From: Ginglymostoma cirratum
Taxonomy: Eukaryota
DNA length: 64,000 bases
Direction: 5' to 3'
Assembly: GCA_024137785.1 (NCBI GenBank)
Contig: JAHRHZ010000144.1
Coordinates: 19,650,317 to 19,714,316 of the forward strand
In this document: positions 1 to 64,000 of the stretch, piece by piece
How positions within the stretch are numbered: the first letter of the stretch is position 1
How the letters are laid out: each line of letters starts with the position of its first letter
Made by a program: the position numbers and the translations under genes
The notes under the pieces: generated by a model
What the model was told of the DNA's origin: nothing
Seen by the model: the letters and a program-made list of their open reading frames with translations, nothing else
The model's database searches: none

Positions 1-488
1 AGAACAGTTTAGAGCGACAGCGCAAGAAAGCACATTAGGTCTCATGGTGTGAAACCTTGCGTGAAACTTGACAAAAATTACACTTAGCCGATTTCTGGTT
101 AAATTCAGCCCATGTTTCCATGGTGAGTGATCGAAGGCTCTAGTTAGCTGGGGCATGATTCATATTCAAGCCTATTAGGGCTGTGAAATGGATTTTTTAT
201 TTTAGCAGTTCACTAGTGATGATCGCTGCAGAGTACTATTACAGACTCCAGGTTATTAATCTTAGAATTTTTTCAAGGGACTGGTGACAGATTAAATGTC
301 CTATGAGAGTATTCATTCTATTCAGGTTCATTTTCCTTTGTCATTATTTCTGATTCTAAATGTTAATTATTAGGTTTCTGACTGAAGTTTATGTTCAATA
401 ATGGGCTTATTTTCTGCAGGTTTTTGGAGAGATCAAAAACTACTGTGGAAACCAATACCATGTACAAATTAACAGCAGAAAGTGAATT

Positions 489-803
489 GGAATCACAGGA
501 TGCCTACAGGGCAGAAAGAGGTCATTTGGCCCATACCAAACTTCCGAAGAGCATTCTACTCAGACCCGCACCAACCCCATCCCCATAACCTTGCATTTCC
601 CATGGCTAATCCACCAAGCCTGCACACTATGGACATTTTAGCACTGTCAATCCACCTAATCTGCACATTGTTGGACTGCGGGAGGAAACCCATGCAGACG
701 TGGGGAGAACATGCAAACTTCGTACAGTCACCCAAGGCTGGAATCGAACCCAGGTCCCTGGTGATGTGAGGTAGCAGTGCTAACCACTGCAGTACTGTAC
801 CAC
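489..803 (-). mobile_element. HE1-type (V-SINE) tRNA-derived SINE
   Basis: Reverse complement gives tRNA-like A/B boxes (gcagtggttagcactgct...gggttcgattcc), the central tctccccacgtctgcatgggtttcct domain and a CR1-like tail. Confidence 0.88.
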
Positions 804-1431
804 ACAATTTGCTCTTGGGCATGCCATAATTGATCTACTTTGGAATAAAGGTCAAACTTCAGATCAAAGCAAATACATACCTATGAAGAAAAGAACGTTT
901 TTTGTTTGAGGAATGAATGAAAAAGAATTGGAGAAAGCCTTGATTGTATTGGGGGTTTTGGAGGGTTGTTAAAACTATTGAATAGATAGTAGATGTTGTT
1001 GGATAGTTGATCACTGGATGACAAAAACAATTTGATTATTTGCAATGCTAATATCAGCTAATTTAGGTCATTTGAAATTTCCTTTTAACTTGGAATACAT
1101 CTTTATTTCTTAGGTACAGGTAATGAAGTACTTAATTTCAGTTTTGATTTAAAGACGGCAAACAAGGATTAGATTAGAAACTGAAACGTTTAACTTCTTT
1201 CTGTTATTTTGTGAAATGGTTATATTTCCTCTCCTTTTGGTTATTGCAGACATCATTCACTTTTTTGTTGCAGGAAGCATGTCGATTACTTGCTGTTTGG
1301 AGTCATTGCTTTGCATTTCAATTCATTAGGGTTTCATGCAAAAGGTCCAAAATTACAATAAGTAAACATTGACGAGGGATGCAGATCTTAAGATGAATTT
1401 ATTGTAATTTTGTCAATAACTGGACATGCAT

Positions 1432-1762
1432 TTTTTTCTTCGTTCATGGGATGTGTGTATCAATTGCTCAAGCAGCATGTCTTGCTTATTTCTAATTGCC
1501 CAGAGGGTAATAAGAGTCAACCTTGTTACTATAGGTCTGGAGTCACTTGTAGTCAAGACCAGATAAGGATGACAGATTTTCTTCAGTAAATATATCAGTA
1601 AACCAGATAGGTTTTAACAATAGTTACCATTCGGTCAGCATTTTCCCTCCCAGATTCTTTATTGATATCAAATTTCACTATCTGCTGTGGTGGGATTTGA
1701 ACCTACATCCCCTTAACGTTGCCTGACAGTTTTTAGTCTAATAACATGAACATTCATACCAT
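1432..1762 (-). mobile_element. tRNA-head SINE, second family (ends atcccatgaa tail)
   Basis: Shares the ggtctggagtcac..gtaggccagacc/aagagtcaacc core with copies at 7046, 27255, 40765 and 62080. Confidence 0.7.
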
Positions 1763-2271
1763 TGATTTTTTTATCTGCAGCAATAGTTTTGGCTGTGAAT
1801 TCAACATCTGTGCTATGTTTTCAGTTGAGAGTATTGATTTATTATTTTAACCTCTCACTTCTTTTTCACACAGCACAATATATCCTAAATGATTTCAGCC
1901 TGCTTCAATTCCGTTGTAAAATTGTGACAAGACAGAAAGGTACTCAGACACGTAAGCAAAACTGCAAAATGAAAGGGCAGAATAACATTATCCACTGTAA
2001 AAGCACAGGCACCAACGTAACACTATTAAATTAGAATGAAGCAAATGGTATGAGTAAGGGAGCAACTTTTTTAAAGAAAAATTGAATTGGAGGTGTCAAT
2101 CCATTCATTGTGTTGTTTATCTGCATGAGGGCTACAAATCGCCACAAAATCAATTTGGCCAAATTTTTACTGATGTACTGTAAATTAAGCTTTTCTGATG
2201 CCCCATGGAACCGAACATGTTAGAATTTCGTGAGTCTGCATATCCATTGAAAAACACCAGAGCAAATTCAA

Positions 2272-2890
2272 TATAGAATATACGAACATAGGAACAGAAG
2301 TAGGCCATTCAGTCCCTCAAGCCTGTTCCACCATTCAATGAGATCATGGCTGATCTATGGCCTAGCTCAATATACCTGCCTTTGGCCCATATCCCTTAAT
2401 ACCTTTGCTTAACAAAAGTGTACCTGTCTCAGGGTTAAAATTAACAACTGATCCAGACATCCACTGCCTTTTGTGGAAGAGAGGTCCAAACATCTACTTC
2501 CTTTTGTGTGTAGAAGTGCTTCCTAACATTTCTCCTGAATGGTCTGGGCCCAATTTTCAGGCTGTAACCCCTAGTTCTAGAATCCCTAAACAGTGAAAAT
2601 AGTTTATCTTGTCTTTACCCTGTGTTTTCCTGTTAATACCTCAAAGACTTTGATCAGATCATCCTATAACCTTCTATATTCTAGAGACAGCAGGCCTAAT
2701 TTGTATAATCTCTCCTCACACCTTAACCCCTGAAGCCCAAGTATCATTCTTTGAACATACATTGCACTCGCTCCAACGCCAATTTATTGTTCCTAAAGTG
2801 TGGTGCCCAGATCTGTTCAAGTACTCCATGTGGGATCTCAGCAGGGTTTTGAATAGCTGCAGCATAACTTCGCATTATTTTACTCCAGTC
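2272..2890 (-). mobile_element. CR1 LINE 3' fragment
   Basis: gaacataggaacagaagtaggccattcag tail plus decayed ORF2 C-terminus on minus. Confidence 0.8.
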
Positions 2891-3289
2891 AGCGATGTCC
2901 AAAACCCATGAATGAATAAAAAAAATCCAGATTGAAACGAAACTTACAGTTTCACATGTTATTTATTAATGTCTTTTATTGGATGTTCAAGAACCGGCAG
3001 CTTTGACCATGGTGACAACAGCATTTGTGGCAACAAAAAGGATGCTTTTAATTCATTAACTTTGCCAAGCGAGCATCACATTTCCCAAATGGGAGTCACA
3101 ACAGGCTCAAGGTCAAAAGCACCAAAAGACAACTGGTATCTTCTACCCTGTGGATGATCTGACTGCAATTCTAGCAGTAATGTTCACTGAATAAATAACA
3201 CCTGAAATGCCATCTAATGGACCCTCCGGCTCAGACACAGACTGAGGGCGTTTCGTATGATCATGCTCTTCCATTATTCTAACAACCAG

Positions 3290-3600
3290 TTTCCCACTTC
3301 CCACACAACATAACCTTGAACTCAACTGTCACTCTGCTGTCCATAATCATAGCCCACACCCAAGGCAGTTCATCCATCACTCTGTGTTAACTAACTTATA
3401 CTGTCTTTTGGATCAGCACCACCTCCATGTTAAAATTCTCACCCTGCTTTTCAAACTTCTACTTTGCCTCACCGTATCCACTTTCTGTAATTCTACAGAC
3501 ACCCAATCTTCCGAGGTCACTTCATTTTCTAATTATCTGACATGTTGCACATCTCTGATTTCTTTTTCTTTTCATCCCATCAGTCACCTTTGAACTAACT
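3290..3600 (+). mobile_element. Old L2-like LINE 3' fragment
   Basis: Decayed frame VLTNLYCL...HVKILTLLFK resembles the L2 ORF2 C-terminus. Confidence 0.5.
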
Positions 3601-3944
3601 CCACCAAAAAGAAAAGTGTTTTGTGCTCGTTGGTTTCACGGCTAGTTATTAATATTACATATATTAGAAATAATCAGCCCTTACATACACATTTATCTCT
3701 CTCCCAAACCAGAATACCTGCTAAAGCAATCTCATCACTGAGTTGTTGCAAGATAATCCAACTGGCTGAGATGAGTCAATGGACCAGATAGTTCCAATAG
3801 TTCATACCATTCCAACAGGCATTATTTGGAATAACTTTGTTAGCTAAAATCTGTGTCTATTGGTTTCTGTGCAGTTAGGGGAATCCAGGTTTTAAAATGT
3901 GTCTATTAAATCATAAGATAAAATATCACAGCATTATATCACTC

Positions 3945-4290
3945 AGTATCTAGGACTCAGTGTTCCTGGTACCCATGAAGATAACCGAATTCCCAGTGCT
4001 TGTAGAGGTTACTGTATTCCCAGTATCAATGTACCCTAAGTGGTTGTGGAGATCACTGTAATACCTATACCTGTGAAGATCACCATGCGCCTGATATCCG
4101 TGAACATCAGTGTGCTCCTAGTGTTCAGATTGCTGTATTCTCAAAATATACGGAGATGACTGTGTTCTTGGGGCCCATGGAGATCACTGTCATCCCTGTG
4201 CCCACCAGAATGATCATGGTCTCAGTGCTGTGAAGATTACCGTTAGCCCAGTGCTCATGAGGTACATTGTATTTCATTGCCAATGGAGAC
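3945..4290. repeat. Degenerate ~27-bp tandem repeat
   Basis: Consecutive units gtggagatcactgtaatacctatacct / gtgaagatcaccatgcgcctgatatcc / gtgaacatcagtgtgctcctagtgttc. Confidence 0.7.
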
Positions 4291-4856
4291 TGCCTATGAA
4301 AAATGTGCAAAATGACAATTCCACTTCTTTGCAAAAACAAAAACTAGCATGCAGAATTGATCCTTATTTATTAGGCTACTTTGAATTTCAGCCTAGGCAG
4401 AGAAGCGAATTCTGAAGATTGTTTAAAACTGTAAGCTGGTATTACTCATTGACTTGTAAAGTAATTAAGGCAACATTCATACGAAGAAACGCTTTGGAAT
4501 ACTATAATTGAAAGACCCAATAGATTTTAAATCTGCAAAATTAAATAGAATTCCCAGAGCAGCCTGAATCCAGGTAATTAACTGATAGAAATCAGTTCCA
4601 AAACCATTGAGTTTGTGAATATAGCTGAGGGATCGTTGTATCTCAAAAGACCTGAAGTTTGCAATGTCACAAAGAAAAGATAAGAATCGCAAAGACAAAG
4701 TTTTTATTGGGACAAATGTTTCTGTGGTATCCTTTAGGTTTGAAAATACCAATTCATGTTTGGGACAGTGTTAAGCAATATGAAAATTAAATGTGTGACA
4801 ACTTGTGTTGGGGTTGTGAGGCATCCAAAAAAGTCAGCAACTCAAATATGTTCCAT

Positions 4857-5088
4857 AAAAACTGAAAGAACTGCGGATGCTGTGAATCAGGAACAAAAAC
4901 ACAGTTGCTGGTAAAGCCCAATGGGTCTGGCAGCATCTGTGAAGGAAAAAACAGAGTTAACATTTCGGGTCCAGCAACCCTTCCTCAGAACTGAGGAAGG
5001 GTCGCCGGACCCCAAACGCTAACTCTGTTTTTTCCCTTCACAGATGCTGCCAGACCAGCTGGGCTTTTCCAGCAACTGTGTTTTTGTT
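4857..5088. mobile_element. Palindromic Penelope-derived mini-element (two head-to-head terminal repeats)
   Basis: ~95-bp inverted arms centred near 4990; exact 14-bp TSD caaatatgttccat at 4843-4856 and 5089-5102. Confidence 0.9.
4955..4992 (-). ncRNA. Minimal type I hammerhead ribozyme motif (PLE type)
   Basis: Minus strand AGUU-CUGAGGA-A-GGGUU-GCUG-GACCC-GAAAUGUU-AACU: stem I, core boxes and stem II present; one CpG-type change in ACGU. Confidence 0.7.
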
Positions 5089-5509
5089 CAAATATGTTCC
5101 ATTTGATCAAAAATGATGTGAACTGGACTCACGATCCGTTGTATTTGCAGTGTTGTTTGCTTTCACATTTAACAGGATATGTACCTGTTGACACAAAAGT
5201 AAAATTACCTTCAGTAACATAAGAATTGGACGTGGATAACCTGGATTTAAAAGACTTTTATTCCAGCTCCTGGTATCTACATATTACACTGTCACATCTG
5301 GACTAGTACCGAGCAATTCGGTTACGGGCCGTTATACATTATTTTCTCAGCATGTCATGCTGCAAGTGACCCCAGCAAGATGGAGACTAAGACCTTTATA
5401 TCATCAGATCACGTGTTGCACAGTGGTGATAACATGAGCCTGTCTCTCCAAAGTATATTGCATTGCCAACTGTGAGACATAGTGCAATAAAACGTGGTTC
5501 TACTTATTT

Positions 5510-6400
5510 AGTCATAGAATTGTACAGCACAGAAACAGACCTTTCAGTCCAACACATCTATGCTGACCAGATATCCTAAATTAATCTAGCCCCGTTTGCT
5601 AGCATTTGACCCATATCCCTTCTAAACACTTCTTATGCACGTACCCATCTAGATGCCTTTTAAAAGTTGTAATTGTACTAACCTCCACCATTTCATCTGA
5701 CAGCTCATTCCATCCATGCACCACCCTCTGCATGAAAATGTTGCCCCTTAGGTCCTTTTTTTAAATCTTTCCCTTCTCACCTTAATACTATGCCCTTCAA
5801 TTTTGGAATCCCCTACCCTGGGAAAAAGACCTTAGCAATTCACCCTATCCATGCCTCTCTTGATTTTATAAATCTCTATAAGGTCACTCCTCAGCTTCTG
5901 ATACTCCAAGGAAAATAGCCCCAGCCTACTCAGTCTCTCCCTATAGCTCATACTCTTTAAACAAAACAACATCGTTGTAGCTCTTTTATGCACCCTTTCA
6001 AGTTTAACAACACCTTTCCTACAGCAGGGAGACCAGAAAAGAATATAGTATTCCAAAAGTGACCTAAACAATGTCTTCTTCAGCCACAACATGACACTCA
6101 AACTCCTATACTCAATGTGCTGACCGATAAAGGTAAGCGTATCAAACACCTTCATCAACACCCTATGTACGTGCGCCACCAACTTCAAGGAACTATGAGA
6201 CTGCACCCCAAGATTTCTTTCTTCAGCAACACTCCCCAGGACCCTGCCATTAAGTGTATAAGTCCTGCTGTACCACAATGAAACACATCTCATTTATGTA
6301 AACTCCATCTACCATACATTGGCCCATCAGCCCATCTGATCAAGGTCCTGTTTTACTCTGAGATAACCTTCTTCACTGTCCACTACATCACCAAGTTTAT
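5510..6400 (-). mobile_element. CR1 (HER1-like) LINE 3' fragment
   Basis: ORF 5832-6293 contains LFRSLLEYYILFWSP...LERV...RERLSRLGLFSLE...LRSDLIEIYKI (CR1 ORF2 C-terminus); gtcatagaa tail. Confidence 0.93.
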
Positions 6401-6794
6401 TGCTTTACATATCAAAAGGTAAAAGTACAGGTAACTGGTTATTCATTGAAGATTATACGGGTGCATAGAAAACTTTTACACAGGGTTTCACAAAGATTCA
6501 CAATTTTGTTCAATGGCTCAATGTGTAAGTGTGCCACAAAATTGGGAGATATGAATTTTAAAAGTCTCAGCTTGGACCCTAGGATTTGATTGCATTTGCT
6601 GATCTCACAGTAAATACTGTGAAGTTGGTATTCTTGCTCAGGTTAAAAAAAGGTAGGCACTCCTAGTCACTGCACAGTATGACAATCCTTGTTTAATTGC
6701 AATGCCTACCACAATCAAAATGATTAGATGCTTTGGAAATATTCCAATATCCCACGTTGCTGGGTGCATCAAACCATATCCTGATGATAATCAG

Positions 6795-7495
6795 GGGCAG
6801 ACAGTGGCTCAATGGTATTGTCACAGTGATGTGGTAGTAATGTCACCAGACTAGTGATCCTGTGGCTGAGGTCACTGCTTTGTGAATATAACTTAAAATC
6901 CAACATTATTCTTTGGTGGAGTTTAAATTCAATTAATGAAATCTGCTATTGAAAGCCAATCTCAGCAACAATAACTATAGAAATAACATCAATTGTTGTA
7001 AAAAACTCAAAAGGTTCATTAATGTCTTTTAGGGAGGGAAATCCTTTATTCATTCATGGGATGAGGGTGTCACTGGCTAGGCAACATTTATTGCCCATCC
7101 CTAATTGCCCAGAGGGCAGTTAAGAGTCAACCACATTGTGTGGGTCTGGAGTCACATGTAGGCCAGACCAGGTAAGAATGGCAGTTTCCTTCCCTAAAGG
7201 ACATTAGTGATCCAACCTGATGGGTTTTTCCCAACAATCAGCAATGGAATTACGGTCATCATTAGATTCTTAATACCAGCTATTTATTGGATTCAAATTC
7301 CACCATCTACCGTGGTGGGATTCAAACCTGGATTCCCAGAATGTTGTCTAGATCCCTACCTGATCTAGCCTACATGTGACTCCAGATACAGAGCACTGTG
7401 GTAGATTCTTAACTACTAACTGGCCACACAAGCCATTGACTTCAAGGGCATTTGTGGACAGGCAACAAATATTGACTTGTCAATGAAACCATATA
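6795..7495. mobile_element. Nested tRNA-head SINEs (plus copy interrupted by a minus copy at ~7046-7355)
   Basis: Plus copy stops at agggaaatcc and resumes at cctacctgatctagcctacatgtgactccaga after an inverted copy. Confidence 0.72.
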
Positions 7496-9457
7496 ACATT
7501 TTTTAAAAATTCACTGCCATCAAGACAGAGGGGGATATAGGTCACTGTTACAGGTAAAATCAATAATTATTTACCCATTATGTAATTATTACATAATTTA
7601 TTTTATGTTATGTAACCATAATTTAATAGCTGCAAGTACAAACTTTACTGATAAATGAATGTGTCTGGTAAATGGAGTTGATTGCAAAACAGAGAAATGA
7701 TGGGAAATTGGTGAGAGTGGGAATTTGATGCAGAAAATTTGGGATTGAGGTGCTAAATCAATACAAATGGGCAACAGTGAGTAGGTAAAGATGTTGATAC
7801 AATCAAGTGGTAGACATCGAAATATGACTACCTATTTTGAAGGAATAAAGGCCATGTTAAGGAATAAGGACTAAACAGATGACATGGATTCAAGAACTTA
7901 ATTTAAAAGATTCTTCTCAGCAAAATCTACAGCACGCTGCATTCTTCTAAAGACAAAGATAACAAGGCATAATATCATCAACTCTCGATATAATATTGTT
8001 GATAAAGGTTACACTGACCTTAAAGCCACTGTCCTGGGTATCCTTGTGATGACAACGGGCATTAGGGTGCAATGTTATGCTATTTCAGATATGTGAAACC
8101 ACACTCTGCTGAAGGAACACTGGAACCAAGTTTTATCATTGTACTAGATGCAGTATCTTGACCAAACAGATTGACCAACATGACTTTTATTCAGAGCTAG
8201 TTTTCAAGATTAACTTTAAAAAAACATTATTTGAGCATTTACGTTGGGGAGACCCTCCTACCTAACATGGGATAATGACTAGGGATGGTTGCTTATTGAA
8301 CAAATAACCATCTTTCACATCACCTTTTAATTATACAAGATCAAAGAATTCATTATAAATATTTCAACATCAACTTGATTAATTAGGAAACATCAATGGT
8401 ATTGGTCAGCTTCATTTAAGATTCATTATGAAAGTTAACAGGTCTCACACTCAGGTTTCAATTTATTATTTCTCAGATATTTGATGGATAACCTTGCTTT
8501 CTTTTAAAGTCTTGAATTTGAATTAAGTACAAGTTGAAATTTGAGTGCTTTTGCAGAAATAAAAAATAGTAATTTTTATTTTTGGCACATTATTTAGCTT
8601 TTTGGAACCTATACATTTTGTATAACCAACAAAACTGCATGCTTTTTAACTTGAAATTTGAATTGTCTCATCTAATCTTCTCTTTTAAACGCTCAGCGAA
8701 CCAAATGATTGTTCCTATGCTGTGCGAATGTTCTCTGAGGAATTCCTCTCACATCCTTATATATCCTGGAAAATTACAATTTAACTAACAAAACAATTGC
8801 ATAATAGATTATTGGAAGAAGACAATATTGTTGACTGTTTTTGTTTTCTTTTGCTAGGCGTTTAATTGGAATTCCACACCAGGTTATATGCCCTAGAATC
8901 TAGCTCCCTCTGGCAGAAGTCAACGGAAATTAGTTGAGAGGTACTCCTGGTCAAAATGGCTCAAATTGAAGAGTTACAATTATAAAACAAACATCACAGC
9001 CACAGACACACACTAGTGTATAATGTTCCTGGAACATAACAATAGTTCAGCAATTCAGTGCCAACACAAACAGGAAGGGAAACAACAGATATTATGAAGC
9101 AAGTAGAGCTGTTGAACAGGCACTAGGTACTATAACAGTTTAAATTCATGTGGTAGCTTTCAAGTTACTGGTGCTGAGTTGCTCGTGGAAGACAGTTGTT
9201 TTTTGCTGACCGCAGGAATGCAGAAAATAACACTAACATATAGATATGGGGATAGTAAATGTTACAACCTCGCAGGACACCAGTCTCACTTGTACTGTGT
9301 CTTCAATGAATTAGCTACAAAATGGGTGCCTGCAGTAAGTCTGTCAGGGTAGAGGTCAGATGACTAAAAGGCATATTTGTACAGCATTACAATTCTATCT
9401 ACCTTTAACACAAGAAATCTGTATGCATTAACATTTGCATTGCAAATAAACCAAGTA

Positions 9458-12400
9458 TAGAGTCAAAAAAATCGTAGCGTTGTAAAGCACAGAAACAGAC
9501 CCTTCGTTCCAACTCTTCCATACCAACCAGTCATCCTAAATTAATCTAGTCCCATTTGTGAAAATTTGGCCCACATCCCTCTAAACCCTTCCTATTCATG
9601 TACACATCCAGATGCCTTTTAAATGTTGTAATTGTATCAACCTCCACCACTTCTTCCGGCAGCTCATTCCATACACACACTATCCTCTATGTGAAAAAGT
9701 TGCCCCTTAGGTCCCTTTCATATCTTTCCCCTCTCAACATAAACATGTGCCCTCGAGTTTTGGACTCCCTTACTCTGGGAAAAAGACCTTGGCTATTTAC
9801 CCTATCCATGTCCTTCATGATTTTATAAACCTCTATAAGGCTACTCCGCAACCTTCGACACCCCAGAGAAAATAGCCCCAGCCTATTCAGCCTCTCAAAC
9901 CTTCCAACCCTGGCAACAACCTTATCACTCTTTCCTGCACCCTTTAAAATTTAACAACATCTTTCCTATAGCAGGAGACAAAAATTGAACACAGTATTCT
10001 TAACCATTGCCCTGTACAGCTGCAACAGAACATCCCAACTTCCATACTCAATGCTCAGACCAATAAAGGCAAATGTACTAAAAGCCTTCTTCAGTGCCCA
10101 GTCTACTTGTGACTCCACCTTCAAGGAACTATGTACCTACGCCTTAAGGCTTCTTTGTATCCAAATGACTAGCTCTCCCTGAATTGCATGTGATCTAACC
10201 TTGCTAAGCAGTCTACCAAGCAGAACATTGTTGAATGCCTAGCTGCAGTCCATGTAGACAGTGTCCACTGCTCTGCCTTCATAAATCTTCTTTGTTGCTT
10301 CTTCAAAAAACTCAATTAAGTTAGTGAGACACAATTTCCAATGCAAAAATACATGTTGACTATCCATAATCAGTCCTTGCCTTTCCAAATGCAAGTAGAT
10401 CCTATCCCTTAGAATCTCCTCCAACAACTTTTCTACCACTGGCATCAGGCTCATCAGTTCTATAGTGTTATGGATTAGACCAAATCCCCTCAAAATATTC
10501 AGATGACAGCCTCAACCCTAACTTTTTCTTGTTTCAAAGATAAAAGTAAGGTGTTGCATTCCAGGTGCAATTTGATTGGTTAAACTACTGGACTTAAAGA
10601 AAACACACTTTATTCATCCACTACAATAAAATACAACAAAAGAAAGAAGGAATTGGAATAACCTGACTCTATTGGAAAACTTAACAGAATAATAGATACA
10701 GTAACTCCTACTAATTAACTATCCCAACAAAGTAACATACCATAAACACAGCCTTGACAAAACGCAAATTCAGAAAATAGATTGTCTCACGTGCAACTCC
10801 AGTAGTAGGAAGATAATCCCCAGCTTTTGGCTGTAACAAAGAGGGAATAATAGCTTCCACTTCTTTAAGACATCAAGCAATTGCTGAAAGCTGAGCTAAA
10901 AATCCTGATTCCATGGAGCTTTACCACACCCATTCAGGCTCCTTGTATTGTCCTAACTTTAAAAAAAAATCAGGCCTCACAAGCTGTTTACTCCAGTCAT
11001 CTTGTAGACTGCTCTTCATACCTGTCTTCAAACAAACCTGGACAAGTTAACATCTTAAAAGTCATAGTATTGTCACAATAGCTCCCTGGTTTTTCCTGAG
11101 CATCTTTCTTAATTAAAGCACCACATTAGCCACCTCCAGCCTTCAGGCACCTCACCCATGGCTATCAATTGCACAAATTTCCCAATAACGGACACAGGAA
11201 TCATTTCCTCAGCTTCCCACACAGTTCTGGGATATACCTGATCCGGTCCTCAGGATTTAATATGGACACTTTTCAAGATATCACTTTTTATTTCTTCAAG
11301 TTCTCTAGTTTCCATATCCTTGTCCACTGTGAATACTGACGCGAAATATTCATTTAGTATCTCACCCATCTCATGCAGCTCCACACGTAGATGACCTTGT
11401 TGATCTTTAAGGGGCCCTGTTCTCTCCCTAGTTACTCTTTTGCCCTTCATGTATTCATAGAATCTCTTTGAATTCTCTAAGCCTATTTGCCAAAGCTGTA
11501 TCATGTCCCTTTTTTGCCCTCCAGATTTCCCTCTTCGGTCTACTCCTACTGCCTTTATATTTCTCAAAGGTTTCATTCAGTTCCAGCTGTCTATACCTGC
11601 CATATGCTCCTCCATCTTTTTTTGACCAGAGCCTCAATTTCTTTAGTCATCCAGCATTCCCTACATTTACCTGCATTGCCCTTCACACTAATTGGAACAT
11701 TTTGTCTCTGAACTCTTGTTTTCTCATTTTGAAAGCCTCTCATTTTCCACCCAGCCCCTTAACTGCAAATAGCCTCTCCCAATTAGCTTGTAAATGTTCT
11801 TGCCTAATATCATTGAAATTGACCTCACTCCTTTTCCATAACTGAATAAGAAAATTTCCTTGTACACACTTAATAAATACATCTCCATCCAACCTCTTAA
11901 CACTATGGAAGTCCCAGTCTATATTTGGAAAAGTAAAATCCCCTACCATAAATACCCTATTATTCTTACAAACATCTGAGATCTCCTTACAAATTTGCTT
12001 CTCAATTTCCCATTGACTATTGGGGGCCTATAGTGCAATCCCAATAAGCTGATCATCTCTTTCTTATTTCACAATTCCACCCAAATAGCTTCACTGGGTG
12101 TACGCCCAGGAATATCTTCCAAATATAGCCGTAATGTTATCCCTAACCAAAAACGTCAGTCCCCCCCTCTCTTGCCCCCCTTTTCTATTGTGCCTATAGC
12201 ATCAATATCCTGGAAATTTAAGCTCCCAGTCCTGCCCTTCCCTGAGTCACGTTCCAGTAATAGTTATGATATTCCAGTCTCACGTTCCAAATTGTGCCCT
12301 GGGTTCAACTGTCTTTCCTGTCAGGCAGCTTGCTTTGAAATAAATGCAGTTTAATTTATCAGTCTTACCTCATTCTCGGCCTCGCTCCTACTTGCCTTGA

Positions 12401-14030
12401 CTATTTGTCCTGCTCCTCTTCTCAACTGTACCAGCTTCAGACTTATCTCTTTTCTTACAATCACATCTCCCCACTGTCTTACTAGTTCAAAGCTTCCCAA
12501 CTAGAACTAGCAATTATCCCCCACTGCGAAACTGGTCCTCTTCCAATTCAGATGCAATCCATCCTTCTTATACAGGTCATGTCTACCCCAGAAGAGATTT
12601 CAATGATCCAAAAATGCAAATCCCTGCCCCCTGCACCAGCTCCCCAGCCACACATACACCTGCTCTACCTTCCTATTCCTATTCTCACTAGCACGTGGCA
12701 AAGGGAGTAATCCAGAAACTGCTTCCCTTGGGAACCATCTTTTAAACCTCCTGCCTAATTTCCTGTACTTTCCCTTCAAAATCTTGTTCCTTTCTCTTTC
12801 TATCATTGGTACCAACATGTACAATGACCTCCTGCTGGTCATGGCTCCCCTTTGAGAATTTTTTGTACCCTCTCTGAGATATCCTTTACCCTTGCACCAA
12901 GGAGACAACACACCATTATAACGTTTCACTATTGGCTGCAGAAAAGTCTATCTGTCACAATCGATTTTTTTGGAACCTGACATACCCTCATTACAGTAGA
13001 GCCAGTCACAGTGCAATTAACTTGGCTGTCAGTACTTTATTCCCCTGAGGGTCGATCACCCCCTACATTTTCCAAAACAGCATATTTATTTGAGATGGGG
13101 ATAGCCAAGGAGACTCCTGCACTACCTGCCTACATCTCATACCTGTCCTAGAGGTAACCCACCTACCCAGCTGTGTCTGTGGTTTTTCTACCTTCCTGAA
13201 ACTGCCATCCATCACATACCCTGGTTCCTGCAAATTTTCATTGTGTCTAACTGCCGCTCCAACAGCTCCATGCATTCCAAAGGATTCGCAACTAAACACT
13301 TCCTGCAGACATAATCATCAGTAACATTGAAATTCTCCCTAATCTCCCACATCCAACAAATAGCGCACATTGCTCAACTGAAGGCCAATTCTGCACCTTA
13401 ATCTACAGAAGCAGAAAATAGTATGGCCTTACTGCTCCAAAAACACTGCTCTAGAATAACTCAATACCTCTGTTTTACATTTTAAAAAATATTAATCAAG
13501 AGACAGATCTCAGTAAGACATAAAAAAACTCACCCTACTCACTATTATAGATTTACAAAAATAAATCAAATTGCTAAGTTTTATAAGTCTTAAAAACAAA
13601 CACGAAGATGATCAATGAAATCCTGACACCGTCAGCTCTGAATAGCTCCCATAATGAGGTCTCCCCAAAGTCAGATGTGAATTTCACTGTTTCTTTGGTT
13701 TCTGTGGACTGCACACCGATTTCCAGAGATCCTTGTAACTTTACAGTCAGTCAGCTGTGAACATTCGCTGCTTGGTCAGTCAGCTGTGAAGGTTCACCAT
13801 TGAGATTTTTATTGATGAACTCTAGAGCCATTCTCGGGCCTCCCATGTGGCCTCTCTCTCATTACTCCTGTTGAAAGTATCTTTTTCTAAAAAAAGTTCC
13901 AAAAACAAAGCCAAAACTTATAACAACAGTAATTACTGCTCCAAGAAATTGAAGAAATCAGCTCCAGCAATAAAAAATAAAAAGGAGCAACTCTTACAGC
14001 CGCAGTTCTCTCTAGTCCACCATTTTGTTT
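9458..14030 (-). mobile_element. Near full-length, internally deleted CR1 LINE (5' UTR, ORF1 with Cys finger and SGNH esterase, ORF2 APE-RT), split by a solo LTR
   Basis: ORF1 SGLLPLPRASENRNRKVEQVYVWLGSWCRGQGFAFLDH; endonuclease VGDFTFPNIDW; EILNEYFASVFT; DSQHVF...CLTNLIEFFEE; 3' tail at ~9460. Confidence 0.92.
10466..11077 (-). mobile_element. Solo LTR (probably Gypsy) inserted in CR1
   Basis: TG...CA termini, exact 4-bp TSD atag (10462-10465, 11078-11081), AATAAA on minus; CR1 sequence continues across it. Confidence 0.88.
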
Positions 14031-14039
14031 TCACTCACC

Positions 14040-15185
14040 ACACACCACAGTTTACCCACTATGTACACAACTGTTCTATTTGCATTAACTATTATATTAA
14101 ATGCATTAGCTCTTTGTTATTCGTGTCAGTATTTGCACAAGCATTGTATGCATTGTCCTTAAATCATGCTGGTCTCTTAGTGGTGCGCCAGCATCCATTG
14201 TCATTGGTTGGTCATTTAGATGATGTTGTTTCTATAGAGAATGTTGTTCCATTTCATTTGTTGTAACTAGAGTATCAGTTGTTACTGTAGGGGTATTGTG
14301 GACCTCAGGACCGCTGGTTGATCTGTGCAGATCACAAGATCTTACCTTCTTGATCAGCCGCTTGTAGTGAAAGAACAGTTTCTCCTGTTATGTGTATGTG
14401 CCTGCAGTTATGTCAATGTATCTGCTCATTCACTTCCACCACATATGATCAAGGTCGCAACTGCTCTGTGCATATTCCAAATTACCACTTGGGCTGGATC
14501 TTATTGAAAGCATTAAAAGTTTGGACCCCATCTAGCTCTTAAATATTCAACTGTGGGAATGTTTTGAGTCGTCTCAAAATGAAACTTGATTTTCTGTTAT
14601 TGTATCTTGATTTTATCGACTGTGCCTGTTATTACTTCTAGCTTCCTTTTTTTTATATTGGATGAGTAGTTTAGGTGTTTTTTTAATGTTGCAGTGCAAC
14701 ATTAGTCTTATTCAGGCTTACTGGTGTTCACTGAAGTCTACCTCCCAGTCGTCAAAATCATAGCATTAGAAGATTTCACATTCCATTGTAACATCATAAG
14801 GAGTGCTTCTCCCAACAGCATGTCAACAATATACATCTGTTTCCCCTGTTTAAATGTCATGTCCAACTGATATCTCTGTACCCAGAGCAACATTCGTTGC
14901 AGAGGCTTTGGAACAGATAAGTTGGAGTTGAAGAGGCTTGGGGTGAGATTCAACTGTCAATTTGTTTCTTTCAAGTATATATTGCTGAAAATGTTCACAA
15001 GAAAAGATAATGCCCAGGTACTCTTTCTCGTTTAAGCATAACATGTTCAGGTTGCATTATCATCCTGGATGCAAATACATCTGGTTGTCCTTGCTCTAAG
15101 GCCTGTCTCTTTGGTGTCACACTGCAGGGTGATGTCATCATTTATATCTTAGCATTTCAGCATTGGCATTGATTTCGCTAGTTGC
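14040..15185 (-). mobile_element. Gypsy/Ty3 pol remnant (RNase H and integrase C-terminus)
   Basis: EKEYLGIIFSCEHFQQYI...TVESHPKPL; LQRMLLWVQRYQLDMTFKQGKQMYIVDML; decayed SYVVEVN..RRNRR-type tail. Confidence 0.85.
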
Positions 15186-15189
15186 TTGA

Positions 15190-15900
15190 TTTTACATCAC
15201 ATCAAGATACCTCAATACACTGTACTTCCCAGGGTCCTACCAATCAATAGTTACTCCCCTCCCTTGTTTGTCCTCACAAAATGCACCATCTCACATTTCT
15301 CAGTATTTGATCATTCTGACCATTTTACCAGCCCATTTATATTGCCCTATTGTCTAAGACTCTTCTCCTCACTGTTTACCACACCATCGTTGTGTCATCT
15401 ATGAATTTACTGAACCTCCTATATAAATGTACACGACAAAAAGCAAGGGACACAGCACCAAACTTTGTGCATGCTACTGGACATAGGCTTCCTGTCACAG
15501 AAACAGCCTTTGACCATCACTCTCTGCCTCCTGCTGTAAAGGCAATGTTGGATCCACTTTGCCAAATTTCCCTAGATCCCATGGACTCTTACCTTCTTGA
15601 CCAGTGTCCTATCTCTTGTTGTCAAAATCCTTAATGGAGTCCGTGTAGACCACAGCCATTGTGCTACTCTCATCCACACATCTATTCACTTCGCCAAAAA
15701 AGAAAATCAAATCTGTCAAACGTGATTGCCCAGTAACAAAACCATGCTGACTATCCTTCAGTAATCCTTGCTTCTTCAATAGTTTCCTTACCACCGATTT
15801 TAAATGCATTGTCACATACCTCCCTGATTTGTCACCACCATCCTTCTTGATGGTACCACTGAAGTGCGGATCCTTTGCTCTAGCAATAGTGTGACAGCCT
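15190..15900 (-). mobile_element. CR1 RT fragment
   Basis: GLLKDSQHGFVTGQSRLTDL...VVYTDSIKDFD. Confidence 0.82.
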
Positions 15901-16517
15901 CTTTGTCCTTCACTGTACAAAGTGATTATCCAATCATCTTCAAGGTTAAAAATTTTATGTCAGATATCAAATCGCCTACCCTCTTTCATGTGATACAAAA
16001 ACAGAAATTGCTGGAAAGTTTCAGCAGGTCTGGCAACATCTCTGGAGACAAGTCAGAGTTAACATTTTGGATTCAGTGACCCTTCTTCAGAACTTGTGGT
16101 AGCTGAGAAAAGTTGTTTTTTATGTAGAAGATAGAAGGGGGGATGAGGTAAGGAGTAAACAACAGGTGGAGTTAGAGCACAAAGAGAGAGAAGAACAGTT
16201 GAACAGACAAAGGAATGAATAACAATTGGTCTGGAAGTATGGATAGCTACTAATGGAGACAATGGCTAAAGATGGCTGGTGTGTATTAGCAGCCCATGTG
16301 ATAACATGCCCTGGTGTGTCGGGATTGGGGTAAGGACATGGGAGGAGGTCCAAATACTAATTGGAACAAGGGCCAGGTGGATATCATTGACTTTCAAATC
16401 CTCAATTTGAGTTGTCAGCTGGGGCTCCCTGATTGATCCAGTTTAACAACCCCAATCAAGGATCTCACAGTCAATGATATTCACCTGGCACTCATTCCAA
16501 TCACTACAGTCCACCAG

Positions 16518-16806
16518 ACACATAGAACATAGAACAAAGAACATTACAGTGCAGTACAGGCCCTTTGGCCCTCAATGTTGTGCCGACCTGTGAAACCAAT
16601 CTGAAGCCCATCTAACCTACACTATTCCATTATCATCCATATGTTTATCCAATGACCATTTAAATGCCCTTAAAGTTGGCGAGTCTACTACTGTTGCAGG
16701 CAGGGCATTTCACATCCTTACTACTCTCTGAGTAAAGAACCTACCTCTGACGTCTGTCCTATATCTACCACCCCTCAATTTAAAGCTATGTCTCCTCGTG
16801 CTAGCC
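16518..16806 (-). mobile_element. CR1 3' end (young subfamily)
   Basis: catagaacatagaac tail; TRRHSFKLRGGRYRTDVRGRFFTQRVV. Confidence 0.88.
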
Positions 16807-17273
16807 ATAGAAAGCATCCTAACTAGATATGGCAATTGCTCTGCCCGAGACCACAAGAAGCCACAGAGAGTTGTGAACACAGCCCAGTCCATCATAAAAA
16901 CCAGCCTTCCTTCCACTGAATCTACCTACACTTCCCACTGCCTCAGAAAAGCAACCACATCATCGAAGACCCTTCCCACTCCAGTTATACTCTCTTCCAC
17001 CCTCTTCCATTGAACAGAGGACACAAACTTTTGAAAACACATACCAACAGATTCAGGAACAGCTTCTTCTCCGCTGTTATCAGACTTATGAAGGGACCTT
17101 TCATATATTAGTGTTGATCTTTCTCTGCACCTTCTCTGTAGCTGTAATATTATATTATGCATTCTGTTCTATTACTTTGATCTACATACATAAAGTATAA
17201 ATTATCTGGATAGTACACAAAACAATATACAATGTATCTCAGTACTTACTTCAATACTAAATCAAATCAAATC
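16807..17273 (+). mobile_element. Rex1/Babar LINE 3' fragment
   Basis: IESILT..YGNCSARDHKK.QRVVNTAQSII...THTNRFRNSFF.AVIRLM; (aaatc)n tail. Confidence 0.85.
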
Positions 17274-17274
17274 A

Positions 17275-19200
17275 TTTTTGTCTTAAATGGGCAACCTTTA
17301 ATCTGAGTGTATGTCGTCTGGCCCTAGTCTCTCCCAGAAGGGGAGACAACCTTTTGAGCATGTCAAACTCCCAGAGAATCTTATATGCTTCGTAAGGTGT
17401 CCTCTCATTCCTTAAAACTTCAATGAATACGGTCGAACATACTCAATGACTTCTCCTAAGAAAATGTGGACTGGGCTCTCTGGACTGTCTCAATATCAGT
17501 ATATTTTTCTTTTGATAAGGGAATCAAAACTGTTCACAGTATCCTAGGTGAAGCCTAAATGGTGCCGTGCATAGCTTTTGGAGAAGTTCTATATTTCTGT
17601 ACTTCACCCTCTTTGAAATAAATGCCAATAGTCTATTTGCCTTCCTTATGACTGCTGAACTTGGATGCTAGCTCTTTTGTGATTCATGCACAAGGAACTC
17701 CTTCTGTCCTGCAATTTTCTGCAGTCTATCTCCATTTAAACAATATTCAGCGCTTCTATTCTTCTTGCCAAATATTACATTATGTTACATCTGACAAGGT
17801 TTTGTCCATTCACTTCCTATCAATATTCTTCTGTAGACTCTCTAGCATCCTCACTACTTGCTTTACACTTATTATTACATATCTGCAAACCTGGCAATAG
17901 TACATTCATCTCCCTTATCTAAGTCACTAGTATTTATTATAAATAATTGTGACCCCAGCACTGATCCCTGTGGCACACCATTAGCTCCAGGTGCCATCCT
18001 GAAAACTCCCCCTTTTCCCAACTATGTCTTCTATTAACAAGCCAGTCTTCAATGCATGCTAATACAGTGTCCCCATCACCATGGGCTCTTATTAAGTAGC
18101 CCTATGTGCAGTACCTTATCAAATATCTTTTGAAGATCTAAATTTATTACATGTTCTGGTTCCCTTTTATCTATTCTGCATGTTAATCCCTCAAAGAACT
18201 TCTAATCAATTTAACAAATGATTTCCTCTTCACATAAACACCTCATGGCTTTTTGATTATCATGTATTCCTAAATGCTCTGCTATTCCTTCATAATACAG
18301 TCTAATATTTTCTCAATGACAGATGTTAAGCTAACTGATCTCTGGTTACCTGATATTTGTGTCCCTTCCTCTTTTAAGAAGGGTGTTACATTGTAGTAAT
18401 GTCTTAGGGGATTGGAAAACTGCCAATCTAAGGATTCTTGGAAGATTCCTACCAGTGAATCCACTATCTAAGTAACTATTACTTTGAATATCCTAGGATG
18501 CCAAACATCAGGTCTTGGGGACTTATCAGCCTTTAGATCTATTAGTTCCCCAGTACCTTTCTCTCTAGAGGTAATTATTGCTTTCATTTCCTTCCAACTT
18601 TTGCTCCTTCATTATATAATATTTTTGGAATACTATCAGTGTGCTCTACTGTGAAGACTGATGCAAAGTATTTATTTGATTCCTCTGTCATTTCCTGGTT
18701 CCCCATAATTCCTTCCACAGCCTCATTCTTTAGGATGCCAATGTTCACGTTAGCCTCTCTCTCCCTTTCTATATACTTAAAGATGCTCTTACTGTCGGTA
18801 TCTTCATTATTTGCGAGTTTACCCTAAAAGTTTATTTTCTCCTTTTTTTGGTCATCTTTGTTGGCTTTTACAACTTTCCCAATAATCTTGTTTGTCACAA
18901 ATCTTTGCCACATAGTTTAAAGCTGAAAGGAATAAAAACAATCCTTAACATCTTTGGTTAACCATGGTTGGTTTACTGCCTTCTGAGAATCCATTTTCCA
19001 CACTGGGATACATCTTTGTTGTGAGTCACAAACTCTTTTCTTAAACATCTGACATTGTTCCTCAACAATCTTTGCTGTTAAACTCCTTCCCTGTGCAGCC
19101 AGCCAAGTCTGCCTTCATCCCTATGTAAGTATCCTTATTTAAGTTTAGCACAGTTGTTTTCAAGCTAAGTTTCTCACTCTCAACATGAATGCTAAACTTA
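17275..19200 (-). mobile_element. Old CR1 ORF2 fragment
   Basis: IFQESLD...NVTPFLK...GNQRSVSLTSVIEKILD; VPQGSVLG-type motif near 17950. Confidence 0.85.
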
Positions 19201-20839
19201 TACAGGCATACAAGTAGTAGGGATATAGTAAAAAAAAGTTCCTCTGAGAAAAATGCTAGCTAAAGTGGAAGCTCTTGGAATTACATTTATTCCTCTCCCC
19301 TCCCCTGTCAGCCTTCCACAAGGACTATGCCTTCCGGGACACCCTGGTCCTTTCCTTCACTCCCAACATCAACTCCACCTACCACCCCCCTCCCCACGGC
19401 CCCACAGCTCTTTCCCCAGCAACTGCAGAAGATGTAGCACCTGCCCATTCACTTCCTTTCTCCTCAGATTCCAAGGGCCTAAATACACCTTCCAGTTGAA
19501 GCAGCGCTTCACCTGCACTTCACACAATCTAGTCTACAGCATTCGCTAATCACAATGTGGTCTCCTTAACACTGGGGAAACAAAGTGTAGACTGGGTGAC
19601 CGCTTCACAGAACACCTACCTCCTGTCTGCAAAAAAGACCCTGAGCTTCCAGCTGCCTGCCACTTCAACACACCATCGTGTTCCCCGGCCAACATCTTTG
19701 GCTTCTGGACTTAATAGTGAGTTCAACAATTTTAAGGCTTCAGGCACCTTTCCCCATGTCCTTACCCCAATCTCCACACACCAGACCTTGTTATTACATG
19801 GTCTACTATTACCCACCAGCTATCATTAGCCACTAATTGTCCCCATTGGTAGCCATTCATTCTCCCAGGCTGGTTGTTAGTCACTCCTTTGTCTGTCGAA
19901 TTGTTCTTCTCTCTCTTTGGACTCTATCTCCATCTATCCTTTACTCCTTACCTCCTCCCCCCTTCTATCTTCTGCATAAAAACCAATATTTTCCTAGCTA
20001 CTATCAGTTCTGAGGAAGGGTCACTGAAACTTTAACTCTGATTTCTGTCCACAGATACTGCTAGACCCGCTAACCTTTATCAACAAGTGTTTTTGTTTCT
20101 GATTTCCAGCATCCGCATTGCTTTCGGTTTCTCTTTCATGAGATATTGAGCTGTGACTTTTTTGTGTTGTTTCAGCACAATCTGTCTGCTCCCACTACTC
20201 CTTTAGGCCGAACCAGACCAGGTGCAGTCCAGTTCCTGCTGTGACTGCTGCTGCATAAGTCTTTCCATTAATATCCCATCCAGTTCTCCCTTTTCACCCA
20301 CTTTCACTGTTGCAGCTGCTTCAGGGCCTTGGATAACCTCTCTTTAAATTACAAAATAATCAGATAGCGTTCCAGAGGTTACGACTGGTTAGGTACTACT
20401 CTTACACTCTTGAGAGTCGCATTTCGTCCTACCTTGACTGAAAGTATCATTTCTGTCTACTAACTGCAGTCATTCTACAGGATGTAAGCGTGAACTTAAA
20501 ACCAGGTCCCCATCGGCATCTTATCGCTACACAAAATTATCCTTAATTTGTCACTAATGGTCAATATCGCTCAAGTATGCCTGCTGTATGATAAATAGAG
20601 CAATGAAACAACAAAAGATATTCCCTTTTGATTGGGACTAAAGAAAGATCTACACAGTATCTAGAATCATGAGAGAGTCTCTGAGCGAGAACCATAAATT
20701 CAAGGGAGCTTGAAGGCAGAGCCCAAACCTGGAGGGAAGTCAAGTAATTTTTAAAACAAATGTTGATTTCAGCACAAGATTGTGAGTTATTTTGTCTTAA
20801 CTCTTTAATAACCCTTGATTTAATGTTAATTCAGTTTGA

Positions 20840-21367
20840 ATGTGAATGATTTATTTCACACGTGTTTAACAAATAAGCAGTGAAAAGTGTAATATGTTGC
20901 CATTCTCCAGTGCTATTTTGACTTACACAAGATATTAAGATATTAGACTGAAATTAAGACATAAGACTTAAATTTAAGTAAAATCAGAGTTCATCTTCCT
21001 TACTTCTTGTGCTCCACTCGACATTGGGCCCACCAACACTCCCGCATCACCATCTACTCCAGGAGTACCAGTTCAAACCTACCGCATTGGCACAGCTGAA
21101 GCCCAACATCTCCAGTTCCAAAGACAACCAGCAGATATCGTCATTATGTCCATTTCACCACTGCTTCGCTGCCTCCAGCACCCGACTCAACAAACATTGA
21201 AGTTGCTGATCCTTAAGTGCCATCTTTCGCCGCTGGGCCTGCCTCGCCGATGTTGCCTCCGCCAAAGTAGCGGCTGCCGATGCTGATACCGGGTCCCGTG
21301 CTCGCTAAGTTAGTCTAATAAACAGATCCAAAGTAGGGCACCTCAATCCCATGGACAGCGCATCTTG
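20840..21367 (-). mobile_element. Probable non-autonomous retroposon with GC/CpG-rich head and Rex1-like tail
   Basis: Minus strand starts caagatgcgc..., is CpG-rich, and ends acttttcactg...acacgtgtgaaataaatc. Confidence 0.45.
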
Positions 21368-21928
21368 TTTTATGTGGGAATTCCAACAAATTCCTCATGA
21401 CCTGTGCAACGACACATGGAGGAAACGTGATCAGCTGGAGGGATTCTAACTTTGCAGCTTTTGTAACTGTTATACATCAGCAAGGCTGTGATGTAAAAAC
21501 TGAATCTTTCTACTGATATGTATTTTTGATTGTGGTCTGAAATGCGAAGAGAACTGGTTTTAAAATCCAAGGATTGTTGAAGGATTGCTGCAAGTTTTAA
21601 AAGCAAGGGACTTGGTACTTATTGCAAGTGCTGTTCACACAGCTGCTTGTCCGAGGATTTGTGGAAATCTGTTTATAGATAAGCTGCAGCCAAAAGGGGT
21701 GGTGTACAAATAAAGATTTGTGTGCAAATGAAGATTTTAAAAATGTCCACCAAAATTCACTAATTTACCTGTTTTTAAGACCCAAGTAGATAGAAAGCAT
21801 TGACTGAGTTTCTGTGCTTAACAATGATTAACTGCTGATTACAAATAAAGAGATTCTACCTACAATAAACAGTTATGAACTTTCACCATATAAGTCTACC
21901 AAGTGAAACTTGAGCCCTCTTATAAAAT

Positions 21929-21980
21929 TACACACACACACACACACACATATGCATTTGTGCACACATACACACACACA
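21929..21980. repeat. Interrupted (CA)n microsatellite
   Basis: Seen directly. Confidence 0.9.
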
Positions 21981-22004
21981 AATAGGAAAAGAAAACATGG
22001 GCGA

Positions 22005-22100
22005 AGTTTTGAAGAAGGGTCACTTGATTCAAAACTTTAACTCTGATTTCTCTCCAAAGATGTTGTCAGACCTGTTGAGATTCTCCGGTGATTTTCATTT
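22005..22100 (+). mobile_element. Decayed Penelope terminal repeat fragment with hammerhead remnant
   Basis: gttttgaagaagggtcacttgattcaaaactttaactctg...gtcagacctg. Confidence 0.65.
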
Positions 22101-22599
22101 GCATGTTGCAAGCATAGCCAAAGGAATCAAACATCTGGCAAGTTTTTGGTACAAGAAAGCATCAAGTGAAAAGACATGTTGTTCAACTTAGGCCGCATGA
22201 TTGAGCTGCTCAGCCATCACAGAACAGAGCCTGCGATTGTTTGAGCAAAATGTGAACATGTGAACTGGTTTCACCTTGAATGCTTCCCAATTAGAGCAGA
22301 CTCCAGGCATTTACAGAAATTTCAATGAATTAAGCACTTTATTTAACCTCTTCAATGACCTGCCATCGTCATTGTTACTTCCCAAATTCCAGATGGACGG
22401 TAGCCCTCATGAAGATGCTTGGACAAGGTCAGACAATGTAATTGAGACGGATGAGATTTTCTACCATGTGAATAAATTGTGTATGGTAGTGGGCTAGGGA
22501 GTTTGGCCAAAGGATTTAACATTATGGCTCCAAATGTTTAACACACTCAGGTTATCTGAACCTGGCCAGATGACACATTACAGGCCAATCTGACATTGA

Positions 22600-23650
22600 G
22601 TTGAACATTCTGGTCACAGCCAGCTCCTCTTCCTCCTCCTCACCCTGGGAAGGTATGTAAATTTCTCCTCCTGCATCTCCATTGCTGTTTGCACCAGAAT
22701 GTTGCCCCAGAACATGGTGAAGGGTACCAACCCTCTAACCCTCCACCAGCTCTGTACAGGCACCTGAACTGCATCTTCAGCAACTCAGTGTGTTGCTCAA
22801 TGATCGTCTTGTGGCCATGTGACTGACAATATCATTTCTCTGCACCAGTGGTAAATACCATCAACCCAGTCCTCAGAAGGTATTACTTATCTTCGAGGAG
22901 ACTTCTGCTCACTCTATAAGGAGATTCATGGGAGATGTGACTATCCCAGAATGAAGAACACATGGCAGCCTCCAATGTATCATGCTTTAAATCTTTTGGT
23001 AATTTGATCTGCATCGTAGCCATTAAAAATTGTAGACTTGTCAGTCTCTTTGATCAACTAAGCATGGACGGAGTGTGAATCCCTTCCATGATGAATTGGG
23101 TGCAAATTGATTGCCATGTGGATGCAGTCAATCACTCCCCCTATCTAGAAATTCAGCACTTCAGCCCTTTTTGGCTAACCAACCTCATCAGTGTCAAAGT
23201 GGACATAGGTGGACATTTTGCCAAACCTGGTATTTTGGTGATTAACTTGTGGGTAGCAGATTGTGAGCTCCTGAGGATGGCAGCTAGAAAGAACCGGAGG
23301 TGATGAAATATGTGGCTGTGATAACCTTGCCAGTCACTGACAATGCATGCCCACCTGGATGCTACAGCTAGCTGCAACATGCTGTTGTGAAAGCCTGAGT
23401 CTCACGAGACACTGTTGCTCCATCTTGTTTGAGAATGTTAATCCTCTCTCTGTAAACTGTTTTGGGGGTTATTGCCTCACTCAAGCTGGAGCTCTGTACC
23501 CAGTCAACGTAACATGACAATGGAGAAGGCAACTACTGTGTCATTGCTGCAGCTGCTGGAGTTGTTTGGTGTGTCTGCTGGTCTTCTTGTTCCTCATCAG
23601 AGAGAGAAATGCTGTAGCTCATGAGTTGCACCCACACTGCAGGGACTGGT
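22600..23650 (-). pseudogene. PIF/Harbinger transposase fossil
   Basis: Decayed motifs on minus: GVIDCIHMAI, KGFHS-like, DKGY.L..WLM-like, SH.ATR.IIEQ...LLKMQFRCL.RAGG. Confidence 0.75.
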
Positions 23651-23721
23651 GGATAACAGAGAAGGGCAAGTCACATGGACACAACTTGAAGGTGAACTAA
23701 TTTCTAAAACTTTAGAAGCCA

Positions 23722-24030
23722 TTGGCATGGTGGCTCAGTGGTTAGCACTGCTACCTCACAGTGCTAGGGACTTAGGTTCAATTCCACCTTCAGGTGACTG
23801 TCTGTGTGGAGTTTGCACATTCTTTCCATATCTGTTCTGATATCCTCCCACAGTCCAAAGACATGCAGGTTAGGTGGATTGGCCTTGCTAAATTGCCCAT
23901 AATGTCCAAGGATGTGTGGATTAGCCATAGGAAATGCATGGTTATTGGGTGGATGAGTGGGATCCTCTTTAGAGGGTCAGTGTGGGCTTGATGGGCTGAA
24001 AGACCTGCTTCTGCACTGTAGGGATTCTAT
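23722..24030 (+). mobile_element. HE1-type SINE
   Basis: ggcatggtggctcagtggttagcactgctacctcacag...tgtagggattctat. Confidence 0.9.
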
Positions 24031-25715
24031 TTGTGGAGCAATGAAACCATGCTCTTCGAAGAGGTCACTTGAACACAGCTTGTGACATAGACAGGGCAGC
24101 AGCTATACAGTTTAGTCTTTAAAAGATTTTCCAGCCTGCTAGTTTCATTTAGTGATGGCACTCCACTGTGCCTTGTTGACCATGAATAGTTCCGTAGCTT
24201 AACAAACCTGTGTTAAAGCTAAAATTCTGGGTTAAAGACAGTACTAATACAATAATTACATTTTAAATGACTGACCCAACATCTCTTCATAGGTTTCCCA
24301 CTTGCCTCCAACTGCACTCTGGAGATGAGCAGGATCATGTTGAGTTTTAGATACACAAAACTGGTTCCTGCCTCTTGACCATTTTGCTCTACAAATGAAT
24401 GTCGGGTGAGAATTTTTATCCAAGCTCCCTGGTGGAAAACTGACAAGTGTCAGACTCAACAATGTTTCATAGTTTCTCAATGAGAAGAAGTTTAGGTGCA
24501 ACGTAAAACAGACATCCAACTTAAACCTGTCCACTTCCAACTGGGCAGGTTAAGTTAAACCTTGCCTCACACAATGCTCTTCAGACCACATATTTTTTCC
24601 TTTATCTTGTGCAGCAGAGTAACAGGTACTAGACACACAGAGGTAATACTCAGTGCTTGATAGATTTTCTGGAAAGTTAGAACAACGTGAAGGCAAAACA
24701 AATAATTGGCACTGAAGAGAAAACGGAACTTCTTAGTACAGCTTCTTTTGCATTTTACATAAAGCTGCAGTTTTGTCATAGGTATCACAGTTGTCACGTA
24801 TTATTCCTGCAGCAACACACAGAGAGTATTGTTATTAGAGTCAAAGAAATATTATAAGGGAAGCTAAGAAACAATGAGCTGAATCACCTGCTGTGTTGGT
24901 ACAAAGGCAATTTTGACAGAAGCTGTGTACAAGTCACGCACTGCTTTGATCTATAATAAGACTACTTCTTAAATTGTTACATGGAAGTTAAGTCAGATTA
25001 CCAAGCAGGATGAATTAACACTAATGGACTTAAACAACTTACTGCGAAAAAAGAACACCTTTGTTGTTAAAAGTGTTCAATCGTACATTGGGAATCAAAG
25101 TGAGGAAATGGTTTGAGAAATCTCTTAGGACTGAGAATTATCTTGAAACAAGTCATCAAAAGGAAGTAAAGTCAAGTGCTGGTGGAGCACAAGACTCCAC
25201 CAAGACTCCTGGACCAAAGTAAGAAAGAAAAGAATAACCAAAGTTCCAAATCTTGGTCATTGACCAGAAGCCCCAATTGGAAAGGGGAAATACTACCTAA
25301 GGACAGAATCATGCTCATATTATGCTTCTTCAGTATGGTGTGGACTTGGAGCTGGTATGTTTAGCCATAGCCTTTCACCCTCCGTGGCCAGTGTCCTGGC
25401 CAGTAAGAGGCAGAGAGTGGTCTGAATGTCCCAGATAATCAAGCATTTGTCATGAAGCGGACGGAAATGCTCAAAACCATTGCTTACAGAAGACTTTAGG
25501 ATATTCATGACCTTGGAGGAGATGCCAGGACTGCACTGAACATCCTTCATTACTTTATCGACACGGATAGGGAAGCTCTCTATGCACCAAATTCTACACT
25601 TCTTAATGCCTTCCATTAGCATTTTAGTCATGGCCTTTCTTAGCAGTCTTTCTAATTTCTATTCAGCAATTCAACTGTGATATCTCACACATAAGTGGAA
25701 CTTTCCTTCGTTATC

Positions 25716-25789
25716 TTTCGGTTAGCTTAGCTGGTTGGAGTGTGGTGCTAATAATGCTAAGGTCATGGGTTCAATCCCCATACTGACCA
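25716..25789 (+). pseudogene. tRNA-Ile(AAT) pseudogene
   Basis: Colinear over 74 nt with vertebrate tRNA-Ile-AAT (cggttagc.tag.tggtt.gag.gtggtgct-aat-aa.gc.aaggtc..gggttc.atcccc.tac...cca); many differences are CpG transitions; acceptor stem broken. Confidence 0.82.
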
Positions 25790-25861
25790 AGTCTGCATGT
25801 TTCTAGTCACAAGTTTAATGCTTTGTATTCTGACTGGAAGCTTGCGTGGCTGTTTCTACTT

Positions 25862-26184
25862 TGGGGCAGCACAGTGGCACAATGGCTAGCACTGTTGCCT
25901 CAGAGCACTAGGGACCTTGGTTTGATTCCATCCTCAGGTGACTGTTTGTGTGGAGTTTGTACATTCTCCCTGTGTCTGCGTGGGTTTCCTCTGGGTGCTC
26001 CAGTTTCCTCCCACAGTGCAAAGACGTGCAGGCTAGGTAGACTGGCCATGCTAAATTGTCCATAGTGTTCAGGAATGAGTAGATTAGGTGGGTCATAGAG
26101 GGATGGGTCTGGGTGGGATGGTCTGAGGGTCAGTGTGGATTTGTTGGGCCGAAGGGCCTGTTTCCACACTGTAGGGATTCTATG
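25862..26184 (+). mobile_element. HE1-type SINE
   Basis: Full head, central domain and tail ending gtagggattctatga. Confidence 0.92.
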
Positions 26185-26189
26185 AATAG

Positions 26190-26375
26190 ACAACTTTGTT
26201 ATTAAATGAGGATTGTTGATTGCCAGAAAAACTCATCTGGTTTGCCAATGCCCTTTAGAGAAGGAAACTGCCATCTTTACCAGGGCTGGCCTACATGTGA
26301 CTCCAAACCCACGTCAATGTGATAGACTTTTAACTGCCCTCTGTACAACTAGGGATGGACAAAAAATGCACTCAT
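26190..26375 (+). mobile_element. tRNA-head SINE, second family, 3' part
   Basis: gaaggaaactgccatctttaccagggctggcctacatgtgactcca core. Confidence 0.7.
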
Positions 26376-27254
26376 GATAGAAAAACAAAGGCTAGCTGCT
26401 TTGGGAAGAAGCTGAATACTCAAAGTATTCTGTCCTCCAACTGGTGGCACTGCTCTGGCTGAATACATCATCTCTTATTCCTCACCCAAAGGGGGATTCC
26501 TCACAAGATTCCCATGACCAATCACTTCCTTCTCCTAGTGGTTCCTACGGAAGGTCTAATAAGATATAGAAACACAGCACTCATTCTCTTTGTGAAGTTC
26601 TCAGTAAAATTCCAGAATCGATTCATTTTCATTTCACTTCTCACGGCGCTGTAGCTCTGTACACACTCATGGATGCTTTTAAGATGATTAAAAGATGTGA
26701 TAGATATTAGTTCCTCTGGAAGGCAGTTTAGAAAAAAGGAGTGTATCCCTAAAATTAGAGCTCAGGGTGCTCTCATGTGCCACTTTGGTTTGAACACAGT
26801 CCCTCTTCTGGTTTGTCCATTAGACAAAAATTCTGCTGCTGTACTGTGTCTTCATACTTGCAAAGTATGGTCTGCATGCAAATTCAGCTTATTCCCCATT
26901 GATTTTAACTCTTTTTGTTGTCCATCCAAGACTTCAGTATCTTTTCAATTGCAAAAGGTCTAAGTTTTTCTTTCTTTGGATACGTCTTTATTTGAAATAA
27001 TACTTTCTACAACAAAATTACAAATAATCCCTGATTTCTATAGATCACTACCAGGTTCAATGGACATACTTATTATCCCTAGAGTTGACAGCACTTTATC
27101 TTCTGTGATGTTATTCCTAATATGAAATCAATAACAGGTTATTTTGACACTACTCCAACACTAATGGACACACTGACTAAAGCATAGCTTAAATTCACTC
27201 TATGTAATGAAATAAGTCAACAATTTCCGTCAATAGACTGTGTCTGTAAAAATT

Positions 27255-27455
27255 TGTTCATGGGGTGTGGGCATCACAGGCTAGACCAGCATTTATTGCC
27301 CATCCCTAGTTGTTCAGAGGGCAGTTAAAAGTCTATCACATTGCTGTGGGCTTGGAGTCACATGTAGACCAGACCTGGTAAGAATGGCAGTTTCCTTCTC
27401 TAAAGGAATTTGGCAAACCAGATGAGTTTTTTTCTGACAATCAACAACAGTTTCG
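27255..27455 (-). mobile_element. tRNA-head SINE, second family
   Basis: ttcatggggtgtgggcatcac...gagtcacatgtagaccagacctggtaag. Confidence 0.72.
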
Positions 27456-28000
27456 TGCCACATTTAAGAAAATTTCTACCAAGTCACAATGCTCAATGGA
27501 AATTTAAACAATTGTATTAAAGCATACTTTGGTACAAAAAGCATTAGAGATTTATCCAAAGTTGACAATATCTTTTGAACTTGCCTGCCAAAAGATTTCC
27601 CACTTTCAGACTCAAGCTTTCCCAACACTCATACCTGGGCTAGAGTGAACAATGGAAGCCATCCTGACTCCAGCAAAATTGAGGGGTTTCTGAATTGCTC
27701 ACCTATCTCCCACAATGGAGCTGGTATGGTCAGGACTTCTCTGTGTGTGTGTTACTCACACTCTTACCCTGCACCACTGAAAACTAACAGTGACAGTTAT
27801 GAAGGCAGGAATCTAGACTTGGGCAATGTTTTTTGCTGCATGCCGCCATTCTGACATGGACAGAGGGTTGAAAATCTAGCGCAAGGTGCTACAGAACAAA
27901 AGTGAACAAGAGTGGACACGGGGTGAGTCACCTTGAGTGGGTTATTCTGCTGAGGGTGAGGCTGCAAGTGAATTCTGCTACAGTGGAGTCAGGTGAAGAC

Positions 28001-28052
28001 AACCCTAACACTAACCCTAAGCCTAACCATAGCCCTAACCCTAATCCTAGCC
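28001..28052. repeat. Degenerate (CCCTAA)n telomere-like tract
   Basis: aaccctaacactaaccctaagcctaaccatagccctaaccctaatcctagcc. Confidence 0.8.
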
Positions 28053-28059
28053 TGTGTCA

Positions 28060-29750
28060 CAGTAAAGCAGCTGAAGTCCAAACTGAGATCATGAAATCCT
28101 TGCTTATGACCACACAGACTCAGGTGCTGCCATCCTTAGTACAGTCCAACAATCTGTGCCTCAACAACCTATTGAGATGCTCTCTCATGGGAGGCGCAGT
28201 TGCATCATTGAACATGAAATTATTGTACTCTTTCAGGTTGTTGATCTTCATGGTACTGCCAATGCCAATCTGCTCATCCTCTTGCCGTTTCCCAAACCCA
28301 ACTCAGCCCATGTTGAGATGGTACAGTTCAAAATCAGGCTCTCAAGGTCTAAGAGTAGCTTCAAGGCATCCTGCAGTACTCGCCCCAGCTTAAGTTCAGT
28401 GGTCTTTCACCAACTCTGCTGCATCCACTGGGGCAATACTATCAGGAGCATGAGCCAGGAAAAGGCACATGGAGGATAAACACAAAGGATAGAAGTTCAA
28501 ACCTACTTGTACAAACTGGATCTGTGGTTGGATAAAGATATTAATGAGGTGATTTTTCTGGATGCCTTTTATTGCTAGATGAAGGACTGGGGAAGGTATA
28601 ATAGAGCTTCTCAGTTGGACATAATGATGGGGCATGGCAGATTAAAAGCGGTCAAGTGAATTAGTTTTATCGAAAACAGAGATGGAGAGAGTGTTTTGTG
28701 AGGCTAAGCATGGCAATGGGAACAAGGATGTCTACTCCTCACACTCTTCCTCCTGACATGGCCTCCAGGTTCTTGGAGGCAGTGGCTGTCTATTCGTGGT
28801 AGCATTTATAGCAGACATAGCAGATCACAATAAACTTCAGAACCCAACCTAGCACGAACTGAAGGGCCACTTTCAAACAATGCAAGTAGTTGAATCACTG
28901 TTTAAGCAGGCTGACTGTCTGCTTCACAAAGTTTCTTATTGGAACCATGTTTCTCACTATGCACCCACTGCTCTCACCGTTGACAGAAGACAATTGACAC
29001 AAAGCGATCATTAGTTATGTGTGTAGAGGTTGGCCTTTATCCTTCAGGAACCAGCCTGTGGTTTTCTGGGAAGGTCTGAAGACAATAGGAATGGATTTCT
29101 AACAAGGTCACCTGTTCCTAACAGAAAAGACCTGGAAACAATTTTTTTGTCACTCTGACCTTTATAGCCACTGGGAGGGATGTCCTCTTGTTGGTTTGAA
29201 GTTTTAAAATGGATTATAGAAGGTGGCAATGTTCAGTGACCACCTTCTTGTTGAACCTAAGTTGCTTCAGGCACTGCTCCTATGTGAGATGGATGTAAAA
29301 GTGCTCTTTTAAAAGCTGTTAGAACAAGGACTTTCTGTGATGTGTCATCCTCCTCCTCCCTCCTCATAGAACTCCCCTCTCAGTCACTGTCTCTCCATTT
29401 CTTGGTCACGCTGAAGACAAAGAGTAATTGTCACCACAGATGCCATGTCTCAGTCATCAAATCCTGTGTCTTTCCCAGTTTCAATCACCAACTCTACAAC
29501 ACAACTCCAAAGGGAGTTCTATAAAAATGCCTCATCTGCAAGTTGGTGTCTGATCTTCTAAGTGGCACTTCTGGGAGTGCAGCCCTTAATGCTGCTATAC
29601 ATCTGTTCAGCATAAGTATTCATTGCACATCTGCAAATGAAATTGCGGAAGGCAACTTCCTGATCAGCTTATTTGACATCATGATAGAACCCAGTCATGC
29701 CCAGCACACTTTGGCTAGTCTCTCCATCTGTGCAGGAGGTGACTAGAAAT
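28060..29750. mobile_element. Probable second Harbinger-like fossil
   Basis: Weak transposase-like remnants on minus (HLAIKG, EQIGI..MK); very degraded. Confidence 0.4.
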
Positions 29751-31049
29751 TCAGGCAGTTTTCTTGTTTCAGAACCTGGCGTTCTGGAGCAAAAATTAGT
29801 CGTTTTGCATTTTATGAATTGAATTTTGAAAGCCTCCCAGACACGTAAAGACTACAATTAACATCATTAATATTAAAAAAGAACTTGTTCATTAGTGACA
29901 GCTGTGCTGGACAGAATGACAGAGAGAAACAGAGGGGATATAATTGGTCTTAATAATCACACAAAATATTCAAGAACAAATGGATAACAAAATTGGACAG
30001 AATGTAAAATGGACTGCAAATTCATTATCATACATTTTCCACAAATGTCAAAGCCCAATTTCAGCCCTCAAAGATAGATTTATAACACTGGTTATAAATC
30101 AGTGGGTTTACAACACTGCTTCAGAATGTGCACACACACAGAGACACACAAACACAGACTGCCTGCTTTAGATTCCATAAGAACATATTGTCAAAGATCC
30201 CAGGGCCCAATTCCGTACAGAATCAATGAAAGTGTGGACACCACTGTTGGAAAATTGTGAAGGTTGTTCGCCACGTTTCTTTTTTAAAAATTACTTTCAT
30301 CGACATGACATGACATTATTGATTTACAGAATTTAGCAAAACAAAAAATGCCACAGAGAAATGGGGAGGAATTAATGAGGGAGACAACGCTGCATCAAGT
30401 TATAAATGACCAGATGCATACTGACGAAACAAAGGAAATGGGTGTGGTGAGATCTTCGCACACAAATTCACCATCAGGTGTAAACTAGTTTAGTTGCCAA
30501 CTGACCTAGACTGGAAGGTGGCCATATCCAGGGTCACCGGGTAAGTGCAATTTTCCCATCTTGATACAACCCCTGCTGCACCCATTAGTATCAGGCAGCT
30601 GCAAGCAAAGTACACAGCACTTAGAAACATCAGTCATGAATAATTGAAATTATAATTCCTCCATCATTGATTACACAGCAATTGCTCCAAATGCCGTGAG
30701 TTTACACATTAAGTGGTGCTTGTATTAAGAGCTCTTTGATAGTCGGTGCTCTTGCAATGGTTACAATTTTAAAAGAACAAGTATCACAAGAAGAGTAATT
30801 TTATTTCATGCACTAGATGGATATCAATGCTTGATTAATATTCAAAAAGTGGAGGTAATAATGTACAAAGAGTTGATCATTTTGGTATTATGTCATACTT
30901 CACAAACAAAATTATTCCTAACCGTTCCGTTGTTAGGTTTGTTCTGATTGAAACTGTGCATCACAATACTGATTGAAAAGAAAATTTGAGTTGGTTGATT
31001 AAACAGTTAAATATTGATTCTATCTTTTTAATTGATTTTGTTTGTTACA

Positions 31050-31165
31050 GTAATGGAAAGAAGCCAGGAGAATAGGATGAGAAACATGTCAGCCATGATC
31101 CCATGGCAGACCAGACTCGATGGGCCGAATGGTCTAATTCTGGTCCTATATCTCGTCGTCTTATA
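31050..31165 (+). mobile_element. CR1 3' tail
   Basis: cagccatgat...gactcgatgggccgaatggtctaattctggtcctatatc. Confidence 0.75.
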
Positions 31166-32294
31166 GTCTTTACACCTTGTTCAAAATTTGAATAGAAACA
31201 AGACATTTTGACAGAAGAAGTGTTTATTTGAGATGGGCAACATACTGCCTTTTTCATGTTAATTGCCGTTACTGGGCAACAGGACACATGAGCTTAGCAG
31301 AGTGACAGGCCAGGTCTCTTTCGTAATGCATAGTGACATGAATCTGACACTGCTTAAAAGCAGAAGATTTACATTTGTGTTCACTACACTTCCAAGACAG
31401 TAGTTTTAGTACGGTTCCTGAAATTCAATCTTCAACATTGCATCCTTGGAGAATTGCAGTCATGGTAATAGACTAACTCATTCAAAGAAGGTAGCTTAAT
31501 ACCGAGGGAAATGTTCAATTGAAATTAAAGCAAAATTATGCAACTTTAACAATAATTAATTATGCTGCAGGCATTTGTTCCTATTATTTCACCTTACCAT
31601 GCTGCTACAGCTTTGTAAAGCAAAGATCCTCAAATATAAGAAAACCAGAATTTTGATAGAAATTGACATTAGTATCCGAATTGAATTCTGATGAAGTCTC
31701 TGCCTGACTCATGGGGAAATTCCTCAAAATCACAAAGATTTTGTTTCATTGCTTCACAGCTTTGCCACTTTTTTTCACTTGTGGGTCAGTCACTCTAAAC
31801 GCCTTGCATGATCCTCATTTAAGATTTAAATGCAGTTCCTTATCCCTGATTTTGACATGTTCTTGCACCCCCATCCCCCATGCCTCCCCTGGCCAAGGAA
31901 AACCCAGGAGTGAAAATGGCAGCATGTGAGCATGTGACCAAAGAAGACTCATTGGACTCTAAACATTGGCTCTGTTTCTCTCACCACAGACTCTGTTAGA
32001 TCTGTTGAACTTTTCCAGCATTTTCTGTTTGCATTTTGTGTCGGAATTCCCTGTGCTGTCCTTCCAGACTCCTGTTCTCCGAGAATTCCCAAGCCTTGAG
32101 GAGGCCGCGTTATGTTATCCAAAGGTTAATTTAATTTTAAATGTCCCTTTTTAGGGTTCATGCTGAGATACACAATTTGATCATCTCAATAGAATAAATG
32201 ATTGTTTGCCTTGATTTTCCCTCCAAAAGGATCTTGATACTTAATTTAGAGAGGTTTATTTCTCATGCTACAATTTTTTGGGAAGAAAAGACTT

Positions 32295-32391
32295 AGAAAA
32301 TGCTGGAAAAATTCTAGCAGGTCTGGCAGCATATGTGGAGAGAAAAACAGAGTTAATGTTTTGAGTTCAGTATGCCTCTTCTTCAGAACTA
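32295..32391 (-). mobile_element. Penelope terminal repeat fragment with hammerhead remnant
   Basis: Minus strand agttctgaagaagaggcatactgaactcaaaacattaactctg...gctgccagacctgct; an older related plus copy lies at ~31940-32035. Confidence 0.7.
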
Positions 32392-32710
32392 AGTCAAGAT
32401 GGGGGTCCAGAGGAGCAGGTGGTAAACTGGAGCCACTAGATACCTGGTACCTGCCCAGACTTTCATGTTGGTAATTGTTGCTGTGTAATTTCTCTCCACT
32501 GTGAGGAAGAATAACAAACTGCATATAATTGAGGCAAGACTAGTTAATACTGAGATGTTAAGCCATTCAATTGTGCCTCTTGGAAAATTCTTATCTCCCT
32601 GTTAAAAGTTCAGGAGCAAAATATTCTTTCTCTCAATGTTGAGAATCTAAAATTTGTGATCCCATCATATTTTCCCTAATAGGTCACCACTGCCCACTGA
32701 AATAACTCCA

Positions 32711-32924
32711 TGAAGGCTGGTACCCCATCACCAAGTCACCCTTTATTCACACGTGCCTAGTACATGACACTGACCTAGCAAGCACAGAGCTGGCTCCAAG
32801 AGTGAGCAGAACCCCTGCCACTCCTGTTTATATCTGACAGCCAGGGCTCCCTAAAGGATCAGCCCCAATCAGGGAACTCATATTCTATGCGGTCCACATG
32901 GCTGACATTACTCCAATTACTACA
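32711..32924 (-). mobile_element. Short solo LTR (Gypsy-like)
   Basis: TG...CA ends; AATAAA and a TATA-like motif on minus; related to the LTR piece at 16355-16508. Confidence 0.65.
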
Positions 32925-33321
32925 ACCACATTGTTCATGTCGTCATTGATCTATTTTCAACTGCTTCATCAGTAAATGTTTCATAGGCACTGTAGTAACT
33001 TATCTTTGATAGCACCTTCCAAACTCACGACCTCTATCCCCAAGAACAAGAATAGAAAACAGATGTGAATGCAAACAAGTTGTCCTTCAATTCATACTCT
33101 ATCCTGGAACTACATTGTTCCTTCACTGTCCCTGTGTCAAAATCCTGAAACTTCCGTCTTTATAGAAATCTGGCGGTACCTACACAACACACACTGCATT
33201 GGTTCAGCGCATTCCATCTCCCTCAAGGGCAATTTAGAAATTAGGAAAATTCAGCCCCTAATGTTCTGCCTCTGCTATTTTAACCATGTTGACTGCTGAA
33301 GCGGACATTGAACTTTATAAC

Positions 33322-33512
33322 AAGCATGGGGCTGGATGAACACAGCAGGTCAAGCAGCATCATAGGAGCAGGAAAACTTGACGTAAACGGGTTTAGGCCC
33401 GAAACGTCAAGTTTTCCTGCTCCTATGATGCTGCTTGACCTGCTGTGTTCATCCAGCCCCACACCTTGTTATCTCGGATTCTCCAGCATCTGCAGTACCT
33501 TTTATCTCTTAT
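33322..33512. mobile_element. Palindromic Penelope-derived mini-element (family B)
   Basis: Perfect ~58-bp inverted arms; exact 16-bp TSD cattgaactttataac (33306-33321, 33513-33528); gggtttaggcccgaaacgtc hammerhead half. Confidence 0.9.
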
Positions 33513-34129
33513 CATTGAACTTTATAACTCACTTTATTTTAATCAGCAATTGCAAAGCTGACACTTATTAACAATTTCTAAATTGTTTTTGAAGAGAGGT
33601 CAATTGTCGCATATAGACCAAACTCAGACAAGTTATGGTGTTTAGGTGGATTCCTTAATTCAGTATTGGCTGGCAAGGACATCTTGCCCACGGTTCTTCT
33701 GTATTGGCTTTTCTAGAATATCAAACAATGCAAGTATTGTCACAATCCAGGGGTGATGATTCACTTTCTTTTCCTGGTACTTGCTGGAAATTTCTGGAAG
33801 CAGCCATCTTGCCTTCTCTGTGTATGATAGTAGCCATCTTCATTGGCCTGTTTGATGTGTTTTTAGAACAGTCACTAAATATATACATATATAGATATGC
33901 ATTAAAGTTGGGTTTTAATCCTTTTATGACTAAAGGTTGCCCATATCTTCCTTGCTTTTGCAATCCATGCCTTTACAAAGTCTTGGATTCCATACGTTTT
34001 ATTAGATACTTATTCAACTGCTCTGCCACTATTATGATTTGTACATATATATTCTCAGGCCCCTTCATTGATGTTATCTCCCTTAGATTCCTACCCTTTA
34101 TTGGATAGTGTCTTTCCTCTTTGCTATTT

Positions 34130-34715
34130 ATACATAGATCACTTAAATACCATGAACAGATACAGATAGTAATCAAAAATGCCAATGAAAGGATAAACCC
34201 TTTCTACCTAGACTATACAAAGCCCTGGTTAGGGCATACCCAGAGTACTCTGAACAGTTCTGGACATTGCATCATCAAAAGGATTTATTGGTTTTTAAGA
34301 GAACTGGTTTATCAGAATGAAACATAGACTTCATGGAGGAGTTTGGTTAGGAAGAGGGTTTACACAAACGTGTGCCGTATTTCCTGGAAATCAAAGGCAA
34401 AAGGGTGACTCTATTGAAACTTTCAACCTATCATTGCAAACACAGAGTGTAGATTTCTGTTGTTTGGGGCAAGAGAAGGAATAATCTTCAAATTAATCTT
34501 ACATGGAAAGGACATTTTGAACTTTCTTGTGCAAATGATAATGAATGCTAGATGAATTGTGAACTGCAAATCTGAAATTGATAGGTTTTTGCTCATCAGA
34601 GCCATTAAGAGAGATGGAATAAGTGCAAATATATGGAATTGCACCATGAATTTGGCATGATCTCATTGAATGGTAGAACAGGGTCAACAGGCTAATTGAC
34701 CTATTTCTGTTATAA
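34130..34715 (+). mobile_element. Old CR1 3' fragment
   Basis: LYKALVRAYPEYSEQFW-like frame; catgatctcattgaatggtagaacagg tail. Confidence 0.7.
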
Positions 34716-34884
34716 TGTATCAATCTGGATCCAAGCCTTTCAGCGAGATGGAAAGCAAGGTACTTTTCTTTGTGGATTGAGTTTGTTATCTAGTCAGTCG
34801 TCCTCTTATAACTTTCACTACAATTCAGTGGGGAAATACATTCACTCATGATATAGGGCATCGATGATCAAGTATACAGTGCTG

Positions 34885-35103
34885 TTTTTATTCCAGCATA
34901 CCCACAGACGAACAGAGGGTGACCTTTCATTAGAGAGAGATGATTGGTGGTGGATTAATCTGAGGATCACCATGCCTCAGGTGAGGGGGTAGGTTGAGAA
35001 GGTGGGACCTTCATGTTAACCTCAGCCAGTCTGGGAATTGAAGCCACGGTGTTGGCATCATTATGCATTGCGACCTGTCAACCAGCCACCTGAGCTAACT
35101 GTC
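34885..35103 (-). mobile_element. tRNA-head SINE, third family
   Basis: Minus strand cagttagctcaggtggctgg...ggcttcaattccc (A/B boxes) followed by ccttctcaacct...cctgagg. Confidence 0.65.
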
Positions 35104-35334
35104 CGCCTACCCAGTCTTCCCTTTGTTAGCTATCTTTATATCCAGAAGTGCTCTTACACAGAACTGAGTAATTTATTTCCATCACCAAATCACCCATGGT
35201 ATTTTTTTCACCTATTAACCACCACCAGCTCTATTCAGTCTTCTAGCTCCTTCCACATACCTGTCTACCTCTTCCCTCTTTGTATCTACCTAGTCACTTA
35301 ATAAATCAATTTAACCCAGCTTAACTACTATCTA

Positions 35335-35549
35335 GGAGACAGTGGAGACAGTAAGGACAGCAGATGCTGGAAGCTAGAGTCAATAAATGTAAAGCTGGAA
35401 AAGCACAGCAGGTCAGACAGCATCCGAGGAGCAGGGAAGTCAGCATTTTAGGCTGAAACCCTTCTCCAGGACTGCTTTGGCCTGAAACATTAACTTCCCT
35501 GCTCCTTGGATGCTGTCTGACCTGCTGTGCTTTTCCAGCTTCACATTTA
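35335..35549. mobile_element. Palindromic Penelope-derived mini-element (family B)
   Basis: Inverted arms (aagctggaaaagcacagcaggtcagacagcatcc and its reverse complement); exact 14-bp TSD ttaactactatcta (35321-35334, 35550-35563). Confidence 0.88.
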
Positions 35550-37002
35550 TTAACTACTATCTATCTTATCACTAGGTTCCCATGTTCCCAACTCCGTTAT
35601 GAATTGGTTACAACTCTCTGCACAGCCCTAGCTAACCTGCCTAGAATATCCTAATTCAGGAGATAGCCGCCACAGAGCTAATTCCAATGTATCAGGATTC
35701 TGAAACACTTCTTCCTGCACACTGTCTCTTGTCGTACAGTAAACTGCTACATCTTTCATTTCTCCTCTTGCCAGTATGTAACACAAGGAGTAATCCAGAG
35801 TTTGCTATCATTGAGGAACTGCTTTTTGACTTCCTGTTTAGATCCTTAAAATCAGGACCTCAGACCTCTTTCTTGCTTGTTCACTGCTTCTGCTGGAACT
35901 TTTGGCTGTTTAGCACCCTCCCATGAAATTCAGCAGCCGTGCACTGCTATGAATGGCAGGAAGAAGTGGAGATTGGTCTTTCAAGCTTTCACTAAAGAAG
36001 CTACTGTAGAACAGTATAACATCGGGTCAGTTGTTAAGAACATAATAAATGTGAATCTTACCTTAGCAGCTCTGGTCAGGTCACTAAGGGCATCTCATAT
36101 TTAAGAAGTGAATGATGGCTTTAAATTGTGAGCCCCAGTAAGTGTTATGCCATATCTCACTCTTTTAGGGTTCAGCTACCAATTACAAGCATTTACAGTC
36201 TACCCTCATTAACTATGCTAATTTTTGCCACATTAATTAGTAGTCTGAACAATCATATTTTGATGCTATTTTCCTTTCAAAATTTTTGGCGGAACTCCAA
36301 TTTTCAATCAATTCTTGTCATCATAAGCCAACAGAAAATATCGCCATGTGTCTATCAAAGGTTACTGAATTCTGAAAACAAATTACTCATCTGTGGTAAG
36401 CGCAGGATTTCTCCTAGCTCAAATAACGAATCCCAAAGCTTCAATATACAGATATTTCACAATATAGTCTATGCAAAATTATGCATAAAATATTGTGTAT
36501 TTTTCATTAGAAATGTCCTTACACAAACCTGGAAAACTAATCAACAGAGCCAGAATTTCCTTTTTGATATTTCTGCTGCAGGGTTTTCATTTTAATGTTT
36601 GAAGATTTTCTGAATGTGAAAATGTAAATAGTGCTAGGTGTGGCCAAGTGGCCATCAGCCTGAGCAACTAGGCCCAATATAAAATTGGCTAAACAGTTTC
36701 TGCAAGCAAGTCCTGATGGAATCCAAAAAGACTAAGGGTAGCACAGGTCAAAAGAGAACAGGGATCTGATCAGACCTTTAACAGAGATGATCGACCGTGA
36801 CAATGGAAGAGTCATTCTGACCCGAAACTCAAAAGGATGTAATCATCCCGAATGATAGGGAAAGCCATTATGTTAGTGTATTCCCCTGTTTTGGCCAGGC
36901 TTCTTGTCATCATTGTGCATTCATGCCTTGTAAAGGGGACAGGCAAACCCAGAATGACCTGGCCAAACTCATTGGGTGCTGTAACTCCTGCTGTGTGACC
37001 TC

Positions 37003-37329
37003 ATGGATCATAGAATCCCTACAGTAAGGAAACAGGCCCTTCGGCCCAACAAGTCCACACCAGCCCTCAAAGCATCCCACCCAGACCCATCCCCCTATAA
37101 TCCAACTAACCTACACATCCCTGAACACTGCGGGCAATTTAGCGTGGCCAATCCACCTAGCATGCGCATCTTTGGACTGTGGGAGGAGACTGGATCACCC
37201 GGAGGAAACCCACGCAGACACGGGAGAATGAGCAAACTCCACACAGACAGTCGCCCAAAGGTGGGACCAAACGCGGGTCCCCGGCGCTGTGAGGCAGCAA
37301 TGTTAATCACTGAGCCACCATGCCACCCC
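37003..37329 (-). mobile_element. HE1-type SINE (young, CpG-rich)
   Basis: catagaatccctacag tail through to gagccaccatgccaccc head. Confidence 0.93.
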
Positions 37330-37584
37330 AGAGGGATATGGGCCTAATGTCTGCAAATGAGACTTGTTTAGTTTGGGAAACCTCATCGACTGAAGCCAGA
37401 GAACATTCCAAAGGGCTCAGAAAGGGGGCATGAGAAGGAATATTTGGCAGCCATTCCCTCAGCAAAGTCTTGACCAGCGAAGACTCCGTGCAAGACCCAC
37501 CTTCAGACGAAGGACACCCTGAGTGCCCTGTTATGGAGCTCAGTGAACTGAATCTGGCAGCTCAATTCAGCTCACCAGGGTGGA

Positions 37585-37700
37585 CAAAAACCGAAAGACT
37601 GGGTTCTGAGGAAGGATCACCAGACCCAAAACGTTAACTCTATTTTGTTCTTCACAGATGCTGCCAGCCCTGCTGAGTTCTTCCAGCAACTTTGTTTTTG
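37585..37700 (+). mobile_element. Penelope terminal repeat insertion with hammerhead motif
   Basis: gttctgaggaaggatcaccagacccaaaacgttaactc; flanked by tcaccagggtgga / tcaccagattgga (imperfect TSD). Confidence 0.8.
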
Positions 37701-37997
37701 TCACCAGATTGGATAGTATGTGTGTATTTCAGGCGGTCAGCCTAGATTGGGGAAAGGCAACTTGATTTGTATAATTTTTTTTGACTTGTGAGTGTTTCAA
37801 TAAAACTAAGTCTGAACTGCAGCACTTTATTTGTCTCATACAGTAACAGCACATAGGTAAACATGTTTTATGAGTAATAAACTGGTCAGAGTGTCTGTAT
37901 AGAATATTTCACAGGCAACGTGGGTTTAATAAAATGCATACTTATTACTTAAACTACCATTGCAGCTAGAACTTCAATCCTGAATACTGACTCCATT

Positions 37998-38130
37998 ATT
38001 CACATGAATAGGGAAGATTTAGAGGGATATGGCCAAACGTCTGCAAATGAGACTTGTTTAGTTTGGGAAACCTGGTCAGCATTGATGAGTTGAACTGAAG
38101 GGCTGTTTCCGTGCTGTATGAGTCTATGAT
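37998..38130 (+). mobile_element. CR1 3' tail
   Basis: gagggatatggccaaac...ctgtttccgtgctgtatgagtctatga. Confidence 0.8.
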
Positions 38131-39039
38131 GTAAAGAAAAATAGCCACCATAAAATAGCTTAAGAAAGGCAGTACGGTAAACAAATAACACTAAGTCAAA
38201 TAGGCATTGTTGCACCTCATTCCGTTTAGAGTTGAACTTACATTTCATGCAATTCCATATAAATGTAATTCCTAAGCTTAATTAAAAGTAACGTTCTGCC
38301 ATTTTTAGCTGAATGACACATTACTCACTGGTACTGACACTTGAAAATATACGGTCACTCTCTCTATTGTCTCTATATTCCTCTCTGTCTCTTGACCCTC
38401 CCTCTTCTGCTTCAGTTCTTCCCCTTTGACTCCCCAACTCTTCGTTCTCGTCTCCTTCCCTGTATGCTCCTTTCCTTTGTCTTTTCTTTCTTCTGTTTGG
38501 GAAAACTGTAGGTCGTGTAATCTGCGACCATAGTGTACTAGAAAGGGAAATAGCAAAAATTGGAAAATGCATTTTAATAAATAACAAAGTGAGTTACAAC
38601 CCACCATGCTGGATGGTTTGCCAATAATACCTATCCTTAACTTTTGCATTTAGTTACCGCGCTACACATTCAAAAGTCCTCAAAGACTTGCGTGAAGTTA
38701 ACTGCAAAAAAAATCAGGGCCATGCTATTCAGAAAAACAAACTCTGAATATCTGAATGTATAAAGGTTCAGGGCAGATCAGAATGAGGTTGTTGTTCTGT
38801 ACTGTGTTCTATTCTGTTCAGTTCATTGTCATGTTAGCATTAGTGTACCAGATATAACTTCAGATATTTTCACTTGGAGCTTTCAAGCTGTAAAGTGTCA
38901 CAGCTAGAAACATCAAGGTAGCTCTCACTATTGTCAGTTTAACTATGCAGCAGTCACTATGTATACTATTACTGCACCATAAAGATAATTGTAAAGCAAC
39001 TATGTTCATGCAACTGTTCGGAGCTTCTCGTTGTTGTGA

Positions 39040-40480
39040 GTCATTGAGCTGGTACGGAACCAAGGAGGCCATTTAGCCCACTGAATCCGTGCTAGCTCTA
39101 CTGGACCAATCCAGTCAATCCCACTCCCCTGCTGTATCCCTGTTTATTTCCATAAAATTTCCTTTCAACTTGCCTTTGGAATGATTTAGTGTCTTCATTA
39201 CTATCGTGCTCAAAGGCAACAAGTTCCAAATCATTAATGCTCACTACTTTAAAAGGTCCTTTCCCACATTCTTCTCACATGTCTTAGTCAATAGCTGTGT
39301 CCCATAGTCCTTATACTACCACCTAAAGGGGATACTTTTCTTTATTTCCCTTATGCAAACCCATCACAATTTTGCGCACCTCTTATAAATCTCCTCCTCA
39401 AACTCCATTTCTCTAAGTCAAAAAAAGCCCCGGCTTTTCCAAACTAACCTTGTAGCTTAAATCCTTCAATCCTGGAACCACACCTTTAAGTTTCCCTTGC
39501 ACTCTTTCAAGGACCTAGACATCATTCCTAAAATGTAGCAACCAGAAGTGATCACAATATTCTAATTGCGGCATGACCAGAACCTGAATGTTCAGGGTAG
39601 TTTCCCTTCTTTTATATTCATCATATTCATTTATTGCATCTAAGATCCAATATATAATTTGCTTACAGATCTTTTAAGGTTGGTCTATCTATTGCAAATT
39701 CTTTAGAATTCTGATTTCATGCCTCCATATCACTTTTACCAGAATGAGTCACCTCATATCGCTCTCTATTAAATTCTATATGCCATTTGTCTGCTTATTC
39801 TACTAGCCTATATTTGTCATATTGCAGTCACTTGGAAGTTTGGTAGCATTTATAAATTTTGAGAGTTTGCTTTTTTTCACAAATTTCCAAGTCATTTAAT
39901 CAAAACATATATTAAAAAGGCAGCAATCTCCGCATTGATTGTCCAAAATCATTTGGACTAGAAAACAATCATAGAACCCCTACAGCGCAGAAAGAGGGCA
40001 TTTGGCCGACTAAGTCCACTGACACTCCAAACAGTATCCTAACCAGACCCACCACATCCCTGCACTTCCCATGGCTAATCCACGCAGACTGCACATCCCT
40101 GGACACTATGAGGCAATTTAGCATGGCAAATCCACCTAACCTGCACATCTTTGGACTGTGGGAGGAAACCAGGGCATCTGATGGAAATTCACACAGACAA
40201 GGGGAGAACATAAACTTTGTACAGATAATCACCCAAGGCTGGAATTGAACCTGGATCCCTAGCGCTATGAGTCAGCGGTGCCACTGTGCCACCCTCATTA
40301 AGTTCATGAAGCTCATAAGCTCATAAATCACTTTACAATGACGCCCAGTTTTCTGTCCTTAAGCCAATATTTCTTCCAAGCCAACATTTTTCAATTTTTT
40401 AAGCCTGTATGTACTCCGTTGACAAATGTTCTCTGAAAATCCACACGGAGAGCATCCAGCCTATTCCCTATTATTTCCTT
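39040..40480 (-). mobile_element. Old CR1 3' fragment interrupted by an HE1 SINE
   Basis: gagtcattgagctggtacggaaccaaggaggccatttagccc tail; decayed ORF2. Confidence 0.7.
39968..40294 (-). mobile_element. HE1-type SINE
   Basis: catagaacccctacagcgcagaaagagggcattt...ccactgtgccaccc. Confidence 0.88.
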
Positions 40481-40499
40481 GTTCACTGCTTGCTTTTAC

Positions 40500-41105
40500 T
40501 TATTTATTCTTTCATAGGATGTGAGCATCGCTGGCAATGTCAGCATTTGTTGTCCATCCCTAATTGCCCTTGAGTTGAGTGGCTTGCTAAGTCATTTTAT
40601 AAATATTCATTCATGGGATGTGGGCTTCACTTGGTCGGCCAATGTCTATTGCCCAATCCTAATTGTCATGGAGAAGGTATGAGCTGCCTTCTTGAACTGC
40701 TCCAGTTCTTTGGGTACAGGGACACTCACACACCCACCAAACACTGCACTTTTTAAAAGAAGCTATTCATGGGATGCAGGTATCACTTTCCAGGCCACCA
40801 TCTATTGCCATTTTAAATGCCCAGGGAGCAGTAAGTATCAGCCATATTGATGTAAGTCTAGTGTGATATGTAGTCCAGATCAAGTAAGATTGGCAGATTT
40901 CTTTCGCTAAAGAACATTGTGAACCAGGTGGGTCTTTACAACAATTAACAGCGATAACATGGTCACCGTTCGGCAAACTTCTGATTTCACATTTTTTACT
41001 GAGTTCAAGTTTCTCTAACTATCATGTGGAATCGGAATACATGGCCACAGAACATTAGCTCTCGGCTATGGATTACTGGTCCAGTGACATTACTGCTATG
41101 TCACT
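40500..41105 (-). mobile_element. Cluster of three tails/copies of the second SINE family
   Basis: Repeated ttcatgggatg...attgccc starts at ~40510, ~40607 and ~40765. Confidence 0.65.
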
Positions 41106-42149
41106 TGGTTTAAAAGTTGTGACTTATCCCAGCCTAAGCAATGTACTCCAAGATAAGGGAGATGCTTGAGGAAATATAAAAGAAAGGGCATTGTAATCTA
41201 AAAGGATTGTTACTGCATTGAAATTGGATTTCTGCAAATCTCCAAACTTTGAGATTGATTCTACCTCATCACTAGATTGAAAAATAACTTAAAACTCTAA
41301 TATGCGCCCGGCTAATGATTTATTCAAGTTGTTCCATTGGTTTGTACAGAGAATGCTGTCTCCTGACGCTCCTCGTACCAAATCAATTCTGGCAATGTTG
41401 AATGACACTAACATTTCAACATTGTTTTCAGCTATATGTTAATTAATTTTCTGCAGCCTTTGGTATAAGTGAAATCAAACTCTGCATTGCAGTGGATGGT
41501 TAAATTAACTGAACTTAACAGTCTAACTTCCATTGTGGACAAGTGAAATAAAATTACCAATGCTAGGAGCTCGATGTCAAAGAAAAAGACACAGAAGATT
41601 GCAGAGAATCTGAAATGAAAAGGATTGTTTTGAAATGCAGGCATCTGTCCACACTGATTCTATTGAAAGTAGACAGAGGTCAATTTGATGTTGCTCTGTA
41701 TTGACGCAGGCCAGAACTTTGAATTTCTGTAGCAGTTCTGCCCTCTTGTTGTTCCCTGTTTCCCATGTGATTACATTTATTTTAAAATAGCTGGCAGTGT
41801 GCACTGAGACAAGTGCAACTGCAGCGGACGAAGCTGTTTAATCGTGGATTCTGCAAACAACTCACAACGCTGTAGCTGTGTAATGACTATTAAATAACAT
41901 CCTGGATAAACAGGGATGCTTTGCAACATAGTCACAACTTTCGTCCCCAGCTCAATTATCATTAATATAAGACTTATTCAGAACTTGGAGGTGGCAGAGT
42001 TGCTTTGTCCCCAGAGTGAAATTTCACTTGTAAATTTCTAATAGCATGGTTGCATTTCATATAGTTTTGCACCATCTTTTTTGGTTGAGAATAGATATGT
42101 CAAGGATCGAACTGTGCTCATTCATTTCATGTCCAGCACACATTGGTTA

Positions 42150-42291
42150 CCGTGATGTGGAGATGCTGGTGTTGGACGGGGGTGGACAGTCTGAAGTCAC
42201 ACAACACCAGGTTATAGTCCAACAGGTTTATTTGAAATCACAAGGCTTCGGAGCACAGCCCCTTCATCAGGTGAAGTCACATGGCTTGGTG
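42150..42291 (-). mobile_element. Penelope terminal repeat insertion (same family as 50381-52915) with hammerhead motif
   Basis: Minus strand UCAC-CUGAUGA-A-GGGGC-UGU-GCUCC-GAAGCCUU-GUGA; TSD cattggtta (42141-42149, 42292-42300). Confidence 0.82.
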
Positions 42292-42399
42292 CATTGGTTA
42301 GTTAGGGACATATCCTTTAGCTTGAAAGAATTTTTTTGTTTTTTTGTTGAATGTTCATGTTAGTTGTCTCACACTGACTGTCACTACTGGCATCTCTGC

Positions 42400-43680
42400 T
42401 ACCTCTGACAGTCTGAGGAACAGGGTAAGAGTTGTTCGTGACTATTGACTGCCACAAATCCTCGATTGTTTATACCGTGACTAGGACCTATCTAATGAGT
42501 AGCGGTAGAGGGTACATCACTGTAAAGTATTGACAGAGAAGCACTGGAGTCATATGCAGCTTTTCCATGGAGTTGTTAATCGGGCTGAATGACTTCACGC
42601 ACTCTCTATGGTTCTTTGACTGGTGAACTAGGCTTTATCACATTCTCAGTCATGTTGCTGCTCACTCAGCACTCGCGACTGGCATTCACTGCTCAGTTTT
42701 GTCAATTTGTTCAACAGACCATTCTGTCATCTGAAAAAGGTCCATTAAACTTTCTGGAATGAGCTGAAGTGGGCTGTGCTGCTCATCCTTCTTCTCACAA
42801 ACTTGGCTGAGTTTTAAATTCCCAACTGTCTTCAGTGATGACAGGAGCTATTTCTAGACTTGCCAAGACAGCACCATTGCAGGTTTCAAAACGAGTAAAT
42901 CTCTTTTGTGATCTCTGGCCACCACACCTCTGACTGAGCCCCAGCTATACATCTGGCAACGCCTTACTGCCCACAGTATGTCTTTTCCAATATATCTTCC
43001 CAGAGGGGTGGTAAGGTAACCTAATTCTTCAGTCATGCACCAGCAAATTGTCTGCCATTTGTTCTCAAAGTGTGTGTTCTCAAACAACTCACTGAACCTT
43101 TGGTGTGCCATCCCCCAACAAAATATTGGCAAATGGTAGCATATGAAACATTTCTTTTGCTCCCTTGTAAGTGATGTCAACAGATTCTTTCTTTTTTTGG
43201 GTTAAGTTAGGCATCCAGGAAGAAAAATTAGGCCTTTTACTGTTTGCCCTTGACTGGTTGGTCAACAATAGATTGTTCCTTGGTGTTTGGACAGCTGTTT
43301 GTCTCTGGGCCAGTTGATCTCTGGGAGCATGTCGATCTCCTTCAGCCATTCTAATGATATTAAGGATTGAGTCATGTCTGTAGGCTTAAAAATGAAGATT
43401 TTTGACGGTGAACAATGAAAGCATTTGTAATTCTCTTATGTTCATTGCATGGCAAGGTAATTTTTAGCATTCGTATGCCTGTAACAATTATTACACAGGT
43501 ACCAGAGAGCGTTATCTCTGTCAGCTGTAACTTCTGTTTCTTCAGCCCTAGTGACTAGTCTGACAGGACCTTATTTTGCATTTCAAGGACTTGCTGAATG
43601 ATCAACAATCATGCGTCTTTCTGGGTCATTGATTTGACAATCATAACAATTGGAGTCAATTAATTTGAAACACCAAATTC
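42400..43680 (-). mobile_element. Gypsy integrase-region fossil
   Basis: Decayed PPLWEDILEK.Y.GQ.GVARC...AQSEVWWPEITKEI (HHCC zinc-binding region). Confidence 0.65.
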
Positions 43681-43688
43681 CTCCTAAG

Positions 43689-44036
43689 TATCATAGTATC
43701 CCTACAGTGTGAAAGCAGGCCATTCAGCCCATTGAGTCCACACTGACCATCCAAACAGTATCCCACCCAAATCCACCCCCATATCCTATCACCAGAAGCC
43801 TGTATTTCCCGTGGTTAATCCATCTAGCTTGCACGTCCCTAGATACTATGAACAATTTAGCAAGGCCAATCCACCTAATTTGCACATCTTTGAACTGTGG
43901 GAAGAAACCAGAGCACCCAGAGGAAACCCACACAAACACAGGGAGAATGTGCAAACTCCACACAGACGGTCACCTGAAGCTGGGATCAAACCTGGGTTCC
44001 TGGTGCTGTGAGGCAGCAGTGTTAACCACTCAACCA
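43689..44036 (-). mobile_element. HE1-type SINE
   Basis: catagtatccctacagtgtgaaagcaggcc...gctgtgaggcagcagtgttaaccact. Confidence 0.9.
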
Positions 44037-44074
44037 TTAAATCACATCAGCGGAGAATGAGCTAAGAACTGATT

Positions 44075-44658
44075 CAGAGATAGTAGGAACTGCAGATGCT
44101 GGAGAATCTGAGGTAACAAGGTGTAGAGCTGGATGAACACAAAGCAGGCCAAGCAGCATCAGAGGAGCAGGAAGGCTGACGTTTCGGGCCTAGACCCTTC
44201 TTCTTCTGAANNNNNNNNNNNNNNNNNNNNNNNNNNNNNNNNNNNNNNNNNNNNNNNNNNNNNNNNNNNNNNNNNNNNNNNNNNNNNNNNNNNNNNNNNN
44301 NNNNNNNNNNNNNNNNNNNNNNNNNNNNNNNNNNNNNNNNNNNNNNNNNNNNNNNNNNNNNNNNNNNNNNNNNNNNNNNNNNNNNNNNNNNNNNNNNNNN
44401 NNNNNNNNNNNNNNNNNNNNNNNNNNNNNNNNNNNNNNNNNNNNNNNNNNNNNNNNNNNNNNNNNNNNNNNNNNNNNNNNNNNNNNNNNNNNNNNNNNNN
44501 NNNNNNNNNNNNNNNNNNNNNNNNNNNNNNNNNNNNNNNNNNNNNNNNNNNNNNNNNNNNNNNNNNNNNNNNNNNNNNNNNNNNNNNNNNNNNNNNNNNN
44601 NNNNNNNNNNCCTCTGATGCTGCTTGGCCTGCTGTGTTCATCCAGCTCTACATCTTGC
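44075..44658. mobile_element. Palindromic Penelope-derived mini-element (family B) spanning an assembly gap
   Basis: Left arm and inverted right arm flank the N run; flanks gagctaagaactgatt / gagctcagaattgaat (13/16 match). Confidence 0.78.
44211..44610. other. Assembly gap (400 N)
   Basis: Run of n. Confidence 1.
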
Positions 44659-45145
44659 GAGCTCAGAATTGAATTGGCACAAAAATAATATGCAATAAGG
44701 TTAAGTCTTTTCCTTTGCATGATTCCAAACAGTAAATAGAACATAAGTGGCGTCCAGTTAATTTGCAGAGCAAAACAGTCTATATTTTTAAAAGACAGAA
44801 TTATTCTGTACTCATGAATTCCTGTATTTTGTACATGTGTCAAATAAATAAATCCAAATCTAAATCTACTCTTCCTCTTAAGCAAAGGTGAGGTCATTCA
44901 TGAAGCAACTGAAGATGGTGCAGCTAAGGTTGCCATTTAGGTTTCTAGGGATTTATCTCAAACTGCAATCACCTTCTTGTGGGAGGATATGAGTCAACAA
45001 AATGATTTCACTTTTGCAAGCTTTCTTTGGTGCTATGTTCAAGGAGATTTGAATTCCAGGCTTCTGGCAAGCTTCATATTCATGAGTGTGAAGTGTCTCA
45101 GCTGAGACTTGAAGTGTCTCAGCTGACAAACCTTTTGCTATACAG

Positions 45146-45215
45146 TAGGGGTGTCCAACCGATGGCCTGTGGACCACATATAACCTGCAAGTGCATTTCT
45201 CGTGGCCCAATGCCT
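45146..45215 (+). mobile_element. hAT (Charlie-like) terminal fragment
   Basis: taggggtgtccaacc...ggcctgtggaccacat...gtggccc terminus-like motif; matching opposite end not found. Confidence 0.4.
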
Positions 45216-46548
45216 GGTAGATAAATTTACAGCTCATGCATAGCCTTCCCAATTAGTAATAATTAATTAATCATTACATAGCCTTCCGTGAGAAGGATCA
45301 CAGGCGAGGTCAAAAAGTATGTCAAATGAAAGGTTTTTTTAACCCTTTTAGTTATTTTGTTTCACTTTGTTTCGTGAAGCTGAAATTTCAAAGTTAGGCA
45401 ATTGTACATGGAAGATTTTGCAAGTAACAGCTCCTCCGATCAAATGCTGTTTCTCAGCCTATGGGCAGCAAATGTAAGAGAGAACCAGTCTGCGACTGGA
45501 GGAGCAGAGAACAGCCTGAGGCCTGGAGCTGTGGCAATGAGTCTGGGGACTGAATCTGGGAATACGAGACATTCAGGGAGACTCTGGCTCGCAGTGAAGG
45601 GAAAAGAGTTACACCACAGTGAGAAAGCAATGGCAGAAGGGAACTGCAAATCAGGTCGTGATGATTATTGGGAATGTCAGACTATTAGGTTGCTCCTGCT
45701 AACTTTTCTTCCATTTCATTTCATAGAAGAAATTGCCCTTTAATTTGCCTTTAAGACTTCCCCGAAAACAATATTGTCCACTTTCACTTCAATGCAAAAT
45801 GTTTGCCGGTGGGGTAATGGTGCTGGTGGAAATTTTTGGACAATAAAACCCCATGGATTATTTTCGTGAAATTAAAGGGGACAGCGTAAGACACCCAGAG
45901 TGAGGGGCTTAATGGGAGGGTTGAGGTGAAGGAGTGAGAAAGAGGAGACAAAGGAGGAAGAGAGAGAGAAGGAAAGGGATGAGACTTTGGGGGGAGAGGG
46001 ATAGAGGGAGGTCAGGCTGTGAGAGGATGAATCAAAAGTCTGAAAGTTAGCTCACTTCTGACCCCAATTTTCATATGCATTCCACCAAGGCCATCTTGGA
46101 GTATTCCCCACCAGAGGTGGTTGGAGATCAGCATTAATCCTAACCCTTTAGCTCAGCCCAGTTGCGACTCTATTCCCTAGTGATCATACAAAGATATTAT
46201 ACAGTATCAGACAGCTTCCCTGCACAAGAATGTGTTTGGGTTCGGCAGTGATGGCCCTTCTGGTTGATTAGCCTTTTAACATTCATTGTACATAAAAAAA
46301 AGGGGACTTCAATGAGGTAGCAAAAGATCAACAAAAACTTTGTAGAAGAAGGAAAAGAAATATTATTATTACTTTTGGAGTAATCACTCCTTTGTAGGTC
46401 AACATACAAACGAGCCCAAGTATCCAGATGTTGTCACATGGCCACAGCCCACAGGCTTTCTGCATTTTAGCCCAGTGTCTAGAGATTACTCAGCACTGTA
46501 TATATTAAGTTAACTGTAAGTAGCCCCACCACTGATGTTAATGTAAAA

Positions 46549-46857
46549 GTGGGCAGCACAGTGGCTCAGTGGTTAGCACTGCTACCTCACAGCACTAGGG
46601 ACCCGGGTTCGATTCCAGCCTTGGGCGTCTGTCTGTGTGGAGTTTGCACGTTCTCCCCGTGTCTGCGTGGGTTTCATCTGGGTGCTCCAGTTTCCTCCCA
46701 CAGTCCAAAGACGTGCAGGTTAGGTGGATTGGCCATGATAAATTGCCCGTGGTGTAAGTTAGGTGGGTTGTTGTGGGGGGTGGGTCTGGGTGGGATGCTC
46801 TGAGGTTCGGTGTGGACTTGTTGGGCCGAAGGACCTGTTTCCACATTGTAGGGATTC
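46549..46857 (+). mobile_element. HE1-type SINE (young)
   Basis: gtgggcagcacagtggctcagtggttagcactgct...gggttcgattccagcc...tgtagggattc. Confidence 0.94.
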
Positions 46858-48079
46858 AGTGAATCTACATATCTCATTTGTGTAACACATGCGTATCACA
46901 AGAATTAGTGCAAACAGACTAGAATAATGGGAGAATTATCTTAATTAGGTAAATTAATCTCAGAATTTGAATGGTGTACCATCAGATTTCTTATCTATAA
47001 GAGCCCATCTGCAGTTAAACCACAGTCTGCTAATCATTGCCCATTATTTTAAAATGTTAATTATAATGAGTTATTTGCTAAGCAATGATTTCCTTTAATG
47101 CAATTCTTTTCATGGATAGTTTCCAAAGCCTCATTATTATCATTATGGGACAGGATGGTTCAAGGATCATTCTGAGTCAGTGTTGCACTGCAGGTCAGCT
47201 AAAATATGTTTAAATATGATGGACAATGTCACTCATTCATGTCAGTGTAAGAACATCAGCAGACTTGCTAACAGAGGCTCGACCACAATAAATACGGGGT
47301 AGAAACTGTCATATGTTTTTGCTATTGACAATCTTTCATTTATCCAGCTGTGAAGATTGAATCTGCTGCTGGGAAAAACAACAATGAATAACTTGGAGCT
47401 GGTTTAAATCTCAAACTTGGGTCCGGAAACATTTTAAAATAGAAGATTTTAACCCTTACAGTGCCAACAACTTCACAAAATTCAAAACAAAAACAGCACT
47501 CTTGAAAAAAGATTTCTGTTGAAATAAGAGCGCTACCAAAATCCTATACGGCAGGATGTCACTGAGGAAAAGTTGTGACATTGAATAAACTGGTAAAATA
47601 AACATTTAGTTTTTAAGCTTTGTGTTTAATTTTAATAAAGACAGAAAATCCCAGGAACACTGTATCTTTTCAACATTTGCTAAAAAGAAATGACAAATGG
47701 TATTGACATTTTGGCTGCAAAGATTCCAATCAGATACAAATGAAGAGTTGAACATCGGAAATATTACCAACCTATTGTTTCTCTTCAAAAAATTGGGCTT
47801 ATTAAAAATACTGTTGCAATTATTAGGGTCAGAAACAAATCCAAAAACAATTTGCAACGTTGATTCTGGAACAGAGACATCATAACCATCAGAAAAGGGA
47901 AGAGTGAAGTCATTAAAATTGAAAGAGTTTGACACAGTAAAAGTAGAAAAGATATTTGCAGTTGTGGTGAAATCAAAAACTATGAATATTTCATGAATAT
48001 TTTACTTAGAAATACAGTTAGGAATTCAGGAGTACTCTCTTAATACAGAAAGTGATTACGAGCTAGTACTTAATGCCGC

Positions 48080-48445
48080 AAGGAGGTTGAGAGGTGGCCT
48101 TATAAAGGTTTACGAAATCATGAGGGCTATAGATGCAGTGAATGGCAGGTGTCTTTTCCCTAAGTAGGGTATTTCAAGACTAGGGGGCACATTTTTAGGG
48201 TGAGAGGAGAGAGATTAAAAAAGACACGAGGGGCATTTTGTTTCACACAGAGAGTGGTTCATGTGCAGAATGAACTTCTAGAAGAAGTGGTAGTTAAAAG
48301 TCTTTAAGTTCGTGAATAAGAAATGTTTGGAGGGATATGAGCCAAAAGCAGGCAGGTGGGACTAGTTTTGTTTGATAACATGGTCGGGATGGATGAGTTG
48401 GAGCGAACGGTCTGTTTCCGTGCTGTATGACTCTCTGATTCTATG
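48080..48445 (+). mobile_element. CR1 3' fragment nested in an older CR1 tail
   Basis: RRLRGGLIKVYEIMR...FKTRG...FTQRVV; ctgtatgactctctgattctatga tail. Confidence 0.85.
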
Positions 48446-48564
48446 AGGAGTTGAGGTGAATAGAATTGATATATTTAAAGGGAAATAAGATCAATAAATG
48501 AGGGAAAAGGGAATGGAAAGTTATCCCAATAGAGTAAAACGAAGAGGGTGAGAGGGGTATTAGA

Positions 48565-50305
48565 ATAAACGTGACTACAGAGGAATGAGGGAGGAGCTGG
48601 GCAGAATTGACTGGAAGAGGAGCCTAGCAGGAAAGACAGTGGAACAGCAGTGGCAGGAGTTTCTGGGAGTAATTCAAGAGATGCAGCAAAAATTCATCCC
48701 TAGAAAAAAGAAGCATGGTACAGGGAGGATGAGGCAACCATGGCTGACTAAGGAAGTCAGGGATAGCATAAAAGCAAAAGAGAAAGCATATAATGTGATG
48801 AAGGGCAGTGGGAAACCAGAGGATTGGGAAGCTTACAAAGGCCAACAGAGGGCAACAAAGCAAGAAATAAGGAGGGAGAAGATTAAATATGAGGGTAAGC
48901 TGGCCACTAATATAAATGAAGACTGTAAAAGTTTCTTTAGATATATAAAGGGCAAAAGAGAGGCAAAAATGGACATTGGACCACTGGAAAATGATGGTGG
49001 AGAGATAGTAGTGGGGATCAAGGAAATGGCTGAGGAACTGAATAATTACTTCACATCAGTCTTCACAGTGGAAGACACGAGTAATATACCAAAAATTAAA
49101 GAGAGTCAGGAGGCAGAGCTGAGTATGGTGGCCATCACCAAGGAAAAGGTGCTAGTAAAACTGAATGGCCTGAAGGTGGACAAATCACCTGGACCAGATG
49201 GTCTACACCCCAGAATTCTAAAGGAGATAGCTGAAGAGACAGTGGAAGCGCTAGTGGTGATCTTTCAGGAATCGCTAGAGTCAGGATCTCAGAGGGCTGG
49301 AAAATCACTAACATAACACTCCTGTTTGAAAAGGGAGTAAAGAAAAAGACGGAAAATTACAGTCCAATTAGCCTAACCTCGGTTGTGGGTAAGATTTTGG
49401 AGTCCATTGTAAAGGATGAGATTTCTGAGTTCTTGGAAGTGTATGGTAAAATAGGGCAAAGTCAGCATGCTTTCATCAGGGGAGGTCATGCCTGACAAAT
49501 CTGCTAGAATTCTTTGAGGAAGTAACGAGCAGGTTAGACAAGGAGAGCCAATGGATGTTATCTACCTGAACTTCAAGAAGGCCTTTGACAAGATGCTGCA
49601 CAGGAGGCTGCTGAGTAAGATAAAGGCCCATGGTGTTAGAGGCAAGGTGCTAGCATGGATAGGAGATTGGCTGTCTGGCAGAAAGCAGATAGTGGGGATA
49701 AAAGGGTCTTTCTCAGGATGGCAGCCGGTGACAAGTGGTGTTCCACAAGGGTCAGTGCTGGGACCAAACCTTTTACTTTATACATTAATGATCTCGATGA
49801 TGGAACTGTGGGCATTCTGGCTAACTGTGCAGACGATACAAAGATAGGTAGAGGGACAGGTAGTATTGAGGAGGTGGCGGGGCTGCAGAAGGATTTGGAC
49901 AGGTTAAGAGAATGGGCAAAAAAGTGGCAGATGGAGTAAAACGTGGGAAAGTGTGAGGTCATGCACTTTGGTAAGAAGAATAAAAGCATGGGCTATTTTC
50001 TAAATGGGGAGAAAATTCAGAAGTCTGAAGTGCAAAGAGACTTGGGAGTTCTCGTCCAGGATTCTCTCAAGGTAAACTTGCAGGTTGAGTCAGTAGTCAG
50101 GAAGGCAAATGCAATGTTCGCATTTATTTTGAGACAACTTGAATATAAAAGCAGGGATGTACTACTGAGGCGTTATAAGGCTCTGGTCCGGCCACATTTG
50201 GAGTAGTATGCGCACATTTGGGGCCCATATCTCAGGAAGGATGTATTGGCCCTGGAACAGGCTTGGAGGAGGTTCACGAGAATGGTCCCAAGAATGGAAA
50301 GCTTA
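48565..50305 (+). mobile_element. CR1 ORF2 (RT) fragment, relatively young, truncated at both ends
   Basis: 243-aa open stretch (PWLT, ELNNYFTSVFT, KSPGPDGLHPRILKE), then YLNFKKAFD, SGVPQGSVLGP, YINDL, ADDTK, LVRPHLE. Confidence 0.96.
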
Positions 50306-52174
50306 ATTAAAGCTTAACTATTCAAATGTTCTGTTCTTTACCTTAGTGAAAATATACCTGGAATAAACAACTACTGACTGCCATGATGTGGAAGTGCTGG
50401 TGTTGGACTGGGGTGGACAAGGGCAGAAATCACATGACAGCAGGTTATAGTCCGGCAGGTTTATTTGCAAACACAAGCATTTGGAGGAGCAATCTATCTT
50501 CAGGTGTTGGTCAGAGAGGTAGTATTAGAAACAGAATTTATAAGTAAAAGATCAAATGCTCACACCATTGATGAGGATGTACTAAACAAACCTAAGATGC
50601 TGTTAAATCTTTAATCAGTTAGAAGATTTTAATTGATTAATACGTATATGTAATTCCTCAAATTCCTTTCAAGTCACAGTCCTAGGAGAACTGAAGTTTT
50701 TATCAGTGTAAAGAAGAGCTGATATTTTAGGTCAGGCAACGCATGTTAGGTGTGATACCTTGTTTAGAATCTGTTTGTATTTTAGTTTGGAGTCAGACTG
50801 ATTTTATTTCTGAAGTATTTTTTGAAATTTATAAAATGCCATGTTAACTGACTGTCTATAAATTGTGTGCTTTATGAACAGCCTCGGTGCTCAATACCAC
50901 CAACTGCCAGTTTCCAGGCGCCATCCTACAACTCATCCGTTTCATCCTCGACCACAGCATCTTCATCTTCAACAACCAGCTCTTCATCCTGACACTGAGA
51001 TCAGCCATGGGGACCAAAATTTCTCCCCATATGCCAACATTTTCATATACTGGTTTGAACGAGACTTCTTTGCTGCACGGAGTCTCCATCCAACGCTATA
51101 CACCAGATACATTGAAGACATTTTCTTCCAATGGACTCATGGTGAAGAATCACTGAGACACCGACATAGCAATATCAAAAAGTTTCATCCCACAATCAGA
51201 CTTACTAAGAATCAGTCTCATTCTTGGACACACATATCTCCACCAGGGACAGACACCTCAGTACCTCACTCTACCTACGGATAACTTCATGATGCTGCAC
51301 TTAGGCTTCCACCCTAAATATATTAAAACAGCCATCCCCTACGGACAAGCCCTATGCATACGCAGAATCTGTTTGGATGAGGAGGAATGAGATGGATACC
51401 TGAAGGCATTGAAGGATGCCCTCATAGCAACAGGACACGACACTCAACTCATTGATCGCCAGTTCCAAAGTGCCACAGCGAAAAACCGAAATGACCTCCT
51501 CAGAAGACAAACACGGGATACATCCGATAGGGTACCCTTCATCATCCAGTATTTCACAGGAGCAGAGAAACTACTCCATGTTCTTCACAGCCATCAACGC
51601 ATTGTCGATAATGATGAGCACCTCGCCAAAATCTTTCCCACGCCTCCACTTGTCACTTTCAAATAACCGTCAAACCTTAAACAGACCATTGTTCACAGCA
51701 AACTACCCAGCCATCAGGACAACATCGATCCCAACACTATACAACCCTGTCATGGTAACCTCTACAAGAAACGTTTGATCTTCAACACAGATGCTACCAT
51801 CACACGTGGGAACACCACCCATCACGTACACAGCAGATACTTGGCCAACGTTGTCCATCTCATACGCTGCAGGCAAGGATGTCCCGAGGCATGATATATT
51901 GGCAAAACTTGCAGACGCTACAACAATGGATGAATGGACACCATGCAACAATCACCAGACAGCAATGTTCCCTCCCAGTGGGGGAGCACCTCAACGGTCA
52001 AAGATATTCAGCCTTGGATCTTCAAGTAAACGTTCTCCAAGGCATACTTTGGGATACACTACAACGCAGAGTCGCTGAACAGAAGCTGATAGCCAAGTTC
52101 TGTACCTGTGAGGACGGTCTCAACTGGGATCTTGGATTCATGTCGCACTACAGTGACCCCACCACACTATACAT

Positions 52175-52381
52175 TCTCACACTCACACACACTCACACAC
52201 ACATGTGCATTCTCTCTTTCCCCCCTTCCACTCACACACACACGCGCTCTCTCTCTCTCCCGTTCCACTCANNNNNNNNNNCTCTCTCTCTCCCGTTCCA
52301 CTCAGACACACACGCGCTCTCTCTCTCCCCCCTTGCACTCTCACACATTCTCTCTCCTGCGCCCCCTTAATCGCTCTCTCT

Positions 52382-52427
<46 letters not shown>

Positions 52428-52428
52428 A
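52175..52428. repeat. (CA)n/(CT)n microsatellite complex in the Penelope 3' UTR, includes a 10-N gap
   Basis: Seen directly. Confidence 0.9.
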
Positions 52429-52835
52429 ATCCATGGGGTGAATTTGTATTAACAGACACATTTTATGTTGTTCAAAAAGCACACAATTTATAGTCAGTCA
52501 GTCAATATGGCATTTAATAAAATTCCTACTGTACAAATACAACCAGTCTGACTCCAAACTAAAATACAAACAGATTTTAAACAAGGTCTCACGCCTAACA
52601 TGCATTGTCTGACCTATAATGTCACCTCTTCTTTACACTGATAAAACCTTTCGTTCCCTCATGACCATGACTTGAAAGGAATTCGGGGATTTACATGTAC
52701 ATAGTAATCAACTAAAATCTTCTAACTGATTAAAGATTTAACAGCATCTTAGGTTTGTTTGGTACATCCTCATCAACGGTGTGAACCTTTGATCTTTTAC
52801 TTATAAATTCTGTGTCTGATGCCATCTCTCTCACT

Positions 52836-52874
52836 AACACCTGAAGAAGGACTGAGGCTCCGAAAGTTTGTGTT
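52836..52874 (+). ncRNA. Minimal hammerhead ribozyme motif in Penelope terminal repeat
   Basis: AACAC-CUGAAGA-A-GGAC-UGAG-GCUCC-GAAAGUUU-GUGUU; 5-bp stem I, slightly damaged stems II and III. Confidence 0.68.
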
Positions 52875-54536
52875 TTCAAATAAACCCGTTGGACTGTAAC
52901 CTGGTGTCGTGCATGTACTGACTGAATTGAGCTGTGTGGTGGGGAAGGCGGTCTCAAGATGTCCTTTCTGCAGGACATGATTGAACAGGACATTCCCTGA
53001 TGAACATTAGAACATGTTCAACAGAATCTGTTGCTATTGTCTGTGAATATCTCTTTTTAATAGAATGGTTGCGACAGTCTTTATATGTTAAGGTTGCTAT
53101 CTAATTTATATTTTAATAATTACACAAGGCTTTTCTAAAATGCTGACATGGGATGAAATGTAGACTGACACCATTTAACATCCTTATGCAGCAGTAATTT
53201 AATATGATGTGACACATGGCTGTTTAGTACTGCAGAGGTGTGGAATCTCATTTGTGGAATAGAAATTAAGCAATTCACAGCAGTACACCATTACAATTTA
53301 GAATAGACTTAGTTCACCTCGTCTGAAAACATTTATGTAAAACTTGAGATTGGAAGGTTTTATTTTGAGGTTATTCTCCTCTTCCTTGTGATTTAATTTT
53401 CAGAAAAAAATTGACAAATAAAATACTGCAGATGCTGTAAATCTGAAACAGAAGCAGAAAGCTTAGGAAATAGTCAGTAGTTCTGGCAGCATCCATGTAG
53501 AGAATAACAAAATTGAAGGAAACTGGAGAAATAAAGACTGTCATCTGACCAGTTCTGAAATCGGTCCTTTAGTTAATAAAGTTCAACAGTGGAAGAGAGA
53601 GAGAGTAAGACTGGGCATGAGAGTGAGTGAGTATGTGTGAGTGAGCAAGTGTGTGCATGCATGTGAGAGTTTGTGAATGTGTGTGTGGAGGGGCGGCAGG
53701 GTAGGGGACACAGTAGTCAGTAGAGGGAAGGTTGTTTTATGAGGAAGAAGGTGCAAGATACATCTGTGAGAATACAGATGAGAGATACAATGAGAACAGA
53801 ATCTGTGATGACTGTAGGCAAATAGTCCAAGAGAAATGTCAGGAAGCTGAAGTTTTATAAACAGTTAGCATTGGTCTCTTTCATTTAAAGTAGACAGCGT
53901 TGGAGTGGGTTTGGGGGAGGTAAGATGATAGCTAATTAATATTTTTACAAGGATACAATGTCCATGGATTCATGTTGCCACTGGGGGAAGTAGTCCATTG
54001 GACTCCACTGTAGACACAGAGTGCAGAATTTCCTGCAACATCCCTGAATCTCATAGACAAGTTATTGTGCAAGGATCTTTGTATGTGAGAGAGAAAGCCG
54101 CGAGAGAGAGACAGTGTCTATTATTCTTCACACAGAATACGAATGGCAACTCGTGCTCAGATTGAAGAGGCCAGGTTTATGAAGGTTTAATTGAGGTTGG
54201 AAGATTTACCTAGCTCTGGCTAGAGGGAGTGATCTCTAGGATAAACCTTGCAATGAAAATTAACTCTCAGCTTAGAAATTATCTGCCATGACAAAGAAGG
54301 AAAGAAAGCCAGTGGAAGATGAGAATAACTTTGGATTAATTCCTGGAGAGTGAAGTGTCCAGTTGAGAGACAGTGAAAAGTATAACTACTGAGCGAGATT
54401 GTTGGTTGTTTTCTAAATTTAATGATGTCTTTGTCTGTCGTTTAAGTATATAGGTTGCCTACTAAATAATGCTTAGACAATGTTGATTTCAATTTGTTTA
54501 TTACAGTAAATGTACTAAAACTTTAAATCTTGTCAA

Positions 54537-55465
54537 GTCATAGAGTTAGAGAGCTTGGAAACAGACCTTTCGATCCAACTAGTCTACGCTGACCATGTTC
54601 TCAAACTAAACTAGTCCCACTTGCCCGTGTTTGGCACATATCGCTCAAATCCTTTGCTATTCATGTACTTATCCAATTGTCTTTTAAATGGTGTAACTGT
54701 ATTTGTATCCATCACCTCCTTTGGCAGTTCATTCCATACATAAACCACTCTCTGTATGAAAACGCTGCCCCCTCATGTTCTTTTTAAACCTTTCCCCTCT
54801 CACCTTAAAAATATGCCCCTGAGTTTTGAACTCCCACGTTCTAGGGAAAAGACCTTTGCTATTCACCTTATCTAAGCACCCATGATTTTATGAACTTCTT
54901 TAAGGTCAGCCATATAGAAGGGTGGCATCGTGGTCAGCACCGCTGCCTCACATTGCCAGGGACCCAGGTTCAAAAGCAACCTCAGGTCACTGTTTGTGTG
55001 GAGTTTGCACATTCTTCCCTGGGTCCACATGGGTTTCCTCCCACAGATGTGCAGTTAAGGTGGAGTGGCCTTGGTAAATTGTACAGGCTAGGTGGACTAG
55101 CTATGGGAAATGCAGGGTTACAGGGATTGATTGGAGGTCAAATGCTGTTCAGAGAGGTAGTGTGAACTGAATGGCCTGCTCCCACACCGTTGGGATTCTA
55201 TGATCCACCCCTCAAACTCCAATGAAAAAGTCACAGCCCAGCAAGCTTATTCTTTTTATTATATAACTCAAATCCTCCATTCCCAGCAACATCCCGGTAA
55301 ATCTTTTCCGAACACTCTCTAATTGAATAATAACCTTCCTATAGCAGGGCTACTGCACACAGTACTCCAGAAAAGGTCTCACCAACGCCTTCGGCCAGCT
55401 CAACATGATGTCTCAACTCCCTACTCAAAGATCTAAGCAATGAAAGCGTGCTAAACGCCTTCTTA
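54537..55465 (-). mobile_element. CR1 3' fragment interrupted by an HE1 SINE (54918-55204, plus)
   Basis: gtcatagagttagag tail; CR1 resumes at ccacccctcaaactcc after the SINE. Confidence 0.85.
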
Positions 55466-55755
55466 AGTAATCCTTTACTGGAAATTAAAATGTTGTTTAA
55501 AAGCTTATGATCTCAATTGGATTGTGATATATGATTGTTTTTTTAATAAGGCAACAGGATGGGTGATTAGCTGTATAATTAATTTCAAAAGGCAGTTGAT
55601 AAAAATCTCGTCGGCGATGTAAATGGATTAAAAGTAGCATCAAGTTTACTGAATGGTAGGATACAGAGCCTAGTGGTAAGTAGTTGCTTTTCAGAATTGA
55701 AGATTATATCGCTTGCTATGGAACGCTATTTGATCCCCTGCTTTTCTTGATCTAT

Positions 55756-56448
55756 GGCCAGAGTATCGTGCCCTATTTAGTGGCATGCTGGGAGGCAGCA
55801 AATGCATTTAATAGTGTGGAGGGTGAGCATCCAGCTGCCTTCCTATTTCCATGCCGATTATTTCCAGAGTAGGAAAGCCTGGGGACAACCTTCGCACCCT
55901 GTCACCAATGGGGCAGACAATTACTGATTACTTTACTGAGCTGAAGGTGGCACTACCATCCTGAACAAAGGACAACTGTGCAGCATGATTGTCGTTTCCA
56001 AATGGGGTTAGGTGAGATCCCACCTCCAAATGTCACTTAGTGCCTGATCAAGGGATCCAGCTTTGGGAAAGGAATTGGGAGCCACATCCTGTTCTTTCTT
56101 CTGGCCCTCTAAAACCCCCCCATGTCCCTTTAATGCACAACTGCCATCCTGTGAAAACACTGCTGACATTATTCACCAGTGGCCTGGCACTCTCTGAGAT
56201 CCTGCGTTTCTGATTGGTATCACTCCTCTAAAAGCCACTGCCATCCTGTGGCAATGTTGATTGACAAGTAACTCTTGGTAGGTGGCACTGCCATACATGA
56301 GATCCTGATGTTGGGGACTGGTCCACTGCTGAACTCTCCACTGACCAGCTCACAGTTTAGTGGGTCTCACAGAAAGAGGTAACACAGGTCTCTTGCTAGT
56401 GCGCCAGACTGCAAGTGAGTCCCTCATCACCTCTACCGAGACTCTGCC
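55756..56448. mobile_element. MITE-like DNA element inserted in an old CR1 RT fragment
   Basis: Imperfect TIRs ggccagagtatc / gagactctgcc; CR1 frame DPLLFLIY before it and ITKFVDGPKL...LQEDIDKL after it. Confidence 0.5.
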
Positions 56449-56584
56449 ATTTATCACCTAAATTTGAATGCGCAAAGCACAATTACAAAATTCGTAGATG
56501 GCCCAAAACTTGAAAGTATTGTGTACAGGGGTAGACCTCAAGAGGATATAGACAAGCTCCTCAAATGGAAAGGAATTTGGCAGC

Positions 56585-56977
56585 TGTTAGGTTCCTAAGA
56601 GATAAGGAACAAGCCCGCGATCTTTTCAAGTATCCGGCTTTATTTTTTCTCATATGTCGATTACATGATTGCCACTTGAGAACTCTGAAGTAACAGCTTT
56701 CTTCATGCCTCGTATATGTCTTTTCTATCTTCCCCCAAAACTGTACCTTCTGTTAATCTATTCCGCTATACCTTCCCAATACATACTCCAATAAGTTCAT
56801 GCAAGCTACTAACCACAAGAGCTAGGCAACAGTTTATTCGTCACTACTCTCACATCTGCTTCGAACCGATCTCCTTAGTCTCGACTGTACCCGCAAGTCA
56901 GATCTTTGCTATAGCGTTTGTAAATCTAACCCTTGTCATGCTGTAGCTTAATCACACAATTTTCAACATACTCTGCA
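56585..56977 (-). mobile_element. 3' LTR of an endogenous retrovirus
   Basis: TG...CA on minus, preceded by PPT aaaggggggaaa (56978-56989); AATAAA on minus at ~56639-56644. Confidence 0.85.
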
Positions 56978-57130
56978 TTTCCCCCCTTTGATTCTTCCCA
57001 AACAGAATCACACAGAGCAAGCAAGCTAACAATAATATGTAGGTCACCTAGAGTGTTGAAGAGCAGTAAAATACTGAACTTTAGACTTCAGCACTTGCTG
57101 AATACAACATTCAAGCAACAAAAACAAGGA

Positions 57131-57192
57131 ATGCAGAATAATACAGACATATGCAGAATAATACAAACATATGCAGAATAATACAGACATAT
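57131..57192. repeat. 20-bp tandem repeat x3
   Basis: atgcagaataatacagacat x3 (one mismatch). Confidence 0.92.
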
Positions 57193-59210
57193 AGAAAAAG
57201 GTATTTACATTGAGTTCACATTTTATGATAAGTCCTTCCCTTTTGGTGCAGGGGATTAACAAGTCACTAGTAATAAACACTCAAAATACAGTTAGTAACA
57301 CAGTCAACGTTCCCATCTGGGGCTATTGTAACAATGCTAGTCAAGCTTCAAGCTCAGTCACCGGTTGCTTCATACATGGACTCAAAATTCCCCAATTCTC
57401 TTCATCTGTATCCATCTTGAGGATTCTTCTTCAATATTTTTCCTTCTTTGCCAATTTGTCATTGAGTGGTAACTACCTCCACATGGAAGATCCCCCCCAG
57501 GGTTGCAATGTACTTGGTATCAAACAATACAGTTCAAACAAATCATAGTGCGTTCATCAGGCTTTACCTTCAGCTTGTGCTTCCCCGTTTTTTTTCAAGC
57601 TATCATTTTTAGGCCCTTTCACTTCAGCTCGCTATCACTGTTTTAAAATCAGTCTCTCTATGGATTGTGTGTCAGCATTTTATAGTTTGATCTATACTTT
57701 TGTGCACTTCCAAGCTACACTAATCTATTCGTCTGAGGCCCATTCTTCAGTGCAACTTTTTAACCAAACATTCCCTCATGTTTGTTACTTCCGAAGTAAC
57801 AATCTCTTTTGCACACTTACATCGGTATCCCAAGATCACTTCACACATTCATGACTCTCGTATGATCTTATCAAAAGATCTATGAGATTTTACTTATCTC
57901 TCCACTTATAGTCCCAATGCCTCAGGCAGTGGCTCAAAGATGAAATTCAATTCTCTTGAAAGGAAAGACAAGGATACAAACATCACCAAGAGAAAGCTAT
58001 CAGTATAGTGCTCGCACTTACTTCCTTTGCACTGAAACGCATGTTAACTTCAAGTGCTGATTCAACACATTAGTCTAAATGGTTTTTCTTCTGCCAATAC
58101 TCTTCATCCCTAATTACTTCACCTCATCTATTTTGCAATTTAACTATTACCACCTATCAAATTCCAGAGATCTGGGGAGATTTGTAGTCCATGGCAAAAC
58201 ATCTTACAATATTTTATAATACGAGACAAACATTTTTGTTTGATTCGGGCAAAACACACTTTGTTCATTCTTTCTCTAAGATGACGCACATTTTTTAAAG
58301 TTACTTCATAACTCATTCTAGATATTTGATATATCTCAATGCAAATTTGTCCAAATTCACAATTCTGTTTACTCCCACAAAGGGAGTAAATTCCTAATAC
58401 CCAATAGCTTTCATGTCTTTCACAATAGTTCTCCAATGCTGAGATGTGTTGTTAATGATTGGCTTGATGGGTTGAGGAAGCCTCATCCATCACTGAGTTT
58501 CAACACTGAAAGTCTGTAGACAGGTTCAGAAGTAAAACCTTCAACATCTTTCAATCACCGAAAAACAAGAAAAAGACATCCATTCTACTTCAAGCAGAAT
58601 GAGTTGATTAGTAGTGGCTTGAGGGGGGGTGCTGACAACGTTTCAACATAATTACATCAATCATTTGTCTTCCTCCTGTACAGAAATAAGTGTGTTATAA
58701 TCGACCAAGGAAAACCCCACCTCCTTTGTTAGATTTTACTTTTTTTAAAAAAGCTCCTTGATATCAGTTTCATCAGAATTTTGTTCAAAGATTCCAATTT
58801 CCAAAATTCCAATTTTCCTTGTACTTGGACATTTTCACACCAAAATACAGTTACAATGAGCAAATCTTCTCATCCAGAATTAAAGAGTCACTCATGCATT
58901 AAAACAGTATTTGGAAGTTCACTCTGGCCAGAAAATGAAATTCCAAACATGACAGTTTCCCATTCCAAGGAGTAAACTTTTAACAAACTTCATGACCTAA
59001 TTTTTAAATCAACATTTCTTCACAGATTTTTGCTTTACACAATCACTTATAGTTCCTTGGAAGGACATTACATTAACCAAACGTGTTCCATACTGATTTA
59101 GGCACACATCACACTTTCAAACCACCATAAATTCCCAAAATTCAAACTAAATTCAAAGCATTCCCAGATCTCGAGCTCCAGGAAATGAAAACACAAGCGT
59201 TACACAATAT

Positions 59211-59819
59211 TTAACAACCAACAAACAAAGCTGCATTCAAACCATACCACAAAGAGTTAACACTTAGTTCAGGAACGCAGCACCGAAAGCTCGTGTCTCT
59301 CTCTCTCTCTCTCTCTCTGTTTCTTTTTCCTTCGCAGCATTCCATTTGACCCCAGGTCTTTCTAAGTCTCTTGGACCATGTGTCTATCATCTTTGGCAGC
59401 ACAGGATCCTGTCTGTACCAGTTGGCCCATTCATATTTATAGTCAATCTTCCCCCCTTTTTCAGTTTTTTGCTGGGACCAGATTTTGCATTGCTTGGTCC
59501 ATAAAGGGGCTAAAATGGGCTCTTCATTGTCAATGGAGTCAGGGGAGGGTTCAGCTCTCTTTCTCTTCCATATTTTACTTTCCGATTGGCTTAGTGAGGG
59601 GTAGAGTGGTAGTCTACCGGTCCCCAGCACAGTAAGGTTAGGAGGGGTTGGTTGGGGGTTTGGGTTCTTATGTTGAGAGGTTTCCTCCCATTCTTCCTTG
59701 CTCTTTTTGGTGCATTTGAAATTCTCACAGACAGCTTTTAATTGGCTTTTCAGCTCTGTTTTTCTTGTGTCATGACTTGATTTCTGTATTATCTCATTCC
59801 ATTGTTGGATCTGTCCCAT
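59211..59819 (-). CDS. Open 202-aa frame; first ~150 aa are a diverged paralog of the upstream retroviral Gag N-terminal region
   Basis: EIIQK...QLKAVCENFKCTK and KYEWANW...P..P.MIDTWSKRL match upstream EIIER...QLKAVCEELKSTK and KYECTQW...P..P.LMKRWSKEL; LYPSL late-domain-like motif; expression unknown. Confidence 0.6.
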   Translation of the reverse strand: MGQIQQWNEIIQKSSHDTRKTELKSQLKAVCENFKCTKKSKEEWEETSQHKNPNPQPTPPNLTVLGTGRLPLYPSLSQSESKIWKRKRAEPSPDSIDNEEPILAPLWTKQCKIWSQQKTEKGGKIDYKYEWANWYRQDPVLPKMIDTWSKRLRKTWGQMECCEGKRNRERERERDTSFRCCVPELSVNSLWYGLNAALFVGC

Positions 59820-59834
59820 TAGTATGAGGGAGTA

Positions 59835-60283
59835 CCTTGCTCACTTTAGTCGCTTAATAAAAAGCAAAATGCCAGCAACAGAGGCTGGAGTATTGGGGTA
59901 TTGTTTAATGCGCAGCAGGGCAACTCCAGTAAAAGCAACTGGTATCATCTGCAACAGGCCACAATAGTTCTTGTCCTTTGCCCAAATTGGATGATCTTGC
60001 CATTCCTCCTTTTTCAGATATCATATTGACCACGTTACATGACTATTCTCAGAATGCAATGACGAGTTTATCTGGGTTAAAACATCCATGCCCAATAAAG
60101 GCTGTTGCACAGGTCCAAATCATACAGATGCCATAATTTCATGTGGTCCTAATCATACTGGCAATGGTTTTGTTTTCTTAAGAGTTAATCCCTTTCGATC
60201 TACCCAGACTACAATCCTCCGCTCACCAAAGGACAGATTATGTCCGTCAATCAAAGGTAAACATGTCAATTCAGCACCAATTT
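59835..60283 (-). pseudogene. pol: Retroviral protease and RT N-terminus remnant
   Basis: IGAELTCLP (DTGA region, Asp lost), PLLGMDVL, then HPIWAKDKNYCGLLQMIPVAFTG...IKQYP...AGI. Confidence 0.8.
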
Positions 60284-61484
60284 CCGAGGGACAATATATC
60301 CAGGAGTCCCTTCTAATGTTCAGGGGACATGCCCTTGATGCGTTCAAATAATGCCAGTTGAGTTGCCGAGTCCGAGACGGGTAAGATTCGTGTCTCGGAC
60401 CAGACTTAGGACCACCTGCAGCCTTCTTCTTCGCCCTACAGGTCTTTGCCCCCAGTGTCATTCTTGCCAACAGTTGTGACATTTACCCAGGCATCTATCT
60501 GCCGAGAGTCCCTGCGTTGTCATTATGGTCTGCATGGTTCTAAGTTTACATTCCATATTCCGTTCCAAGCAGTTAGCCTCTTCGAAGATTTCACCATATA
60601 ATTTGCAACTGGTCTCCCAATTGAGGACCGTAACCTTTAACATTTTTGCTAGTTCTGGTTTTAATCCTGTGTCAAGGGCAGATTTCAGGAGTGTTAGATT
60701 ACTACTGTCAATTTCGTCTGTGTTTGTGCCCACTGCCAGGCCAGAATGTTCCATTCAGATCACCACAAGCCTTTCTGCACAGACCCGTAATTCCTCGTTG
60801 CCTTTTTTTGGCGTCCCGAAATCTTAATCCAGTCTGTTTTAGTGGGGCCATAATTCGTCAGCCAATTTCTGACAGCAGCCCCACCTTCATCAATAGGCTG
60901 GCTGTCATCGTCTAATTCTTCTTTAGCCTTCCTAGTCAGTTTCCTTAACGCATTACTTCCTACCATGACAGACAACACCTACACTCCATCCATAGAGCGG
61001 AGACTGTATATATTTTTAAGCATTTCTAATTCAGCCCACATTCTCATGCCCCCCTTTTTCAGGTGAGACAGTTCTTTGGACCATCTTTTCATCAGTGTGG
61101 GATTGGCAGGTGTGTGGGCTGCCCATTGTGTGCATTCATATTTTTCTACACCCTTCTCGTCCTTTGTTTTTTCCTCCTTATGGCTCCTGATCTGTACTGG
61201 CCGTAAATTAAATGGCTGATCCTCTCCTTCAGACTCATTTGAGCTGAAACCATACTGTTTGTCTCCCTTTCACACTTTACTCAGGTCTTGTGATATCCCA
61301 CAGGCAATAAATAGAGGAGTGCCCGGATATGGCAGGGGTGGAAAGTTTTTCATTACAGGAACTTTCTCCTTCTCAGTCAATTCTTGTTTTGTCGATTTAA
61401 GTTCTTCGCAAACAGCTTTCAGTTGTTCCTACAAATTATTAACTTCCTGGTTACGGTTAGTTCTTTCTATGATCTCTTGTCGCT
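60284..61484 (-). pseudogene. gag: Retroviral gag pseudogene
   Basis: PPLPY late-domain-like motif; MHR-like TDWIKISGRQKK.NE...ERL; GLKPEL; single zinc knuckle CHNCWQE*HW(fs)AKTC; several stops and frameshifts. Confidence 0.85.
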
Positions 61485-61529
61485 AGCTAATTTGTTGCAT
61501 TACACATACAGACCAGTGAAAGCATTCTT

Positions 61530-62075
61530 TGTCATTCAATCATGGAAGCCTAATGGTTGAAAATTCACTTTTGGCTTTCAAAAGAGAATTGGATAGATGA
61601 AGTGAAAAATTGCTGAGAAAGTGGGACTAGGCAAGCCCTTATTGCAGAGGGCCAGCATGGACTTGTGGGCCCAATGGCCTCATTCTGTGTTTGTTCTCTT
61701 TAGCAAAATAGGTCAAGAGGAGATTTGACAGATGTGTTCAAAATTATGAGCAGTTTGGACAAAATAGAAACGGTCTTTATTGGCAGAAAGATTGAAATTT
61801 TGAGAGAACCAATTTTAAGGTGAAGTGTAAAAAACACTAAAAAAATGTCATGATAAAGGAATTTTCATGCAGTACATGGTTATTATGTTAAAAGCACTGT
61901 CTGGAAGACTAGCGGAGGATGATTCACTTGTTGCTTTCAAAACAGAATTGGATAGTTGAAGTGAAAAATTGCTGGCAGCAGGAAACGATGGTGAAGTGGG
62001 ACTAGGTGAGTGGTTCTTGCAGAGAGCTCGCATGGTTCTATGGGCCCAATGGCTCCATTCTGTGCTGCAACCATA
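61530..62075 (+). mobile_element. Two tandem CR1 3' ends
   Basis: gctttcaaaa.agaattggatag.tgaagtgaaaaattgctg...gggcccaatggc at ~61575 and ~61933. Confidence 0.75.
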
Positions 62076-62079
62076 CTGT

Positions 62080-62385
62080 GATTGGGATGTGGGTGTTCCT
62101 GGCTTAGACATTATTTATTACCCATTCCTAATTGCTCACATGGCAGTTAGTGTCAACCGCATTAATGTGGGTCTAAAATCACATATAGGGCAGACCAGGT
62201 AAGGACGGATTTCCTTCCCTAAAAAGCATTAATGAATGATATGAGTTTTTATGACAATTGATTGTCATTACACAGTCACCACAAGCTAGCTTTTTTGTTG
62301 TTTTTTAGTTGGATTCAAATTTCACCATCTGTGATGATGGGATTCAAACCTATGCTGCAGAATACTAGTGACATGACCACCACCT
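62080..62385 (-). mobile_element. tRNA-head SINE, second family
   Basis: gggatgtgggtgtt...cagaccaggtaaggac...ggattcaaatttcaccatct. Confidence 0.7.
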
Positions 62386-62469
62386 TCCCTATGTATATGG
62401 CCGTGCACGCTAACATGCCATGAACAGTATAAATACGTGTTGCTCCAAGAACAGTCAAGAAGTTCTACA

Positions 62470-62845
62470 TTATCAAGACAAAGAAGCTGACTTGATAAGC
62501 ACCCTATCCACCATCTTATACTTTCATTCTATCCACCATCGGCACACTGTAGCTGCAGTGTGTGCTATCTGCAAGATGCGATGCTGAAACACGCCAAGAC
62601 TTCATTCAGCACCTGCCAAATCAATAAGCTCTATCACTTAGAAGGACAAAGTCAGCACAAACGTGAGGGCACCAAGCTTCCCTTAACAGCACAGACTATC
62701 TTCACTTAGAAGCACATCGATCTTGTTCATCGAGTCAACATCATTACCAAACGTCACTGTTAGATTGCAACAGAGACTACAACTGTTCCAGAAGGCAGTT
62801 AGGAATGAATGCAAACTGTGGGCCTTGCCAGTGATACCAAGTTGC
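62470..62845 (+). mobile_element. LINE (CR1/L2 group) 3' fragment
   Basis: QDKEADLISTLSTILYFHSIHHRHTVAAVCAICKMRC-like frame; related piece at ~33005-33240. Confidence 0.65.
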
Positions 62846-64000
62846 TGTGAGTGCTCAGTGCCAACTTCCAAAACAATAAAACATAGAATCATACGATCAG
62901 TGGAAAGTGACCAGAATTTTATTGCCTATTTATTACCATTTCAAGCTAAAACTTGTATATGCTGCAAACATTAGGTTCATACGTACACAAAGTCAAATAG
63001 TCGTTCCTTTTTGCCAAACAAAAGGTGTATTTACCTCACATGCTGGCACTATTCATTAAGTTCCTTTCATCTTAATTAGCGAGCGTGTGCCATCTATGGC
63101 TGGAGCTTATTTTTATTTCTGAATTAATCAGTATTTTAATGAGTCACATTTGGTATACAGTATTAATTTGCATATATCAGGCTTCGAACAATGTAGCAAT
63201 GGCCTGCTTGGCTTTCAAAGATGCAGTCTGTAACTGGTGGTTGGAGTATGAGAGATACTGAGAAGCTACATTCCGTGACTTTGCCCACATGTGAGAAGTT
63301 ACTAGACCTCTTCCAACACTGTTGCCAGGTTCTCTAAACTTTAAACATGTATCTTCCTTGCAATCTGCTCACACTGTGTTCAGAGGCTGGCGTGAGGGCC
63401 TCCTGGTCCTTTCCTTTGCTTCTCTCCTGGATTGTACAAGCCCTGAAGACCAATAGCCCCAGTGCAGCATCACTGAATCCTGGAGTCCTTTTTGTGGACT
63501 TGTAGGCTGAATATTCCCAGCCCCTAAACAATATGGGCAATAGTGAGTCAATTGGGAAAATACGTTGAGATCAAAAAATTGAGATTCGCAACATCAAGAG
63601 AAAAAATGTCTGATTTTGCCACAAAGGCTTGAATAGCAAGATGAGTATCTCATCAGTGAGCAGCAAGAGGCCTCTTTGCACCTATTTACATCTCATTATG
63701 AGCTAAATTCACCTCGTATATAAGTGGTTTCATATACTCCCATGTGGCAGAGAGACACTAGATGATGGCAATTCCTGACATGAAAGTCAGAATGGACTCC
63801 AGTTAGTTCCAGCTCACCATTTGTTCCTCTGTCCCTCCAGCATGGATAGCAGTCCTGAAAACCTGAGGTTACTTTCTCTGGGTAGTGATAGCCTGGACTC
63901 TCTCTCCCCTCCTCTCACAGACATCAACGTCAGACATACATCAGCTTCAGCGTATCCTCTTGGCACCTCTCTGAGTTAGTTAGAATATATTTTCCTCTTC

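Follow-up and report, generated by a model that had tools for sequence, protein, structure and literature searches.

Results

The DNA analyzed here is a 64-kb window (64,000 nucleotides) from the shark Ginglymostoma cirratum, and all coordinates are positions within it. At the focal locus, an insert of 231-232 bp lies between the two copies of an exact target-site duplication (TSD) of 15 bp, one base pair longer than the 14 bp given by the first-pass annotation; its score of 14 was reached by none of 2000 random flank pairs. That annotation had also described a 232-bp palindromic unit. The length stands, but self-BLAST shows that only the 198 bp from 4891 to 5088 are palindromic, and the remaining 34-36 nt have no partner and form a one-sided tail, making the insert asymmetric (Table 1). 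As originally described, two CUGAGGA cores face away from a 2-nt center (4989-4990) within a long hairpin, which folds with a minimum free energy of −161 kcal/mol (z = −19), a stability matched by none of 200 shuffles. The two arms agree at 87 of 97 aligned columns, and the 10 differences between them, together with the TSD, rule out an assembly artefact as the source of the palindrome. The locus itself is non-coding, and no coding sequence separates its arms. If transcribed, it is predicted by folding to yield a double-stranded RNA (dsRNA) hairpin of about 98 bp and would be a plausible target of A-to-I editing, as described for lizard Penelope repeats (PMC5625713).

The arms meet head to head at a 10-nt mini-palindrome, a microhomology that is common to both and is also present in the untruncated arm at 20004-20013. 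The tailed arm aligns to nucleotides 754-882 of the 886-nt reference 19250-20135, and nothing matches further upstream. The alignments identify the focal unit as the last 135 and 97 nt of the terminal repeat of a Penelope-like element (PLE).

Table 1. Coordinates of the focal unit and of related loci in the 64-kb window
Feature	Position	Strand	Remarks
Left TSD copy, 15 bp	4842..4856	.	exact match to 5088-5102
PLE tail, 34-36-nt 3' extension, tailed arm only	4857..4890	-	homologous to the tail of the endonuclease-bearing arm, about 20096-20130
Tailed arm, 5'-truncated pseudo-LTR copy; starts at helix I first base	4857..4992	-	alignment
Minimal type I hammerhead, sequence-intact	4955..4992	-	sole descriptor match in the window; pair table
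Head-to-head junction at 10-nt imperfect palindrome (4-bp arms, 2 nt between)	4985..4994	.	sequence
Tail-less inverted arm	4991..5087	+	hammerhead remnant 4991-5024
Right TSD copy, 15 bp	5088..5102	.	exact match to left copy
Longest family member in the window	15996..20130	+	15-bp TSD, 1 mismatch
Short two-armed locus, subfamily B	33322..33512	.	16-bp exact TSD; junction within stem II and helix III
Short two-armed locus	35335..35549	.	14-bp exact TSD; tailed arm from helix I, tail-less arm from stem II
Two-armed locus, tailed arm only about 17 nt of tail	37585..37701	.	tail-less partner begins at helix I
Two-armed locus across a 400-N assembly gap (44211-44610)	44073..44658	.	14-bp TSD, 2 mismatches

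The parent element

What kind of element supplied these arms? The longest family member consists, in order, of an inverted tail-less arm on the minus strand (15996-16351), about 2.9 kb of other sequence, an endonuclease, a 3' UTR, a hammerhead and a tail. The decayed GIY-YIG endonuclease (19409-19750) and the hammerhead (20006-20036) belong to the same arm at 20.0 kb, and the translation of 19232-19750 contains a CX2CxxC linker, GIY-YIG motifs and a GLN-like C-terminus. A direct Pfam search with the decayed peptide at 19.4 kb returned nothing meaningful and a word-index search for longer homologues scored none of 25 candidates; since these direct searches were empty, the domain call rests on homologues. 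A full HMMER search with the peptide retrieved 1017 proteins at E ≤ 0.001, and the domain scan took in 11 of the 150 matches listed, eight of them 772-927 aa long. All eight carry a C-terminal GIY-YIG match (above the Pfam cut-off in two) and seven carry an RVT_1 match (above the cut-off in five), and they map back to 19421-19708 of the window. This combination of reverse transcriptase (RT) and GIY-YIG in a single ORF is the layout of endonuclease-bearing (EN+) PLEs. Taken together, the comparisons identify the focal repeat as the 3' end (pseudo-LTR, or pLTR) of a PLE. The CX2CxxC linker points to the Neptune or Nematis clades, which are defined by a CX2-5CxxC linker before the GIY-YIG domain (PMC8557442). 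An RT of the focal family was not found in the 64-kb window by tblastn.

The sequence between 16351 and 19250 (about 2.9 kb) lacks a PLE protein match, and parts of it match repeats at 48.9-50.1 kb that include a LINE-like reading frame; its content is probably nested insertions. Directly inside the inverted arm of the same locus lies an imperfect hairpin (16360-16501) with 56-bp arms and a 30-nt loop.

Related loci in the window

Searches of the window with the focal unit and with 19250-20135 identified 16 arms of the family at 10 loci and no same-strand tandem copies. Six loci are two-armed (at 4.9, 16-20, 33.4, 35.4, 37.6 and 44 kb), and in every one the arms are head to head with a tail on one arm only. 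The tail measures 35-49 nt at four of the other loci (43-49 nt in other subfamilies) and is a 17-nt remnant at 37.6 kb. TSDs of 14-16 bp flank five of the six; the 13-bp duplication at 37.6 kb is weak, with a score of 9 that was reached by 33 of 2000 random pairs. Of the four loci with a single arm (22.0, 31.9, 32.3 and 53.4 kb), none gave a convincing duplication in the same search (scores of 5-9). The matches at 16.0, 20.0, 22.0, 32.3 and 37.6 kb, which the first-pass annotation had compared as copies of the unit, are homologous to it, but none is a further copy of the palindrome: the first two are opposite ends of the single 4.1-kb locus, those at 22.0 and 32.3 kb are single arms, and that at 37.6 kb is a tail-less arm plus the tail remnant. 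At 44 kb the junction appears just ahead of the gap, at the hammerhead core; the missing sequence probably amounts to tens of bases only, and the hairpin likely caused the gap. At the 35.4-kb locus, the tail terminates in a tandemly duplicated 9-nt sequence (35335-35352), possibly the result of RT slippage at initiation.

At 4.9 kb, both arms begin at helix I itself. Counted from its first base, the arms of the other loci start at about +13 and +30 at 33.4 kb, at −1 and +16 at 35.4 kb, at +118 and +2 at 37.6 kb and, tentatively because the ends lie beside the gap, at about +7 and +3 at 44 kb. No two resolved junctions among the six two-armed loci are alike, and insert lengths in this window are likewise diverse (191, 215, 231, about 117 and 4135 bp). 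In all four short palindromes with overlapping arms, each arm has its own locus partner as its reciprocal nearest neighbor, with 90-96% identity within the locus and at most 89% to other loci. Such within-locus pairing, combined with differing junctions, argues for separate insertion events from single templates rather than for the spread of a MITE. The exception is the 16-20-kb locus, whose arms are 74% identical and are not mutual nearest neighbors; that adjacent arms are so much more alike than arms 4 kb apart, compared over the same segment, may reflect age or arm-to-arm gene conversion where the palindrome is tight. Short arms span several subfamilies (53-96% identity), and the long endonuclease-bearing arm is 75% identical to the focal arms, similar to most short arms.

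A second PLE family is present at 50381-52915, with decayed RT and GIY-YIG remnants. A Pfam search with three of its frames returned nothing meaningful. It too is head to head with a tail on one arm: its inverted terminal arm of about 450 bp bears a 48-nt tail, and the tail-less arm is the longer one. A minimal hammerhead (core at 52841) and an exact duplication of 9 bp also belong to this locus, and a solo copy of this family (42200-42283) begins at helix I. Elsewhere in the window, a tRNA-like head (25718-25786; Rfam, 35.5 bits) adjoins an abundant SINE-like repeat, of which there are about eight copies near 0.6, 23.7, 25.9, 37.0, 40.1, 43.8, 46.6 and 54.9 kb.

The hammerhead motifs

The first-pass annotation had described two hammerheads, and one of them is intact. 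The minus-arm motif comprises a 4-bp helix I, the CUGAGGA core, an extra A, a 5-bp stem II, GAAA and no loop 3, and every feature checked is present: core, extra nucleotide, G10.1-C11.1, GAAA, U16.1-H17, helix I and stem II. Its predicted cut lies between 4959 and 4958, after GUU; a C15.2>U change leaves a wobble in the helix III of a dimer. A minimal-hammerhead descriptor matches only this site in the whole window, against a mean of 0.02 matches in 100 shuffled windows, and is passed by one of the 10 arms tabulated (in that pair table, the 22-kb row is off register by one base after stem II). The plus-arm motif, however, carries G12>C (5013) and U16.1>C (5019) and retains only two of four helix I pairs. 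Between subfamilies, and in the second family as well, helix I covaries (AGTT/AACT, AGTC/GACT, ACAC/GTGT, TCAC/GTGA), and the layout equals that of vertebrate rows in Fig. S3 of PMC4209133; for these two reasons, we regard the motif as having originated as a true minimal type I hammerhead, in agreement with the earlier description of a minimal hammerhead with a palindromic helix III. An Rfam scan of the window at E ≤ 1 did not list a hammerhead family; only the tRNA-like SINE head exceeded its gathering threshold. Four sub-threshold Rfam microRNA hairpin matches in the window, one of them on the focal locus, were rejected as generic hairpin matches.

The damage had been attributed largely to CpGs. 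This holds across copies for G12 and 15.2/16.2, where CpG decay accounts for most losses, but only weakly over whole arms, in which minority cells make up 19 of 82 at CpG-touching columns versus 89 of 581 elsewhere (p = 0.08). CpG transitions account for only three of the 10 real differences that separate the two focal arms; an eleventh listed difference is an end gap.

Could either motif cleave in place? In RNA of the whole unit, forcing stem II and an open core costs 36.8 kcal/mol (minus) or 25.0 kcal/mol (plus), and the ribozyme fold has a calculated probability of 1e-18 to 1e-26. Within a focal transcript the antisense arm comes first and a same-sense partner is absent. A single minimal hammerhead motif did not cleave in published experiments, and a same-sense partner was needed (PMC4209133; the single-motif point is also made in the review PMC6765202). 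Because the hairpin outcompetes the ribozyme in these calculations and no same-sense partner is available, self-cleavage at the focal locus is unlikely. The suggestion that transcription from either strand would yield a potential self-cleavage site is thus not borne out: the plus ribozyme is broken at three places, and the minus ribozyme is buried.

Arm 5' ends at helix I

Eight of the 16 arms, from six of the 10 loci, have 5' ends between −2 and +7 of the first base of helix I, while two end further upstream and one, the old 53.4-kb arm, ends near the cleavage site. Under the most favorable geometric null, and after a 15-fold correction for the choice of window, all arms together give a p of 3e-5 and loci one of 2e-4, values to be read with the caveat that the ends were assigned by hand, the 10-nt window was picked after inspection of the data, and all come from one 64-kb window. 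Without the focal locus the counts are six of 14 arms (p 2e-3) or, taking one end per locus, five of nine (p 2e-3); when the gap-truncated 44-kb locus is dropped as well, they are four of 12, with a corrected p of 0.08. The cleavage site was rejected as the source of the common 5' end, since the ends gather roughly 30 nt upstream of that site. An origin from spliced RNA is disfavored: the 22.0- and 32.3-kb arms share no first exon upstream, and the loci at 4.9, 35.4 and 37.6 kb leave no space for one.

The start of helix I in the focal family fits the initiator consensus YYANWYY, and that of the second PLE family does not. By eye, an initiator-like pentamer overlaps or just precedes helix I in 7 of 44 examined rows of Fig. 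S3 of PMC4209133, in U-rich flanks where such a match may arise by chance. In Drosophila virilis, transcription has been placed about 120 nt upstream, and a splice acceptor coincides with helix I (PMC2377424, PMC4209133). Both this and the second family's lack of an initiator match weigh against a transcription start at helix I. For the common arm start we favor run-off of the RT at the RNA 5' end. Somewhat short of even odds, in our estimate, is the fuller proposal that PLE mRNA begins at the first base of helix I, at an initiator-like motif, and that twin priming from both nicks, at the pair of internal start sites in the upstream repeat 100-135 nt from the cap, ends in run-off.

Discussion

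How did this stub arise? The first-pass annotation had weighed an extremely 5'-truncated, inverted PLE insertion against a self-propagating, retrozyme-like MITE. Our analysis supports the former through the tailed and tail-less arms, the TSD and the link to an endonuclease. We propose, with a probability of roughly 85%, that the focal unit comprises a pair of very short PLE terminal-repeat copies, placed head to head in one insertion, likely dead on arrival; the insertion is probably inert. A published signature of PLEs combines a 5'-truncated copy in inverted orientation with a 30-40-bp tail on one end and palindromic junctions (PMC8557442; PMC3846280), and features of this type are listed for curators (PMC8969392).

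The following sequence of events could generate such an insertion. The PLE endonuclease would nick each strand of the target, with about 15 bp between the nicks, and reverse transcription would be primed from each nick, one at each of two neighboring internal start sites in the element RNA; two internal RT start sites have been demonstrated in vitro for the anole element, whose protein cuts and extends both strands and does not require hammerhead cleavage (PMC11167929). The use of different start sites would leave one arm with the 34-36-nt tail and the other without it. Both cDNAs would halt at the 5' edge of the hammerhead, anneal via the element's own 10-nt mini-palindrome and be completed by fill-in, with the hammerhead as a passenger. 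More speculatively, the halt point may be the 5' end of the RNA, transcription starting at the initiator-like motif, in which case priming would take place at the upstream repeat of the mRNA.

Junction palindromes have also been explained as self-priming (PMC3846280), and the closest rival shares the PLE origin: a single cDNA would snap back on the 4-bp mini-palindrome and copy itself, and the endonuclease would resolve the product at the tail boundary, the step to which the tail has been ascribed (PMC8557442). The center of the focal unit is exactly the 4-bp stem and 2-nt loop found in the untruncated element, and fold-back would also make arms nearest neighbors within a locus, as observed. 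It cannot, however, produce two of the loci in the window. The arms at 37.6 kb share no sequence, so neither can have copied the other, and at 50.4-52.9 kb the tail-less arm is longer than the tailed one, which again prevents either arm from being a copy of the other; both loci call for two primings. In addition, both ends of genomic copies map to RT start sites in the anole study (PMC11167929). Fold-back is therefore unlikely, although it could still hold for the focal locus alone. A non-autonomous, SINE-like master RNA of about 135 nt, extending from helix I to the tail and mobilized by the PLE protein, would account for the pile-up of 5' ends and for the many short solo arms, and non-autonomous PLE derivatives with hammerheads have been described (bioRxiv 10.64898/2026.07.22.740005). 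Yet the short arms fall into several subfamilies, the second PLE family has the same boundary, the endonuclease-bearing arm is as near the focal arms as most short arms are, and neither a separate promoter nor a tandem array was found in the window, all of which make a master of this kind improbable, more so than fold-back.

The strong hairpin, the clean TSD, the one intact hammerhead and the presence of four short palindromes in 64 kb would fit a self-propagating palindromic MITE or retrozyme, its two ribozymes excising it from transcripts of either strand. We consider this very improbable in view of the asymmetric ends, the TSDs of 13-16 bp, the unlike junctions and the pairing of arms within loci (4/4). 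The plus ribozyme is broken, each strand's RNA would carry one sense ribozyme although a same-sense partner is needed (PMC4209133), and the ribozyme fold is vanishingly rare in whole-unit RNA. It had been proposed that unique inversion points at every locus would separate truncation by-products from such a family. That test is confounded: the untruncated element already contains the palindrome at the join, and independent insertions are thus predicted often to share a center. Slightly less probable still is a hairpin co-opted by the host and kept under selection as a microRNA precursor or editing substrate. The length of the hairpin, the heavy A-to-I editing of lizard Penelope repeats (PMC5625713) and the greater likeness of adjacent arms than of arms 4 kb apart are in its favor, but the Rfam microRNA match at the focal locus scores 26 bits against a gathering threshold of 44, and the 10 positions at which the arms differ match what is expected of neutral decay.

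Within the PLEs, the preferred reading, a single insertion of two truncated terminal-repeat copies, has close precedents. Published insertions of EN+ PLEs resemble the focal unit in the head-to-head truncated copy, the tail at one end, the TSD and the pLTR hammerhead, and resemble its family in the C-terminal GIY-YIG domain, the CX2-5CxxC linker and the junction palindrome (PMC8557442; PMC3846280). Compared with these, the focal unit is extreme in having no coding sequence at all between its arms, and the TSDs here are 13-16 bp long versus 8-10 bp in the rotifer examples. Like the focal motif, the minimal hammerheads of metazoan PLEs (PMC4209133) have CUGANGA, one additional nucleotide ahead of stem II, G10.1-C11.1 and a helix I of 4 bp, and they are palindromic at 15.2/16.2 and lack loop 3. 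The layout of the minus arm matches the fish and frog PLE hammerheads of Fig. S3, in which the 44 rows examined include no chondrichthyan. The same paper reports thousands of solo motifs as well as dual minimal hammerheads that lie on opposite strands and are spaced by 100-700 bp, whereas only 2 nt separate the focal cores, one of which is broken.

In Poseidon of Anolis carolinensis (PAc), two RT start sites flank the tail and both strands are cut and extended (PMC11167929), and the dispensability of its hammerhead for insertion fits copies that keep an uncut hammerhead. PAc belongs to a different clade, and the focal family has a linker Zn finger; head-to-head junctions and the 5' ends of short copies are not dealt with in the available portion of that account. 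Non-LTR retrozymes (bioRxiv 10.64898/2026.07.22.740005) are, like the focal unit, short, non-coding and related to the pLTR, with a type I hammerhead, but they form tandem arrays whose units run head to tail and each contain a ribozyme. Here the arms are head to head with one intact ribozyme, and head-to-tail units each with a complete hammerhead were not found in the window. Palindromic MITEs such as a frog Harbinger repeat (PMC5625713) likewise measure about 200 bp and fold into dsRNA. The focal unit differs from them in its long TSD and retrotransposon origin and in having neither symmetric termini nor a consensus palindrome shared among copies: instead of terminal inverted repeats at both ends, 34-36 nt extend beyond the palindrome at one end, and uniform length and structure are not seen in this window. 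The focal object is, in short, an ordinary dead PLE insertion with an already published architecture. In the literature available to us, we did not find shark palindromes of this type, or a pile-up of 5' ends at helix I, described; Fig. S2 of PMC11167929, which concerns the ends of genomic copies, may already show the latter.

Finally, such stubs matter for annotation, since they resemble MITEs or microRNA hairpins and can break assemblies, as the 44-kb copy that spans a gap illustrates. They also bear on how PLEs form their inverted ends and tails and on the role of the hammerhead: the copies retain an uncut ribozyme and often start at its first base. If the pile-up at helix I holds genome-wide, it would link internal priming in vitro to genomic products. 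If PLE mRNA does begin at helix I, one active element would yield fixed-length stubs and palindromes with recurring centers that mimic a SINE or MITE family, which would explain why animal genomes harbor minimal hammerheads by the thousand, both solo and back to back. Uncut RNA would then be the template in vivo, and PLEs would be a built-in source of self-folding dsRNA.

Follow-up and report, generated by a model that had tools for sequence, protein, structure and literature searches.

Non-canonical chains account for 1959 of 3173 HERV chains, and Harlequin is attributed to co-packaging (PMC4724089), while recKoRV, a KoRV-PhER recombinant in which a young retrovirus is joined to an old retroelement, remobilises (PMC6112702). 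These elements are described as mosaics of two retroelements in which coding capacity is destroyed and the halves differ in apparent age, a description that also suits the dead, decayed endogenous retrovirus (ERV) on the minus strand of the 64,000-nucleotide stretch of Ginglymostoma cirratum DNA analysed here (the window), which is most likely a mosaic as well. Unlike recKoRV and Harlequin, this element, known here from one locus, carries a gag start from both partners and thus two paralogous gag N-termini in tandem, hereafter gag1 and gag2. The part running from gag2 to the LTR resembles gag-only non-autonomous ERV families whose Gag has an N-terminal coiled coil, namely BHIKHARI-1/2 (Bik-1/2) of zebrafish and ENS-1/ERNI of chicken, which are LTR elements devoid of pol (PMC12067270; PMC3958431). 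However, the Gags described for those families are 490-617 aa long and contain the whole capsid domain, whereas gag2 retains about 160 Gag residues, and the likeness is one of layout. At the level of concept, gag2 also recalls Ty1 p22, a partial Gag encoded by the element itself and able to block assembly (PMC4599808), but p22 is the C-terminal half of the same gag, whereas gag2 is the N-terminal piece of a separate, diverged gene known from its sequence alone.

Neither an ERV with a second gag N-terminus in place of pol nor an accessory gene derived from gag duplication was found in the literature covered; that scope did not extend to the bulk of the subscription literature, to Repbase and Dfam entries or to bioRxiv supplements, any of which may describe the family. 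The available text of a zebrafish ERV survey mentions no double-gag element (PMC8672886), and that of PMC10435555 and PMC3362752 holds nothing relevant to the element. Two candidate parallels were set aside, the catshark ERV-Spuma.0-Sca, which is described with a plain gag-pol-env layout and LTRs of 866-869 bp (PMC10699275), and the ERV-W pre-gag, a different arrangement in which a captured pol piece lies upstream of gag (PMC6995185).

Layout and affinities of the element

Reading along the minus strand, a broken gag-pro-RT region (61500-59834) is followed within at most 15 nt by the ATG of a 202-codon frame, gag2, and then by a long non-coding body and a single LTR (Table 1). The first-pass annotation had gag1 starting at 61484, but its ATG is at 61500, and the alignment of both Gags begins at residue 1. 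From that ATG, the first gag1 frame runs for 232 codons with four stops (61485, 61431, 61272 and 60981), and its low-confidence structural model (pLDDT 41) shows a beta-hairpin followed by helices in the part that we infer to be capsid. After a frame change near 60805, the second frame covers 118 codons with two stops (60757 and 60460); its MHR was assigned only by eye, against the text on the MHR of Ovex1 (PMC2717909). The protease-RT frame comprises 140 codons with three stops ahead of the terminal one, and since EQG carries on in the adjacent frame, the RT-derived sequence extends to about 59834, in keeping with the earlier placement of the RT break near 59835. Altogether, the upstream part holds 9 in-frame stops in 490 codons in addition to the frame changes, so its description as broken is borne out.

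Assignment of these frames to Gag, protease and RT draws on several indications, and the single-strand order gag-pro-pol is consistent with an ERV even where each individual match is weak. ESM Atlas leads for the upstream gag fell in zf-CCHC and Retrotrans_gag clusters (0.84-0.90), the protease's C-terminal portion matched HIV-1 protease weakly (E 0.002), and the RT resemblance was seen by eye. The labels proposed at first pass therefore stand on these leads and on gene order, whereas no tool assigned any upstream frame to Gag, protease or RT with significance: Pfam was empty, a PDB sequence search with the capsid C-domain piece returned nothing, and a motif scan found [LIV]D[TS]GA in no frame of the window.

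In its affinities, the element recalls SnRV, whose Gag combines an N-terminal coiled coil with an MHR and a single zinc finger, and also SpeV and Ovex1, whose proteases lack the GRD/N motif, the window element reading GMD (PMC2717909). Its predicted N-terminal helix, MHR-like stretch, single broken knuckle and protease lacking GRD/N fit what has been described for SnRV, SpeV and Ovex1. Compared by eye with the first block (KQYP...L.EQG) of the reference RTs in Fig. S8 of PMC2717909, the RT fragment ties between MMLV and SnRV, being identical to either one in 10 of 24 columns (EQG is also shared with SnRV). Neither YxDD nor LPQG was found in the element, and the resemblance to retroviral RTs is confined to the N-terminal block; because the RT core is absent, no tree is possible. 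Lokiretroviruses and BHIKHARI are recognised by a loki RT, an F-like env and the glycine-rich Gag end of Bik-1; gag1 has a CCHC-like knuckle, a Pfam search of the element yielded no env, and no accessory ORF is recognisable. Cartilaginous fishes are not among the lokiretrovirus hosts in the available part of PMC7947760, where the supplement row for Orectolobiformes reads 0/3 genomes; SnRV-like and epsilon-like ERVs have been reported from the elephant shark (PMC4977317).

Table 1. Features of the element, in the order read on the minus strand, with window coordinates
Feature	Position	Strand	Description
Interspersed repeat, two copies (61543-61689, 61902-62064)	61543..62064	.	74% alike; at the expected place of the leader and 5' LTR
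gag1, first frame	60805..61500	-	predicted N-terminal helix (coiled-coil-like), Pro-rich linker, putative capsid N-domain
gag1 PPLPYPGTPL	61312..61341	-	motif scan: YPGTPL is a YPx3L-type motif; no PPxY
gag1, second frame	60449..60802	-	MHR-like stretch, putative capsid C-domain; CCHC-like knuckle, broken, from 60481
Decayed protease	60023..60263	-	stops 60155, 60122, 60023; catalytic DTG motif not recognisable
RT N-terminal fragment	59834..60020	-	WAK..GLL..PV...KQYP...GI...L; stop 59843-59841
Junction interval	59820..59834	-	last RT-derived bases to gag2 ATG (59819), at most 15 nt
gag2, homologous part, codons 1-160	59340..59819	-	predicted N-terminal helix, Pro-rich linker, start of putative capsid (beta-hairpin, first helix); stop-free
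Non-Gag tail, codons 161-202	59211..59339	-	probable frameshift near 59339; (GA)n 59296-59317; stop 59213-59211
Internal AT-rich region	56990..59210	-	2.2 kb, without coding signal
Polypurine tract AAAGGGGGGAAA	56978..56989	-	purine run directly before the LTR
3' LTR	56585..56977	-	393 bp, TG...CA, AATAAA at 56838 and 56644

The region downstream of gag2 has 50, 48 and 55 stops in its three frames, compared with 56.7 +/- 6.3 in shuffled sequence; Pfam gave no match there, and a search with the three frames of 57398-58599 found no relevant PDB sequence match. By eye, possible traces of an integrase (H..TH-like, YW, a Cys pair, SPQ.SG) are spread over three minus-strand frames at about 58450-58150, and Pfam and PDB searches gave no confirmation of them, including the HHCC-like pattern near 58450-58360. 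At 57131-57192, about 150 nt before the purine tract, lie 3.1 copies of a 20-nt unit with 95% matches (TRF), a short tandem repeat in the element's 3' untranslated portion. Purine tracts in such a position serve retroviruses as the polypurine tract (PPT). The LTR proposed at first pass held up: its TG...CA ends, poly(A) signals and preceding purine tract are those of an ERV.

At the other end, gag1 is preceded by 42 nt and then by stacked repeats, among them the pair in Table 1, which we take to be CR1-like. Both a 5' LTR and a target-site duplication are missing at the locus, and the window yielded no second copy of the LTR (the next best tile scored 45 against a shuffle maximum of 42), where the paired-LTR search upstream of the element spans just 2.5 kb of largely repetitive sequence. 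The window as a whole is repeat-rich, CpG-depleted DNA of vertebrate type (CpG o/e 0.26), and its SINE- and CR1-like repeats presumably resemble those of cartilaginous fishes. Several further features of it may be recorded. The longest stop-free frame of the window, with 250 codons (48564-49313, plus strand), had nothing above cutoff in Pfam and reads, we assume, like the region of a CR1 LINE ORF2 ahead of RT. A 385-nt inverted repeat (50433-50817 and 52527-52911, 85% complementary, 1.7 kb apart) has an array rich in CA/CT and a gap of 10 N between its arms, and could represent a pair of repeat copies in opposite orientation or the termini of a DNA transposon. A tRNA-Ile(AAT)-like sequence at 25716-25789 (plus strand), shortly upstream of a member of a repeat family (25864-26192), is probably the head of a tRNA-derived SINE, and about eight degenerate AACCCT copies form a telomere-like interstitial repeat at 28001-28049.

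Kinship of the two gag N-termini

As the first-pass annotation had claimed, the 202 codons of gag2 form a stop-free frame opening with ATG (59819-59214), which extends to 209 codons from stop to stop (59840-59211) and is the second longest among all stop-to-stop frames of the window. Its homology to the gag1 N-terminus, likewise claimed, is significant: the proteins align with a Smith-Waterman score of 159 and 52 identities in 149 aligned positions, a score reached by 0 of 2000 shuffles (mean 34.5, maximum 61), and tblastn gave E values of 8e-9 and 4e-10 in the two directions. At the DNA level, the score of 144 exceeded the best of 300 shuffles, which was 112. All three motifs quoted in support of this homology (QLKAVCE, KYE..W and WSK.L) are present in the alignment, whose identities are spread over the N-terminal helix (19/50), the linker (13/43) and the putative capsid start (20/56).

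Every gap between gag1 and gag2 preserves the frame. Over 146 codons, nucleotide identity is 0.495, with values of 0.52, 0.58 and 0.39 at the three codon positions, and NG86 gave a dN of 0.68 and a saturated dS of 4.0, a ratio that is only rough since saturation also defeated LWL85. The two Gags split long ago, as coding sequences under constraint, and these figures do not distinguish selection on a full-length gag2 protein from selection on a truncated one. Nucleotide identity this low together with saturated dS indicates a split too deep for a local duplication, which upholds, along with the codon-position pattern, the earlier judgement that the copies are too diverged for a recent tandem duplication. 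In addition, blastn of 56401-61700 revealed no recent duplicate of either gag. Although the window contains assembly gaps at 44211-44610 (400 N) and 52272-52281 (10 N), it is very improbable that the arrangement is a recent tandem duplication or an assembly artefact, though a misjoin at the junction itself may conceivably have occurred.

Homology between the Gags stops at about codon 160 of gag2, just within the putative capsid. Past this point, three codons match gag1 only in the adjacent frame (score 11, reached by 0.5% of 2195 control positions), making a hidden frameshift near 59339 probable and the last 42 codons something other than Gag; when the rest of gag1 was compared with the region past codon 160, none of nine frame pairs exceeded the shuffle maximum. 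The gag2 model (pLDDT 41.5) has a long predicted helix at residues 2-47, and hydrophobic residues occupy 6/12 and 5/12 of the heptad a/d positions.

The first-pass annotation had further proposed that gag2 carries LYPSL where gag1 has PPLPY and had treated the latter as a PPxY late domain. The motif scan found neither PPxY nor LPxY in gag1. In gag2, LYPSL (residues 72-76, 59606-59592) lies in the Pro-rich linker before the capsid and matches the LYPxnL definition by sequence, but it faces a gap about 18 residues past the position aligned with PPLPY, so a motif swap is unsupported. The (L)YPxnL motif is an Alix-binding late motif, and MLV has LYPAL in addition to PPPY (PMC4848597).

Relatives of these proteins were sought widely. 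A word-index search against proteins of similar length produced no relative of gag2 among 30 candidates, and searches of longer proteins produced none of the gag1 piece among 171 candidates and none of the protease-RT piece among 56. A profile of both Gags searched against 1.84 billion representative proteins gave no usable relative; its sole match, P0001 (2475 aa, 49.8 bits over 12 stretches, best at profile positions 10-48), was judged, from the match table, to be probably a helical-repeat match and was set aside. Pfam recognised none of the 8 frames, and elsewhere it returned only irrelevant matches below cutoff, for 2 of 15 and 2 of 4 proteins. In the ESM Atlas, gag2 showed low recognition and no family. 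Foldseek with the low-confidence AlphaFold models of both Gags gave no match at E <=0.001 and VIA a best Z of 4.5, results that are uninformative either way.

How unusual is the open frame of gag2

Compared with the stops of the upstream part, gag2 has none, as first noted. At the upstream rate of decay, its 160 homologous codons would be expected to hold between 2.9 stops (scaled by length) and 4.4 (scaled by codon vulnerability), for which the probability of finding no stop is 0.053 to 0.013 under a Poisson model and 0.079 to 0.029 in the conditional calculation, the corresponding range for all 202 codons being 0.006 to 0.045. When upstream frameshifts are added, the conditional value for 160 codons falls to 0.025-0.045. 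Simulation gave 0.028 at the central estimate of decay; towards the lower limit of the 95% range of that estimate the value was 0.14, with a higher decay it was 0.011, and the probability rises to 0.38 with TGA stops left out. TGA stops can be products of CpG decay, and CpG o/e is 0.09 in gag2 versus about 0.4 in the upstream part. For a frame that was, moreover, chosen post hoc, the openness is just modestly above chance (P about 0.01-0.14), a suggestive but not decisive result.

An open frame within a decayed element could point to host co-option of gag2 at this locus, in the manner of Fv1 or ERNI, with selection holding the frame open, and Gag co-option is documented in fish and birds (PMC12067270). 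Such an outcome would surprise us, since the tail is frameshifted and filled with repeats, the 5' LTR is absent with no known promoter in its stead, and no homologue appeared in the annotated or predicted proteomes searched.

Rather than being co-opted by the host, gag2 may be a native gene of the ERV family, a tentative reading in which an ancient internal gag duplicate would have lain after pol and been expressed from a subgenomic or spliced RNA, most of pol having been lost from this copy by deletion or by reverse transcription of spliced RNA. The family would then be an undescribed fish retroelement family, in which a membrane-targeting, ALIX-recruiting and capsid-less protein of ~160 residues might conceivably aid budding in trans, or else poison assembly and limit spread. 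The N-terminal helix and the LYPxL motif are kept, which suits this idea, as does the absence of stops where 2.9-4.4 are expected, although that openness is marginal, and the frame probably shifts at codon 161 and ends in a microsatellite tail. Precedents exist in Bik-1, whose membrane binding requires the N-terminal coiled coil (PMC12067270), and in Ty1 p22 as a truncated Gag acting trans-dominantly (PMC4599808). The junction itself falls at the ATG, and its CAAG/GT has the look of an exon-exon join. CAAG/GT is the usual appearance of such joins, but CAAGGT equally represents the Q-G codons of RT, and a second copy was not found. Of the earlier suggestion that a truncated Gag was retained as an accessory or interfering protein, what stands is the open frame, the one support it has, at marginal values (P 0.013-0.08, up to 0.14, and 0.38 without TGA).

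Origin of the junction

With a probability of roughly 55%, we consider the locus to be a mosaic provirus derived from two sister lineages that were joined by template switching between co-packaged RNAs. Its segments belong to two distinct lineages, as indicated by the saturated dS and by the unequal decay of the halves, and the random stop density of the 3' region set against that of the upstream codons implies that the halves have different histories. A recombinant between an autonomous ERV and a related non-autonomous family had been suggested at first pass, and it is the reading that best fits the diverged gags and the non-coding 3' half; the parent elements themselves were not found in the protein searches, so lineage B below is deduced from this single locus.

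Under this mosaic origin, lineage A would have donated gag-pro and the start of RT, and lineage B would be a non-autonomous element consisting of a truncated gag, a long non-coding body, the PPT and the LTR. The RNAs of A and B would have been co-packaged, a step that we infer from the known cases of recKoRV and of non-canonical HERVs such as Harlequin. While copying B, starting at its 3' end, reverse transcriptase would have jumped to A near the gag start codon of B, beside the structured leader. Retroviral leaders are hot spots of template switching. Lineage A was possibly a defective provirus already, which would account for the stops carried by its part. The recombinant would then have integrated and decayed, and later repeat insertions may have hidden or removed its 5' end. 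As for gag2, it probably once served lineage B as an ordinary gag of full length and was then cut a little way into the capsid, a truncation that would make particle building impossible. The openness of its codons 1-160 would reflect a younger B, or chance, rather than a demonstrated functional cause.

Two points count against the mosaic origin. A breakpoint at most 15 nt from the gag2 ATG would be expected from a random switch, by our own estimate, a few per cent of the time, and the gag2 frame has stayed somewhat more open than it would under equal decay. Together, these keep alive the reading of gag2 as a native accessory gag. Both gag start codons are embedded in a TAATG stop-start overlap (61502-61498 and 59821-59817), a coincidence that may be due to chance (1 in 16); the 60 nt in front of either ATG are unrelated to one another (an equally high score came from 33.8% of 2000 shuffles).

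It is unlikely, in our view, that the junction arose by accident, through a younger gag2 element that inserted in or beside an older gag1 element and a deletion that took its 5' LTR, PBS and leader together with the remainder of the older pol. Such a history would explain the age difference directly, and stacked repeats are dense in the region, but it needs two related elements side by side in the same orientation and a deletion ending, again, within 15 nt of the ATG. Moreover, the sequence around and past the LTR yielded no motif of RT, protease or integrase, and the remainder of pol was not found in the window, which counts against a plain nested insertion.

As a mosaic, the locus would be a neat vertebrate case of ERV decay through recombination with a non-autonomous relative, and would point to a pair of retroelement lineages for whose Gag no relative was detected in 1.84 billion representative proteins, a result useful to paleovirologists and unsurprising. 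If instead the junction recurs and gag2 proves to be under selection, it would represent a retroviral accessory gene born of gag duplication, a vertebrate counterpart to the copy-number control of Ty1.
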